From the NCBI GenBank assembly GCA_964016885.1, contig OZ024743.1, forward strand, positions 127,410,001-127,474,000: a stretch of DNA of 64,000 bases. Reading direction: 5' to 3'. Numbering within the stretch: the stretch's first letter is position 1; each line of letters opens with the position of its first letter. Shown one piece after another: positions 1-64,000 of this stretch. Below the pieces are notes generated by a model. The model saw only the letters and a program-made list of their open reading frames with translations, searched no databases and was not told the origin of the DNA. This DNA is from Eledone cirrhosa (taxonomy: Eukaryota). A program made the translations under genes and the position numbers.

Positions 1-316
1 AAATGCTAATCCCCGAGGTTCAATACATTAATACATTATTTAATTTATTCACATGTTTCATTTAAATACAAAAGGAGGTAGCATTTAATTCCTTTGTAGA
101 TAAATCGTCAGAATCACTAGATAATATAAAAAACATATTTATTTACTGACCACATGTTTTTGTCTCCAGATATGAAGTTTGAAAAACGTAAACAAGTTTT
201 AGGGAAAGTGTTAAAAATTATTGAAGGCTGAATACGTAAAAAAAAGTTTTTAACTGTATAAATTATCTAGTGGTTAGTATGACTGGTATACTGAACACTC
301 ATTATTTTGACTTGAA

Positions 317-503
317 GGGCGGTGGATTGGCAGTATCGGTAGAGAGTCGGACACCATGTTTTGAAGCATAGAGTTACGTCCCTTTATGATCTGAGTTCAA
401 ATCCCGCCGAGGTTAACTTTGCCTTTCATCCTTACGGGGTCGATAAAATAAAGTACCAGTAATGTACTGGTTATTGCTGGCCTTGTGCCTAAAATAGAAA
501 CAA
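317..503 (+). mobile_element. tRNA-derived SINE, family A (central block resembles the Meta domain)
   Basis: A box (tggcagtatcggt) and B box (gagttcaaatccc). Central gcctttcatccttacggggtcgataaaataaagtacc and tail gaaacaattatt. Near-perfect flanking duplication attattttgacttgaa / attattttcacttgaa. More than ten copies in the window. Confidence 0.85.
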
Positions 504-1018
504 TTATTTTCACTTGAATATATTATAGGAGTGAAGTTAGGACTTATCAATCCAATACCATTTATTCCATAAAGTTACAATCAAATTTAATTTTAAGTAT
601 ATAGTATTTTAAGAAAAAAAACATTAAAATTATGGAAGCCTATATTAGCTATAATATATCAGCTTGTAAGATGATTTAATTTTTTTAGAATTATTTACCT
701 GGAGGTTACAACTATTTATATTAAATTGTGTACATGTGCACATACTCATCTAGGTACACACAGACATAAAAGCACACACATGTATGGGTACATGTGTGCT
801 CACATAGACACACATACACATGCCGTATTATATTACTATGGTAATGATATGTAAGAAAGATGTGTACTAGTTGACTAGTTCTATATGCGTGTATTGTTGC
901 ACACTCGCATTATCCACATACTTACACACTTAGATGTATAAATATATATATATAGACACCTATACACTGATGAAAGCACACGCAAATATATACATAACTG
1001 GCCAGAGATAAACATTTA

Positions 1019-1880
1019 TAAGGTGGTATAAAAATGTTTCTGGACTAGTTCTGTAGCGCACCAATCAATGGTAACACACAGTTCTGCACACAGTGAGAGC
1101 TAGCAGTGACCTTCATGCACCAGTGTGCTGAGTAACATCACTGTGTTCACTTTGCAAACTGTGAAATTTGGGTTTTGTGATCATGTGTATGCTGTAGCCT
1201 GCGATTTCTTTCATGAACAGGAAGTTAAAACAAAATGCCAACGTGAAATTTTGCATTCAACTTGGGAAGTCTGCTACAGAGATATTGAGCATGCTTTGGT
1301 AAGCTTATGGTGATGATACAATGGGTTGTATGCAATGTTTCAAGTGACATAGGCACTTCAAAAGGCACGACAGAGCCACAGCTCAATCATGAGCATGCTC
1401 ATCGTTTTTTTCGACATGCATTGAGAATTTGTTCCCCAGGGCCAGACCGTCAATCGAGAGTTCTACTGCAACGTATTGAAGCATTTGTGGAGCGCGAAGA
1501 ATTGGATTCTTCACAACGATAATGCACCCTGTCACCAAGCTCTCGTTATTCGAGTTTCTCTCCCAAAACAACATTATATCATTTCCGCACCTGCCCTATT
1601 CACCAGATTTAGCACCTGTCGACTTCCATCTCTTCTCCAAGCTGAAAATGCAGTTCAAAGGTCGTCATTTTAACACCGTTGTCAAGATCCAAAGCAAATT
1701 GCAGAAGGTCTCCTTAATGGAAAACAACTTCCAGGCCGGATTCCAAAAGTTGCAAGAATGCTGGGACTGGTATATTGTTGTGCAAGATGACTATTTCAAA
1801 GGAGATAATGTAAAAACTTAGTTAAATATATTAATTTTTTTTAAACATAACTAGTCCGGAAATATTTTGATACCACCTCG
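1019..1880 (+). mobile_element. Internally deleted mariner (Tc1/mariner) DNA transposon with decayed transposase
   Basis: TIRs taaggtggtataaaaatgtttctggactag / ctagtccggaaatattttgataccacctcg flanked by TA. ORF fragments carry WILHNDNAPCH and HLPYSPDLAPVDFHLF, the mariner catalytic-domain motifs. Confidence 0.9.
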
Positions 1881-1930
1881 TATATCATCATCATCATTGT
1901 TTAATGTCCATCTTCCATTATCTGCAATAT

Positions 1931-2125
1931 AGATGGTGAATTGGCAGTATCAGTAGAGGGTCGGACGCCATGCTTTGCAGCATAGAGTTATGGCCCTTTA
2001 CGATCTGAGTTCAAATCCTGCCGAAGTTAACTTTATCTTTCATCCTTACGGGGCTGATAATATAAAGCAACTGTAATGCAGTGGGATAATTGCTAGCCTT
2101 TCCCCAAAAGTAGAAACAATTATTA
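1931..2125 (+). mobile_element. SINE family A copy
   Basis: Colinear with 317-503, including A/B boxes and tail. Confidence 0.8.
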
Positions 2126-2437
2126 TCTACAGTGACCAGTATTATTATTCTCGTTATCCATGATTTCGGTCTGGTTTTGTGTGGCAGATTGTTGTTCTAG
2201 TTCATATAACTTCAGTTTTTTAGTATTACTTATAGCTAAATATTCTGCTAAATTAAGTGTGGGTTTGTTATAGCTGTAAGTCATCGTTTTATCTAATTAG
2301 TCTAGTCATCTTGTCAGTTTGAAGAGGTGTTGCATTGTCTTTCCTAGCATTAGTGTTTTTGTTGTGGTATCTATGGTTCTCTAGATTATCATTGGTGGGT
2401 ATTCTACTAATTTCTTTTTTATAGGTGCATATGTTGA

Positions 2438-2980
2438 ATTTAAAACAACTGACCAACACCATCTTCATCAACTGACCAACACTAGCTTCAACTACCCTCA
2501 ATAACTGGTGTTAAAATATTACCATTACTATTTGTGCAATACAAACAGTAGCGTTATTGAGGCACCATCTGTTTTATACAAGTACTGGTACAAATCAATA
2601 GACAAGGAATGAGGTTTAAGTATTGATTAATGGGAAAATTATGAAAAAATCTGAGTAGTAAACTTAAGAAATTTTAACATAAAAAAAAATATAAAGAAAT
2701 GGAGTGATTTATATGAATTTATTTCTACATTTCATTGTCATTTCTTTCCACATATTTTGTAAGGTACATTCAGTGTTCAAATCCTGCCTGGGTTAACATT
2801 GCCATTATCCTTCCAGGGTTGTTATAATCAACTGTTGTGCCACTCTTTAAAACAACTGACCAACACCATCTTCATCAACTGACCAACACTAGCTTCAACT
2901 ACCCTCAATAACTGGTGTTAAAATATTACCTGCTAGTCAATAATACCAGATGTCACTATTTGTGCAATACAAACAGTAAC
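2438..2980. repeat. Local direct duplication (~85 bp identical plus a short second block)
   Basis: tttaaaacaactgaccaacaccatc...aaaatattacc occurs at ~2438-2523 and ~2846-2930. Confidence 0.85.
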
Positions 2981-3007
2981 GTTATATATATATATATATG
3001 TATATAT

Positions 3008-3152
3008 GGAGGCACATGGCTTAGTGGTTAGAGCATTGGCCTTGCAATCGAAGGGTTGTGAGTTCAATTCTCAGACCGGGTGATGTGTTGTTTCCTTGAG
3101 CAAGACACTTTATTTCACATTGCTCCAGTTTACTCAGCTGTAGAAATGAGTA
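3008..3152 (+). mobile_element. tRNA-derived SINE, family B (CORE-like), 3'-truncated
   Basis: tggcttagtggttagagc A box and gagttcaattc B box, followed by the CORE-like block tccttgagcaagacacttta...ctcagctgtagaaatgag. Confidence 0.8.
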
Positions 3153-4264
3153 TAAAATATATTTATGAAGTTTTAATATTTTGATGGTTAAAATGTTTTA
3201 AGTGTCATTTATAGTATAGTTTTTGTTTCATGACTCCATTACAAAATACTTTTTTACCTATTTCACTCATTTTATAAAATTTCAACAAGTTTCTCAAATT
3301 TTTTATTACTTCTGGCTACTCATATATACTGGGAGTACTTTAAAAGAAAGAGATTGAATAAGAGCACTTTGTATAGGGATTCAGAGTAGAAGATGGAGGG
3401 AGAGACAGCAAGTAAGAGAGAGAAGTATTGTGAGAAACAGAGAGGTGAGAAGAGACAGAGAGGAAGAGCAATAAAACACAAGTCAGAAGTAAGATTTCAG
3501 TCTTACGTAAGATTGAAAGAAAAAGTATTAAGTCAGACAAAAATGTGTGTGTGTGTGCATGTATATGGGATATTTATGTATTCAGAGTTCAAATCATAAA
3601 ACTTTGTTGGAATATTTTCAAGGGAATACATAAATAACATTAATGACAATGTAGTAAATGTAGAAAAACAGTGTTCCGTTGTAAAAATTATCACTCCAGA
3701 TATTTGAAGTTGGAGAAAATTGGCAATGGGAAGTCTTATACTCTCAGTCACTTAATACCAATGAAAATCTGACTTGGGACATACTCATATCTACACATGC
3801 ATACACATGCACAAACACACTGACACACACATATACGTACAGCTTTATGTACATGTGCCTTAGTAAAGTATAAACCTCCAGCTATTGATATTGTAAACAT
3901 TATTGAACATTATATATAGTCAATAGATAAAACACATCAGAAACAGATGCCATAGTAACCAGTTGCTATGGTAACCAGATGTCACAATAGCAAAATGCTC
4001 AGGTAACCAGATACCATGGTAACCAGTTGCCATTATAACCAGATGTGATAGTAACCAGATGCAATAGTAACTGACATAGTTGATAGTCTGTAGCAAGTTA
4101 ATTGTTTGATTTTCAGAAAACTGTTTACCACATCATAGAAATGTAAATGAAAGGGCAGACATGATTGTGTTGTTTAATGCAGAGCAAAAATGCATGTATT
4201 AGATATCAGCCAGTAATACATATTAAAAAAATTTGTTGTTGTTTTCTTAGACATGTAATACATG

Positions 4265-4313
<49 letters not shown>

Positions 4314-4319
4314 TATATA

Positions 4320-4934
4320 TAATAGAGATAAACACAGATATATACATATGTGTTCAAATCATAAGGGACCAGATTCGCTAGGGTGAATAAGATACTAACT
4401 ATGAACAATTCGGTATGCCAGACTCAATTAAAAGAATAAATTAAGAAAAAGTACAAACTGAATCGTGATAAGTATCAAACATCTAGACATTTTTGGTAAA
4501 ACTGTTTTGCATCAAGTGAAGGGAATTACCAATTCTATTGCTCTTCAGTGGATGTAGGAATTAGTAAACCTTTCACATCTAGGTTTCTTAGAAGACTAAA
4601 TGAAGCACGTGTTTAGAATAACGCACATGCCATTCAGTGTCTAGCGTGCCTTGTAAAATGTATGCTACTAAAAATAGCAGCCAGATTCACTCGACATTTA
4701 ATAAGCTCTACAAAATTCAAGGAGCTGTATTTATCAAAAGTATATATTGAGTTAGAAACTCAGAATAGTCCCTTACAATTAAAATAGCTCAAGAAAAAAA
4801 TGATTTTAATACATATATGTATATATCTCTCTATTATATTAAATTATATTATATGGCTCGGAAAATTTTTTCCTTGAGCTATTTTAATTGTAAGGGACTA
4901 TTCTGAGTTTCTAACTCAATATATACTTTTGATA
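4320..4934 (-). mobile_element. (TA)n-flanked non-coding element with a degenerate hammerhead and terminal inversion (retrozyme or Penelope pLTR-like)
   Basis: 62-bp inverted repeat 4732-4793 / 4873-4934. Related segments at 32950-33125 in permuted order. HHR-like fold at 4479-4555. Confidence 0.6.
4479..4555 (-). ncRNA. Degenerate type I hammerhead ribozyme
   Basis: Minus strand reads acaucca-CUGAAGA-gca...ugc-AAAAC-aguuuuaccaaaaau-GUC-uagaugu. G12 is mutated to A and stem I has one mismatch. Confidence 0.55.
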
Positions 4935-4944
4935 TATATATATC

Positions 4945-5315
4945 ACCACCATCATCATCATCACCGTTTTACGTCCATTCTTCCACGCTAGCATGGGTTA
5001 GACGGGGAACTGATTCTGGCTTGATTTCTACAGCTGGATACCCTTCCTAACACCAACCTCATTTACAGTGAGTGCTGGGTGCTTTTTTTCCGTGGCGCCT
5101 ACACGTCCACTTTACATTGAGTGCTGGGTGCTTTTTGCCGTGGCACCTCCACGACCACTTTGCAGTGGAAGGATAGGGACCCCAGTCCTATCATCTCATT
5201 TCTACAGCTGAGTAAACTGGAGCAATGTGAAATAAAGTGTCTTGCTCAAGGAAACAACAGAACACCCCATCCGAAAATTGAACTCACAACCTTTTGATTG
5301 CAAGCCCAATGCTCT
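4945..5315 (-). mobile_element. SINE family B copy with RTE-type tail
   Basis: Reverse complement of the tRNA head, the CORE-like block, internal aaaagcacccagcactcactgtaaa repeats and the acccatgctagcgtggaa...ggacgtaaaacggtgatgatg tail. Confidence 0.8.
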
Positions 5316-5719
5316 ATATATATAAAGATAATCCTCCAGGGAACAGTGCAGGGGGGGGGGGCAGAAAGAGGAAGCAGTAGACAGACAATATAGCTGAGTG
5401 GACAGGAGAGAACTTTGCCACAACCCAAGCACTCGCTCATGACTGCCAGAAATGGGGGCAGTTGGTGCAGCATTCAACACTACAGTGTTCCAATGACCCT
5501 GAAAAGGTTAAAGGGACCATGATGATGATGATGATGTGTGTGTGTGTGTTTGTGACCATATTTTTTTTATGTTCTATAATTTGGCCATTCAGCAACTAAA
5601 GGTAATTGAAATAAATACTGAGGTTGATATGATCAACTAAATCTCTTTGAGGCAGTACCCCAGCATGGCTGCAATCAAATAGCTGAAGCTAGTAAAAGAA
5701 TAAGAGAATACCTAAATCA

Positions 5720-8700
5720 CCCACACACCACAACAGCCACCACCACACCACAACAGCCACCACCACAGCACTACAGTTACCACAACAGCCACCACAACAG
5801 CACTACAGTTACCACAACAGCACTACAGTTACCACAACAGCACTACAGTTACCACAACAGCACTACAGTTACCACAACAGCCACCACCACAGCACTACAG
5901 TTACCACAACAGCCACCACCACACCACAACAGCCACCACCAGACCACTACTGTCACCACCACCACACCACTACTGTCACCACCACCACACCACTACTGTC
6001 ACCACCACACCACAACAGCCACCACCACACCACTACTGTCAGCACCACCACACCACTACTGTCACCACCACACCACTACTGTCACCACCACCACACCACT
6101 ACTGTCACCACCACCACACCACTACTGTCACCACCACACCACTACTGTCACCACCACCACACCACTACTGTCACCACCACCACACCACTACTGTCACCAC
6201 CACACCACTACTGTCACCACCACCACACCACTACTGTCACCACCACCACACCACTACTGTCACCACCACACCACTACTGTCACCACCACCACACCACTAC
6301 TGTCACCACCACACCACTACTGTCACCACCACCACACCACTACTGTCACCACCACCACACCACTACTGTCACCACCACCACACCACTACTGTCACCACCA
6401 CCACACCACTACTGTCACCACCACACCACTACTGTCACCACCACCACACCACTACTGTCACCACCACCACACCACTACTGTCACCACCACCACACCACTA
6501 CTGTCACCACCACCACACCACTACTGTCACCACCACACCACTACTGTCACCACCACACCACTACTGTCACCACCACCACACCACTACTGTCACCACCACA
6601 CCACTACTGTCACCACCACACCACTACTGTCACCACCACACCACTACTGTCACCACCACCACACCACTACTGTCACCACCACACCACTACTGTCACCACC
6701 ACACCACTACTGTCACCACCACACCACTACTGTCACCACCACACCACTACTGTCACCACCACCACACCACTACTGTTACCACCACCACACCACTACTGTC
6801 ACCACCACACCACTACTGTCACCACCACCACACCACTACTGTCACCACCACACCACTACTGTCACCACCACCACACCACTACTGTCACCACCACACCACT
6901 ACTGTCACCACCACCACACCACTACTGTCACCACCACACCACTACTGTCACCACCACCACACCACTACTGTCACCACCACCACACCACTACTGTCACCAC
7001 CACCACACCACTACTGTCACCACCACACCACTACTGTCACCACCACCACACCACTAATGTCACCACCACACCACTACTGTCACCACCACACCACTACTGT
7101 CACCACCACCACACCACTACTGTCACCACCACACCACTACTGTCACCACCACCACACCACTACTGTCACCACCACACCACTACTGTCACCACCACCACAC
7201 CACTACTGTCACCACCACCACACCACTACTGTCACCACCACACCACTACTGTCACCACCACCACACCACTACTGTCACCACCACACCACTACTGTCACCA
7301 CCACCACACCACTACTGTCACCACCACCACACCACTACTGTCACCACCACCACACCACTACTGTCACCACCACACCACTACTGTCACCACCACACCACTA
7401 CTGTCACCACCACACCACTACTGTCACCACCACCACACCACTACTGTCACCACCACACCACTACTGTCACCACCACACCACTACTGTCACCACCACCACC
7501 ACACCACTACTGTCACCACCACACCACTACTGTCACCACCACACCACTACTGTCACCACCACACCACTACTGTCACCACCACACCACTACTGTCACCACC
7601 ACCACACAACTACTGTCACAACCACACCACTACTGTCACCACCACACCACTACTGTCACCACCACACCACTACTGTCACCACCACCACACCACTACTGTC
7701 ACCACCACCACACCACTACTGTCACCACCACCGCACCACTACTGTCACCACCCCACCACTACTGTCACCACCACCACACCACTACTGTCACCACCACACC
7801 ACTACTGTCACCACCACCACACCACTACTGTCACCACCACCACACCACTACTGTCACCACCACCACACCACTACTGTCACCACCACACCACTACTGTCAC
7901 CACCACACCACTACTGTCACCACCACCACACCACTACTGTCACCACCACCACACCACTACTGTCACCACCACCGCACCACTACTGTCACCACCCCACCAC
8001 TACTGTCACCACCACCACACCACTACTGTCACCACCACCACACCACTACTGTCACCACCACCACACCACTACTGTCACCACCACCACACCACTACTGTCA
8101 CCACCACACCACTACTGTCACGACCACACTACTACTGTCACCACCACACCACTACTGTCACCACCACCACACCACTACTGTCACCACCACCACACCACTA
8201 CTGTCACCACCACCACACCACTACTGTCACCACCACACCACTACTGTCACCACCACACCACTACTGTCACCACCACACCACTACTGTCACCACCACCACA
8301 CCACTACTGTCACCACCACCGCACCACTACTGTCACCACCACACCACTACTGTCACCACCACACCACTACTGTCACCACCACCACACCACTACTGTCACC
8401 ACCACCGCACCACTACTGTCACCACCCCACCACTACTGTCACCACCACCACACCACTACTGTCACCACCACCACACCACTACTGTCACCACCACCACACC
8501 ACTACTGTCACCACCACCACACCACTACTGTCACCACCACACCACTACTGTCACCACCACACCACTACTGTCACCAACACACCACTACTGTCACCACCAC
8601 CACACCACTACTGTCACCACCACACCACTACTGTCACCACCACCACACCACTACTGTCACCACCACCACACCACTACTGTCACCACCACCACACCACTAC

Positions 8701-11700
8701 TGTCACCACCACCACACCACTACTGTCACCACCACCACACCACTACTGTCACCACCACACCACTACTGTCACCACCACACCACTACTGTCACCACCACAC
8801 CACTACTGTCACCACCACCACACCACTACTGTCACCACCACACCACTACTGTCACCACCACCACACCACTACTGTCACCACCACCACACCACTACTGTCA
8901 CCACCACCACACCACTACTGTCACCACCACACCACTACTGTCACCACCACCACACCACTACTGTCACCACCACCACACCACTACTGTCACCACCACCACA
9001 CCACTACTGTCACCACCACACCACTACTGTCACCACCACCACACCACTACTGTCACCACCACCACACCACTACTGTCACCACCACCACACCACTACTGTC
9101 ACCACCACCACACCACTACTGTCACCACCACCACACCACTACTGTCACCACCACCACACCACTACTGTCACCACCACACCACTACTGTCACCACCACCAC
9201 ACCACTACTGTCACCACCACCACACCACTACTGTCACCACCACACCACTACTGTCACCACCACACCACTACTGTCACCACCACACCACTACTGTCACCAC
9301 CACCACACCACTACTGTCACCACCACACCACTACTGTCACCACCACCACACCACTACTGTCACCACCACACACACTACTGTCACCACCACACCACTACTG
9401 TCACCACCACCACACCACTACTGTCACCACCACACCACTACTGTCACCACCACCACACCACTACTGTCACCACCACACCACTACTGTCACCTCCACCACA
9501 CCACTACTGTCACCACCACACCACTACTGTCACCACCACCACACCACTACTGTCTCCACCACCACACCACTACTGTCACCACCACCACACCACTACTGTC
9601 ACCACCACCACACCACTACTGTCACCACCACACCACTACTGTCACCACCACCACACCACTACTGTCACCACCACCACACCACTACTGTCACCACCACACC
9701 ACTACTGTCACCACCACACCACTACTGTCACCACCACACCACTACTGTCACCACCACCACACCACTACTGTCACCACCACCACACCACTACTGTCACCAC
9801 CACACCACTACTGTCACCACCACACCACTACTGTCACCACCACACCACTACTGTCACCACCACCACACCACTACTGTCACCACCACACCACTACTGTCAC
9901 CACCACCACACCACTACTGTCACCACCACCACACCACTACTGTCACCACCACCACACCACTACTGTCACCACCACCACACCACTACTGTCACCACCACCA
10001 CACCACTACTGTCACCACCACCACACCACTACTGTCACCACCACACCACTACTGTCACCACCACACCACTACTGTCACCACCACCACACCACTACTGTCA
10101 CCACCACACCACTACTGTCACCTCCACCACACCACTACTGTCACCACCACCACACCACTACTGTCACCACCACCACACCACTACTGTCACCACCACCACA
10201 CCACTACTGTCACCACCACACCACTACTGTCACCACCACCACACCACTACTGTCACCACCACCACACCACTACTGTCACCACCACACCACTACTGTCACC
10301 ACCACCCCACTACTGTCACCACCACCACACCACTACTGTCACCACCACCACACCACTACTGTCACCACCACCACACCACTACTGTCACCACCCCACCACT
10401 ACTGTCACCACCACCACACCACTACTGTCACCACCACCACACCACTACTGTCACCACCACACCACTACTGTCACCACCACCCCACTACTGTCACCACCAC
10501 CACACCACTACTGTCACCACCACCACACCACTACTGTCACCACCACACCACTACTGTCACCACCACCACACCACTACTGTCACCACCACACCACTACTGT
10601 CACCTCCACCACACCACTACTGTCACCACCACCACACCACTACTGTCACCACCACCACACCACTACTGTCACCACCACCACACCACTACTGTCACCACCA
10701 CCACACCACTACTGTCACCACCACACCACTACTGTCACCACCACCCCACTACTGTCACCACCACAACACCACTACTGTCACCACCACCCCACCACTACTG
10801 TCACCACCACCACACCACTACTGTCACCACCACCCCACCACTACTGTCACCACCACACCACTACTGTCACCACCACCACACCACTACTGTCACCACCACA
10901 CCACTACTGTCACCACCACCACACCACTACTGTCACCACCCCACCACTACTGTCACCACCACCACACCACTACTGTCACCACCACCACACCACTACTGTC
11001 ACCACCACCACACCACTACTGTCACCACCACCACACCACTACTGTCACCACCACCCCACCACTACTGTCACCACCACACCACTACTGTCACCACCACACC
11101 ACTACTGTCACCACCACCACACCACTACTGTCACCACCACCACACCACTACTGTCACCACCACCACACCACTGCTGTCACCACCACCACACCACTACTGT
11201 CACCACCACACCACTACTGTCACCACCACCACACCACTACTGTCACCACCACCACACCACTACTGTCACCACCACCACACCACTACTGTCACCACCACAC
11301 CACTACTGTCACCACCACCACACCACTACTGTCACCACCACACCACTACTGTCACCACCACCCCACCACTACTGTCACCACCACACCACTACTGTCACCA
11401 CCACCACACCACTACTGTCACCACCACCCCACCACTACTGTCACCACTACACCTCTACTGTCACCACCACCACACCACTACTGTCACCTCCACACCACTA
11501 CTGTCACCACCACACCACTACTGTCACCACCACCACACCACTACTGTCACCACCACCACACCACTACTGTCACCACCACACCACTACTGTCACCACCACA
11601 CCACTACTGTCACCACCACACCACTACTGTCACCACCACCACACCACTACTGTCACCACCACCACACCACTACTGTCACCACCACACCACTACTGTCACC

Positions 11701-12140
11701 ACCACACCACTACTGTCACCACCACACCACTACTGTCACCACCACCACACCACTACTGTCACCACCACACCACTACTGTCACCACCACACCACTACTGTC
11801 ACCACCACACCACTACTGTCACCTCCACACCACTACTGTCACCACCACACCACTACTGTCACCACCACCACACCACTACTGTCACCACCACACCACTACT
11901 GTCACCACCACACCACTACTGTCACCACCACCACACCACTACTGTCACCACCACACCACTACTGTCACCACCACACCACTACTGCCACCACCACACCACT
12001 ACTGTCACCACCACCACACCACTACTGTCACCTCCACCACACCACTACTGTCACCACCACCACTGTCACCTCCACCACACCACTACTGTCACCACCACAC
12101 CACTACTGTCACCACCACACCACTACTGCCACCACCACTT
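5720..12140. repeat. 6.4-kb minisatellite of interspersed 20-bp (ACCACTACTGTCACCACCAC) and 23-bp (+CAC) units
   Basis: Read directly. A diverged 20-mer (CACAACAGCACTACAGTTAC) at 5760-5930 grades into the main array. Confidence 0.97.
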
Positions 12141-12394
12141 TACAGCCTTGAGTGGGCGCTTTTATTCATGCCACCAACACTAGAGAGGTTGTCTTACTGG
12201 AGATCTAGGTCAATTCTCTCTCAGATTAGTTGCGCTATTACTGTGTTATGTTATTCAGTCCTTTCACTGAATGTGCAATGTAGCATAAATTCTTATTTCT
12301 ATTCAAACAGGTTGTAACATGCCAGCTTAACCATGTGAATTATGTATTCATGAGAGATTATTATATCTGGTAAAGACTTTAACTTGAAAATACA

Positions 12395-12968
12395 TTAAAA
12401 GTCGACATCCGTATAACAAAGTGCCGGGCAATAAAGATAGACGGTAGTCACGGAATAGGCAGACCTAGAAAAACCTGGGACGAGCTGATAAACTCCGACC
12501 TCACACACTTACACCTCTCCAAGACAATGTCACTGGACCGAGACCTTTGGCGGTACTCAGTAATAGAGAAGACCCGCCTTACCTAAATACATAGTAAAAC
12601 CTACTACAGTCAGTAGGCATCTCTAACAAAATACACCCCCGTCCCACCACCCGCACCCCATCCACACCGCCCTCTTCTATGTAAAGTGATGTTGGTGCCA
12701 CACCATCCAGGCCGAAACAAATGAGATCGTGTAGGTGTCACGACATAAAAACACACAGTTCACGCTGTAATGTGGCCGTGTAGGCAACACGGTAAAAACC
12801 TCCCAGACCCACACTGTAAATGTGGTTGGTGTTAGGAAGGGCATCCAACTGTAGAAAACCTGCCAGACAGTCCTATGCGAGCAAGACAATCACTCTTGCC
12901 TCAAGTGGGAAAACCCCTTCCAAACCCATGCAAGCGTGGAACACGGACGTTAAACTTTGATGATGATG
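12395..12968 (+). mobile_element. 5'-truncated RTE LINE (ORF end plus 3' UTR), same family as 41105-44530
   Basis: Highly similar to the reverse complement of 41105-41700. GRPRKTW-type ORF end and (TGA)n tail. Confidence 0.85.
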
Positions 12969-13099
12969 AATAGGTTACTGTGTCCAGTAAGACAACCTCT
13001 CTAGTGTTGGTGGCATGAATAAAAGCGCCCACTCAAGTCTGTAAAGTGGTGCTGGTGTTAGGAAAGGCATCCAACCAGTATATATACTACTGCCAAAAA

Positions 13100-16000
13100 C
13101 TATGAGCACAACAAATGAGATTTGCAACAACTGCGTCAACAGCAATAACAGTAACCAAGTTAGAGCTGCGCACGGTAGTGGGGTGGCTTGTGAGGCCATG
13201 TGCGAGAACCTCCCCGACCGTCATCAAGCAATCGCACAACAGGAAAAAGAACGAGACGTCGCTTCTCAGAGTTGCCACACTTAATGTTGGCACTCTAACA
13301 GGTAGATCTGGTGAGATAGTGGAGATCCTGGAGAGAGGGCATGTGGATGTGTGCTGTGTGCAAGAGGTGAGATGGAGAGGTGCCTCTGCAAGACTAATCG
13401 CAGGCAAACATCTGAGTTATAGGCTTTTCTGGGTGGGTAATGATGATGGTTAGGTGGGGTAGGCATATTATTGGCTGAGAGATGGATCAATAAGACAATA
13501 GAGGTAGTTAGAGTTAGTAATAGAATAATTAAGCTTAGATTAGTTGTAGGCAAGAGACTACTGACAATCATCTCTGCCTATGCTCCCCAGGCAGGCCTAG
13601 GTAAAAAAGAGAAAGACTGCTTTTACAGAGCAACTGTTATAAACAGCCTCAATGACAGAGGACAGAGACATCGTTATGCTAGCAGGGGACTTCAATAGTC
13701 ATGTTGGACAGCTCCAGGATGGATACACTGGGGTACATGGTGGGCACGGTTACGGTTCAAGAAATGAAGAAGGAGTGAGGCTTCTTGAATTAGAAAACAC
13801 TAACTTCCAGAAGCCTACCAACCACCTAATAACCTACAAATCAGGCGATCACATAAGCCAGATTGACTTCCTGCTAGTTAGACAGCGAGACAGACAGATG
13901 GTGTCAAATACTAAGGCATACCCCAGGGAAGAATGTACCCACAGCATAGGTTAGTCGTTAGTGACATCTCAGTAAGTAAGAGAAAGAATGAGACATACAG
14001 GAAGGTGTGGAAAAGAAAGGTCTGGAAGCTAAAAGACCTTTCATTAAAATATAAATTTAGCAAAGCCCTTCAAAATGTGTATGATGAAAAAGAAGACGAT
14101 TTAGAATTGTATGACATAGATGATAACTGGAATTTCTTGCATGATAACTTACTGCAGGCTACTGAAGAAACTTGTGGTTGGGGCAGAGCTTCAACCAGAC
14201 AAAGAGTGACTTGGTGGTGGAACAGCACGGTAGATATGGCCATTAGAGACAAAAGACTGGCATGGAAGACTTGGAAAAATGGTGTGAGTAGAGAAGGATA
14301 CACAACCGCTATGAGAGAAGCTAGACATCAGGTATACTTAGCACGCAGGGAGGCTGAGAGTAGCAGGTTTGCCAATGTTCTGCGACGGGAAGATCAGAGA
14401 CGTGTGGTGTTTCGCGTTGCAAGGCAGTGTGTCAGTGCAAATCAGGATGTTGTTGGAGATAAGTGTGTCCAGAATATATATATATATAGAGGTTATATTT
14501 ATTTTGTTGGGATACAATAAACAAAATATTTTTATAACTGATATAAAGCACTCAACAAATTATTGGAGTAAATATACACCATAGTTTGTCTTGGTGGCCC
14601 TTGAAATATGTATAATGAAATAAATATGGTTTTATAAATACAGTTTCCATTTGTTAATATATATATATGAGGCACATGGCTTAGTGGTTAGAGCATTCGA
14701 AAGATTGTGAGTTCAACTCTCAGACTGGGTGATGTGTTGTTTCCTTGAGCAAGACACTTTATTTCACATTGCTCCAGTTTACTCAGCTGTAGAAATGAAA
14801 TAATAGGACTGGAGTCCCTATCATTCCACTGAAAAGTGGTTGTGGAGGTGCCAAGCAAAAAAGCACCCAGCCCACACTGTAAAGTGGACGTGTAGGCGCC
14901 ACAGAGAAAAAAAGCACCCAGCACTCACTGTGAATGAGGTTGGTGTTAGGAGGCCTGGAAATGTCATTATGAGAGACTGATGAATGTGGAGAACGAATGG
15001 GAGAGAGAGAAATTACTCCCAGTAGACCTGACAGAGGGACCATCTATTGAGATTGATGAATATATGGTACAAGAGGCAATCAAGGAAATGAAGAATGGTA
15101 AGGCTGCTGGACCGTCGGGGATAGTTGCTGAGATGCTGAAGGCATCAGGGGACGTAGACACTAAACTGGTTGCACGCATCATCAATCAGGCTATATATGG
15201 CGGTGTCATACCCAAAGACTGGTGCAGCAGTATTCTCATAAATTGCTACAAAGGTAAAGGGGATGCTCTGGAGAGGAGCAATTATAGGGGCATAAAGCTG
15301 ATGGATCAGGTTATGAAAGTGGCAGAGAGAATATTAGCGCAACTGATTAGAGAAAGGGTCAAATTAGATGAGATGCAGTTTGGTTTTGTGCCTCGGAAAA
15401 GTACAACAGATGCCCTCTTCTTGGTGAGGCAACTACAAGAGAGGTTCTTAGAGAAGAATAAGCCACTGTACTTAGCTTTTGTTGACCTAAAGAAGGCCTT
15501 TGATAGGGTACCCCAATCTGTCATCTGGTGGTACCTAAGGAACCTAGGTGTAGAGGAATGGCTTGCGAGGACAGTGCAAGCTATGTACAGGGGTGCTGTC
15601 AGTAAAGTGAGAGTAGGAATGGAGTTTAGTGAGGAATTCCAGATACAAGTAGGTGTACATCAGGGTTCGGTCCTCAGCCCGCTCTTGTTCATCATAGTCC
15701 TCCAAGCCATAACAGAGGAGTTTAAGACTGGATGCCCATGGGAACTTCTCTATGCTGGTGATCTGGTTTTTATAGCAGAATCAGTAGAGGAGCTAGAGAA
15801 TAAATTCTGGCTATGGAACAGCAGTTGGAATCAAGAGGACTGAGAGTGAACATAGCTAAAACAAAAGTGTTGATAAGTAGAAGAGAGGACAAAACTCTGA
15901 TTCCGTCAGGGAAATGGCCATGTTCGATATGTAGGAAAGGAACTGGCATAAATTCCATAAAATGTACGCAATGCAGATCTTGGGTACACAAGAGATGTAG

Positions 16001-16245
16001 TGGTATAGCAGGGAAACTAACATGTAGGGAAAACTATGTATGCAGTAGATGTACAAGGAAAGTTGGCAGTAGTAATCGCAATGATAGACTCATTTTTCCA
16101 ATGCAGGTGGGTTCTATAGACGTGGTTGATAGCTTCCGGTACCTAGGTGATCAGATTAGCATGGGAAGAGGGTGTTCCGAGGCCATAGTATCTAGAATAA
16201 GGATGGGTTGGAAGAAGTTTAGGGAGCTGCATCCAGCAGAACATC
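13100..16245 (+). mobile_element. Decayed RTE-clade LINE (APE + RT + PHD-like Cys cluster), interrupted at ~14472-14950
   Basis: APE motifs ATLNVGTL, CCVQEVRW, ISAYAPQ, AGDFNSH, SQIDFLL. RT motifs NYRGIKL, AFVDLKKAFD, GVHQGSVLSPLLF, LYAGDL. Frameshifts and stops present. Confidence 0.92.
14668..14950 (+). mobile_element. SINE family B nested in the RTE
   Basis: Same head, CORE-like block and internal repeats as the copies at 3008 and 26688. Confidence 0.8.
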
Positions 16246-17120
16246 AAGGATGTGACAGCTAGAAAGACAGAGGGCTGCTCTAGCAATGGGCTAGTGCTTT
16301 CTTTATTGACCCAGAAAGGATGAAAAACAAAGTGGGTTATCACTGAGAGTCACAACAAATATTGCAATACATTCTATGCAATATTCTAATGACACTGTCT
16401 TATTAAGAGACAACAGAATAAAAGTACTAGAGAAATCATTATTGTTTTTATGTCCACTTTTCCATACATTGGATAGGAATTTTTGGATAGGCAATGTTTT
16501 ACTTTTAGTTGCCTCTTATGACACCCAAGTATTCGAAGATCAGCAAGTATTTTAAAGACATTTTCCCTGTTGAAACATGAATTAGCTTTGCAGGCCCCCA
16601 TGAAAGGCTTTGTGCTCATCATTGAGTCCTTCCTGAAGTAATGTTTTCCAGCCACATACCTTTTCTAGCACCAACCCTTGCAGGGATATGGTGTATCTAT
16701 TCTAAAGTAGATGCGCACAACACAAATACTGGAATTGTTTATGAAAGGATCTTACTTTGCTACTAATGCTTATCCAAATTGTAAAATTGTAGGCCCATGC
16801 CAATTGGCTTAGCTGGCCCCACCCTCATATCTAGTCTGAATGTATATCATAGATGCCCAGTCCATCCATAGCAATGACCATTGGTAAGATTTCTAGGATG
16901 GACAAATGGACACAACATTCCAGTGAAACATTTCAAGCCGGAAATTAAAAAAGGAAAGTTTTCATGTTGCACACAATTAGATTCTGGCATGAATGAGGGG
17001 ATTAAACCAATAATTAAATACATTTTTGTACTTACTAGAGAAATGGTGCAGTGGTAGGCTAGGTTTGTTGCTTTGAGGTGGTTGGGTGGTTGGAATGACA
17101 ATAATGTTGCAACAATAGTG

Positions 17121-17152
<32 letters not shown>

Positions 17153-17584
17153 GATGATAATTCTGATAATAATAGTAATACTAATAATAATAACAATAAA
17201 CCACTTGACATTGTTAATATGGTATGTAATCTTATTCTACTGTGCTTCATTCAACATAGTATCATCATCCTATTCCTCTCCCTCTTACACTCACACAGAT
17301 GAATGCATACACACAGGCTCATACGCATGTACATGTGTACCACATACATACACATGAACATAAATACACAGACACATTCGCACACGGATACATGCATACA
17401 CGCAGGCACATATACACACAGCAACACATACAACATGCACACACACACACACATACACAATACACAACTCATAGCCAACAGAAACACACACATGTACACC
17501 ACCACCACCACAGACATTCATAAAATAATTACTGTAGACAGGAAGAAGCAATAAGGCCAAAGAGAAAAAAATATTATCAACAAC

Positions 17585-17900
17585 ATGATGATGATGGTGG
17601 TAGTGGTGGTGGTGGTGGTAGTGGTGGTGGTGGTGGCGGTGGTAGCGGTGGTAGTGGTGGTAGTGGTGGTGGCGGTGGTAGTGGTGGCGGTGGTAATGGT
17701 GGTGGCGGTGGTAGTGGTGGTAGTGGTGGTAGTGGTGGTGGCGGTGGTGGTGTTTTGTGGTGGCGGTGGTAGTGGTGGCGGTGGTAATGGTGGTGGCGGT
17801 AATGGTGGTGGCGGTGGTAGTGGTGGCGGTGGTAGTGGTGGTGGTGTTTTGTGGTGGCGGTGGTGGTGTTTTGTGGTGATGGTGGCGGCGATGACGCCGA
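17585..17900. repeat. Imperfect (GGT/GGC/AGT)n trinucleotide tract
   Basis: Read directly; it explains the poly-V/poly-T ORFs. Confidence 0.9.
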
Positions 17901-18029
17901 TGACCACCCTCATCATCATCACCACCACCGTCATTAACATCATTGTTATTCTAATTGTTGTTGCTATTGTTATTATTTCTTATTAAAAAAAGAAAGAAAT
18001 GATTATTATCATTATTATTATTTTTACTT

Positions 18030-18640
18030 TTATTTGGTGGCTCGGCAGTATCTGTAGAGCGTCGGGCACCATGCTTTGCAGAATATAGTGATGCCCCTTT
18101 ACATTCAAATCCCGCTGAGGTTAGCTTTGTCTTTCATCCTTATATGGTTGATAAAATAAATTAAGAAGTCAATATAATAAAGCACGAGTAACACACTGCA
18201 GCCAATTTAATTTACTTTCTTCTTCCCTTAAAATTGCTGGCCTTGTGCCAAAAGTAGAAACAATTATTATTATCATTATTTGGTAGATTGGCAGTATTGG
18301 TAGAGCATTGGACAAAATGCTTTGCACTGTTTAAACTTTCTACATTCTGAGATCAAATCAACTTCACTTTTCAACCTTCTGGGGTTAAGTACTGGGGTTG
18401 ATATAATCGACTTTCCCTCCCAACAAATTGCAGTAGAATAGTGATAATAATAGAAACAATTATTATTATTAGGGTGGTGGATTGGCAGAACCATTAGAGC
18501 ACTAGAAGAAATACTCTGTGGAATTTTTTCTGTTCAGATCCCACTGTGGTCTATTTTACAGTCAAGCACTGGGGTCAAAACATTCAACTTTCCCTTCCCC
18601 TCAATTTCTGGCCTTGTGCCAAAATTAAAAATCATTATTA
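18030..18640 (+). mobile_element. Cluster of three old, diverged SINE family A-like copies
   Basis: Repeated ttggcag...agagc heads and ctggccttgtgccaaaa...attattatt tails. Confidence 0.6.
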
Positions 18641-19039
18641 TTAAGGTGGTTTTCAAATTCCATTTGGAAAGGAAGGTGAGGGTAGAGAGGGAAGTCTACC
18701 CCCCAACACATTTGTTAAAAGATCAGTGAATGACTCAAGTGAATGTGCCTAAAGAGTGTAGAGAGGATAGAGACAATTTCCTATGGTGTTCTGTGGGATT
18801 CTGAAATGACCCTTGGGTAGTGCCTCCCCTCATTGAGGAATTCTTTTGTTATGAATTTTTTCTTTATTTGTTAATTGTTTTCTTTCTTTCTACACTTTTC
18901 TTTATATGTAAACTCCCACTGTCCCTGTCTATTGTCTTGTCAATAATGTTTTCAGCCTTAGTAACCAATAAAGAAATCATTATCAATTAGATGAACCTAC
19001 TGGGATTGGGGAATGCGAAGTAATCTATGTGACATGGAA

Positions 19040-19660
19040 CTAACTCATCCTCCATGCTGCAGATGTCCATCTCACCCTCCCCTGCGTAGATATCCAGTCC
19101 TCCCAAAACAAATGAGATGTCATCCAGTGCAACACAACTTCAGACAGGCTGACGCACCAGCTTGACCAGCACCACATAGCATATTTTTGCTCAGTCTCCC
19201 AACCTCACTGTGGTACCTGGTTTAATGCTGTACCATCTCTCTCAACTGACATTCAACTTGACAACACTGCTTGCACATCAATGTTTCCATGAAGCTTGAC
19301 CTCTAGATCTGAGCCTTGCAAATGCAACTGCAGATCCACTGTGAACTCTTTCAGCCTCCACCCTCTGTCATGTTGTTATAGTGCTGGCTGCCTCCCACAC
19401 CATGCTGCTCTCAATGAGAACATAAATCATTGTTTTGACACTGCATGTTTCCCTTGCCAGCTTGAGCCAGTGAGGTTTGACCGATGGGATAATAAAAGGC
19501 CAGACAGCATGACAATCTTCCCATGTTGGTAGGCCCCTCATCTGGAATGCTACATATTGCAATACCTTTTTCTAGTGGCAATCAGGTGCATTCAGCAACT
19601 ATCCCAGGCTTCACTGCTTGTCAGGCTGAAGAGGGCAAACTGTTGAAATATCAGTGGCTC
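19040..19660 (+). mobile_element. Decayed restriction-like-endonuclease non-LTR fragment (CRE-like)
   Basis: HPLSC...HHAALNENI...LEPVRFDRWDNKRPDSMTIFPCW matches the Zn-knuckle/RLE (RPD) C-terminus. Confidence 0.6.
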
Positions 19661-19719
19661 TCTTTTAGGGAAAAAATAATAAAGGGTTGATGAGGCACAT
19701 AATTTTTATTTCCTCATAT

Positions 19720-20169
19720 ACATATGATACGCATGGAAGATAGCAGCTGCATAAAGAAATACAGAGAAACTCCAGTGGTTGGGACCCATGGAAGAGGCAG
19801 ACCCAGGAAAACATGGGATGAGGTTGTAAGGACTGACTTTAGAAAGCTAAACCTTACAACAGAAATAACTAAAAAATGTGAGGGCTGGCGCTATGCAGTG
19901 CTGAAGAAGACCTGACTTGCAGCTTACAATATGACCTGACCTACTCCCCATTTCCACTAGCACTCCCTATCAGTTATTCTCAATTTTACTACTTCAACTC
20001 CCACCCTCACACACACTCACATTACTGGGTGCTTTACCCCACCCGCTCCGTGAACTGGTTGGTGATAGGAAGGGCTTCCAGGCATGAAGAGTTTACCAAG
20101 CAAACAAACAAAGGGTGAGGAGGATCCTTCAGTCATGTCATGGACATGACAACCTTCCTAGTGTTAATG
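19720..20169 (+). mobile_element. RTE LINE 3' fragment (continues at ~21390-21640 beyond the hAT insertion)
   Basis: MIRMEDSSCIKK...GRGRPRKTWDEVV. Tail aacccttgctagcagagaaagcagacatcaaaacgacaatgatgatg at ~21590-21640. Confidence 0.7.
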
Positions 20170-20177
20170 ATCTACAC

Positions 20178-21381
20178 CAAAGATTCTCAACAGGGGGCAT
20201 ATGCACCCCCAGGGGGCGTTTCGGAAATCCAGGGGGGAGTTTGGGAGCAAGGGGCATTAGGGCTCTATAATTTTCCTAGTGTCGCCAATGTTCAAAACAT
20301 TGTAAGCGATGACCAACTCCAAATTTATATCGCTCACCTCCGTGCGCTACAAGACAACGTGGGAGAACGGTTTGTCGACCTTTTGCCGATGGACATCCCA
20401 ATATGGATAGCAGATCCCTTCATAGCTAACGTCGATGATTTGGACGTTATATTTCAGGAAGAATTCATTGAACTTCAAGCAGATGACATGATCAAAATTA
20501 AATTTCCCAAAATAAGTGAACCCCTTTTTTGGATGCAAGAGGAAATTCAGCATCGATTTCCACACCTACATGCAGAGGCTAAGAGATTTGCTCTGCCTTT
20601 TCCAAGCTCATACTTAGTCAAGAGGAGGTTTGATGCTGTTTCCAGACTGCACAGTAAGACTCGCAACCGCTACAATGTAATTATATGTGGAGATCTCCGG
20701 CTACATCTTACGAAAAATCCAGCCTGACGTCAAAGAGTTAGCTAGACTCCATAAAGTTCAAGGGTTATTGTTACAAAGCAAACTAACAATTTTTTATATT
20801 TGTAGTTGCAGTCTGACTGGACTGGAAACCATCTACTACAATTCACTTACTCATTTGTTGTATATATTTTACCATTTACTAATAAATATACCCCCCCGCG
20901 TGGTCATGAAAACCCTCTTCCGTGGTCTCTAAGCTCACAAAGCAGAGGGGACATCAAGTTAGATATCAACATTTATTCTGTCTGTTTCATTAAAGGGAAA
21001 ATTGGAAAGCTTTGAAATGATATAATTGCCACTTTCTTCCAGATAAGAGCACTCTTTGGATAGACAGAGTTGCTCTTGTATAAATGTTCAAAATAGTTGG
21101 TATCGCCTGGTGGGAATATAACAAATTCAACTGGTCCTTATTCATAAAAAAGAACATTTATGTTCCTTTTTTTGAAATTTATATATTTCCTTTCAAGGAA
21201 TGTATTTATACTCTCAGCTGCCTGCAATGGTATCTTTGGAATATTGTTAATCAATTTTTTAGTAATCTACAGATATCAAAATCAGTAGTATATTGAAAAA
21301 TGGAAAAATAGGGTAGGGCGGCGTTTCGTGATTTCGAGGGACAAAAGGGGGCGTTTGGCCTAAATGGGTTGAGAACCTGTG
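20178..21381 (+). mobile_element. Non-autonomous Buster/Charlie-type hAT transposon
   Basis: TIRs caaagattctcaac / gttgagaacctgtg. Perfect 8-bp TSD ATCTACAC (20170-20177, 21382-21389) with central TA. Transposase C-terminus FPSSYLV...GDLRLHLT. Confidence 0.9.
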
Positions 21382-21794
21382 ATCTACACAATAAATGCAC
21401 CCAGTACACACTGTAACGGGATTGAAGACAAAGGATCGAAAGTACCGTTCAACGATGTCATGGGCATGACAACCTCTCCTGAGCACTTGATGGAATGTGA
21501 GACAATACATATGATAATTACTGATTCCCTGGCCTGCCTGAGAGATCACTGACTCCACTTCAGTACTGACTTAGTTTATATGGACCCAACCAACCCTTGC
21601 TAGCAGAGAAAGCAGACATCAAAACGACAATGATGATGAGGGAAATTCATAGTACACACACAAAAGGAAATTAGATCACTACAAAACTTAAATTTAAACT
21701 GATCTATTTATTCTTGTCTAATTTTGTGAATATTTTGTGTATGTATATATAACCTATCTATCTATCTATCTATCTATCTATATTATTATTATTA

Positions 21795-22025
21795 GGATGG
21801 TGAACTAACAGTATCGGTTGGGCGTCGGAAAACATGCTTTGCGGCATGTAATTATGGTTTTTTGCGTTTTGAGTTCAAATTCCACTGAGGTTAACTTTGC
21901 CTTTCATTCTTACTGAGTCAATAAAATAAAGCCCCAGTAATGCACTGGGGTCGATTAATCAACTTGCCCCTTCCCACCGAAAATTGTTGGCCTTGTGCCT
22001 AAATCAGAAACTATTATTATTATTA
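21795..22025 (+). mobile_element. SINE family A copy (longer variant)
   Basis: B box gagttcaaattcc, central domain and tail conserved. Confidence 0.75.
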
Positions 22026-23159
22026 TTAGAGTGTCAGGCACCCTGCTTCGTGGCATAGAGTTATGCTTTTCATCCTTTTGAGGTCTATAAAATACAAGTC
22101 CAGTATTGAGTCTGATTCATGCTGGTAGTTAAATTTATATACACCTTTACACAGTCTCAGTTACCTATACTGTATATATATATATTTCATCTTCCTGGGG
22201 TTGATAAAATAAAGTACCAGTCAAATATTGGGTTTAATATAATCTATTTTCTCCTCCTCTCAAATTGCTGGACTTGTGCCTAAATTAGAAATCACTATTA
22301 TTATTCTGCATCAATCTACACAACAGAGAGTATTTTTCGTATTTTATCATGGTACTAGTATTAACATTTTACAGTGTGTACTGGGTGCATTTTATCATGG
22401 TACTAGCAGAAGAGAAGTTGTCACATACATGCTTCTCCAGAATAAAGAGTCCTCTCAAACCAAATATTGTCTCCTTTTGATCATCAGCATTGTTGTCTCT
22501 GTCATCACACAACACTTGCTTTATTATTATTGTTGTTGTTATTGTCGTGGTTGTGGTGGTGGTTGCTATTGCTGATGGTTTGCTCAGTAAATATGATAAA
22601 TACTGATTTGCAACAAGGACCTTACTCAGACAGTACTTTCCTGGCTATATGTACAGGACCCAACAGGGCAGTCTTTTGTAAATAAGCAATTTGTGATTCA
22701 AAGTATATTTGCTCAAGATCAGTGTCACTGGTATTGAGCCCAAAGCTCCGAGGACAATTGGAATTGCCTTGATGTTGTTAAGTGGTATTGACTACATTTG
22801 TACAATTTCAATTTTCAATCTTATTATTATTGTTTGAATTTTTCCTCTTCAGTTTTATTTCTATTTCTTGCCGAGTGTCTTCCTGACACCGAGGTCATAG
22901 AAACTCACTGCATATATTGATAAACCACAAAAAATAAACACACCAGATTGTTCACATCATGCATTTTATGCAGTAACAAGAATATCATTTGCTTTATACA
23001 TGTGCACATTATCTGTTTAAAATCATATTTACAACAGAATGATATTCAATCATATAACAGTGCTCAATTATTTACAACTTACATAGTTATGGAATATAAT
23101 CAAATAAAATTGTTACTGTTGTTTTATTATTATTATTGTCATCATTATTATTATTATCA

Positions 23160-23352
23160 AGGGCGGTGGATTGGCAGTATCGGTAGAGAGTCGGACGCCA
23201 TGCTTTCCAGCATAGTTACGTCCCTTTACGGTCTGAGTTCAAATCCCGCCGAGGTTCACTTTGCCTTTCATCCTTACGGGGTCGATAAAATAAAGTACCA
23301 GTAATGTACTGGGTGATTGCTGGCCTTGTGCCTAAAGTAGAAACAATTATTA
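23160..23352 (+). mobile_element. SINE family A copy (young)
   Basis: Nearly identical to 33490-33676 and 60843-61017. Confidence 0.85.
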
Positions 23353-23354
23353 TT

Positions 23355-25310
23355 TTCATATGCCACAATTATTCACTACTGTTTTGGCAGCTGTCTACTG
23401 CATCTGGCAACAATCTGGGAACCTTACCATTCATTCTGAGAAAGGACCTGAATAAGGGAGACATGATAAAAAATTTCAGGCCCATAACTCTACTAAGTAC
23501 AGAGTTAAAGATATTAGTAAAAGTTATTACCAAGAAGTTGGTGCTTATCATCAGGAATATAGATCTGTGCAAACCTGTGTAATCACAGACAGATCTACCT
23601 TTAACAGTGAAACAGAACCTTTCAACATCACATGTTTCATTCATCATGGATGTACTCTTTCCTCCCTCATCTATATGTTGGCCCTAGAGCCATTACTGTA
23701 AAATTTGGAAACTCTGAAAGGCATCCCACTTGAAGTGAGCTACAGAAAAACCATAAGTGACTATGCCAATGAGGTCACCATGATGGTGTCAGACACATCT
23801 CCTGTAAAGGCTGTATGTAGGCACATACTGGAAGAATACCAGCAGGTGTCAGGTGCATGCATAAACTGACATGAGTCAATGGGCTTGCAACTTGGCTCAT
23901 GGAAAGACAAGTTCATGTCACCCAGCAGCAATTTCTGTCATTGGACTGAAGGAACTGAGAAGAGGTTTCAATCAGGGTGACTAGTTTCACTCAGAAATGG
24001 GCTGAGAGAAAACTGTCTTTGAAAGGTAGGACTGAAGTGGTGAATGGCTACATCGCTTCAGTAGTGTACTCACCACTGATCATTGTGCCTTGTCCCAAGA
24101 AACATCTGACCATTTTGGAATGCATACTCTTTCGTTTCTTGTGGAAAGGACAAGTTCCACTGGTCAAGAAATCCATCTACTGCCAACATCCATTCTGTGG
24201 ATGTCTTGGAATGCTATCACTGATGATATTCAGACATGCATTGTGGTTGTTGCACCTGCAGATATATCTCAACTTTCATGATGATGAAGGTGACAATGAA
24301 TCAACCTTGTTGGCTTTCATTGGATACATCTCCAGAGCTTGTTGTCTTGGCAGAGCTGCAGTCTTGAGTCAATCGCAGACTGGGGATGAGTGTCTGGCAT
24401 TTAGAATGGTACCAGGCACTCACAGCACTCTACCAGCTAGACAAAACAACCAGTGGCCTGAAAACAACACTTGCTTTCTATATAGGTTTAGTGGATGAAC
24501 TGAGTGACAGTGACCTAGGAACCACTCTGGTCATCAACAAGGATGGTCTAAGCAGACTCTTCTGGAAAACTTTCAAGTCAAGGTCCATGCACAATTTCCA
24601 AAAATGTTGGGCTTGGCACTGCTACAGGGAAGCATTACCTGTTGGAGACAATCTCTACTGGCACAGAAGTGCAAATAGCCAAACCTGTCTGAAATGCATG
24701 CAGGACAATGAAATCGTCCTGCATGCTATCCTTCAGTGTCCATGCATTACAGATTTGTTGGCTTGTGCTGAACAGCTGTTATCACATGTATGATGCATCT
24801 GGATGTCAGGTGAATCTATTGTAAACATTGAACCATTAGCTTCACTTGGCAAGCAAATGTGGCAAGTTTTCTTTGCAAAGTGGCTATTGTAAAAGAAGTT
24901 GTGGTGGACATGAGTGAAAGGCTTAAGAACTTTCCTTTCTAGCTAAGCCCTCATTAACTTTTCAAGTACCACTTGAAGAGGAAAGTGTGATTCTTTCTTC
25001 TAGAGTGTTTCATAAAATGTACTTTTCTAAGATAGGAAGAAAACAACTGGGGTGAGGGCACTTTCAATGCTTTAGGTGTTACAAGAGTAATCTGAGACTT
25101 TGTGTGGGGTTTTCACCCTGAATTATCCTAGGTAATCTTCCTCCATGTTGGAGAATTTTTCTTGTTGGAAATTTATTGATACATTTATTGTTTTTGTTGA
25201 TTTCAAACATTTTTTGATCAATGTAAACTCCACTTTGCATTATAATTTATCCTTGTATTGTCTTCAGCGTCTTGGGCCCCTGTGACCAATAAAAGAAATT
25301 ATTATTATTA
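23355..25310 (+). mobile_element. Decayed L1/Tx1-clade LINE (RT remnant plus C-terminal Zn finger)
   Basis: NFRPITLLSTELKIL, WAERKLSLKGR...VVN, LFRFLWKG, CLKC...E.VLHAILQC. 3' end aataaaagaaattattatt. A similar 3' UTR piece lies at ~18660-18985. Confidence 0.75.
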
Positions 25311-25581
25311 ATGGTGCTAATGTATTGCCTTGCTCTATGTTTCTGTTTTTTCCACCATATGTTAAACTGTAATTGACACCTACAACTCTTAGACACATCA
25401 GTCACTTTTCAGTGGACATATTGTGACAGCTCTGTTGTTGGCTACACATGTGGACAATGATGTGACTGTTTGTATATGTGTGTGTATGTGGGGTTTCATA
25501 ATATGCAAGTGTCAGCTGTGGTGTATAATAATTATCATTAAGTCTTCCCCTAATTTTGCATTGAATCATACACATACTCAC

Positions 25582-25616
<35 letters not shown>

Positions 25617-26194
25617 TGTATGTATGTATGTATGTATGTATGTATGTATGTATATATATATTGTGTGTGTGCGTACTAGCAGTGGTATTGCATGTTGATC
25701 AAGAAAAAAATGACTCAGGCAGTGGACACAATTTCTTCTTAAAGAATAATGACAATTCTACATAAATATATTATTTTAAACACACTGTTTATATTCATTG
25801 TAAAAGGGATACAAAGTTCTATAATTCTTTATATATATATGTACCTAGTTCACTACGAAAAGTGGTCAATGTTAGAAAGAGCATCAAGTTGTAGAAACCA
25901 TGTCAAAGCTTCTTTTGTTTTTTCTGACTGTGAAGTGGTGCATATGCATTTTAAACATTCGATATGACATTATCATCCATATTTTGCTGTCCATGTACAC
26001 TAATATTACACAACCATCCAAGCATGTTCATTTAATTTCACTTCAGCCTTCACATATCCTCTGCATTTACAGCTCCTGTTTCACTTCACACACAGGCATC
26101 ATACAGCTGGCTTGTGTATTCACCTAATTGGAAGGTTATCAAGTGACTGGTTGGTTTCCTAAAGTTAGTGTTGTAAATAGTTAGGTCATATTTA

Positions 26195-26670
26195 CATTAC
26201 ACTCCCTCTCCATTCCTCAAGACATATCCATAGCTACCATGTATTTGAGTTTGACTATCCTGCTGCTGCCCAATGTGTTCATTGAAGTCAACATCATCAG
26301 TTATTGAAGTTAACTGTAGGATGTCCTCATAGAAATAGTCCCTTTGTTCTATTTTAAATTCTGATTGTGGTGCATAGGTAGAGATAATTGTTATCATTCT
26401 ATTGCCTACAATCATTCTGAGTTTGATAATTTTATCATTTACTCTAATTACCTCGATTTCTTTATCTATCGATTTCTCAGCTAATAAAATACCTATCCCA
26501 CCTACTCCATCTTCATATCCTACCCAAAAGAGCTTATATATATGTATGTTGTTTGCTAGTGAAGTGTCTAGCTGAGACCCGCTTCCATTTCACCTCTTGA
26601 ACACAACACACATCTACTTGTTTCAACTAGAGCATCTCCACATTTTTTCCAGATCTACTTTTCAGTATCC
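26195..26670 (-). mobile_element. RTE APE-domain fragment
   Basis: TIISTYAPQ...DFNEHIG...GYVLRNGEG. Confidence 0.75.
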
Positions 26671-26687
26671 CATATCATGTATAAGTG

Positions 26688-27180
26688 AAGGTGCATGACT
26701 TAGTAGTTAGAGCATTAGGCTTGCAATCGAAAGGTTGTGAGTTCAATTCTCGGACCGGGTAATGTGTTGTTTCCTTGAGCAATATACTTTATTTCATATT
26801 GCTCAAGTTTACTCAGCTGTAGAAATGAGATGATAGGACTGGGGTCAATGTCATTCCACTGCAAAGTGGTCGTGGAGGTGCCACAGCAACAAAAAGCACC
26901 CAGCCCACACTGTAAAGTGGATGCGTAGGTGCCACGGAAAAAAAGCACCCAGCCCACCCTGTAAAGTGGACGCATAGGCGCCACGGAAAAAAAGCACCCA
27001 GCACTCACTGTAAATGAGGTTGGTGTTAGGAAAGGCATCCAGCAGTATAAATCAAGCCAGAATCAGTTCCCGTATGAGCAAGAGAAGGTCAGCCGACCTA
27101 ACATTGACCACAACAGGACAACCCATCTAACCCATGCTAGTGTGGAAGGTCGGACATAAAACGGTGATGATGATGGTGAT
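26688..27180 (+). mobile_element. Full-length SINE family B (tRNA head, CORE-like block, three internal repeats, RTE-like tail)
   Basis: All modules are visible; ends acccatgctagtgtggaaggtcggacataaaacggtgatgatg. Confidence 0.85.
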
Positions 27181-27268
27181 ATGTGTGTGTGTATGTACAT
27201 TTTCAGTCAATAACTACCAAATTAATTTCCAAGTTCACTAATAAATGTATGTTTTGTTCTGATTGCAG

Positions 27269-27434
27269 AAGGCCTACCGTGAATGGTTATGTGCCGTATA
27301 TATACCTTTCTATGTTGATGGTTTTCTTGTGAAGCCATGCAATGCCTTCTGTTCCAAAGTGGAGGAATCTTGTCCATTTTTTCGTCCGGCTGTAAAAGAA
27401 ACTCATGCAGGAGATCCAAGTTTTATATGCAAAG
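27269..27434 (+). CDS. FAM155: Internal coding exon of a FAM155/NALF-family gene (NALCN auxiliary factor; NLF-1/Mid1-like cysteine-rich domain)
   Basis: Pyrimidine tract plus cag acceptor and G|gtaaga donor; 166 nt, phase 0 to phase 1. Peptide KAYREWLCAVYIPF...KPCNAFCSKVEESCPFFRP...AGDPSFICK matches the FAM155 pattern YKxWLC...PCxxxCxxVxxxCPFxxP...GxxSFxC. Family recognised from memory, not by search. Confidence 0.8.
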
Positions 27435-27514
27435 GTAAGAAATTAAGATAAATTCTTTTGCTTGTGATAATGAATAATAGCGATGATGATGATAATAATA
27501 ATAATGGTTTGTGA

Positions 27515-27733
27515 TTGAGGTACTAGGCCAGCAAATTTTTTTTTTTTTTTGGGGGGGGGGGGTCGATTTAATCGACCCCAGTGCATTACTGGTACTATAT
27601 TTCATCGACCCCGTAAGGATGAAAGGCAAAGCTAACATTGACAGGGTTTGATCTCAGAACATAAAGGGCCATAATTCTATGCTGTGAAGCAGGGTGTCCT
27701 ATGCTCTACAAATACTGCCAATCCACCGCCCTC
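27515..27733 (-). mobile_element. SINE family A copy
   Basis: Reverse complement of family A (tcgaccccgtaaggatgaaaggcaaag...ctgccaatccaccgcc). Confidence 0.8.
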
Positions 27734-27765
27734 AATAATAATGATAATTATAATAATAATAATAA

Positions 27766-28040
27766 TTGGAGATAAAACATTTGTGGACAATGAAAAGGAT
27801 TGAAGTGATCCCAATTACAGTTGGGGTACTTGGAACTATAAGCATCAGAATTGAAAGCTATTTTAAAAGAATTGGGGCCAATATCAGGTTTGGGGCCTTA
27901 CAGAAACAACACTCCTTGGAATTGCTAGAATACTCAGAAAAGTGCTTGTCAATTGAAGGTGACACTTCAGTCCAATGGTTGTGGACAGCTGGCACAAATA
28001 TTACATCACCAGCAACAAATCCTGTGCGACAAGCCAAATA
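27766..28040 (+). mobile_element. R4/Dong-like non-LTR 3' fragment next to (TAA)n
   Basis: EIKHLWTMKRIEVIPITVGVLGTI is a typical RLE C-terminus; it is preceded by a TAA tract. Confidence 0.65.
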
Positions 28041-28231
28041 AATGTTTCTACTTTTGGCACAAGGTCAGCAATTATCCCAGAGCATCACTGGTGCTTTATT
28101 TTATTGACCCCGTAAGGATGAAAGGCAAAGTTAACCTCTGCAGGATTTGAACTCAGAACGTAAAGGGCCATAGCTTTTACGTTCTGAGTTCAAATCTCGC
28201 CAAGGTTAGTTTAATCTTTCATCCTTACAGT

Positions 28232-29255
28232 TTGAAAATAATGGCAATTCTGCAATTAAAGCCGCATAGAATATCAAAGAGTTTGCAACGCATGAAGGCC
28301 AACAGAGACTGTGCACTAAATGGGAGCAAAAGCCACTGCATCGGCAGTATGTTCTCCATAGCAAAGAGCCTGATGTTGATCAAGCTCTCACCCATCAATA
28401 GTTGTGGGGTTCTTGGCTAAAAGCAGAGAGTGAGGGCATCATTTTGGCTGCACAAGAGCAGTGTCTCCCAACACGCAACTTTCAAGCCAATGTGATCAGA
28501 AATGGAACTGACCTAAAGTGTCAATTCTGTGATGACATGTTGAGACCATTGACCACCTGGTTTCAGGCTACATTAGCTCCCCAGGAATATGAAACGAGGC
28601 ATGATAGAGTGGGGCAATACTTAAACTGGGTAATGTGCAGGTTTTATGGTCAGAAAACGGAGGGAAAATGGTATAACCATCACCCAGAAACAGTAACAGG
28701 AGGCAAGAACATAACAATCCTCTGGGATTTCCCTGTGAATGCTAACAGAATTATCAAGGCCAACAGACCTGATATAATTGTAAAAGACCATAAAAAGAAA
28801 ACATGTTTTTTAATTGACATGAGCATTCCATCAAATCATAACATCTCCTTCAAAGAGTTCTGAAAGCTCAGTAAATGTAAAGATCTGACAATTGAAATTG
28901 AGAAAATGTGGCATCTTAGGGCCTGTACAATACCAGTGATAGTTGGCGCACTTGGAATGATAAAAAAGGGTACTGAAAAATATTTCGACCGGATACCTGG
29001 AAAGCCATGTCTGCAAGAACTACTACAGAAAATAGAGTTGACTCACACTGTCCATGTCCTGAAAAGCGCATTATCAATTTAAAAACCTTGCAAAGACATT
29101 TATTGTTGGTTATGCCCCTGTGGCATCATTTGTATGAAAATTGATTGTGGAATGTGTGTATTATCAAATTTCGCTTCAGGTACCAGTTTGACACTTGGCA
29201 TGATATGGGAAAGAAGCAGAATTTAAAGGAAGTTTCAAATAATAATAATAATAAT
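28232..29255 (+). mobile_element. R4/Dong-like non-LTR retrotransposon 3' portion (Zn knuckle plus RLE), ending in (TAA)n
   Basis: AAQEQCLPTR, CQFC, RHDRVG, ILWDFPV...NRPDIIV...LIDMSIP. The 3' end abuts aataataataat, the Dong-type target. Confidence 0.8.
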
Positions 29256-29261
29256 TATTAT

Positions 29262-29442
29262 TTCTACTTTAGGCACAAGGCCAGCAATTATCCCAGTGTA
29301 TTACTGGTACTTTATTTTATCAACCCCGTAAGGATGAAAGGCAAAGTTAACCTCGGCGGGATTTGAACTCAGACCATAAAGGGCCGTAACTCTATGCTGC
29401 AAAGCATGGCGTCAGACCCTCTACTGATACTGCCAATTCACT
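29262..29442 (-). mobile_element. SINE family A copy
   Basis: Reverse complement of the full family A sequence. A partial copy also lies at ~28043-28170. Confidence 0.8.
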
Positions 29443-29464
29443 GTCATAATAATAATAATAATAA

Positions 29465-31570
29465 CACTTGGCATGGAAAGGAGTGATTGGAAGGAATGGC
29501 AACCTTGATCTAAATATGAAGAGAGAGGCCTTATTAGATTTCTGTTCTAGTAATGGACTCTCTATTATGAATACTTTCCTCCAGCACAGAGACACCCATA
29601 AATATACATGGTATAAGAGGAATCAAGGGTTCAATGATTGATTTTGTTATTGTCTCTGATCTCTTCAATTCTGTGCTGGATGTTTGTGTTAAGAGAAGGT
29701 CTGAGCTGTCAACTGATTACCATCTAGTTATCTGCAACTTGAGACCACCTAAAGCCAAAGAAGCCCACAAAACTTACAGATTCAGAGTGACCTACAGGAT
29801 AAAATGGGAAGCATTGGTGGATAAGGAAGTCAGGACTAGGTATGCAGATACTGTTGCATCCAAATTCAGAGAACTCTCTGAGAAAACTGAGACAGAGAGG
29901 AGATTGTTCAGCTCAGCAGTTTTTGCTTCAGCTATTAAAGGCTGCGGGCGAAAGAGGCTTGGCGTGGCACCCGATGGCAGAAGGACCCCTTGGTGCAATA
30001 AAGAGATCAAAGATGCCATTTGAGCAAAGAGGAGCCCTACAAATCTTGGCTTAGAAATAAGTCCTCCTCCTTGAACTTGAGAAGCATTAAAGGCGTTCAA
30101 AAGTAAGATATGAGATGACTTTGGTATCTGATTTCAGATCAGCAAATAGAGTGTTCTGGCAGACCATCCACTGATTTCGTAATAAGTCCTCTTCCACAAC
30201 TGCTATCAGGAACGAATCCAGGGTTATCCTCTCTACAGAGAGGTGCATCCCCGCGAGATAGAGAGAATACTTTGCTGATATCCTAAACCCAATAACAACA
30301 GCATTTTCTGATGTACACAAGGTGCACCTGGAAGTGGTGACAAATCTCTCAGAGGCTGAGATCACAAGATAGTTAAAGTACTCAGATGTAGCAAGGTCGC
30401 TGGGGAAGATGAAATCTGGCCCAAGATGTTAAAAGCATTAAATAGAGAAGGTATTCTCTGGCTGACTCATGTGTGCTGGGTGGCCTGGATCTCTGGAAAG
30501 GCACCTAAGCAATGACAATCGGGAGTGATAATTCCAATTTTCAAAAAATAAGATAAGAGAGATTGTTCCAATTACAGAGGGACCTCTTTGTTAAGCTTCC
30601 CCAGTAAAGTTTATGCTAAGTGTCTGGCAAAGTGATGTAAGGAGATTGCTGAAACCAAGCTAGCTGATAAACAGTGCAATTTTCACCCCGGACACAGCAC
30701 AGCCGACCAATATTCATACTGCAGCATGTCTTAGAGAAATCGTAGGTTTATTGCCAAGAAGTATATTCTTGTTTTGTAAATCTTGAGAAGGCATATGACC
30801 GCATTCCTCAGGACCTGCTGTGGAAGGTTGTGCAGGAGCATGGGATCGATGGTCAGCTTCTTGTTGCCCTGATATCTCTATATAAATGCCCAAATATTTG
30901 TGTTCAGATAAATAGTGCTAAATCAAAACCATTCAATGTAGGAGTCAGACTCTTCCAAGGGTGCGTACTGTCACCCCTCCTGTTCATTATTTTCATGAAC
31001 AGGATTGACATGCGCAACCAGGTTGGAAGTGGTATCATGACAAGCATGTGTAAAATCAGTCGGCTAGAATTTGCAGAGGACATGGTGTTACTTAACAGGT
31101 GATCTCCAACATGATAGGTTTGATGCCGAGTGCTGCATGACTGGAATGGAAATCAGTGCTGGAAAAACTGAGATACTCATCCTCTCAAGGAAGCTTGTGC
31201 AGTGCACACTACATGTGAATAAAGTTCCACTGAAGCAGCTGGAGAAGTTCAAGTATCTCGGGGGCCATGTTGACAAGTGATGGAAGGCAGGAGGCTGAAT
31301 TAAATGCAAGAATTGCAGGAGTTGGTGCGGTAATGTGCCAGCTTCAACATTTGGTAATCAGAAGAAGGGAGGTAGGTGTAAAAGCCAACTGGCAGGAAAC
31401 CTAGGGGTAGACCCCAAGCAAGATGGCTATGAGCTTGGATGATCTGGCTTGGCAATCCACTTGGATTAGTTGGAAACCGTTGCTTCTGACAGGACCCGCT
31501 GAAAGTAGTGTTTGAGGATTCTGCCCCCTCGACCCTCTCTGGAATAAGTGGGTGATGAAGAAGAAGAAGA
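29465..31570 (+). mobile_element. Heavily decayed RTE LINE (Rex3/Expander-like)
   Basis: MIDFVIVS...LSTDYHLV, QGCVLSPLLFIIFM, FAEDMVLL, FKYLG. Tail ctgccccctcgaccc...gaataagtgg...(gaa)n. Confidence 0.75.
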
Positions 31571-33288
31571 AAATGGCGGCGGCAGGGGTGGCAATGACGA
31601 CGATGATAACCTGGATGTGGCTGATGCAAATAGAAAATAGCCCCTATCATAATAGGTGTTCTGGGAATGATAAAAAAATACATAGACAGATGCATAACCA
31701 AAACTGCTGGACTTAGAAATATATACAACATACAGAAAATACAAAGACTAGGCACTGCACATGTAATATGAAGAGTGTTCTCACTACAATAGAAACAACA
31801 ACACAAGAATCAACATGGTACACACCCAAAGCACACAGAGCTGTACTGGTAACACAGTGACAATTAACTTAAGACTAAGGATGGTGATTTTTTTCTAAGA
31901 TAGACCCAAGGCCAGCAATTTGGAGGAAGGGGAAATTTGATGAAATCAACCCCACTATTTGACCAGTACTTTATTTTATCATCACAGGAAGGCAAAGTTA
32001 ACATCTGAAGTATTTGAACTTAGAACATTAAGAGCTGTAACTAATACCATGGGGTATTTTTGTCCAATGCTTTGATTCTGCCAAATCCAAAAAATAACAA
32101 TAGTAATATGTACAGCCCTCACAAGCCATTCCTCCATTCTTGGCTTCCCAAGTGAGAGAAAAGGCACCCATTCCACTATGTAAGGTGGTAGTACTGGTGC
32201 AATGATAAGATGCACCCAGCCTACTCTGTAAGGTGGTAGTGATTGTAGTGATGATGATGGAAATGGAAATGATTAGTAGTCTTCATAAAACATGGCACAG
32301 AAAATATTTCCTCATTTTTTTTATTGTATAAATAAATCCATAAAGGCATTCATTATTGTTTTTTTTATGTTATGTTGTTGTTGTTGTTGTTGTTATTGCT
32401 GTTATTGTTTTTTCGTTTTTATTGAGGATTGGAAGTTAATATCTTCATGGAAATTAATTATATGTAATTAGAGCTAATTGTGTATGGCAAGACTCCATCT
32501 TGTTTCAGTTTTGTGGTTAAAGGAGGAGGAAGAGGAGAAAGTAGTCAAGTTGTCTTCTCCTCCCTCTCCCCCACCCCATCCTCTTCCTCCTAGCTTGGAT
32601 CATTGACAAAATTGATCCTAACTTTTAACTCCCAGCCTCCAACAACCATCATCGCTATCACTATTGCCATCAATATCATCAACCACTACCACTCCTACCC
32701 CCACCAACAACATCATGTCACATGATTTCTAGTTATTTATTTCTTTCATCTCCATTACAAAACATCATGATATGTACACACATAAATAATCCATTATTAC
32801 ACTGACAAGGTAACAATTTATATACATGCACATATATTTGTATATACACATGTATGTATGTATACACACACACATAAATCTACATATCTATCTCTCTCTC
32901 TATATATATATATATTGAGTTAAGAACTCAATATATATAAATATAAATATATATTGAGTTAAGAACTCAGAGTAGTCTCTTACAATTAAATAACTCTAAG
33001 TAAAAAGCTTTTCCAAGTCGTACAATATAATTGAATAAACAAGAGAGATGAACACTAATATAAACATACATGTGTTCGAATCGTAAGGACCAAATTTGCT
33101 AGGGTGAAAAAATATTAACTACAGCAATATAGTTTGTTAAACTTTAAATATTAACTTTAATATTAACTTTAAATATTAAATTAAGAAAAATTAAGAAAAA
33201 TAACTGACCTATATTGGGCAATATATATATATATATATATGAGAAATGATAAGAATGACTTTTCTGGTGATTGTTATTCTTTAATAAT

Positions 33289-33676
33289 TGTTTCTACTTT
33301 TGGCACAAGGCCTGCAATTACCAAGTGTATTACTGGTACTTTATTTTTATCGACCCCGTAAGGATGAAAGGCAAAGTTAACCTCGGCGGGATTTGAACTC
33401 AAAATGGCAAGGGCCATAACTCAATGCATCAAAGCAAGGCGTCCAACCCTCTACCTATACTGCCAATCCACCGTTATTCTTTAATAATCGAAGGCGGTGG
33501 ATTGGCAGTATCGGTAGAGGGTCGGACGCCATGCTTTCCAGCATAGTTACGTCCCTTTACGATCTGAGTTCAAATCCCGCCGAGGTTGACTTTGCCTTTC
33601 ATCCTTACGGGGTCGATAAAATATAGTACCAGTAATGCACTGGGTAATTGCTGGCCTTGTGCCTAAAGTAGAAACA
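33289..33676. mobile_element. Head-to-head pair of SINE family A copies (minus 33289-33472, plus 33490-33676)
   Basis: Both copies are full length. The target gttattctttaataat occurs three times (33273, 33473, 33677). Confidence 0.9.
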
Positions 33677-33779
33677 GTTATTCTTTAATAATCAAATGTT
33701 TTACTCAGTGTAGTTGTAGTAATTCTTTAGTGATCAAAGCGCTTGATAGAGTTTCTTGCTTCAGAGCAATTTTCAAACT

Positions 33780-36700
33780 GGTCTTTTTCTTCTGTGTCTT
33801 CCCCTTAAAATAGTTCTGGTAACTGGAGGTTTGTTAAGGCTGGTGAAACGTGGAAGAGAGATACTAGCTGGTCTGAGTGTGCTCTACCCAAAATAACTGG
33901 CAATGAAAAAACTGCAACAACTCTGGGAAACTAAACCAGAACAACCTGCCACTCTCTACACACCATCATAAACTACAAGCAGGGTAAAAATTGTTGTCCT
34001 TAAATGCTTGCAGTTTATGCAACAAGATACATCTGTTTAACTCCTACGTCAGAAGCATCGACCCTGACTTCATCACAGTCACGGAAACATGGGCACATTC
34101 CTTACTCTGTGATGGGGTTTTCAGCATTACTGGGTACAACCTTTTCCGCAAGGACCGCGTTAATCGCCGTGGTGGTGGTGTGATGGTCTACGTTCGTTCA
34201 AACTTTTTGGTAATTCCTTGCGTTGATTTGAACGAATCACAAGAAGTTTTTTTTTGTGACATACGTATGACCGTGTCAACACTTCTGCTTGGTGTTGTTT
34301 ATCCCCCCCCCCCCAACTACCATCAGGACACACAGATTTGTGATATCCTCAGAGCTGCTGCCAGGAAAACAGTCACTTATGTGTTTATTGCAGGTGACTT
34401 CAATCATCCTGAGATCGATTGGGAAACCTTTCGTTGGCCACAAAGTGCAAACGATTTCCTTGAGCTAGTGCTGGACTCAAACTGGTCACAAGTAGTCACC
34501 TCTCCAACAAGAGGTGACAACACTTTGGACCTGATCTTCACCACTACTCCTGAAGTGGTTATCAGTTGTACTACTGAGGACTCTCTAAGCGACTCTGATT
34601 ATGCTATGATCATTGCCAATCTGGCTCTTGCGGGCAGCAACAAAAACCAGAACCATCTCCAATCTGCTTGCTTTGATTGGAAGAAAGCAGATTGGAACTT
34701 GTACTGCACTGAGCTACAGCGCCCAGACTGGCATGAGTTGTATAACTCTGGAGATGTGAACACTATACTCCAGAGCATCCTGGACTCAATATGGATAGCG
34801 TGTGCAGCATCGGTGCCACGTAAGCAGAAAAAAACCCACCCCAAAAGTGCAATTTGGAAAACTTCAGCGGTCTGACTTTCCAGGAAAGAACGTTGGAACG
34901 CTGAACGGGGATATAAACTGCATAAATCAGATGCCAACAGAAAAAAGCGGAATAAATCTTCCAACCATCTCAAGCAAGTGACAAAGAAGGCAGTGCTTGA
35001 ATTTGAACAGTGCATAACAACCAATCCTGACAGTAAGGTGTTCTGGAAATATGTTCATTCAAAGCAGAGACCTCACTCTCCAGTTGGTCCTCTTCGCAAT
35101 CCCCACACAAGCCAGATCACTGACGATCCCAAGGAACGCGCAGAACTCATTGCTGAGTGCTATGCAAGCATTTTTACTGTTGAAAACCAGAATGTACCAT
35201 CTCCACCATCTCTAACATCAAATTCCATAACAACTATGGAATTTACACCTGCAATGTTGCGACGTCACCTTAAGAATAAGTGCAACTATGCTTCCCCTGG
35301 TCTTGATGGTGTTACATACCTGTTTCTCAAACGTGGCGGGTACTTCCTTTTGCACCAGCTTTCTTTCTTCTTTCAACAATGGTGCTACTCCGGAGCAGTG
35401 GAAAACTGCCAGAGTCATTCCCCTGTTCAAAAAGGGCGACCGCACGTCACCTGTCAACTATCGTCCAGTTAGTCTTACTAGCTGTATTGCCAAACTGATG
35501 GAATCCTGTGTCAGAGAAACACTTTGGAACTTCTGGAGCTCTCACAGCCTCATCCGGCCCTCGCAGTTTGGATTTATCCCTAACTCCAACTGCTGTGATC
35601 AGCTTATCGAGTTCCTTGAAGACATTACCCTGATCACTGACAGCGGCTCATGGGTGGATGTTGTTTACCTTGACTTTGCTAAGGCTTTTAATTTTGTGCC
35701 ACACAAAAGACTTATGGCAAAACTCTCTGCAATGGGTGTGAGGGATGATCTTTTTAACTGGTTGAAATCCTTCATTCTCAGCCAAAAAGAGGTAGTCACG
35801 GTTCTAGGATAGCATTCTTCACCATATGAGATGTCATCTGGTGTACCAAAGGGATTTGTTCTTGGTCCCCTTTTGTTTGTGGCATATATTAATGACATAG
35901 ATGCCAACTTAAAGAATGCCACGGTACTGAAATATGCAGATGACATCAAGCTCTACCTTGAAATCAAAAGGACTGATCCTGAAATCTACAACTCTTTCCT
36001 ACAATCAGACCTGGACACAATGCAGCAATGGATCACAGACTGGCAACTGAAGCTGGCTGTGGACAAGTGTACCACCATGCATTTTGAGAGGAAAGATCCA
36101 GCGTCCACATACTCCCTCCACAACACTGATATCAAGAAGTCCTCTTGTGAACGTGACCTGGGCATTACTGTCAGCAGCGATTTGCGTTGGACAAAGCATG
36201 TCTCTAAGATTGTCAAGAAGGCCGAGGGTGTCTTGGCATCACTCAGCAAGACCTTTGTTAGCTGCTCTCCAGCCATCTATTTAAAGCTGTATACAGCTAT
36301 GGTATGACCACACTTGGAATTTGCATCATCAGTCTGGAACCCCTATCTTGCTCAGAACATTGACCTCCTGGAAACTGTTCAGAGACGTGCAACCAAACGC
36401 ATACCCTCCATCAGACACCAACCATACTCTGAACGCCTTGCTTCCCTGGGCATGGATTCATTGAAGCTCCGACGTCTGGCAATAGACTTGGTAAACACCC
36501 ACAAAGTTATTAACCATTCGCCAACAACAACCCTGAGTACCTTTTTGATCTCCATGTGTCTAACACACGTGGACATGCCTACAAAATCAGAAAACAGCAC
36601 AGCTCCCATGACTTTCGGATACATTTTTTCACGCTCAGAGTTGCTGAAGCATGGAACAAACTGCCTGCGTCAGTTGTTAGCTGCCGAGACACTGCATCCT

Positions 36701-36900
36701 TTAAAACCATCATGTTTCCCGAAATTCGCCAAAACTACACCTGATGTACCCCTTCCATACACATGCACACATGTGTATATCATGACTCGTGCACTGTTCA
36801 TTTTCCTGACGTTTGTACATTACCCTATGTACTATACATACACTTTTTGACGAGTTGTAGTGCACCTGAGCACTGTACACAATATTTCATTATTATTATA
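33780..36900 (+). mobile_element. CR1-group LINE, near-complete ORF2 with a few stops and frameshifts
   Basis: APE motifs LNACSL, VTETW, AGDFNHP, NTLDLIF. RT motifs NYRPVSLTS, YLDFAKAF, GVPKGFVLGPLLF, KYADDIK, ERDLG, VQRRATK, TRGH. (ATT)n tail. Confidence 0.92.
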
Positions 36901-38365
36901 ATACATTATTAACTCTATTACATATATAGGTGCGTGTTGTGTATGCGTGATAAATTTATATCTATATATATATACAGTTAGTCCTGGTTATCTACACAAT
37001 AAAAGCATCCAGTACACTCTGTAAAGTGGTTGGTATTAGGAAGGGCATCCAGCTGTAGAAAGTTTGCCAAACAATAGCTTAGGAGGCCTTTCAGTTTGCG
37101 TTAAAAGACACAACTTCTCTGCACTCAATATGACCATACATAAGCAGGATAGAGACCCCTCAGCCTGTCTGGGAGGTCAATAGCCCAACTTCAGTACTGG
37201 CTTGATCTATATAGACATGTCCAACCCTCACTAGCAGGGAAAGTGGACGTTAAATGATGATACAGTATAGAGCTAACTAAGACTACATAAATGGGTATAT
37301 AAATTTACACATTGAGTATATAGACATGTAAACATGTTGAATATTATGTCCTTCCTTGTAGATTGAAAAAAAAATGATAAATATTGATTTTTGAACCATT
37401 TTTGGTTTTCATCAGAAGATATCAGAATGAGATACATACCTGAGGGGCTTATAGACCCTATCACGTATAGCAGTACCCTGAAATGACTGTACTAAGTTGC
37501 ACTCATGGTAGTAGTTATTTTCATATATATTAAGTTTTGCTCTAAGTAGCTGTAATATACAATAAAATAATATCAGTATATGTACAGTACTGTGCAAATG
37601 TGTATATAAATTTACATATTGAGTGTATAGATATGTAAATATGTCAAATTTTTCTTACTTCCCTATTAATTGAAAGAAATAATAACTTATAACGGGAATT
37701 TCATAGGCCAACTATGAAGGATTGATGCTAGAGCTGTGAAGTTATGCATGCATTAATTTCAGCTCTTCTTATTAATAACTGCATTGTTTCTTTCCAGTAA
37801 CTATGTTGAAAAATAAACCTCATTTGGTCATTCCATTAGAGTAACTTGGTCAGCCTATGAATTTTCAGCCAACTCTCATATACATGCATACATATATACA
37901 TATATCATCATCACCGTTTAAAGTCTAATTTTCTATGCTTGCGTGGGTTAGATGGGTTGTCACACTATAAGTCAGGCCAAGTGACTTTTTCTGACTTGGT
38001 TTCTATAACTGGATGCCCTACCTATCACCAACCACATTACTGAGTGGATTGGATATATAATTATATATATATATGTACACACTCACACACACACACATAT
38101 ATATATCCAACAGCCGTAAAAAAAAGCAGCCAAAACGCAGGTCCCACTGCAAACAGGGTGCAGTATGGCCAACTGCCAGGCCCTCATCTGGTCAAGTTGT
38201 CGCGTGCATTCATGCATAAAAGTCTGTCTGCCTGTCTTCCACAGCCACACTTGTTTGAAGCATTTGTTAGGCTATAAGTCATACTTAGGATGTGATGGTG
38301 CTGACAGAGAACGGAAGGGGAACGACTACACTTTGGACATGAAAGACAAGACAAATACGGACTTA

Positions 38366-38660
38366 CACACACATATCTCTGGTATGCACATACTCCCATA
38401 CAGATCTATATCTATATTCATACCCACACATATCTCTGGTATGCACATACTCCCATACAGATCTATATCTATATTCATACCCACACATATCTCTGGTATG
38501 CACATACTCCCATACAGATCTATATCTATATTCATACCCACACATATCTCTGGTATGCACATACTCCCATACAGATCTATATCTATATTCATACCCACAC
38601 ATATCTCTGGTATGCACATACTCCCATACAGATCTATATCTATATTCATACCCACACATA
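38366..38660. repeat. 57-bp tandem repeat, about five identical copies
   Basis: Unit cacacatatctctggtatgcacatactcccatacagatctatatctatattcatacc. Confidence 0.95.
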
Positions 38661-38704
38661 AACATATACACCCACATATACATATATACACACCACACAC
38701 AAAC

Positions 38705-38749
<45 letters not shown>

Positions 38750-38794
38750 AATATTAAAACAATGAAATTAAACACAAAACTGTTAATTCATAGT

Positions 38795-38944
38795 AAAACT
38801 CATTATTTTACGATCGTTTCTGGGGGGTAGTTCCCTGTATGTTCATTCAATTATTGATCTATGTAAAACATATTACAAAATATCATAATAAGAAAAAGGT
38901 ACATAAGTCTTCACTCCCCGCCGTCTTCAGAAATAATGAGTTTT
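38795..38944 (-). ncRNA. Type I hammerhead ribozyme with ~100-nt stem II domain
   Basis: aaaacucauuauuu-CUGAAGA-(~103 nt)-GAAAC-gauc-GUA-aaauaaugaguuuu; 14-bp perfect stem I and palindromic stem III ACGAUCGU. Confidence 0.75.
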
Positions 38945-40550
38945 GTTTATTGAAGAATACAAAAAAACATACATATGAATAAGTAAGGTTTTATAACCAG
39001 GTTGAAATTGACCAATGTTAAGAATGGAAAGGGGCAGTATAAATCCTTAAGGTTGGTGGTAGTAGATGAATAAATAGGCCATCAGTAGATAAGGTATCAA
39101 ATGTCTTTTAAGAAAAGAAATGAAAGTTGCTAGTGTAAATGAATATAGACATATTGTATATAAAAGTGTTGATGGTGAAAGAAGATTACGGTTGGAGGAA
39201 AAGGGGTACTGAGATTAGTGTGTTACATCAAGTAGAATGGAATAGAACAATCTTAAAAAGTTAGTTATTTCTTTGTTGTGAGGAATAATTTGTTCTAAAA
39301 ATATATAATATAAAAATATATATACACATGTACACTCACACATGTTTATATATAGGCATACATGTATGCATATACATACATATACACACACAGATATACA
39401 TATTCACACACACACCTATAATCACACATTTATTCACCTATATCATTTTCTATATTTGTTTAGTTGTATTTATAATATTTGAATGTCCTTCTAATTTTAT
39501 GGTTACATACTAAAATTAATTCTTGTCTTTTATTTAATAGAATGTCCTTCGATTTAGTAATTTCAAAAATTTCTTGGGAACATAGTCCGCACTCCCTTCT
39601 ATTGCCCTGATACGAAATAGCTCTCTTAAGAATCCTCCAAGTTAGGTTATATTTAATATTCTTCTTTTTACAATTATTAACTCCTTCTGCTAAAGAAGTG
39701 CTATTTGTTAATTTTGTGTTTCAGAAACTGTGGGTGTGTGCATAAAATCTCGATTTAAATGGATTAGAAGTGGGTCCTATATAGGATTGATTAGAGTCTT
39801 TAGTGGTGATTACACATTTATATACTATATTATTAATTAAGCAATTTCCATTTAAGGGGCAATTATCTTTTATTCTACAATTACAACTGTTTGCATATAG
39901 GGTTTCAGATGTCCTATCCATATTCTCAATAATAGTGCTAGTATTTGTGTTTACCTTTTTATTTGGGAGAGAAGGGTTTACGGTAGGGTGGTTGTAATCC
40001 GAATTGTTGCTAGTTGGTGAAATTATACTTGATATAGCGTTTATGGAATCATGGTTGTTTTGGACGCTATTAGTTAGATTGGGTATGTAAAACTTAGTCC
40101 CTATTAAGGATGAGGAAGATGGTAATTGGTTGTAGTCTGTTATATTGTGCTGGTGAGGTGAGTGAGCGGATCTATCAGGTGGGTATGCAGTAATATTCTG
40201 GTTACGCGTTGTAGTATTATCATAGTTATCTTGTGTGTGGTGTGCTATTGTGTGTGGTATAGATGGCGCCTTTTTACATTTATAGATGTTATATGCACTT
40301 ATTTTTGTTGTATATTGCTCGAGGTGGAGTAAGAAAATTTTACTGTATTTCTGTTTAGGATTTGATGGTATTTGTGGTTAGGTGGGAAAGACATTTGATA
40401 CCTTATCCACTGATGGCCTATTTATTCATCTACTACCACCAACCTTAAGGATTTATACTACCCCTTTCCATTCTTAACATTGGTCAATTTCAACCTGGTT
40501 ATAAAACCTTACTTATTCATATGTATGTTTTTTTGTATTCTTCAATAAAC

Positions 40551-40700
40551 AAAACTCATTATTTCTGAAGACAGCGAGTAGTGAAGACGTATGTATCTTT
40601 TTCTTACTATGATATTTTGTAATATGTTTTACATAGATCAATAATTGAATGAACATACAGGGAACTACCCCCCAGAAACGATCGTAAAATAATGAGTTTT
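40551..40700 (+). ncRNA. Type I hammerhead ribozyme (inverted copy of 38795-38944)
   Basis: CTGAAGA 40565-40571, GAAA 40675-40678, cleavage triplet GUA ending at 40686, stem I 40551-40564 / 40687-40700. Confidence 0.75.
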
Positions 40701-40886
40701 ACTATGAATTAACAGTTTTTTGTTTAATTTCATTGTTTTAATATTTCTATTTTGACTCTGTATCCAATTGAATTATATCGTTGATAACATTTTTGTATTT
40801 TAAACTCTGCTTCATGACATCTTCTACATACGGATTACATTGAGTTCTTTATATGGTTTAGACCCTACCATTGAGTGGTAGATTTA

Positions 40887-40931
<45 letters not shown>

Positions 40932-41102
40932 CCACGCACATACCTATACAAAAAATATGTAAATATACATAGGTAACCGTACATATATACTCATACGGAC
41001 AAGCACCCATACGTATACTAACACATCCAATACATACACATACCTACATATGTGAGCTGCCACACCCACCCATATATCCATATATACACTTTCGCATATA
41101 TA

Positions 41103-41104
<2 letters not shown>

Positions 41105-41133
<29 letters not shown>

Positions 41134-44100
41134 GTTTAACGTCCGTGTTCCACGCTTGCATGGGTTTGGACGGGGGTTTTCCCACTTGAGGCAAGAGTGA
41201 TTGTCTTGCTCGCATAGGACTGTCTGGCAGGTTTTCTACAGTTGGATGCCCTTCCTAACACCAACCACATTTACAGTGTGGGTCTGGGAGGTTTTTACCG
41301 TGTTGCCTACACGGCCACATTACAGCGTGGACTGTGTGTTTTTTTGTCGTGATACCTACACGATCTCATTTGTTTCGGCCTGGATGTTGTGGCACCAACA
41401 TAACTTTACATTGAAAGGGGTGGTGTGGATGGGGTGGTGTGGATGGGGTGGGGGTGGTGGGACGGGAGTGTATTTTGTTAGAGATGCCTACTGACTGTAG
41501 TAGGTTTTACTTTGTATTTAGGTAAGGCGGGTCTTCTCTATTACTGAGTACCACCAAAGGTCTCGGTCCAGTGACATTGTCTTGGTGAGGTGTAAGTGTG
41601 TGAGGTCGGAATTTATCAGCTCGTCCCAGGTTTTTCTGGGTCTGCCTATTCCGTGGCTACCGTCTATCTTTATTGCACTGCACTTTGTTATACAGCTATC
41701 GTCCTTCATGCGCATCACGTGACCATACCAACGTAGCTTTCTCTCGAGTAAACAACATCTGATCCCTCTTATTTCTAATTTTTTCCTTAGTTCGTTTATG
41801 CAAGCTTCGTTTCTCTCTAGTCTGCGTATATCCTCTGCACACAATGCCCAGGTCTCACTGCCATGCAACATTGCTGTTCGTATGCAGGCATCGTACAACC
41901 TGCCTTTCATTTTTAGGGAGAACCCTTTAGCGGCTAATAGTGGTATAAGCTCTCTGAACTTTTTCCATCCAGTTCTGACTCTAGCTACTGTGCTTTCAGA
42001 GCACCCTCCCCCACTGCTAATTTTGTCACCCAGGTAACGGAAGCTGTCCACTATTTCTATAGAACCCTCTGCACAGTTGAAAGAGCTAGTATTTTGTGGG
42101 CACTTGCTGCTACTTATTGCACCAGAGCACCAGCCACATGTAAAATCTATGTACTTAGTTAGCTTACCTGTGATCCCACTACATCTTTTATGCACCGATA
42201 CTTTGCATTTGGGACACAAAATGGAGTTTCTACCTACGCCTTTCCTACACACTGAGCATGGCCACTTCTCGGAAGGGACCGCCGCCTTATTTTCTTTCTT
42301 ACAAACTAGAACTTTAGTCTTAGCCAGGTTAATTTTAAGGCCTTTTGATTCTAGGCCGTGCTTCCATGTTTGGAATTTCTTCTCTAGCTCGGCCATTGAT
42401 TCAGCTATGAGTGTTAGGTCATCTGCGTATAGGAGTTCCCATGGGCAACCGGTCTTGAACTCCTCTATTATAGCCTGAAGGGCAATAATAAATAGTAGGG
42501 GGCTGAGAACAGAGCCCTGATGGACGCCAACTTTTACGCTAAACTCTTCACTATATTCGTTGTTAATTCTAACCTTGCTGACTGTTTCTTTATACATGGC
42601 TTGTATAGCTCTCACAAGCCATTCGTCAACACCTAGTTTTCTAAGAGCCCACCAGATAATGGAACGGGGGACTCTGTCGAAGGCTTTCTCCAAGTCGACA
42701 AAAGCTAAGTATAGGGGTTTACTTTTAGCTAGGTACTTCTCCTGTAGTTGTCGTACAATGAAAAGAGCGTCTGTGGTACTTTTGCCTGACACAAACCCGA
42801 ACTGCATTTCATCTAGATCAATTCTTTCTCTGATTAGTTGCGCTATTACTTTTTCCGTGACCTTCATGACCTGGTCGATTAATTTAATGCCTCTATAGTT
42901 ACTCCTATCTAGGGCATCTCCTTTACCCTTATAACAGTTAACGATGATGCTGCTACGCCAGTCCTTCGGAACAACCCCATTCTGTACGACTTGGTTGACT
43001 ATCCGGGTGACCATGGTGTGTCCCACCGTACCAGATGCCTTCAACATCTCGGCCACTATTTCCGAAGGCCCAGCCGCCTTACCCGTCTTCATATCTTTGA
43101 TTGCCTTACTTATTATACTACCCTCGACTAACACTGCTGGTCCCTCTATTGGGTCGATGTGGGGGAGACTGTCTTTCTCCCATTTATTCTCCTCATTTAG
43201 TAGCCTTTCATAGTGACACTTCCAAGCTACCTTCTTATCAGCGTCGGTGATGGCAAGTACGCCGTCATCATTAAGTACACACTTCTCCCCGACAATATCA
43301 CGGTTTTCCTTGACACATTGCCTAGCAATCCTGAACACCTCACGTTTTTGGTCCTCGCGTTGTAGAACATGCTTGAACTTTCTTTCCTCTGCTTCCCTTC
43401 TTGCGAAGTACACTTGTCTCCTAGCTTCCCTCCTGGCCACTTGATAGTCTTCTCTGCTTCCCCCATCCCGCCATACTTTCCAAGCCTGCTTTTTGGCCTT
43501 AATTGACCCCTCCACCTTAATGTTCCACCACCATGTTACTCTCCTCCTGCCTACAGGCCTGCTCCAGCCACAGACTTCGTCTGCCGCCATCAGCAGGTTT
43601 GCTTTCAGGAATTCCCACTGTTCCTCTATATTGTACGACTCTAATTGCTCTTCCTTACTGTCGAAAGCATCAAGTAGTATACTTTTGAATTTATTTCTGG
43701 CTGTGGGGTCCTTTAGCTTCCATATTTTTCTCCTGAGGATAGTCCTCTTCTTTTTTCTCCTGAGGATAGTCCTCTTCTAGTACGTCTCGTCCTGACTATT
43801 AGGTCGCTAATTATCAGTCTATGTTGGGAGGTGCATTCTTCATGGGGGAGGGATTTAGTGTTTACAACAGACACTCTGTCACGTCTTCTGGTAAGGATAT
43901 AATCTACCTGGCTTGTGTGTTCCCCCGATCTATAGGTGATCAGGTGATTGTCACGTTTTTTGAAGTTAGTGTTACAGATTGTTAGGTTATTTGCGTCACA
44001 GAATTCCAGGATTCTGGAGCCTTCCTCATTTCTAGTACCAAACCCGTAGCCCCCATGGATTTCGTTGTAGCCGTCACAATGTTGTCCAACGTGACCATTT

Positions 44101-44530
44101 AGGTCGCCTGCAATAATTATATAGTCACTGTCGGTTATTTGGGAGGTAGTTAGCATCAGTGTCTCATAGAATCTGTCTTTTATAGTGCTGGGCAGTCCGG
44201 ATTGGGGTGCGTACGCAGATATTACTGTCACCGTCGTTCTACTGAGGACAAGTCTTATTTTAATTATCCTGTCGTTCACTCTATTTACGTCTATTATCTT
44301 ATCTGCCCACTTTTCTGCTACCATGATTCCTACTCCACCCAGCCCATTGTCATTTCCCACCCATAAAAGCTTATAGCATCGTTTTTTACCCACAATGAAT
44401 CTAGCAGACCCACCCCTCCACCTGGTCTCTTGAATACAACAAACATCGACCTCCTTACGTTCAAGCATTTCTACAACCTCGTTAGAGCGACCCTTTAAGG
44501 TGCCTACATTCATGGTACCAACTCTTAAGT
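41105..44530 (-). mobile_element. Nearly complete RTE-clade LINE (APE 43713-44513; RT ORF 41518-43590)
   Basis: APE motifs NVGTL, CIQETRW, SAYAPQ, GDLNGH, VDYIL, SQHRL. RT motifs with intact YADD. Frameshift and a 27-bp tandem duplication near 43725-43780. (GAT)n tail. Confidence 0.95.
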
Positions 44531-44559
44531 TACATATATATATATATATATATATATGT

Positions 44560-47500
44560 GTGTCAGGTTGCTCTCGAGTGCTACTGGTAACATGTAACCC
44601 AGTACTACCTGTCTTATGGTCGAGTCGTCGGAGACTAAACCGGCAACCTCACCAAGCTAGCTTGGTGAGGAGGGTGATATTTGGACACCCTGCGGGATGA
44701 AATACAAGACCCGACAAAGAGCAGAGGAACTCAGCAGAGTCAACAGCCATCCAAATAGTACTTTTTTTTTTTTTTTTTTTACCTGGGAGTGATGGGCCCC
44801 CTGTTGTCACAACACCTTTCTAGGAGTGAAACTCTGAAAAAAAACCTGCAGCTTTGGAAGCATCCGATGATGTTGACCAGTTCTTCTTTTCGGGTAGTGT
44901 TTTCGATGCTCAGAGAGTGGGATTGGTCGCATGCAAGGCCTTTCCCCACTTAAAAATCCTTCAAAGCACAGGCATCGCTTGTTCAGGATCTGTTACAAGT
45001 TTGTGTGGCTAGCCGTAGTCTAAAAGTGCAGCAAACTCTATGATGACAGATGATAACCTTGAAGTCAATGGCATAAGGGCTCTGGAACTTATTGTGAAGG
45101 GGTCTGGCCCAGCAGGTCTCCCATGGCACTGCAGCGTGGGCCCGGTCGTCATCCTACAACTGCAAGGAGGTTCAAACCTCTGAATATTGGATGTTGGAAT
45201 GTAAGAACTTTACTGGATTCCCAGTCCAGTAAAACTCGCCCTGAAAGAAGATCTGCTTTGGTGTCGAGGGAACTCGATCGCTATAGCATGGACATCGTTG
45301 CTCTTTCAGAAACGAGATTGGCAGGTGAGAGTCAATTCACAGAACAGAAGGGAGGATATACCTTCTATTGGAGTGGTTGAGCAGAGGATTGTAGGAAAGT
45401 GGCAGGGGTTGCATTTGCAGTCAGGAATGGAATCGTCTCAAAGCTGGAAAATCTTCCTTGTGGATTCAATGATCGGATAATGTCCATGAGGGTCCCTCTG
45501 ATTCAAAACCACTTTGTGACTCTGGTCAGTGTGTACGCTCCTACTATGTGTGCTAGTGATGATGAAAAACTAAGTTTCTACATGTCTTTGAGAGAGGTCA
45601 TCCATGGTATACCTTATGCAGACAAGATTGTCATCCTTGGTGATTTTAATGCACATGTTGGTAATGACTGGGAGGCTTGGAGTGTGATGGGCAAGCATGG
45701 AGTAGGTAAGTGCAATATCAATGGCCTACTTCTGTTGCAGATGTGCACTGAGATGGATCTTGTTGTTGGGAACACGTTCTTTCAGCAGAAAGACAAATAT
45801 AAGACAACTTGAATGCATCCAGGTTCCAAGAAGTGACACCTTATTGACTTCGTTTTAATGAGAAAACGTGATATCAGGAATGTCACGTTGGTTCGTGTAT
45901 TGCGAGGCATGGAATGTTGGACTGATCATCGTCTGGTGCGTGCCAAGTTTCAATTTGTTGTGAAGCCCAAAGTAAAGGGGAAGAAGATTGCACTTCCAAG
46001 ACAACTAAACGTGGCTCGTCTGAAAACAGAGAAATTCAGAGCTGAGCTGTCGAGGTCCCTTGAGTCCATGGAATGTGAAAACACTTGGCAATCATTGAAG
46101 AAAACCATTTATGATGTTAGTGCTGGAGTTTTGGGTCATACCAATAGAAAGCATAAAGACTGGTTCGATGAAAATGATCCAGTGATCCAGACCTTGCTTG
46201 AAGAGAAACAAAAAGTGCCATCATTGTTGTGTGAGACACATTCTGACAGGAGTGACTGGACCTTCAGGCAGATCAAGGCAAGTGTGCAACATCGATTGAG
46301 AGCAATGCAGGATACCTGGTGGAGCCAAAAGGCTGATGAAATCCAGAAAGCCTCAGATAGACATGATACAAAGCTCCTATACAGTCTGCTCAGGGAGGTG
46401 TATGGTCCGACCGGTTCACAAATATAACCACTTCGCTCCGGGGACGGCAAGTAATTGCTCAGAGATCCGAAGGAAATCCTGATCAGGTGGCATGACCATT
46501 TTGATGAGCTTTTCAACAGACCATCAGAAATTGATGATGAGTTCATCCGGTCGATTCCATCCAGACCTACAAAGTTGGCAATGGTTGATCCTCCTTCATT
46601 TGATGAGGTGGCGAAGGCCATTGCCAAATTAAACAGTGGCAAGTTACCTGGAATGGATGGACTGAGTGCCGAGATTTTCAAGTGTGCTGGTGATAACTTC
46701 TTAAACCACCTCACTGATCTCTTTGTGAATGTTTGGAATGAAGAAGATGTGCCACAGGACTGGAAAGATGTATTGATGGTGGTACTTTATAAAAGAAAGG
46801 AGCCAAAGATCACTGTGGCAACTACAGAGGTATTTCACTGCTATCTGTGGCTGGGAAGATCTTGTGCAGGATATTGTTAGACAGATTGATACAGCACATT
46901 GCTGTTGACGTACTTCCTGAGTCCCAATGTGGCTTTAGGAATGGCAGAGGCATTGTTGTCATGATCTTCTCAGCCAAACAACTTCAAGAGAAATGCATTG
47001 AGCAGCGCATGGACTTATACCAAGTTTTTGTCGATCTGACCAAGGCATTTGACACGATTCATCAGAAGGCTTTGTGGGTTATTTTGGAGAGAATGGGCTG
47101 TCCTGAAAAGTTTGTGAACATTCTGAAACTCTTCCACGATGATATGCAGGCATGGGTGAATGTTGGAGGTAAACTGTCTGAGCCAATCTTGGTTGAAAAT
47201 GGTGTCAAGCAGGGTGATATAACTGCACCAACTTTGTTTGCCTTGTATTTCGCGGTGGTGTTCTTAATGGCCTTCAAGGATTATCCACACGGTATCTATC
47301 TCAGATATTGCACTTCCGGCATGCTGTTTAACCTTAGGCGTCTCACTGCCAACACTAAGGTACTGAGTACCTTGATCAGAGAATTTTTATATGCAGATGA
47401 TTGTGATCTCTTTGCACACTCCCAGAGTGACATGCAACACCTTATGGATTCTTTTTCCAATGCGTGCAGTGCTTTGGGACTGACAATCAGTCTGAAGAAG

Positions 47501-48512
47501 ACTGTCATCATGTACCAACCTGCTCCGGATAAAGTTTTCAATGAACCTTCCATACACGTATACGGTCAAAAGCTGAAGGCTGTTGACACATTCGTGTATT
47601 TGGGGAGTACTCTGAGTGTGACCTGCTCTCTGGATGCAGGAGTTGGTCTACGTGTTGGTAAGGCAAGTGAGTCATTTGGAAGGCTCAACGACCGTCTTTG
47701 GTGCAGGCGAGGAATCACAATGAGGACCAAGGTGAGAGTGTATGCTGCATGTGTACTGTCAGCTTTGCTGTATGCATGTGAGACATGGGTTGCCTACAAA
47801 CGGCATATCCACAGACTTGAATGGTTTCACCAGCAGTGTCTCAGAAAGATGCTCGGTATCAAGTGGCAAATGCATGTGAGTGATGTTGAGGTCCTTGAGA
47901 GAAGTGAGTGTCGAAGCATTGACACCTCTGCAGAATGGAGGATGATTGAATACCAAAACAACTCTTATATGGCGAGCTTTGTGTGAGTAAGAGACCACTT
48001 CCCAAGCCAAAGCTCCGATTCAAGGATTGTGTAAAGGACTCATTGAAAAAAACTGGTTTGATGATGGCTGACTGGGAGATAGAAGCTCTTGAAAGAGAGA
48101 CTTGGCATGGAATGGTGAATGATGGAGTCCATAATTTTGAGGACAGACACATAGAGCATGAGAAGATCAAACGGGATGTGCGTAAGCAATGCCCTGGTGT
48201 ATCTCTCGAAACGATCAGTGTCTCCATTGAATTGAAGTGCCCTGAGTGTGGAAAAATTTGCTTGAGCAAATCTGGTCTCAGGAGCCACAGTCGCAGCCAT
48301 GTTCAAAGAGAACCAGTGAACTATGATCTCCACGGTGTTGTGAGGGTTCACAGGCAACCTGATGCAGGACCTCAAGCCAGGGAGATCCATAGTTGTCGTC
48401 AGTGTGTGAAGGAGTGCAAGTCTCTAGCAGGCTTGAAAAGCTATATCCGAGTGTCCCACATCTGAATCTGACAAGCGATTGCAATACTCTTGGCAGAGTT
48501 TGCAGCCATCAT
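44560..48512 (+). mobile_element. Full-length-like RTE/BovB-type LINE with 5' UTR, APE, RT and two C-terminal C2H2 fingers (pseudogenised)
   Basis: WNVRTL, ALSETRL, VYAPT, GDFNAHVG, WTDHRLV, PESQCGFR, FVDLTKAFD, GVKQG, LYADDC, CPECGKIC...HSRSH. Several stops and frameshifts. Confidence 0.92.
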
Positions 48513-48532
48513 ATATATATATATATATATAT

Positions 48533-49109
48533 AATTGAGATAAGCGGAGCAAGCAAGATTCAAACAATTTTTTAAAATAAATTAAAAAATATAATTTAAA
48601 TATTTACCTATTCCAATTGCTTTTACCGAACGGTTTCACTTCACAAAAGATTGGAGATCCCTAGGGACTTCCAATGGTAAAGTTTAGATCATCAGAAAGC
48701 ATTTTCCTTTCCTAGGACAAAAAGTCCCAGGAACAGCAAAATATATTGCCATCTGCCAGCTAGCACAGGATCGAATGGGGCCGAAAATTTGACCTATGCA
48801 TGAACCAGCCCATAGTAGAAGCGGAAGTAAACATAGACGTATTGTCTACCTGGCTACTAAAAATAGCAGCTAAATAGAACAACGGATTTGTTCTCTACAT
48901 AACGGAGAATATTAAAAGAAGTTAATATCCCCACAGGTACTAAGTACCCCTGGAAATATATAGGGTGTCTATGATACAGTGGTTGTTCCATGGTATTAAT
49001 TTGACATACCAGAACTATAAAATTGAGATAAGCGGACTAAGTAAGATTCAAACAATTTTTTAAAATAAATTAAAAAATATAATTTAAATATTTACCTATT
49101 CCAATTGCT
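48533..49109 (-). mobile_element. Non-coding hammerhead-containing element, 488-nt monomer plus 89-nt direct repeat (retrozyme-like)
   Basis: 48533-48621 is repeated at 49021-49109. The element abuts (TA)n. A second family member lies at 61597-61972. Confidence 0.75.
48618..48701 (-). ncRNA. Type I hammerhead ribozyme with ~50-nt stem II domain
   Basis: ugcuuu-CUGAUGA-(ucuaaac...auuggaagucccuagggaucuccaau...aagu)-GAAAC-cguucg-GUA-aaagca. Confidence 0.75.
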
Positions 49110-50015
49110 AGAAGGATACACAGCCGCTAAGAGAGAAGCTAGACAACAGGTGTACTTAGCATGCAGGGAGGCTGGGAGTAGGAGGTTTGCCAATGTTCTG
49201 CGATGGGAAGATCAGGGACGTGGGGTTTTCCACATTACAAAGCAGTGTGTCAGTGCAAATCAGGATGTTGTTGGAGATAAGTGTGTCTGGAATGATGCTG
49301 GTGTACTTAGTGCCACGAATGATCAGAAAAAGGAGGCCTGGAAATGTCATTATGTGAGACTGGTGAATGTGGAGTACAAATAGGAGAGAGAGAAATTACC
49401 AGCTTCCGGTACCTAGGTGATCAGATTAGCATGGGAGGAGGGTGTTCCAAGACCATAGTGTCTAGAATAAGGACGGGTTGGAAGAAGTTTAGGGAGCTGC
49501 TTTCTCTGTTGACAAAGAAGGGTTTCTCCCTGCATATGAAAGGCTGGTTATATGATGCCTGTGTGAGATGTGTGATGCTGTATGGTAGTGAGACATGGGC
49601 AGCAACTAAAGAGGATATGTGACGGCTGTTGAGAAATAAGGCAAGCATGCTCCGTTGGATTTGCAATGTCAATGTGCGTGAACGACCAAGCATAGATGAG
49701 TTGAGAGAGAAACTGGATATAAGAGGGATAAGTTGTGGTGTGCAGGAGAGAAGACTGAGATGGTATGGACATGTGATGCGCATGGAGGATGACTGCTGGG
49801 TAAAGAAGTGCCAAGAAATCACAGTAGAAGGAAGACGCAGTAGAGCACGACAACGAAAAACATGAGCGGAGGTAGTGATAGCAGACCTCTGATCACTGAA
49901 GCTCACGGCGGAGATGACGAAGGACCGTGACGAGTGGAGAGATGCTGTGCTGAATAGAACCCGTCCCACCCTTGCAAGCAGGGAAAAGCGGACATAAAAT
50001 GATAATGATGATGAT
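49110..50015 (+). mobile_element. Internally deleted RTE fragment (same family as 13100-16245)
   Basis: Matches the regions near 14290 and 16130. SFRYLGD, MLYGSETW, RLRWYGHV. Tail cccacccttgcaagcagggaaaagcggac. Confidence 0.85.
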
Positions 50016-50016
50016 G

Positions 50017-50060
<44 letters not shown>

Positions 50061-50175
50061 TAGAGTTACCTTGGAAGTGATTTAATTGTCCCTATATTTT
50101 GAATTTCGCATCCATCAACTGGGGCTTTTCCATATATATACATATATATATATATACACTATATATACACACACA

Positions 50176-50239
<64 letters not shown>

Positions 50240-50325
50240 TATGTATATACATACATATATATATATATACATATATATGTATATACATACATATATATAC
50301 ACATACATATAAACATCTATATATT

Positions 50326-50364
<39 letters not shown>

Positions 50365-50384
50365 GTAGATAAATACGAACTTAA

Positions 50385-50790
50385 ACCTACAGTCAGTAGG
50401 CACCGCTTAACCCAATATACACCCCACCCCACATCCCACACCCCCTACCCCATCCACCCACTTCCTCCCGCACCACCCTTTCTCTGTACAGTTATGTTAG
50501 TACCATAGAACATCCAACCCACACAAAAGTAGTCGTGTAGGTGTCAGGACATAAGCACCCAGCCCACACTGTAAAGTGGTCATGTAGGAGACACGGTAAA
50601 AAATACCCAGTCCACACTGTCAATGTGGTTGGCACTAGGAAGGGCATCCAGCCATGGAAAACCAGCCAGAAACACTTCTATACGAGCGAGACATGGTCAT
50701 CTGACCAAACTTGCCTCAAGTGGGACAAACCCGTCTAACCCATGCTAGCATGGAAGGTAGACGTTAAACGATGATGATGACGCTGAGGAT
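50385..50790 (+). mobile_element. RTE 3' UTR / SINE-tail fragment
   Basis: Similar to 12600-12965 (cctacagtcagtaggca...ggacgttaaacgatgatg). Confidence 0.7.
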
Positions 50791-50794
50791 GATA

Positions 50795-50846
<52 letters not shown>

Positions 50847-51251
50847 GAGTTAAGGCTCTATTGATTTTTTCCCTGGATTTCACTAAATTCTGTTGGATAA
50901 ATCTATATCCTGATTCTTTTTGAATTGAGTTTGAATTATTTTTCCCACATCTTACGTTAACTATTTTCCCATTCTGACGCTATAGTCACTTATATATTAT
51001 GGGATACTGTTGGCTTCTTGCTACAATACTTTCTGTACCTTTCATCTATATATATATATATATATATATATATAGGATTGGACTAAAAATATATAATTTT
51101 GGACTAAAAATTTTAGTCCAGAATTAGCCGTCGAAATGGCCTGAGCTCAGCCGTCGGGGTCCTACTCGTTCCTATTACCCACTCTACTACCCTAAGTATT
51201 GAGTACTTTGGTGCGTTATGGTCCACCTGGTTCCTTACCACATTTCCTTCG

Positions 51252-51315
<64 letters not shown>

Positions 51316-51386
51316 GCAAACATCACGGGCGCTCTATCTCAAAATTATTTTTGAAAAGCATTAGAAATGCGATATATATATATATA

Positions 51387-51812
51387 ATTGTCTCTACTTT
51401 AGGCACAAGGCCAGCAATTACCCAGTGCATTACTGGTACTTTATTTTATCGACCCCCGTAAGGATGAAAGGCAAGGCCCATGGCTTAGTGGTTAGACCAT
51501 TGGCCTTGCAATCGAAAGGTTGCGAGTTCAATTCTCAGACCGGGGGATGTGTTGTTTCCTTGAGCAAGACACTTTATTTCACATTGCTCCAGTTTACTCA
51601 GCTGTAGAAATGAGATGATAGGGACTGGGGTCCATATCATTCCACTGCAGAGGGGTCGTGGAGGTGCCACGGCAAAAAAGTACCCAGCACTCACTGTAAA
51701 TGAGGTTGGTGTTAGGAAGGGCATCCAGCTGTAGAAATCAAGCCAGAATCAGTTCCCGTCCCACCCTTGCAAGCAGGGAAAAGCGGATGTAAAATGAAAT
51801 GATGATGATGAT
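51387..51812. mobile_element. Truncated SINE A (minus) abutting a SINE B (plus)
   Basis: SINE A reverse complement at 51387-51475, then SINE B head, CORE-like block and tail at 51477-51812. Confidence 0.75.
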
Positions 51813-52277
51813 ATATATATATATATATATATATATAGCACTGATACTATTCACTAATTTTTCTGGTGGCAGCAGTGGTAGTAGCAGTAGTAACAGTAGT
51901 ATCAATAACAAGGAAACCAATGTTTCGTTAGTCAAAAATGTAGAAATCTTATTTTTTCACAAAAAGGAATTCTTGTATTCTATAAAAGAAATGAATTAGT
52001 TGGTCGTAATTCTATTGAGTTAGTTATATGAATGTGAATGATTTCACTCTAGCAATGATGATGATGCTGCTGATGGCTTTGATTTCACTCTGGCAATGAT
52101 GTTGGTGTTGATGAAGTTAGCTTTCATTTCAGTTTACCAATGATGATGATGTGATGATGATGGTGATAGTGATAGCTGATTTTGTACTAGCAGCGATACT
52201 GTTTCTGTTGTTGTTGTTGCAGTTGTTTCTTGGTGGTGGTGGTAGAGAAGTTAGCTTTAATTTCTTCAAACTATCAG

Positions 52278-52318
<41 letters not shown>

Positions 52319-52765
52319 CTGATAGCTGATTTTGTACTAGCAGCTATACTGTTTCTGTTGTTGTTGCAGTTGTTGTTGTTGTTGGTGGTGGTGTTGGTGG
52401 TGGTGGTGGTGGTGGTGGTAGAGAAGTTAGCTTGAATTTGGATCTGGCAATAATGATGATTTCTAGCAATGATGATGATGATGAAGATGTTAGCTTTAAT
52501 ATTAGTTTTGCCATGATGGTAGTAATGCTGGTGATGATGATGATGGAATTAGTTTTAATTTCAGTCTGACAATGATGATGGTGGTCGTGATGGTGAAGAT
52601 GAAGTTAGCTTTCTAAATAAATAGACAATTATAGAAGTTTACATACAAATAAACTAGATAGAGCCATATATATATATATATATATATCGTTTAACATCCG
52701 TGTTCCACGCTTGCATATATATATATATCAAGTAAGTATGTTTTGAAACAGTGAGCGAGTTTGAA

Positions 52766-52879
52766 ATTAGAAAATATATAGCTTTCACCGTATTTTGACT
52801 AAAGGAATTTTAGCTTGATAACCCCGTTATCAAGCTAAAATTCCTTTAGTCAAAATACGGTGAAAGCTATATATTTTCT

Positions 52880-52882
<3 letters not shown>
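52766..52882. repeat. Perfect 57-bp-arm palindrome with 3-nt loop
   Basis: 52766-52822 is the exact reverse complement of 52826-52882; it is followed by (TA)n. Confidence 0.92.
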
Positions 52883-52916
<34 letters not shown>

Positions 52917-52990
52917 GTTTTTGGCAACCATTCACGGTGTGGCTCAATGACAAATTAATTAATTAAATAATCAACAGTCAGAGCAATATA

Positions 52991-53569
52991 TAAGAAAGTA
53001 AGTCCATAGAATCATTTGATAAAATATATACAGTATTTCTTCTCCCAATCAGCGTAATCAACCACATAAAAAATCATTTAAACGAGGCTATAAGTTTAAA
53101 ATGTACCTATGAAGAAATAATAGATAAATAAATGATCCACAGCCACAGAAGATTTACCTAGTATTTCTGATAGCTTGTAGAAATTGACTAGAGATATAGT
53201 TAACCATACATAATTAGGTACAAAATCAAAGTTAGAAGAAAAAATGTACATAAACATACCAAAATCATATCTCTACCCCCAGAGGTTTCATTCGCTTTTT
53301 GGAAATATCCGATCATGGTTAAATCAATGAGTTTCGAAATCATCAGGAGACAAACTCTATTGGACCAGGCTATCAGAAATACTAGGTAAATCTTCTGTAG
53401 CTGTGGATCGCAGATAAAAAGCTATCATTTATTTATCTATTATTTCTTCATAGGTACATTTTAAACTTATAGCCTCGTTTAAATGATTTTTTATGTGGTT
53501 GACTATGCTGATTGGGAGAAGAAATACTGTATATATTTTATCAAATGATTCTATGGACTTATTTTCTTA
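52991..53569 (-). mobile_element. Hammerhead-containing element with ~185-bp inverted repeats
   Basis: Inverted repeats 52991-53174 / 53369-53569 enclose an HHR. Confidence 0.7.
53268..53352 (-). ncRNA. Type I hammerhead ribozyme with ~50-nt stem II domain
   Basis: ugucuc-CUGAUGA-uuucg...cgaau-GAAAC-cucuggg-GUA-gagaua (run of five G in total). All three stems can form. Confidence 0.75.
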
Positions 53570-54946
53570 AATAGACAATTATTTATTTTTTGGTCTTTCA
53601 TTGATTATAATTTATTTCTATTTTTTTCTTTTATCATCATCATTATCATCGTCATCATCATTATTATAATCGTCATCATCATCATCGTCATCATTATTGT
53701 TATTATTATTAGTGGTTGTGATACTGGTGACAGTGCTGATGGCAGTGATGTTGGTGATGGTGACACTGGTGGGGGTGATTTTTGTAGAGGAGGTGGTGAT
53801 GAGGGCAATGTGGGTGGCAGCAATGGTGGTGGTGATGATAGGAATGAGAGTGATAAAAGTGATGGTAACAGTGGAGATGGTAGTGGTGGAGAAGATGGTG
53901 GTAGTTGTGGTTTTATACAAGGGTAGAGGAATCAGTAAATAAAATGATGGATTTGAGAAAAATTCTGCTATTGTTTGTTAGAAAGAGATGTTAAAATACT
54001 TCATTTTTGTATTTGTTTTGTTGCAAGATTCTTGGTGTGAAATAGTGTGTTGAATCAGATATTGTTGTATCCAGGGAGGAGCATGCGTCCGAGTTAAAAC
54101 ACATGCACCAGTTGAGTTTCAATTCAGTATAATTAATCCGGTAATTAATCTATCGGTCAGTTGGTTAATAAAAGTCCTTTTACGACAGCCTGTTTCACTT
54201 CTTCCTCAACACTTACACTATCTTTAATACCCCACCACCACCACTTCAAAAAACCTAGTTGGATTTTAATTCAGAATGCAGAGATTTGGAACAAATACTA
54301 TGAGATATTCTATCCAATGCTTTAATGAGTCTACCAATTTGCCATGGGAATAGAAAGCATAGCAATAATGGCACTGCTCCAGCTTTGCCACAGACCTTGA
54401 GCAGGAACTGGTAAAAAAAGAAAAAGTGTCTTTCATTAGAAATATGATAACTGAAGGGTTATTCATTATTAATTACCCCATCAAATGAATTCTGATATTG
54501 AAACTTCCCATATAAAAAGAAGTTAGTCCATTGCATATCTAATGCCAACCAAATTTATTAGTTCCATCTGTTCAGTTTAGCTTTTATATCTATGCCATAT
54601 TTACATATTTACCTTAATTTGTTGCTAAATAATTTATTATTGAAATTATACTCCATAACTTACCTGTTTCTTAGCCAGGTGTTTATTGTCAGAGCTGAAA
54701 TGAAACCTTGTGCAATTTGAGATATTAATAGAAACACTGCTCTCCTTGCTGTGGTTTTGTCAGAGTATATATATATATATATATAGTTTAGGTAATTCAG
54801 TGAATTACTGGTGGTGGTACCAAAACAAGCACTCAATGCACAGGCAGAGTGTATATGTATTAGAGCCAATCCTCTGTCAAATGCACATAATAGGTCAAAA
54901 CACAATAAAAATCTAATACATTTAAACAAAACTTCTTCACTTTTTC

Positions 54947-55248
<302 letters not shown>

Positions 55249-56079
55249 TTTACACTCTGTTTAACTCTACACCTCACTACATATATATACATATAACAGG
55301 TGTCTGTTCTGTGCCTTGACCCAGTGTGGTATTAAGTAGCAAGCCACTCTTGTTAGCAACGGCTATGCCTCAACTATCACGTGCTTTTTCCCAACAAGGG
55401 AAATAACTCCGGGTTTTTGGAGGGCAAATTCAAAATGTGAACAAGGGAAGCGTGTTCCCTGCACAAACCAAATGAGAAGCACTCAACGAGGTGTTATTAA
55501 ACAAACATAAATAATTAATCAATCAATGGAATTGCATAATCTAAACTATAATAAAGTAAGGAATACGAGACTGTCCAGAATATATTTTTTTATCCCGTTT
55601 GTAAAATAAGTTGGATTACTTTGAATAAATAATGAATGAATATTACACTTATCTACTAAATTTTGTTTTTCTTGATTAAATATAAATAATTTTGTCGCTT
55701 ATTTTAAGATTCACTTCTTTAATATTTTCAAATCTCAACACTTCAGGTTAGCGATCACTTAAATAAACATTCATATATTTTCATCACTAATTTTCTCCTA
55801 ATGCAGTTTATATATAATATCGTCTTTTTTTTTAATGTATCATGGATTACATTACTGATTACATAAGACAGTGTAACGCTGTCTTCATTCAATTTCTGTG
55901 TATATTGTCAATTACGATTTTATTTGATGTATCGTATTTACATGCATATAATATCAATATGCACACTACACATGCTAGCAGAAAACCACCCAAAGGGTGG
56001 TTTTTCTGCTAGTTAAATTAATTAATTAATTAATTATTAGGCCTAGACATATATATATATATATATATATATATACATT

Positions 56080-56248
56080 TTCATCATTTTACATCCGCTT
56101 TTCCCTGCTTGCAAGGGTGGGACGGGTCCTATTCAGCACAGCATCTCTCCACTTGTCACGGTCCTTCGTCATCTCCACCGTGAGCTTCAGCAATCAGAGG
56201 TCTGCTCTCACCACTTCCGCCCATGTTTTTCGTGGTCTTCCTCTACTA
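56080..56248 (-). mobile_element. RTE 3' end (same family as 49110-50015), cut by the hAT
   Basis: Reverse complement of ~49830-50000. Confidence 0.8.
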
Positions 56249-58460
56249 CAGGGGGTTCCCAACCTTTTTGTTGTTATCGCCCACTTTTCCACACACAAAA
56301 ATTCCCATCGCCCACCTGTGCAGTAATTTTAAGGATGCAAAAATAAAGCATTATTCAGAATGGTTGCTTAAAAAATGAAATATTTATTGAGATGAAATAT
56401 TGCAAAATGGGCATTAGGAGTTGAAATGTTATTCAGAAGAATGAAGTTTTTGATTGCTAAATGTTTCTCAATGAAACAAAATTGAAAAATGATATATGTA
56501 TTAAATGTTCAACAAACTCACCATGTTTAGTTTTCAGTGTGATCCTTGAGGCTGATGCAATGCAGCTAGTGCAGACACATTTGGTTGCAAACTTGTCCAT
56601 TTTAATCGCAAGTCTCCTCGTTTGGCTACATCCAGTCCACTTCTGCTCTTAGAAAGTAAAGTACCAATGTGACTGAAACCAGATTCGACCAAGTACGATG
56701 TTGGGAAGGCAAGCAAATTTAATTTCAAATGCCTCCATAGGTTGGTGTAAGAATTCAATATACTTTTATGATACCACAAGCCTTCTTTGCCATGAAGCCA
56801 ATATCGCATTGTGGCCTCATTATCATTTTGCAATTCAATTAGTTCCTCCTGAACGTCGTCCTCGCAATAGACTACTTGGACTTCAAACGGATTGCTATAC
56901 CAATTTGGAATATTCAATGTAATAACATCTTGAAATCGCTCCACCATGTCATCATGCAATGATTGTAGATAGTCACGATAGGTAACGATATCCTCGTCAA
57001 CCAATTCATCTTTCAAAGAATCCAGTTGTGGAAATTGATGCAATTGATGTTTGGAAATGTTTATTTTATACAGGACCAATTTCGAAATGAAGGTGGTGAT
57101 AAATGATTTACAGTCGACAAGAGTTTTTTTGCTTTCCTTGCAACAATTTAATCAAATCATTAAGTTTAGTGAATATATCGCTCAGAAAAAAAATATTGCG
57201 CTATGCAGCAATCAATGAAGCCGACAGAGGAGTACTTTCAAAGAAAGATATGATCACATGAAACAGTTCAACAAAGCGAACAATACAGTTGCCCTTTGAC
57301 AGCCATCGTACTTCGGTATGGTACAAAAGCCTAACAAAGTCACCATCATTATCGAGACACAGTTGACGGAAAATTCGATCAGACAAGGAATTTGATTTCA
57401 GTTTATTCATAGTTTTGATAACCAACTGCAGCGCATCATTCAACTGACCATTGATATTTTTTGCCACTAAATGTTGTCGGTGTATCACACAATGAACTGT
57501 TAAAATCTGTTGAGAAATTTCACGCTTTAGGAGAGTTGAAAAACCTCTGTATCTTCCAACCATGGAAGGAGCCCCATCAGACGCACAGGCAATAATATTG
57601 GTCAGTGGGATATGATGTTCAGAAAGGAAATGCTTAAGCATATCGAAAATAGATGTACCTTTTGAATCAAGCAGCAAGTTCTCTGTGAACAGCATTTCCT
57701 CACAAGGTTGAAGGTATTCATTGAAATATCAAACATAAACCATCATCAAACATTGGTTATCTATAACGGTTGACTCATCCACTTGTATAGAAAATTCAGA
57801 ACACTGGAGAATTTGAATGAGTTGATGTTTGATATCAGTGGCCATTTCATCTATTCGTTGAGAAATTGTATTGTTACTAAGTGGAATTTTCTTGTGTCGG
57901 ACTTCTCGTGCATTACAGTCGACAGAACTTCTTCAATGACAGGTCGAAGCAATGTTTCTTCTATAGTGTGGGACTTCTCGGTCTTTGCGACCAGTAATGC
58001 AATATTGTACGACGCAATCATACCGTCATTTTCCTGTACAGTTGCTTCCCTAAACATGGTGTTCAGTGTTTTCCGCTTTTTGAAAGAGGCCTTAAGTTGC
58101 AAAAAATATGACAACGGTTTGTCTTTTTTGTCAGAATGCTTCGAATCAAAATGATATTTCATGGCTTCATTGCTCAAAGTTTGCTGGCATAGAAGACACA
58201 TGGGTAATTGACAGTTCTGAGGAGAAGCAATAAATCCATATGATAAATAATCAATGCTCCACTGGCAACAAGTTTTCTTTACCGGAGGCATCAGGGAAGT
58301 TAAAATTCGAAAAAAGAATTCATAGAAGCGGAATCGGCGAAGGAAGAAATTCATGATGCGAGACAACAGCAGTGTTAACACGTTTTGCCATTGGTCTTGC
58401 GTCCCTGCAGGATAAAAAACAAAACCTGACAAAGGGCGGAAGAACTGATAAGAGTCAACA
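56249..58460 (-). mobile_element. Buster-type hAT transposon with decayed transposase (ZBED8/Buster3-like)
   Basis: TIR cagggggttcccaacct preceded by an nnnTAnnn site (ctctacta). BED finger CLLC...HFDSKH, ASDGAPSMVG, HCVIHRQHL, EVRWLSKG, FPTSYLVESGFS, RGDLRL. The other TIR was not found. Confidence 0.9.
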
Positions 58461-58549
58461 GCCTTCCAAAAATGTGTAAATTTGTATATACACATGTACA
58501 TATGTATGTGTATGTATATACGTGTATATATGCCTGGGGTGTCAGGGAG

Positions 58550-59100
58550 GGGCATATACCTCTGTGGGGGGGGGGGGCTAGGCTAGTCATGCCCTTTTCA
58601 GGACAGCTCATCCTGCATTGGGTCCCACCTGATAATCAGCTCTCACCCGTGGCCCCAAGAAGCTGTAGCATGTGACAGCAGCCACACCCTGGTAAACCAC
58701 CTTGGCTGGTGGGCTGAACCAGGTTGAGGGTAGCCGGACGGGTTTGAAACCCCCCGGTGAGTCAGATAGGGGATGCCTGCCCCTGCATGCGAAGACTGGA
58801 CCCGGCAGAGTGAGTGGAGGAGGACAACATCATCCCAACAGTCACGAAGGCGGCGACAGCAAGGGTGTGGAGCGCTAGGGCATGGCAAGGCACTACATAC
58901 GTCGAGGCCATCCACTGCAGCCAAGGAAGTCTCTGGTCGTGACAGTCCTCCGTACAACCGGATTCTGGCTTCTGCGGCCGAGTGAGTGGGACCGTCACTG
59001 TGCACTGGGCCTCCCACTATAAACCTTTCCCGCACTAGCGTGCACTCCCAAAGCCCTACGGCGATGGGTTACAGGTGGAGGTAACCTCTGGGAGTTGCCA
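58550..59100 (+). mobile_element. GC-rich segment resembling an RTE/BovB 5' UTR
   Basis: Abrupt GC rise. The motif gtggccccaagaagctgtagcatgtgacagcagccacacc resembles RTE/BovB 5' regions (from memory). No convincing ORF. Confidence 0.45.
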
Positions 59101-60842
59101 GTCTCAAAACAACACTATTCACAAGAACATCCCACTACTAAAACAAAACCCAAGAATGAAAAAAGCCCTTGAAACACACAAAATAATCAAAAGTAAAAGA
59201 CAACCAAAATCACTGAAAACATTGCACACCAATGCCAAATTACCTACCACAAACCCACAACCAAGTATCAAAAAATGTGGTCGCTCTAATTGTGGAACCT
59301 GCACTCACCTCATTGAACGCAACACGTATACATTTAAATCAGGACAAAATTTTACTGTAAAAAATCACTTCACTTGCTCATCAAAAAATCTAATTTATGC
59401 CATTAAATGTAAAGGATGCAATGAAGATTATATAGGACAAACTAAACTCACACTCAGAAACAGAATGACAGTTCATCGCCAACAATTACGAGATCCAACC
59501 ACGAGACAGATACCACTAAGTGCTTATCTAGACATTTGCGCAAGTAATAAGACACCCAAATTCCAAGTCTTCCCATTTTACCTTTGCGCTAACAATATAA
59601 CAGAACAAATACGAATAAATAAGGAAAATATGTTTATTTTGTGTGTTTCAAGGGCTTTTTTCATTCTTGGGTTTTGTTTTAGTAGTGGGATGTTCTTGTG
59701 AATAGTGTTGTAAGCTTCCGCATTTCTTGGGTTGTGTGTTGAGATATATGATAGAATATTGGACGTGCCTTGAATTTGTTTCTGTTTCCGTAATTCATCA
59801 ATACGAATAAATAAGGAAAATATGTTTATTCAAAAATATAGACCAGCATTAAATATGGTTTAATATACATTATGTCAACACCATAATATGACATACACAC
59901 ACACACATAACACCTTCTACTTTAGAAAATAAAAACCCGAACTAAATAAACCTTAACATACGTTTGCACTGACAATACAACAGAACAAATACGAATAAGT
60001 AAGGAAAATATGTTCATTCAAAAATATTCCTACTAAAGGAATCATTTTCCTACACACACACACACACACACACACACAATATATATATATATATATTCTC
60101 TTCATCTTAACATGCTAACCATACTCCCACACACATAACACCCATACACACACATAACAACCCCCACACCGACAATTCCCTCCCCCATTTCTACTAATAG
60201 AACCACTTTCCTACACACATATATACACACACACAAAATATATATTCTCTCCATCTTAACATACTCGCACACACACACATAACACCCATATACACACACA
60301 CAACTCCCTCCCCCATTTCTACTAATAGAATCATCTTCCAATACACACACACACACAAGCACACAAATAAACATACATATCTTTACTTCAATAGAAAATC
60401 TGAACTCTGACACCCCAGCGAACTAACCATATTCACTGAACCAGAACAATTCTCCCAATCCCATTTCTCTTGACCACTATCTTTCCCTTGTCATAACATT
60501 CTCTATAAAGGCTACAGAATAGTTTTCCAAATAAGGGTGCAAAAATGTAATGAAAACTTGTTCACGTGACAGCCAAATTTCATTTATAACCAATCAAATC
60601 ACGTTTATTAAAAAAAAGCCTTCGTGAGCCACCTTTTTTTTAAGTAAAGAAATTCAAACACACACACACACAACACACACACACGCACACATACAAGCAC
60701 ACAAATAAACATACATATCTTTACTGTCTTTATTAAATAGAAAATCTGAATTCTGACACCCCAGCGAACTAACAATATTCACTGAACCAGAACTATTCTC
60801 CCATCCCTTTCTCTTGACCATTATCTTTCACTTATCATAGAG

Positions 60843-61017
60843 GGTAGAGTATCGGTAGAGGGTCGGACGCCTTGCTTTCCAGCATAGTTACGTCCCTTTA
60901 CGATCTGAGTTCAAATCCCGCCGAGGTTGACTTTGCCTTTCATCCTTACGGGGTCGATAAAATAAAGTACCAGTAATGCACTGGGTAATTGCTGGCCTTG
61001 TGCCTAAAGTAGAAACA
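60843..61017 (+). mobile_element. SINE family A copy with 20-bp TSD
   Basis: attatctttcacttatcata at 60820-60839 and 61018-61037. Confidence 0.88.
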
Positions 61018-61298
61018 ATTATCTTTCACTTATCATAAAATTCTTTTTTCAAGTAAAAAGAAATTCAAACACTCATATATGAAAAAACAACCTGTGACAA
61101 CCCCCCCCCCCCCCCCCCCTCTTATTTGAAGAATTATTGTAACGCGAACTGGCGCGAAATCTATTATAATTATTGACAAACCAATCAAATTACTTCTCGA
61201 AAAACCTGGCATTTCGAGCCACTTTTTCCATATAAAACAAGTAACATTCAGAGACCAACCAGATGTGAGAAAAACCACAGACCCTCCATCTCAACTCA

Positions 61299-61336
61299 CC
61301 TTTTGAAAAGCAGAAGAACTGCGAAACCGGTAAAGG
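61299..61336 (+). ncRNA. Degenerate minimal type I hammerhead
   Basis: ccuu-uUGAAaA-gcag-aagaa-cugc-GAAAC-cg-GUA-aagg. Two core substitutions relative to CUGAAGA; palindromic stem III ACCGGU. Confidence 0.55.
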
Positions 61337-61467
61337 AACCAAATAAATATATATATTTTTAAAAAAAATAAGACTCCAGTTGCATTTTCGATTTCATCTC
61401 TTTTTCTTTATACTTTCACTCGTGTAGGACACCTCGGTTATTTTTCAATTTGTAAAAATAACCTCAC

Positions 61468-61972
<505 letters not shown>

Positions 61973-62502
61973 TATATATATATAAAACGAAGGAAGTGTG
62001 GTAAGGAACCAGATGGACCATAACGCACCAGAGTACTCAATACTTAGGATAGTAGTGTGGGTAATAGGAAAATGTGTTACTCCGACGGGGAGGTCACAGA
62101 TTGGTGTGACGGAAGAGCTTTGATGGAAGAATAAAGATAAAGTGAAAGTTATATGGTGCATGTGTTCAATTGTTGAAATGACAATCCCCAAATATAACAA
62201 TATCGTTTTCAACACCCGATTTCAAATCAAGATCCTTGCTGAACAAATATATATATATATATATATATATAACATTGTTTTAAATTTATCATAGCTATGA
62301 TTGGCTTTCTATTTGGGACAGACACCATGGCTTGAGGTGCACTATCCCATTCTTTTCTTTGTTTTCTTTCTTCCTTCTGTTTGTGCTGTGTTTTGTCACA
62401 CACTCTTACCAGCAGAGGGATTTGTTTTTCTGTTGCACGATCCAGCTTGTCAGAGCTAGTGAAAATATATGCTATTTTCAAAAATATACACTTGCTCTGA
62501 CA

Positions 62503-62583
62503 GTTTGGCAGGTGAACAGTGAGCTGTACTGATGAAGGGTGTTACCCAGAAACATTAGTGTCTGCAGTTCTGTTCGCATGCCA
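62503..62583 (+). ncRNA. Type I hammerhead ribozyme, copy 1
   Basis: uggcag-gugaacag-ug-agcugua-CUGAUGA-a-gggu-guu-accc-a-GAAAC-auuagu-GUC-ugcaguu-cuguucgc-a-ugcca. Confidence 0.85.
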
Positions 62584-62939
62584 ACACAAGAGCAAGAATG
62601 AAGTGTTCATTCTACTGACATGGCTATAAAATTGAGGCTTGTTTGCATACTTGCAAACGAATCGAATATTATTATTAATATTCGCAAAACTCATTACATT
62701 TATTGTAATCAGCCATGTAGAGCGAAATTTTCTTTTTTATTTGAATTTGGTAAAGCCGGCCATCTATCACTCATATACAGGAAACTCACTGGCCAGTTTG
62801 CTGATATGCAAATGTGGCTGATCAGTGGATCTGCTAATATGCAGATCTGACTGATCAGCCAGTCTGCTAATATGCAAATCAGGCTGATCAGTCACTGTGT
62901 ATTTTTGAAAATAGCATATATTTTCACTAGCTCTGACAG

Positions 62940-63019
62940 TTTGGCAGGTGAACAGTGAGCTGTACTGATGAAGGGTGATATCCAGAAACATTAGTGTCTG
63001 CAGTTCTGTTCGCATGCCA
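62940..63019 (+). ncRNA. Type I hammerhead ribozyme, copy 2
   Basis: Same fold; stem II is gggu-gau-aucc, with a G-U pair retained. Confidence 0.85.
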
Positions 63020-63239
63020 ACACAAGAGCAAGAATGAAGTGTTCATTCTACTGACATGGCTATAAAATTGAGGCTTGTTTGCATAATTGCAAACTAATCG
63101 AATGTTATTATTAATATTCTTGACTTTGCCTTTCATCCTTACGGAGTCGATAAAATAAAGTACCAGTAATGAACTGGGTAATTGCTGGCCTTGTGCCTAA
63201 AGTAGAAACAATTATTAATATTCAAAAAACTCAGATTAC

Positions 63240-63276
<37 letters not shown>

Positions 63277-63278
63277 GT

Positions 63279-63400
63279 GAAGGCGTGTGGCTGAGTGGTT
63301 AGAGAATTGGATTCACAATCTTGAGGTTGTGAGCTCGATTCCTGGAGCAGGCGATGCGTTATGTCCTTGAGCAAGACACTTTATTTCACGTTGCCCCTTC
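63279..63400 (+). mobile_element. tRNA-derived CORE-like SINE head (family B relative)
   Basis: ggcgtgtggctgagtggttagag A box, gagctcgattcc B box, then tgtccttgagcaagacacttta. Confidence 0.75.
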
Positions 63401-63904
63401 TACCTGGAGTTGCGACCGATAGTACTAGCAACTGGAATGACCAACGGAAACATTGTTTCCTCAGTCCGATTTGACGAAAGTCGATCGATCAAAAAATATA
63501 TGTATATATATAAATGAAAAAAAATTAAAAAAAATTTTTATTTTATTTTCACAAGAGCAAGAATGAGGGGCTCATTCTACTGACATGGCTTTAAAAATGA
63601 GGCTTGTTTGCATAATTGCAAACGAATCGAATGTTATTATTAATATTCGCAAAACTCATTACATTTATTGTATTTAGCCATGTAGAGCAAAATTTTTTTT
63701 TTTTTTTAATGTGGCAAAGCCGGCCATTGATCGCTCGTTTGCAAGAAACTGACTGGCCAGTCTGCTGATATGCAAATTTGGCTGATCAATGGATCTGCTA
63801 ATATATAGATCTGACTGATCAGCCAGTCTGCTAATATGCAAATCAGGCTGATCAGTCACTGTATATTTTAGAAAATATCATATATTTTCTCTAGCTCTGA
63901 CAGT

Positions 63905-63983
63905 TTGGCAAGTGAACAGTGAGCTGTACTGATGAAGGGTAATACCCAGAAACATTAGTATCTGCAGTTCTGTTTACATGCCA
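63905..63983 (+). ncRNA. Type I hammerhead ribozyme, copy 3 (AUC cleavage triplet, weakened stem III)
   Basis: Stem II gggu-aau-accc. Distal stem I gugaacag/cuguuuac still pairs. Confidence 0.75.
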
Positions 63984-64000
63984 ACACAAGAGCAAGAATG

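What the first reader, a model, noticed from the sequence alone, without database searches (positions are those of the whole stretch)
48533..49109. 488-nt hammerhead monomer whose boundary falls 2 nt from the predicted cleavage site
Seen: the first 89 nt recur 488 nt later. On the ribozyme (minus) strand the element begins at 49109, two nt inside the position equivalent to the GUA cleavage site (48624/48623 + 488). It runs one full monomer through an intact HHR and ends ~90 nt later in (TA)n. Inference: this fits reverse transcription of a ribozyme-processed multimeric or circular RNA primed at a TA microsatellite. Caveat: the boundary also coincides with the start of an RTE fragment, so it may be an insertion or deletion breakpoint.
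Basis: partly seen in the sequence, partly recalled or inferred. Interest (0 to 1): 0.7.

Follow-up and report, generated by a model that had tools for sequence, protein, structure and literature searches.

The report
Hammerhead-ribozyme retroelement copy beside TA repeat
This is one copy of a multi-copy, non-coding jumping element that carries a self-cutting RNA motif, a kind already known in animals; its start lies two letters from the predicted cut, but the other copies examined start elsewhere, so that coincidence is probably not the family's rule.

Summary
Observation confirmed: 89 nt recur 488 nt apart (86/89 identical), a type I hammerhead core lies on the minus strand (cut 48624|48623), and homology starts 2 nt inside the cut-equivalent, exactly where a 5'-truncated LINE begins head-to-head. 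The element is a multi-copy, ORF-less, 36% GC, strongly self-paired unit (z -6.7) with head-to-tail junctions in 4 of 4 DNA runs: an animal non-LTR retrozyme, probably carried by a Penelope-like RT. The reproducible end is the 3' end: both window copies enter (TA)n 88-96 nt after the cut. The 5' claim does not generalise: 0 of 10 other candidate ends lie within 3 nt of the cut (only 24 of 319 loose-end rows were visible), and raw-read depth drops only about 7% across it. A circle has no 5' end, so a real stop at the cut would favour a linear, partly cleaved multimer. The ribozyme is atypical (U.U instead of G10.1-C11.1, 51-nt stem II) and untested; no RNA run was available. New member of a known kind; moderate interest as a handle on how retrozymes are mobilised.

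The parts
48533..49109 (-). Copy A of the hammerhead retroelement: 1.18 units (89-nt tail, rest of the 488-nt unit with the ribozyme, 89-nt tail)
48533..49020 (-). One 488-nt unit; 36% GC, longest ATG ORF 44 aa sense / 30 aa antisense, MFE z -6.7 on the ribozyme strand versus -2.9 on the other
48618..48701 (-). Type I hammerhead motif: 6-bp stem I, CUGAUGA 48695-48689, 51-nt stem II region closed by U.U, GAAA 48637-48634, near-palindromic 3-bp helix III, GUA cut 48624|48623
48533..48623 (-). 3' tail after the cut, folding as an AU-rich hairpin (z about -2.9; 2 of 300 shuffles as stable); inferred protein-binding / RT start region
49021..49109 (-). Upstream copy of the tail; starts 2 nt after the cut-equivalent; 3 clustered differences, two of them U.G to U-A in the hairpin
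48511..48533 (.). (TA)n target at the 3' end, shared with the 3' end of the LINE to the left
49110..50016 (+). 5'-truncated LINE fragment (RTE-type by recalled motifs) with an internal deletion at 49399/49400, joined head-to-head to copy A, 3' end in (TA)n 50017-50056
45063..48509 (+). Degenerate LINE of another family (endonuclease-like ORFs, RVT_1, C2H2 fingers) ending in the same TA tract
61597..61975 (-). Copy B, 88% identical; same 3' end in (TA)n; 5' end equivalent to 48912, joined to a TA tract through ATAT microhomology; hammerhead core 61758-61689

Best explanation
A non-autonomous, non-coding retroelement family (animal non-LTR retrozyme) with a 488-nt head-to-tail unit and one type I hammerhead per unit. 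Shown: unit, tandem junction, multi-copy status, hammerhead motif, shared 3' end in (TA)n, scattered 5' ends. Inferred: multimeric transcripts are bound by a Penelope-like RT/GIY-YIG protein, which nicks a TA tract and starts reverse transcription inside the RNA 88-96 nt after a hammerhead cut site that is still uncut, helped by a few U-A pairs between RNA and target; the RT usually stops early and the cDNA is joined by microhomology (copy B). Copy A went one full unit further and ended 2 nt short of the next cut site: either an occasional run-off from a linear RNA cleaved at the upstream ribozyme, or a coincidence at the junction with the LINE. The head-to-head LINE with (TA)n at its outer end may be the second primed strand of one insertion or a separate insertion into the same tract.
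For: Repeat and motif. 1096 and 966 contigs, 929 and 874 reads laid on one unit; joints going back 487-488 nt in 4 of 4 runs (3 samples, 2 studies). Both window copies end at +88 (CTCA) then (TA)n, although the unit continues without TA in tandem. 36% GC, no ORF over 44 aa, z -6.7 on the ribozyme strand. Helix III self-dimerises, -11.2 kcal/mol. A GIY-YIG remnant with a CX4CxxC finger lies in the window; such fingers are proposed to target (TA)n (PMC8557442, passages). An anole Penelope-like RT nicks AT-rich DNA on both strands and starts internally 111-118 nt into an ORF whose hammerhead cut is at 26 nt, i.e. 85-92 nt after the cut by my arithmetic (PMC11167929). Two opposite-strand joints in contigs fit inverted neighbours typical of these elements.
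Against: No RNA, cleavage or mobilising protein was observed. No autonomous element sharing this unit was found in the window. The fixed 3' end rests on 2 of 2 window copies; one search lists 7 other places with 3'-side loose ends (48593, 48829, 48833, 48857, 48859, 48978, 48982). The second hammerhead family in the window ends about 139 nt after its cut, so the match to the anole distance may be chance. Structure conservation over the whole unit was not significant (P 0.07 for 40 listed variants, 0.14 for 44 A/B differences). Two complete ribozymes in tandem were not shown for this family.
Confidence: 0.68

Rival explanations
1. The 49109 boundary is unrelated to the ribozyme: a random truncation, a target deletion made when the LINE inserted, or a later deletion.
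For: The LINE starts at the very next base and has itself lost about 1.1 kb internally; no TA remains between the two; 0 of 10 other candidate ends, and 0 of 2 5' ends in the second family (62489, 63550), lie at a cut; the finding was flagged because of the coincidence.
Against: A random end falls within 2 nt of the cut about 1% of the time, 2% for two copies. No clear microhomology with the one close LINE copy compared.
Confidence: 0.5
2. Copy A is a true run-off product: the template was a linear multimer cut at the upstream hammerhead and uncut at the next, with 2 nt lost on joining. This holds for a minority of copies.
For: 1-2% chance level. The three differences between its two tails cluster within 6 nt (P 0.0075), all lie in the upstream tail (the downstream one matches copy B), and two keep the hairpin, which suits two different units on a linear RNA. 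Ribozyme-defined, microhomology-variable 5' junctions are known for R2 (PMC3774820, abstract).
Against: Single, pre-selected case. Three differences in 89 nt is also compatible in number with mutation after insertion. In the anole element unprocessed RNA was the main substrate and no reads ended at the cut (PMC11167929).
Confidence: 0.4
3. One reading: ribozyme cleavage generally sets the 5' end of this family's copies.
For: Copy A. Summed contig depth falls from 26226 to 8430 (X1) and 19461 to 5757 (X2) across the cut.
Against: That depth is inflated by adjacent AT-rich bins (57,000-93,000) and swings several-fold elsewhere; raw reads fall only 98.9 to 92.0 (X5) and 81.8 to 75.8 (X6); no row at 48621-48624 among 24 of 319 loose-end rows or 10 of 12 begin/end rows shown; copy B.
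Confidence: 0.1
4. The template was a 488-nt circle and the RT went round 1.18 times (the published retrozyme model).
For: Greater-than-unit length; strong self-pairing; circles are shown for coral, mussel and axolotl retrozymes (PMC7229834).
Against: A circle has no 5' end, so it predicts no stop at the cut, and it predicts identical tails at insertion; the tails differ by a clustered triplet.
Confidence: 0.2
5. A SINE-like passenger of a LINE RT: a master copy already ends in (TA)n, transcripts end in (UA)n and prime at their physical 3' end, so the fixed 3' end is inherited rather than set by internal initiation.
For: LINE 3' ends in this window also sit in TA tracts; copy A could be such a master; the adjacent LINE shows the machinery was present.
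Against: No 3' sequence shared with a LINE; type I hammerheads and tandem units are Penelope-like traits (PMC4209133; 10.64898/2026.07.22.740005).
Confidence: 0.2
6. A partial-tandem terminal repeat (pLTR) of an autonomous Penelope-like element, not a separate non-autonomous family.
For: Same parts list: hammerhead, tail, TA target, 5' truncation (PMC8557442).
Against: The period is 488 nt with no ORF, and that junction recurs in 4 of 4 runs.
Confidence: 0.07

Closest known systems
Animal non-LTR retrozymes (Cervera and de la Pena 2020, PMC7229834; Li, Clavereau and Pollet 2026, 10.64898/2026.07.22.740005)
   Same: ORF-less tandem unit with one type I hammerhead, GC under 45%, strong self-pairing, dispersed near-monomer copies, Penelope-like remnants in the same genome.
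   Different: 488 nt is above the 170-400 nt RNAs shown in the first paper (within the 51-972 bp consensus range of the second); atypical stem II; circular RNA and cleavage not shown; in the text I read neither paper maps copy ends against the cut.
Penelope-like element pLTR and tail (Poseidon of Anolis, PMC11167929; PMC8557442; PMC4209133)
   Same: AT/TA target, 3' end a fixed short distance after the hammerhead, 5' truncation, head-to-head neighbour, short palindromic helix III.
   Different: No RT/GIY-YIG ORF; 488-nt period; the head-to-head neighbour is a LINE, not an inverted self-copy; G10.1-C11.1 absent.
R2 retrotransposons with HDV-like ribozyme (PMC3774820)
   Same: Precedent for a ribozyme cut defining the 5' end of inserts, with a few bases of junction variation.
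   Different: Other ribozyme class, autonomous, rDNA-specific; here the cut-defined end is at best one case.
Schistosome Sm-alpha SINE-like repeats and newt satellite 2 (via review PMC6765202, passages, and PMC7229834)
   Same: Short hammerhead-bearing tandem repeats in animal DNA.
   Different: No sequence comparison was possible; no tRNA gene was called in the window and a Pol III promoter was not tested.

Membership tests
Animal non-LTR retrozyme | Type I hammerhead core in each unit | tested here: met
   All core letters, 6-bp stem I and 3-bp helix III in copies A and B.
Animal non-LTR retrozyme | Head-to-tail short repeat unit | tested here: met
   488-nt period in copy A; joints going back 487-488 nt in 4 of 4 runs.
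Animal non-LTR retrozyme | Two consecutive units each with a complete hammerhead ('active' criterion of Li et al.) | tested here: inconclusive
   Copy A has one complete ribozyme; contigs and 150-nt reads do not span two; no genome held.
Animal non-LTR retrozyme | No ORF; GC below 45%; highly self-paired | tested here: met
   Longest ATG ORF 44 aa, GC 36%, 65% paired, z -6.7.
Animal non-LTR retrozyme | Self-cleavage and linear/circular monomer RNA | not testable with these tools
   Needs bench work; no RNA holder listed.
Canonical type I hammerhead | G10.1-C11.1 pair and 4-bp stem II with loop 1/loop 2 contacts | tested here: not met
   U.U at that position in both copies; 50-51-nt interrupted stem II; the core-adjacent register has one compensatory change in 2 sequences, not above shuffles (238/500); no Rfam hit.
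Autonomous Penelope-like element | RT plus GIY-YIG ORF between the repeats | tested here: not met
   No ORF in the unit.
Penelope-like mobilisation | 3' ends fixed at an internal site after the hammerhead, in AT/TA targets | tested here: inconclusive
   2 of 2 window copies agree; other 3'-side loose ends exist.
Penelope-like mobilisation | Homology to the pLTR of an autonomous partner | tested here: inconclusive
   None within the 64-kb window; genome not held.
Plant LTR retrozyme | Type III hammerhead in LTRs with PBS, PPT and 4-bp TSD | tested here: not met
   Open stem I (type I) topology; PBS and PPT were not searched.

The most novel reading that the evidence does not exclude
The copy ends record the life cycle of an animal retrozyme: a Penelope-like RT starts at a fixed internal site about 88 nt after an uncut hammerhead, uses linear multimers rather than circles, in some copies runs off a ribozyme-cut 5' end (in vivo evidence of cleavage by an atypical U.U-closed hammerhead), and at this locus the opposite nicked strand captured a LINE RNA in the same event.
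Probability: 0.25. Interest if true: 0.65.

Novelty: new member of a known kind. Interest (0 to 1): 0.38.

Why it matters
Which enzyme moves animal retrozymes, and whether circles or linear multimers are the template, is open: a 2020 review says the repeats show no motif that points to the helper element (PMC7761336, passage), and a 2026 preprint says the mechanism remains to be worked out. A family with mappable 3' and 5' ends relative to the ribozyme cut turns that into a counting exercise on one assembly. The single boundary coincidence does not carry that weight by itself.

Tried and rejected
Rfam at gathering and E 10: no hammerhead family. No whole genome is held, so genome-wide end mapping could not be done. 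Exact-pattern scans found nothing in viral (2 scans), metagenome (2) or prokaryote (1) contigs. No RNA holder listed; this says nothing on expression. Earlier-findings look-ups were empty. A covariance model from copies A and B found only those two (and the reverse strand of A at E 0.006) below E 0.05. Whole-unit structure conservation tests were not significant. The lowest-energy stem II register of copy A, which leaves 5 unpaired bases after the core, was set aside: copy B breaks 2 of its 7 pairs versus 1 of 5 broken (in A) for the core-adjacent register; with two sequences this is a preference only. The contig depth step at the cut was rejected as noisy. Four 5'-side loose-end places (48629, 48786, 48787, 48902) were dropped from the end count because their letters read, by eye, as variant element sequence. 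A hammerhead-like string in the inverted repeats at 38930/40565 was rejected: GAAG for GAAA and no stem I. Insertion into the middle of one LINE was rejected: the missing 5' part is not at the left flank. No tRNA gene. PMC5785218 on hammerhead variants is not held; supplements of PMC11167929 (RT start sites) were not opened and may bear on the distance comparison.

Full report
Observation. The stretch 48533-48621 recurs at 49021-49109, 488 nt apart, with 86 of 89 letters identical. On the minus strand there is a type I hammerhead motif: a 6-bp stem I, CUGAUGA at 48695-48689, GAAA at 48637-48634, a 3-bp helix III that is nearly palindromic and can pair with itself (-11.2 kcal/mol), and GUA at 48626-48624, giving a predicted cut at 48624|48623. 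A descriptor for this motif gave 4 hits in the window against 1 in 20 shuffled windows. A LINE fragment starts at 49110. Numbering of hammerhead positions and the label RTE for the LINEs are recalled; one search shows only RVT_1 for their ORFs.

The ribozyme is atypical. Both window copies have U.U where the G10.1-C11.1 pair is highly conserved (PMC4209133, parts 1-2 of 4 read), and the stem II region is 50-51 nt. Rfam reports no hammerhead family. The register next to the core shows one U-A/C-G compensatory change between the copies, which two sequences cannot make significant (238 of 500 shuffles). Position 7 varies between U and A in the family, as allowed. A second, unrelated hammerhead family in the window has the same N.N mismatch before stem II (A.A). 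Activity is untested.

The element is a family. The 488-nt unit is 36% GC, has no ATG ORF above 44 aa, and folds far better on the ribozyme strand (z -6.7, 0 of 100 shuffles) than on the other (z -2.9, 1 of 100). Copy B at 61597-61975 is 88% identical. Four of the 7 listed public runs were laid on one unit (two contig sets of one sample, two RAD read sets; 3 samples, 2 studies): 1096, 966, 929 and 874 records were laid, and joints going back 487-488 nt appear in all four, so the head-to-tail junction is family-wide in DNA. This does not prove arrays with two full ribozymes. No genome is held and no RNA holder was listed.

The 3' end is the reproducible one. Copies A and B both match the unit to +88 after the cut and pass into (TA)n between +88 and +96; inside the tandem the unit continues without a TA run, with a UAUA stretch that could pair with the target. 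The tail folds as an AU-rich hairpin (z about -3). In the anole Penelope-like element the RT nicks AT-rich DNA on both strands and starts inside the RNA 111-118 nt into an ORF whose hammerhead cut is at 26 nt (PMC11167929, parts 1-2 of 4 read; supplements not seen), which is 85-92 nt after the cut by my arithmetic. Against over-reading this: the second family in the window ends about 139 nt after its cut, and one search lists seven other places with 3'-side loose ends. A GIY-YIG remnant with a CX4CxxC finger is at 59039-59701; such fingers are proposed to target (TA)n, and inverted 5'-truncated neighbours are typical (PMC8557442, passages). No autonomous element sharing this unit is in the window.

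The 5' end does not generalise. Copy B starts at the equivalent of 48912, joined to a TA tract by ATAT microhomology. One search adds five 5'-side loose-end places with foreign letters (48637, 48746, 48768, 48901, 48909; four further places were dropped as variant element sequence) and two opposite-strand joints (48611/48959, 48646/48955; orientation not certain). That is 0 of 10 candidate ends within 3 nt of 48621-48624; the nearest are about 12 nt away. Raw-read depth across the cut falls about 7% in both RAD runs (98.9 to 92.0; 81.8 to 75.8). Limits: only 24 of 319 loose-end rows and 10 of 12 begin/end rows were shown, RAD samples few loci, some short matches at 80% likeness may be spurious, and the tool drops human-like reads, which may include TA junctions. 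Contig depth does fall threefold at the cut, but beside AT-rich bins of 57,000-93,000 and with several-fold swings elsewhere. The two 5' ends of the second family (73 nt before and 23 nt after its cut) also miss.

Copy A itself stays open. A random end lands within 2 nt of the cut about 1% of the time, but the case was selected for that. The neighbouring LINE starts at the next base, points the other way, ends in its own TA tract and has lost about 1.1 kb internally; its missing 5' part is not at the left flank. Twin priming at one break, two successive insertions, or a later deletion all fit; the second family shows a similar head-to-head layout between TA tracts. If the stop at the cut is real, the template was a linear RNA cut at one ribozyme and uncut at the next, since a circle has no 5' end (inference). 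The three tail differences cluster within 6 nt (P 0.0075), lie all in the upstream tail, and two keep the hairpin, which mildly favours two different units on a linear RNA. R2 offers precedent for ribozyme-set 5' ends with variable junctions (PMC3774820, abstract only); in the anole element uncut RNA was the main substrate.

Comparison and verdict. The element works like, and on the testable features is, an animal non-LTR retrozyme (PMC7229834: passages, abstract, sections 14 and 17; 10.64898/2026.07.22.740005: parts 1-3 of 5; PMC7761336 and PMC6765202: passages); cleavage and circular RNA remain untested. The host is an animal; my guess of a cephalopod is recalled from repeat content and comes from no call (an Octopus vulgaris repeat paper has no mention of hammerhead or ribozyme in its main text, PMC13282606, passages). 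Seven paper searches (listings) showed no study mapping retrozyme copy ends against the cut, but the library lacks most subscription journals.

Noticed in passing
window 62448-64000 (+): A second, unrelated hammerhead family with a 436-nt period: cores at 62529, 62965 and 63929, unit z -8.2. The array 62489-63119 holds two ribozymes, is interrupted by a short repeat with a 13-nt target duplication, resumes and ends in (TA)n near 63242; a 43-nt inverted piece sits head-to-head at its 5' end. It meets the two-ribozyme criterion that copy A does not.
   Followed up: partly
window 38747-40748: Penelope-like endonuclease-type ORF remnant (39721-40377, minus; recalled motifs, no Pfam hit) flanked by 362-nt inverted repeats at 97.5% identity, 3' end in (GA)n(TA)n.
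   Followed up: partly
window 59039-59862 (+): GIY-YIG endonuclease remnant with a CX4CxxC finger upstream (Pfam PF01541; atlas), rearranged near its end.
   Followed up: partly
window 48901-48912 equivalent: Several 5' ends cluster here (copy B, loose ends at 48901 and 48909, one contig ending at 48912), beside an AT-rich stretch that offers microhomology to TA targets.
   Followed up: partly
window 52987-53573: 208-nt inverted repeat pair (89%) enclosing a weak hammerhead-descriptor hit at 53346 (minus).
   Followed up: no
window 5913-12138: 6.2-kb satellite of 20-23-nt units, 91% matches, with extreme strand skew.
   Followed up: no
window 49399/49400: The LINE fragment beside copy A lacks about 1.1 kb of its RT region at a junction without microhomology.
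   Followed up: partly

Follow-up and report, generated by a model that had tools for sequence, protein, structure and literature searches.

Animal non-LTR retrozymes are described as non-coding units of a few hundred bases, with a GC content below 45%, one type I hammerhead each, thousands of copies and a highly self-paired structure, and for some mussel circles the predicted structure likewise blocks the ribozyme (PMC7229834; for this and the other papers cited we draw on the available parts of the text). Their mobilisation by Penelope-like elements has been proposed, insertion anatomy not being given in the available text (PMC7229834), while insertions of Penelope-like elements themselves are described as partial tandems in which one copy is inverted and truncated at its 5' side and a tail of 30-40 bp is present at only one end (bioRxiv 2021.04.23.441226). 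A recent study of vertebrate retrozymes, whose sample as described in the available text includes no mollusc, places 44% of Xenopus copies in introns (bioRxiv 10.64898/2026.07.22.740005), and our search, confined to the literature, found no paper on cephalopod retrozymes. Here we analyse a stretch of 64,000 nucleotides of the Eledone cirrhosa genome (the window) that carries a repeat with all of the features listed for the animal non-LTR retrozymes. Judged by its sequence, this 436-nt repeat is a real new family of an already known kind. We consider it probable that it is a non-coding dispersed retroelement, an animal non-LTR retrozyme in which every 436-nt unit bears a single type I hammerhead motif. 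Its likely template is RNA that had probably undergone processing at this hammerhead, and a Penelope-like reverse transcriptase-endonuclease is the likely agent of its insertion into (TA)n tracts.

Reading the window sequence with a hammerhead descriptor gave the order CUGAUGA-A-GGGU-loop-ACCC-A-GAAAC-AUUAG-U-GUC, with CUGAUGA boxes starting at 62529, 62965 and 63929 and a fourth core beyond the window end; the first two boxes belong to consecutive head-to-tail cores (Table 1). Stem II has 4 bp with an A on either flank, and stem III has 3 bp, its strand ACAUUAGUGU being wholly self-complementary with G-U pairs. Stem I consists of 7 bp, a UG bulge, 8 bp and then 6 further pairs, matching the long stem I with a bulge about 7 bp from the core described in an earlier, sequence-only reading of this DNA. 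That reading had also placed cores at 62521, 62957 and 63921; the 436-nt spacing stands, but these positions fall on the stem I strand and precede the boxes by 8 nt, whereas the predicted cut sites C62562 and C62998 were placed correctly. Monomer positions are given below as q1-q436, corresponding to 62490-62925, with the predicted cut after q73. The hammerhead regions fold with z = -4.0 to -5.4, none of 200 shuffles being equally stable, compared to z = -1.7 for the minus strand. The window gave four descriptor matches, namely copies 1 and 2, one weak match and, at 61303, the hammerhead of a Penelope element, against a total of 1 match for 10 shuffled windows; copy 3 was rejected. Copies 1 and 2 carry a GUC site and copy 3 has AUC, which had been taken as its cleavage site; however, G63960A leaves C15.2 opposite A and breaks the C15.2-G16.2 pair of stem III, so the AUC is a lesion, and hammerhead 3 is likely inactive. 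The predicted monomer has 38% GC, ATG-led ORFs of at most 82 aa and a longest stop-free stretch of 91 codons, and as a circle it folds at -148 kcal/mol (z -9.5 versus 60 shuffles). The proposal of a type I hammerhead in a non-coding unit of the non-LTR retrozyme kind is thus borne out by a short unit, its low GC and a core in each unit. The Infernal-type check suggested with it turned out otherwise: the Rfam hammerhead models, which miss this core, matched nothing in the window at gathering score or at E<=10.

Table 1. Features of the locus and its surroundings, in window coordinates.
Feature	Position	Strand	Description
FAM155/NALF-like exon	27269..27433	+	tblastn of homologous protein P0002
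5'-truncated autonomous Penelope-like element	59108..61409	+	separate from the repeat; GIY-YIG end, pLTR, own hammerhead at 61303
Insertion alpha, inverted head-to-head arm	62447..62492	-	monomer q407-q13; outer side cut short
Insertion alpha, direct arm	62494..63242	+	1.5 units (q5-q436, q1-q211); ends at the family's short 3' end
Hammerhead 1	62505..62584	+	core 62529-62562; predicted cut after C62562; core equals family majority
Predicted 436-nt monomer between two predicted cut sites	62563..62998	+	
Internal 33-bp sub-repeats with two ATGCAAAT words	62799..62894	+	also at 63756-63855
Hammerhead 2	62941..63020	+	core 62965-62998; one G-U in stem II (C62981T); predicted cut after C62998
Later insertion of a very high-copy repeat into alpha	63120..63210	+	13-bp duplication 63107-63119 / 63211-63223
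(TA)n target of insertion alpha	63242..63276		
Insertion beta	63550..64000, on to 64889	+	other subfamily; begins at q96
Hammerhead 3	63905..63984	+	core 63929-63962; G63960A
FAM155/NALF-like next (last) exon	93140-93487, past window end		tblastn of P0002

The repeats had been read as a tandem array, a description that did not survive closer analysis: TRF called no 436-nt array in the window, and the locus instead comprises a 1.5-mer (alpha) and a separate insertion of another subfamily (beta), which in the neighbouring DNA examined continues to coordinate 64889 and includes the fourth core. The third core lies 964 nt beyond the second, inside beta, and copies 1 and 2 differ from each other by 3.2%, compared to 6.5-12.4% between either of them and the beta pieces. 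The 625-nt junction of beta (q218, spacer, q96) had no full-length counterpart at any other site among the 40 candidates scored out of 1,419. A mobile chimeric circle as the origin of this junction is unsupported, local duplication being as likely. On the best explanation, two old insertions, both from a dispersed family, are present in the window and now decay neutrally within an intron. The high-copy repeat that later entered alpha, which we take to be SINE-like, has a second copy at 60927. The ATT-rich palindrome at q174-199 (window 63100-63119) is a place where later insertions of about 90-190 nt concentrate in many loci. Elsewhere in the window, positions 5913-12138 are occupied by a 6.2-kb tandem array of 23/43-bp repeats with extreme strand skew.

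The family is large. A DNA search for the unit returned 2,824 candidates spread over many contigs, the best at 91-95% identity, and the exact core pattern with stem II left free matched 2,279 times genome-wide (1,359 with stem II fixed; reversed controls 0), so that no fewer than 2,279 cores belong to the family; a 20-mer lying outside the ribozyme gave 1,180 exact genome-wide matches (reversed control 0). We analysed 159 loci, namely 29 best full-unit matches, 67 found via the core, 62 via the outside 20-mer and the window locus, after removal of 10 overlapping or duplicate loci and L001; a single contig supplied all pattern-chosen loci. Per locus, the longest run had a median of 360 nt and exceeded one unit in 54 loci and two units in only 1, leaving rolling-circle copying unsupported for this family, and two same-strand cores occurred in only 14 of the 129 pattern-chosen loci. 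Insertions of exactly one unit numbered 9 against 4.0 expected (P 0.02), a post hoc and weak signal. Copies diverge from the majority by about 3.4-5.4%, and the family is a dispersed, ageing retroelement rather than a satellite, present in many copies in a genome that also has autonomous Penelope elements with 775-aa RT-GIY-YIG ORFs. Subfamily alleles agree within loci in 743/864 direct and 1007/1171 inverted comparisons (86%), versus 62% between loci, and rare alleles are five times as frequently shared by copies of one locus as by unrelated copies, most differences being private (L054 and L100 were removed before the shared-allele count). This sharing implies that both arms were copied from one template, or from similar ones, close to the majority and decayed afterwards. 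On the sense strand, A>G slightly exceeded T>C (ratio 1.22, p 0.018), but the ratio of G>A to C>T was itself 1.15, and the 104 shared rare alleles included 19 A>G and 5 T>C; the A>G bias is a weak sign of an RNA stage or template editing. Three unlabelled sequencing runs from one sample (X1-X3) behaved like genomic DNA contigs.

To gauge conservation of the motif we aligned 86 copies chosen without regard to the core (alignment A1, from which 8 of 94 hammerhead pieces were dropped for their large gaps), in which 93% of cells pair, compared to 27-44% for slid controls. The earlier claim that differences between copies keep pairing cannot be carried by three copies, which are no covariation test, and in the 86-copy alignment covariation was no better than in shuffles (57/500). 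Pairing is preserved in each of the four common variants of stem I (U-A/U-G, G-C/G-U/A-U, G-U/A-U and U-G/C-G). Subfamily-variable columns numbered 0/23 in the core versus 25/310 elsewhere (P 0.16), and genome-wide the 12 core bases were kept in 1,360/1,791 matches (76%), compared to 1,359/2,279 (60%) for the 11 stem II bases. After correction for sequence context, change in the core was 0.79 of expectation (P 0.07-0.12) and that in stem II 1.4. The excess of mutations in stem II (q47-59), about 1.4 times the context prediction and mostly pair-breaking, would fit either a hypermutable hairpin or a loss of activity favoured in copies.

The A/A at the base of stem II, already pointed out in the window, proved to be family-wide (86/94), and can be read either as a substitute for the usual 10.1-11.1 pair or as one extra base flanking that pair on both sides. 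Our literature search found no report of this core form or of its activity; Lunse et al. 2017, who reportedly treat Penelope hammerhead variants, may describe such a core. Natural hammerheads with a U-U mismatch at this position have been reported (PMC3088659), and Penelope hammerheads often carry an extra base between 9 and 10.1 (PMC4209133). If the A/A variant cuts, hammerhead search models miss thousands of sites in the Eledone cirrhosa genome. In the predicted fold of monomer, circle and dimer, the CUGAUG box pairs with CAUUAG of stem III, tertiary contacts lying outside the model. With energies that likewise omit such contacts, this blocked fold lies 6.5-6.9 kcal/mol below the active monomer, and the double hammerhead gains 11 kcal/mol over two monomers yet stays 13 above the dimer minimum; the double hammerhead is, in this folding model, the better active form. 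A self-blocking fold of the predicted kind would explain how such circles escape re-cutting.

The ends of the copies bear on how they entered the genome. Their 3' ends are fixed, falling in two clusters at q214-218 and q242-253, the long end exceeding the short by about 37 nt, whereas their 5' ends vary. Head-to-head arms were observed in 95 of the 159 loci and tail-to-tail arms in 3. Among the head-to-head loci, 43 had an unclassified outer end, and 49 of the 52 classifiable at both ends had one short and one long outer end. (TA)n follows 99/116 short ends (85%) and 66/80 long ends (83%), compared to 91/626 control positions (15%). Inverted 5'-truncated copies, a one-sided tail and (TA)n targets match the described insertions of Penelope-like elements, which implies that Penelope-type enzymes likely wrote the 436-nt copies into DNA. 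The Penelope link proposed in the sequence-only reading thereby gains genomic evidence from 159 loci.

For the distribution of 5' ends, each run was treated as one reverse-transcription path, anchor runs having been removed before truncation counts. In q72-95, an interval of 24 nt at the predicted cut, 35 ends were found against 14.2 expected (2.5-fold, P 2e-6), the upper edge of this interval having been set after the data were seen; a fixed 25-nt bin at q66-90, one of 23, held 34 events at a ratio of 2.5, and a scan correcting for window choice gave p 0.004. Beyond the cut, 5' ends return to baseline (q71-40, 15 vs 12.6). Run-off from cut RNA likely explains the excess, as read from these truncations, although a comparable pattern would be expected if reverse transcription stalled in stem I. 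Such stalling belongs to an alternative that we regard as unlikely, in which a Penelope-mobilised element with a slow or dead relic hammerhead spreads through uncut read-through transcripts and the 5'-end excess reflects stalling in the long stem I. Such a relic would fit the A/A core with its predicted blocked fold, the lack of significant core conservation and the breadth of the 5'-end peak (q79-85, with only 6 events vs 1.9 at q72-75), as well as the failure of 8 of 9 predicted Xenopus retrozymes to cut when assayed in vitro (bioRxiv 2026.07.22.740005). However, the full core is kept in all subfamilies while stem I changes keep pairing, core bases are retained better than those of stem II, and the excess stops at the predicted cut; moreover, q300-400, which folds more strongly (-51 vs -34 to -43 kcal/mol), has no excess of ends (39 vs 44.7, ratio 0.87).

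Since 63 of 98 runs pass through the predicted cut site, most templates were continuous there, whether as a circle, an uncut multimer or a template jump. Under the retrozyme reading, transcripts with two cores would be cut after GUC, probably as a double hammerhead via the palindromic stem III, and a Penelope-like enzyme would prime at both ends of a DNA break near q214/q251 and copy toward the predicted cut. On cut linear RNA the enzyme would fall off near q74, whereas on a joined circle or uncut multimer it would run through to give 1.5-2 units. A stronger version, which we offer tentatively and regard as somewhat doubtful, is that the copies are a germ-line fossil record of self-cleavage, about a third of the reverse-transcription runs (35/98) ending at the cut 5' end of the RNA and the rest traversing the re-joined circle, and that the A/A core and a three-state stem III form a hammerhead variant blocked as monomer or circle and on only as a dimer.

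A candidate type of mobiliser lies next to the repeat. The neighbouring Penelope copy, which also ends in (TA)n, belongs to a family with two ORFs (a 409-aa ORF1 and a 775-aa RT-GIY-YIG), copies more than 96% identical and 22,442 candidates. Its pLTR hammerhead (61293-61345), found in 4/4 full-length loci examined, has U3-A8 covariation, G10.1-C11.1, a palindromic CCGG stem III and a GUA site. No sequence shared with the 436-nt unit was detected in this young family (one family assembled; best E 1.5), and no pLTR homology to the unit in 6 loci with Penelope pieces. Being younger and without sequence in common with the unit, the neighbouring family serves as a model for the mobiliser rather than as the identified mobiliser. 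The local remnant itself has two large deletions relative to full-length copies and an internal inversion, seen as an 81-nt inverted repeat (59109-59189 / 59631-59711, 99% complementary).

It might be argued that some autonomous Penelope-like element has the 436-nt unit as its pseudo-LTR, the copies being the 5'-truncated ends of that element with no separate non-coding element involved. The insertion anatomy would be the same, Penelope pLTRs have type I hammerheads with a palindromic stem III and often the extra base 9/10.1 (PMC4209133), and Penelope ORF pieces lie head-to-head near the repeat at two loci (L044, L063). Against this, runs pass q1 into q436 of another unit, for up to 905 nt without coding sequence, and Penelope protein matches occur in only 6 of the 159 loci, where they belong to various families, differ in orientation and in no case run on from the 5' side of the unit; the unit holds no RT plus GIY-YIG ORF. 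We therefore think this alternative very unlikely and retain a non-coding element. ORF fragments of two other Penelope families were seen head-to-head beside retrozyme arms (L223 949-1860 and L224 572-2503, with gaps of 11 and about 100 nt), possibly as mixed two-arm insertions. Other hammerhead-like motifs at unrelated loci (L225:2789, L225:3811, L228:3302, L114) probably represent further Penelope families, and an ORF at 39721-40377 on the minus strand looks by eye like another GIY-YIG element end, with no Pfam match.

The homologous protein P0002, which matches FAM155A chains (E 1e-7), aligned by tblastn at 91% and 89% identity to two exons 65.7 kb apart. These exons bracket the repeat, placing the insertions sense-strand in the last intron of a FAM155-like gene and upholding the orientation given in the sequence-only reading. 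With its two intact cores the pre-mRNA might conceivably release a circle, but the predicted fold is blocked. That the host keeps an intronic ribozyme pair that cuts the FAM155 pre-mRNA or yields a functional 436-nt circle seems to us exceedingly improbable. The sense orientation within the last intron and the intact cores 1 and 2 would suit such a role, but the window copies are 3.5% off the majority, as other copies are, an intact core is found in any case in 58 of 94 unbiased copies, a later insertion splits copy 2, and copy 3 has a broken stem III pair. The locus looks like neutral intronic cargo.

The newt satellite 2 has an snRNA-type promoter. Such a promoter is not supported in the 436-nt family, ATGCAAAT not being enriched in the window (6 vs 4.6); the octamer was absent from three U2 upstream regions, and an 11-nt match to their -60 region had P 0.2. 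The U2 regions themselves (L229, L231, L232) share the conserved block TCAGTGG-TGTAGAATAG, located 62-40 nt before the U2 genes, which may represent a proximal sequence element. With the newt satellite 2 and double-hammerhead ribozymes the 436-nt family shares a type I core, a weak palindromic stem III suiting dimer cleavage and an internally looped long stem I, but it forms dispersed short insertions, unlike the newt arrays (PMC6155905).

Endonuclease-bearing Penelope-like elements resemble the family in their partial tandems, 5' truncation, inverted 5' copy, one-sided 30-40-bp tail, microsatellite targets and palindromic stem III (bioRxiv 2021.04.23.441226; PMC4209133), and differ in that the 436-nt unit has no ORF and a stem I (21 bp plus) much longer than that of minimal Penelope hammerheads (PMC4209133). 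Among animal non-LTR retrozymes the Mytilus repeats of 350-390 bp are nearest (Cervera and de la Pena 2020, PMC7229834), and the family departs from these retrozymes, as described in the available text, in its 436-nt length, the A/A at the stem II base and mostly fewer than 2 units per locus. Vertebrate non-LTR retrozymes are likewise dispersed as monomers and dimers with a proposed non-autonomous use of Penelope enzymes (Li, Clavereau and Pollet 2026, bioRxiv 10.64898/2026.07.22.740005); there the link was drawn from co-occurrence and pLTR homology, whereas here, with no homologous pLTR found, it is drawn from insertion ends. In the compared literature, as available, the route of animal retrozymes back into DNA is proposed, not demonstrated (PMC7229834; bioRxiv 2026.07.22.740005). 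To this the 436-nt family adds countable genomic marks of Penelope-type insertion, together with a 5'-end excess at the predicted cut and a variant, predicted self-blocking core.
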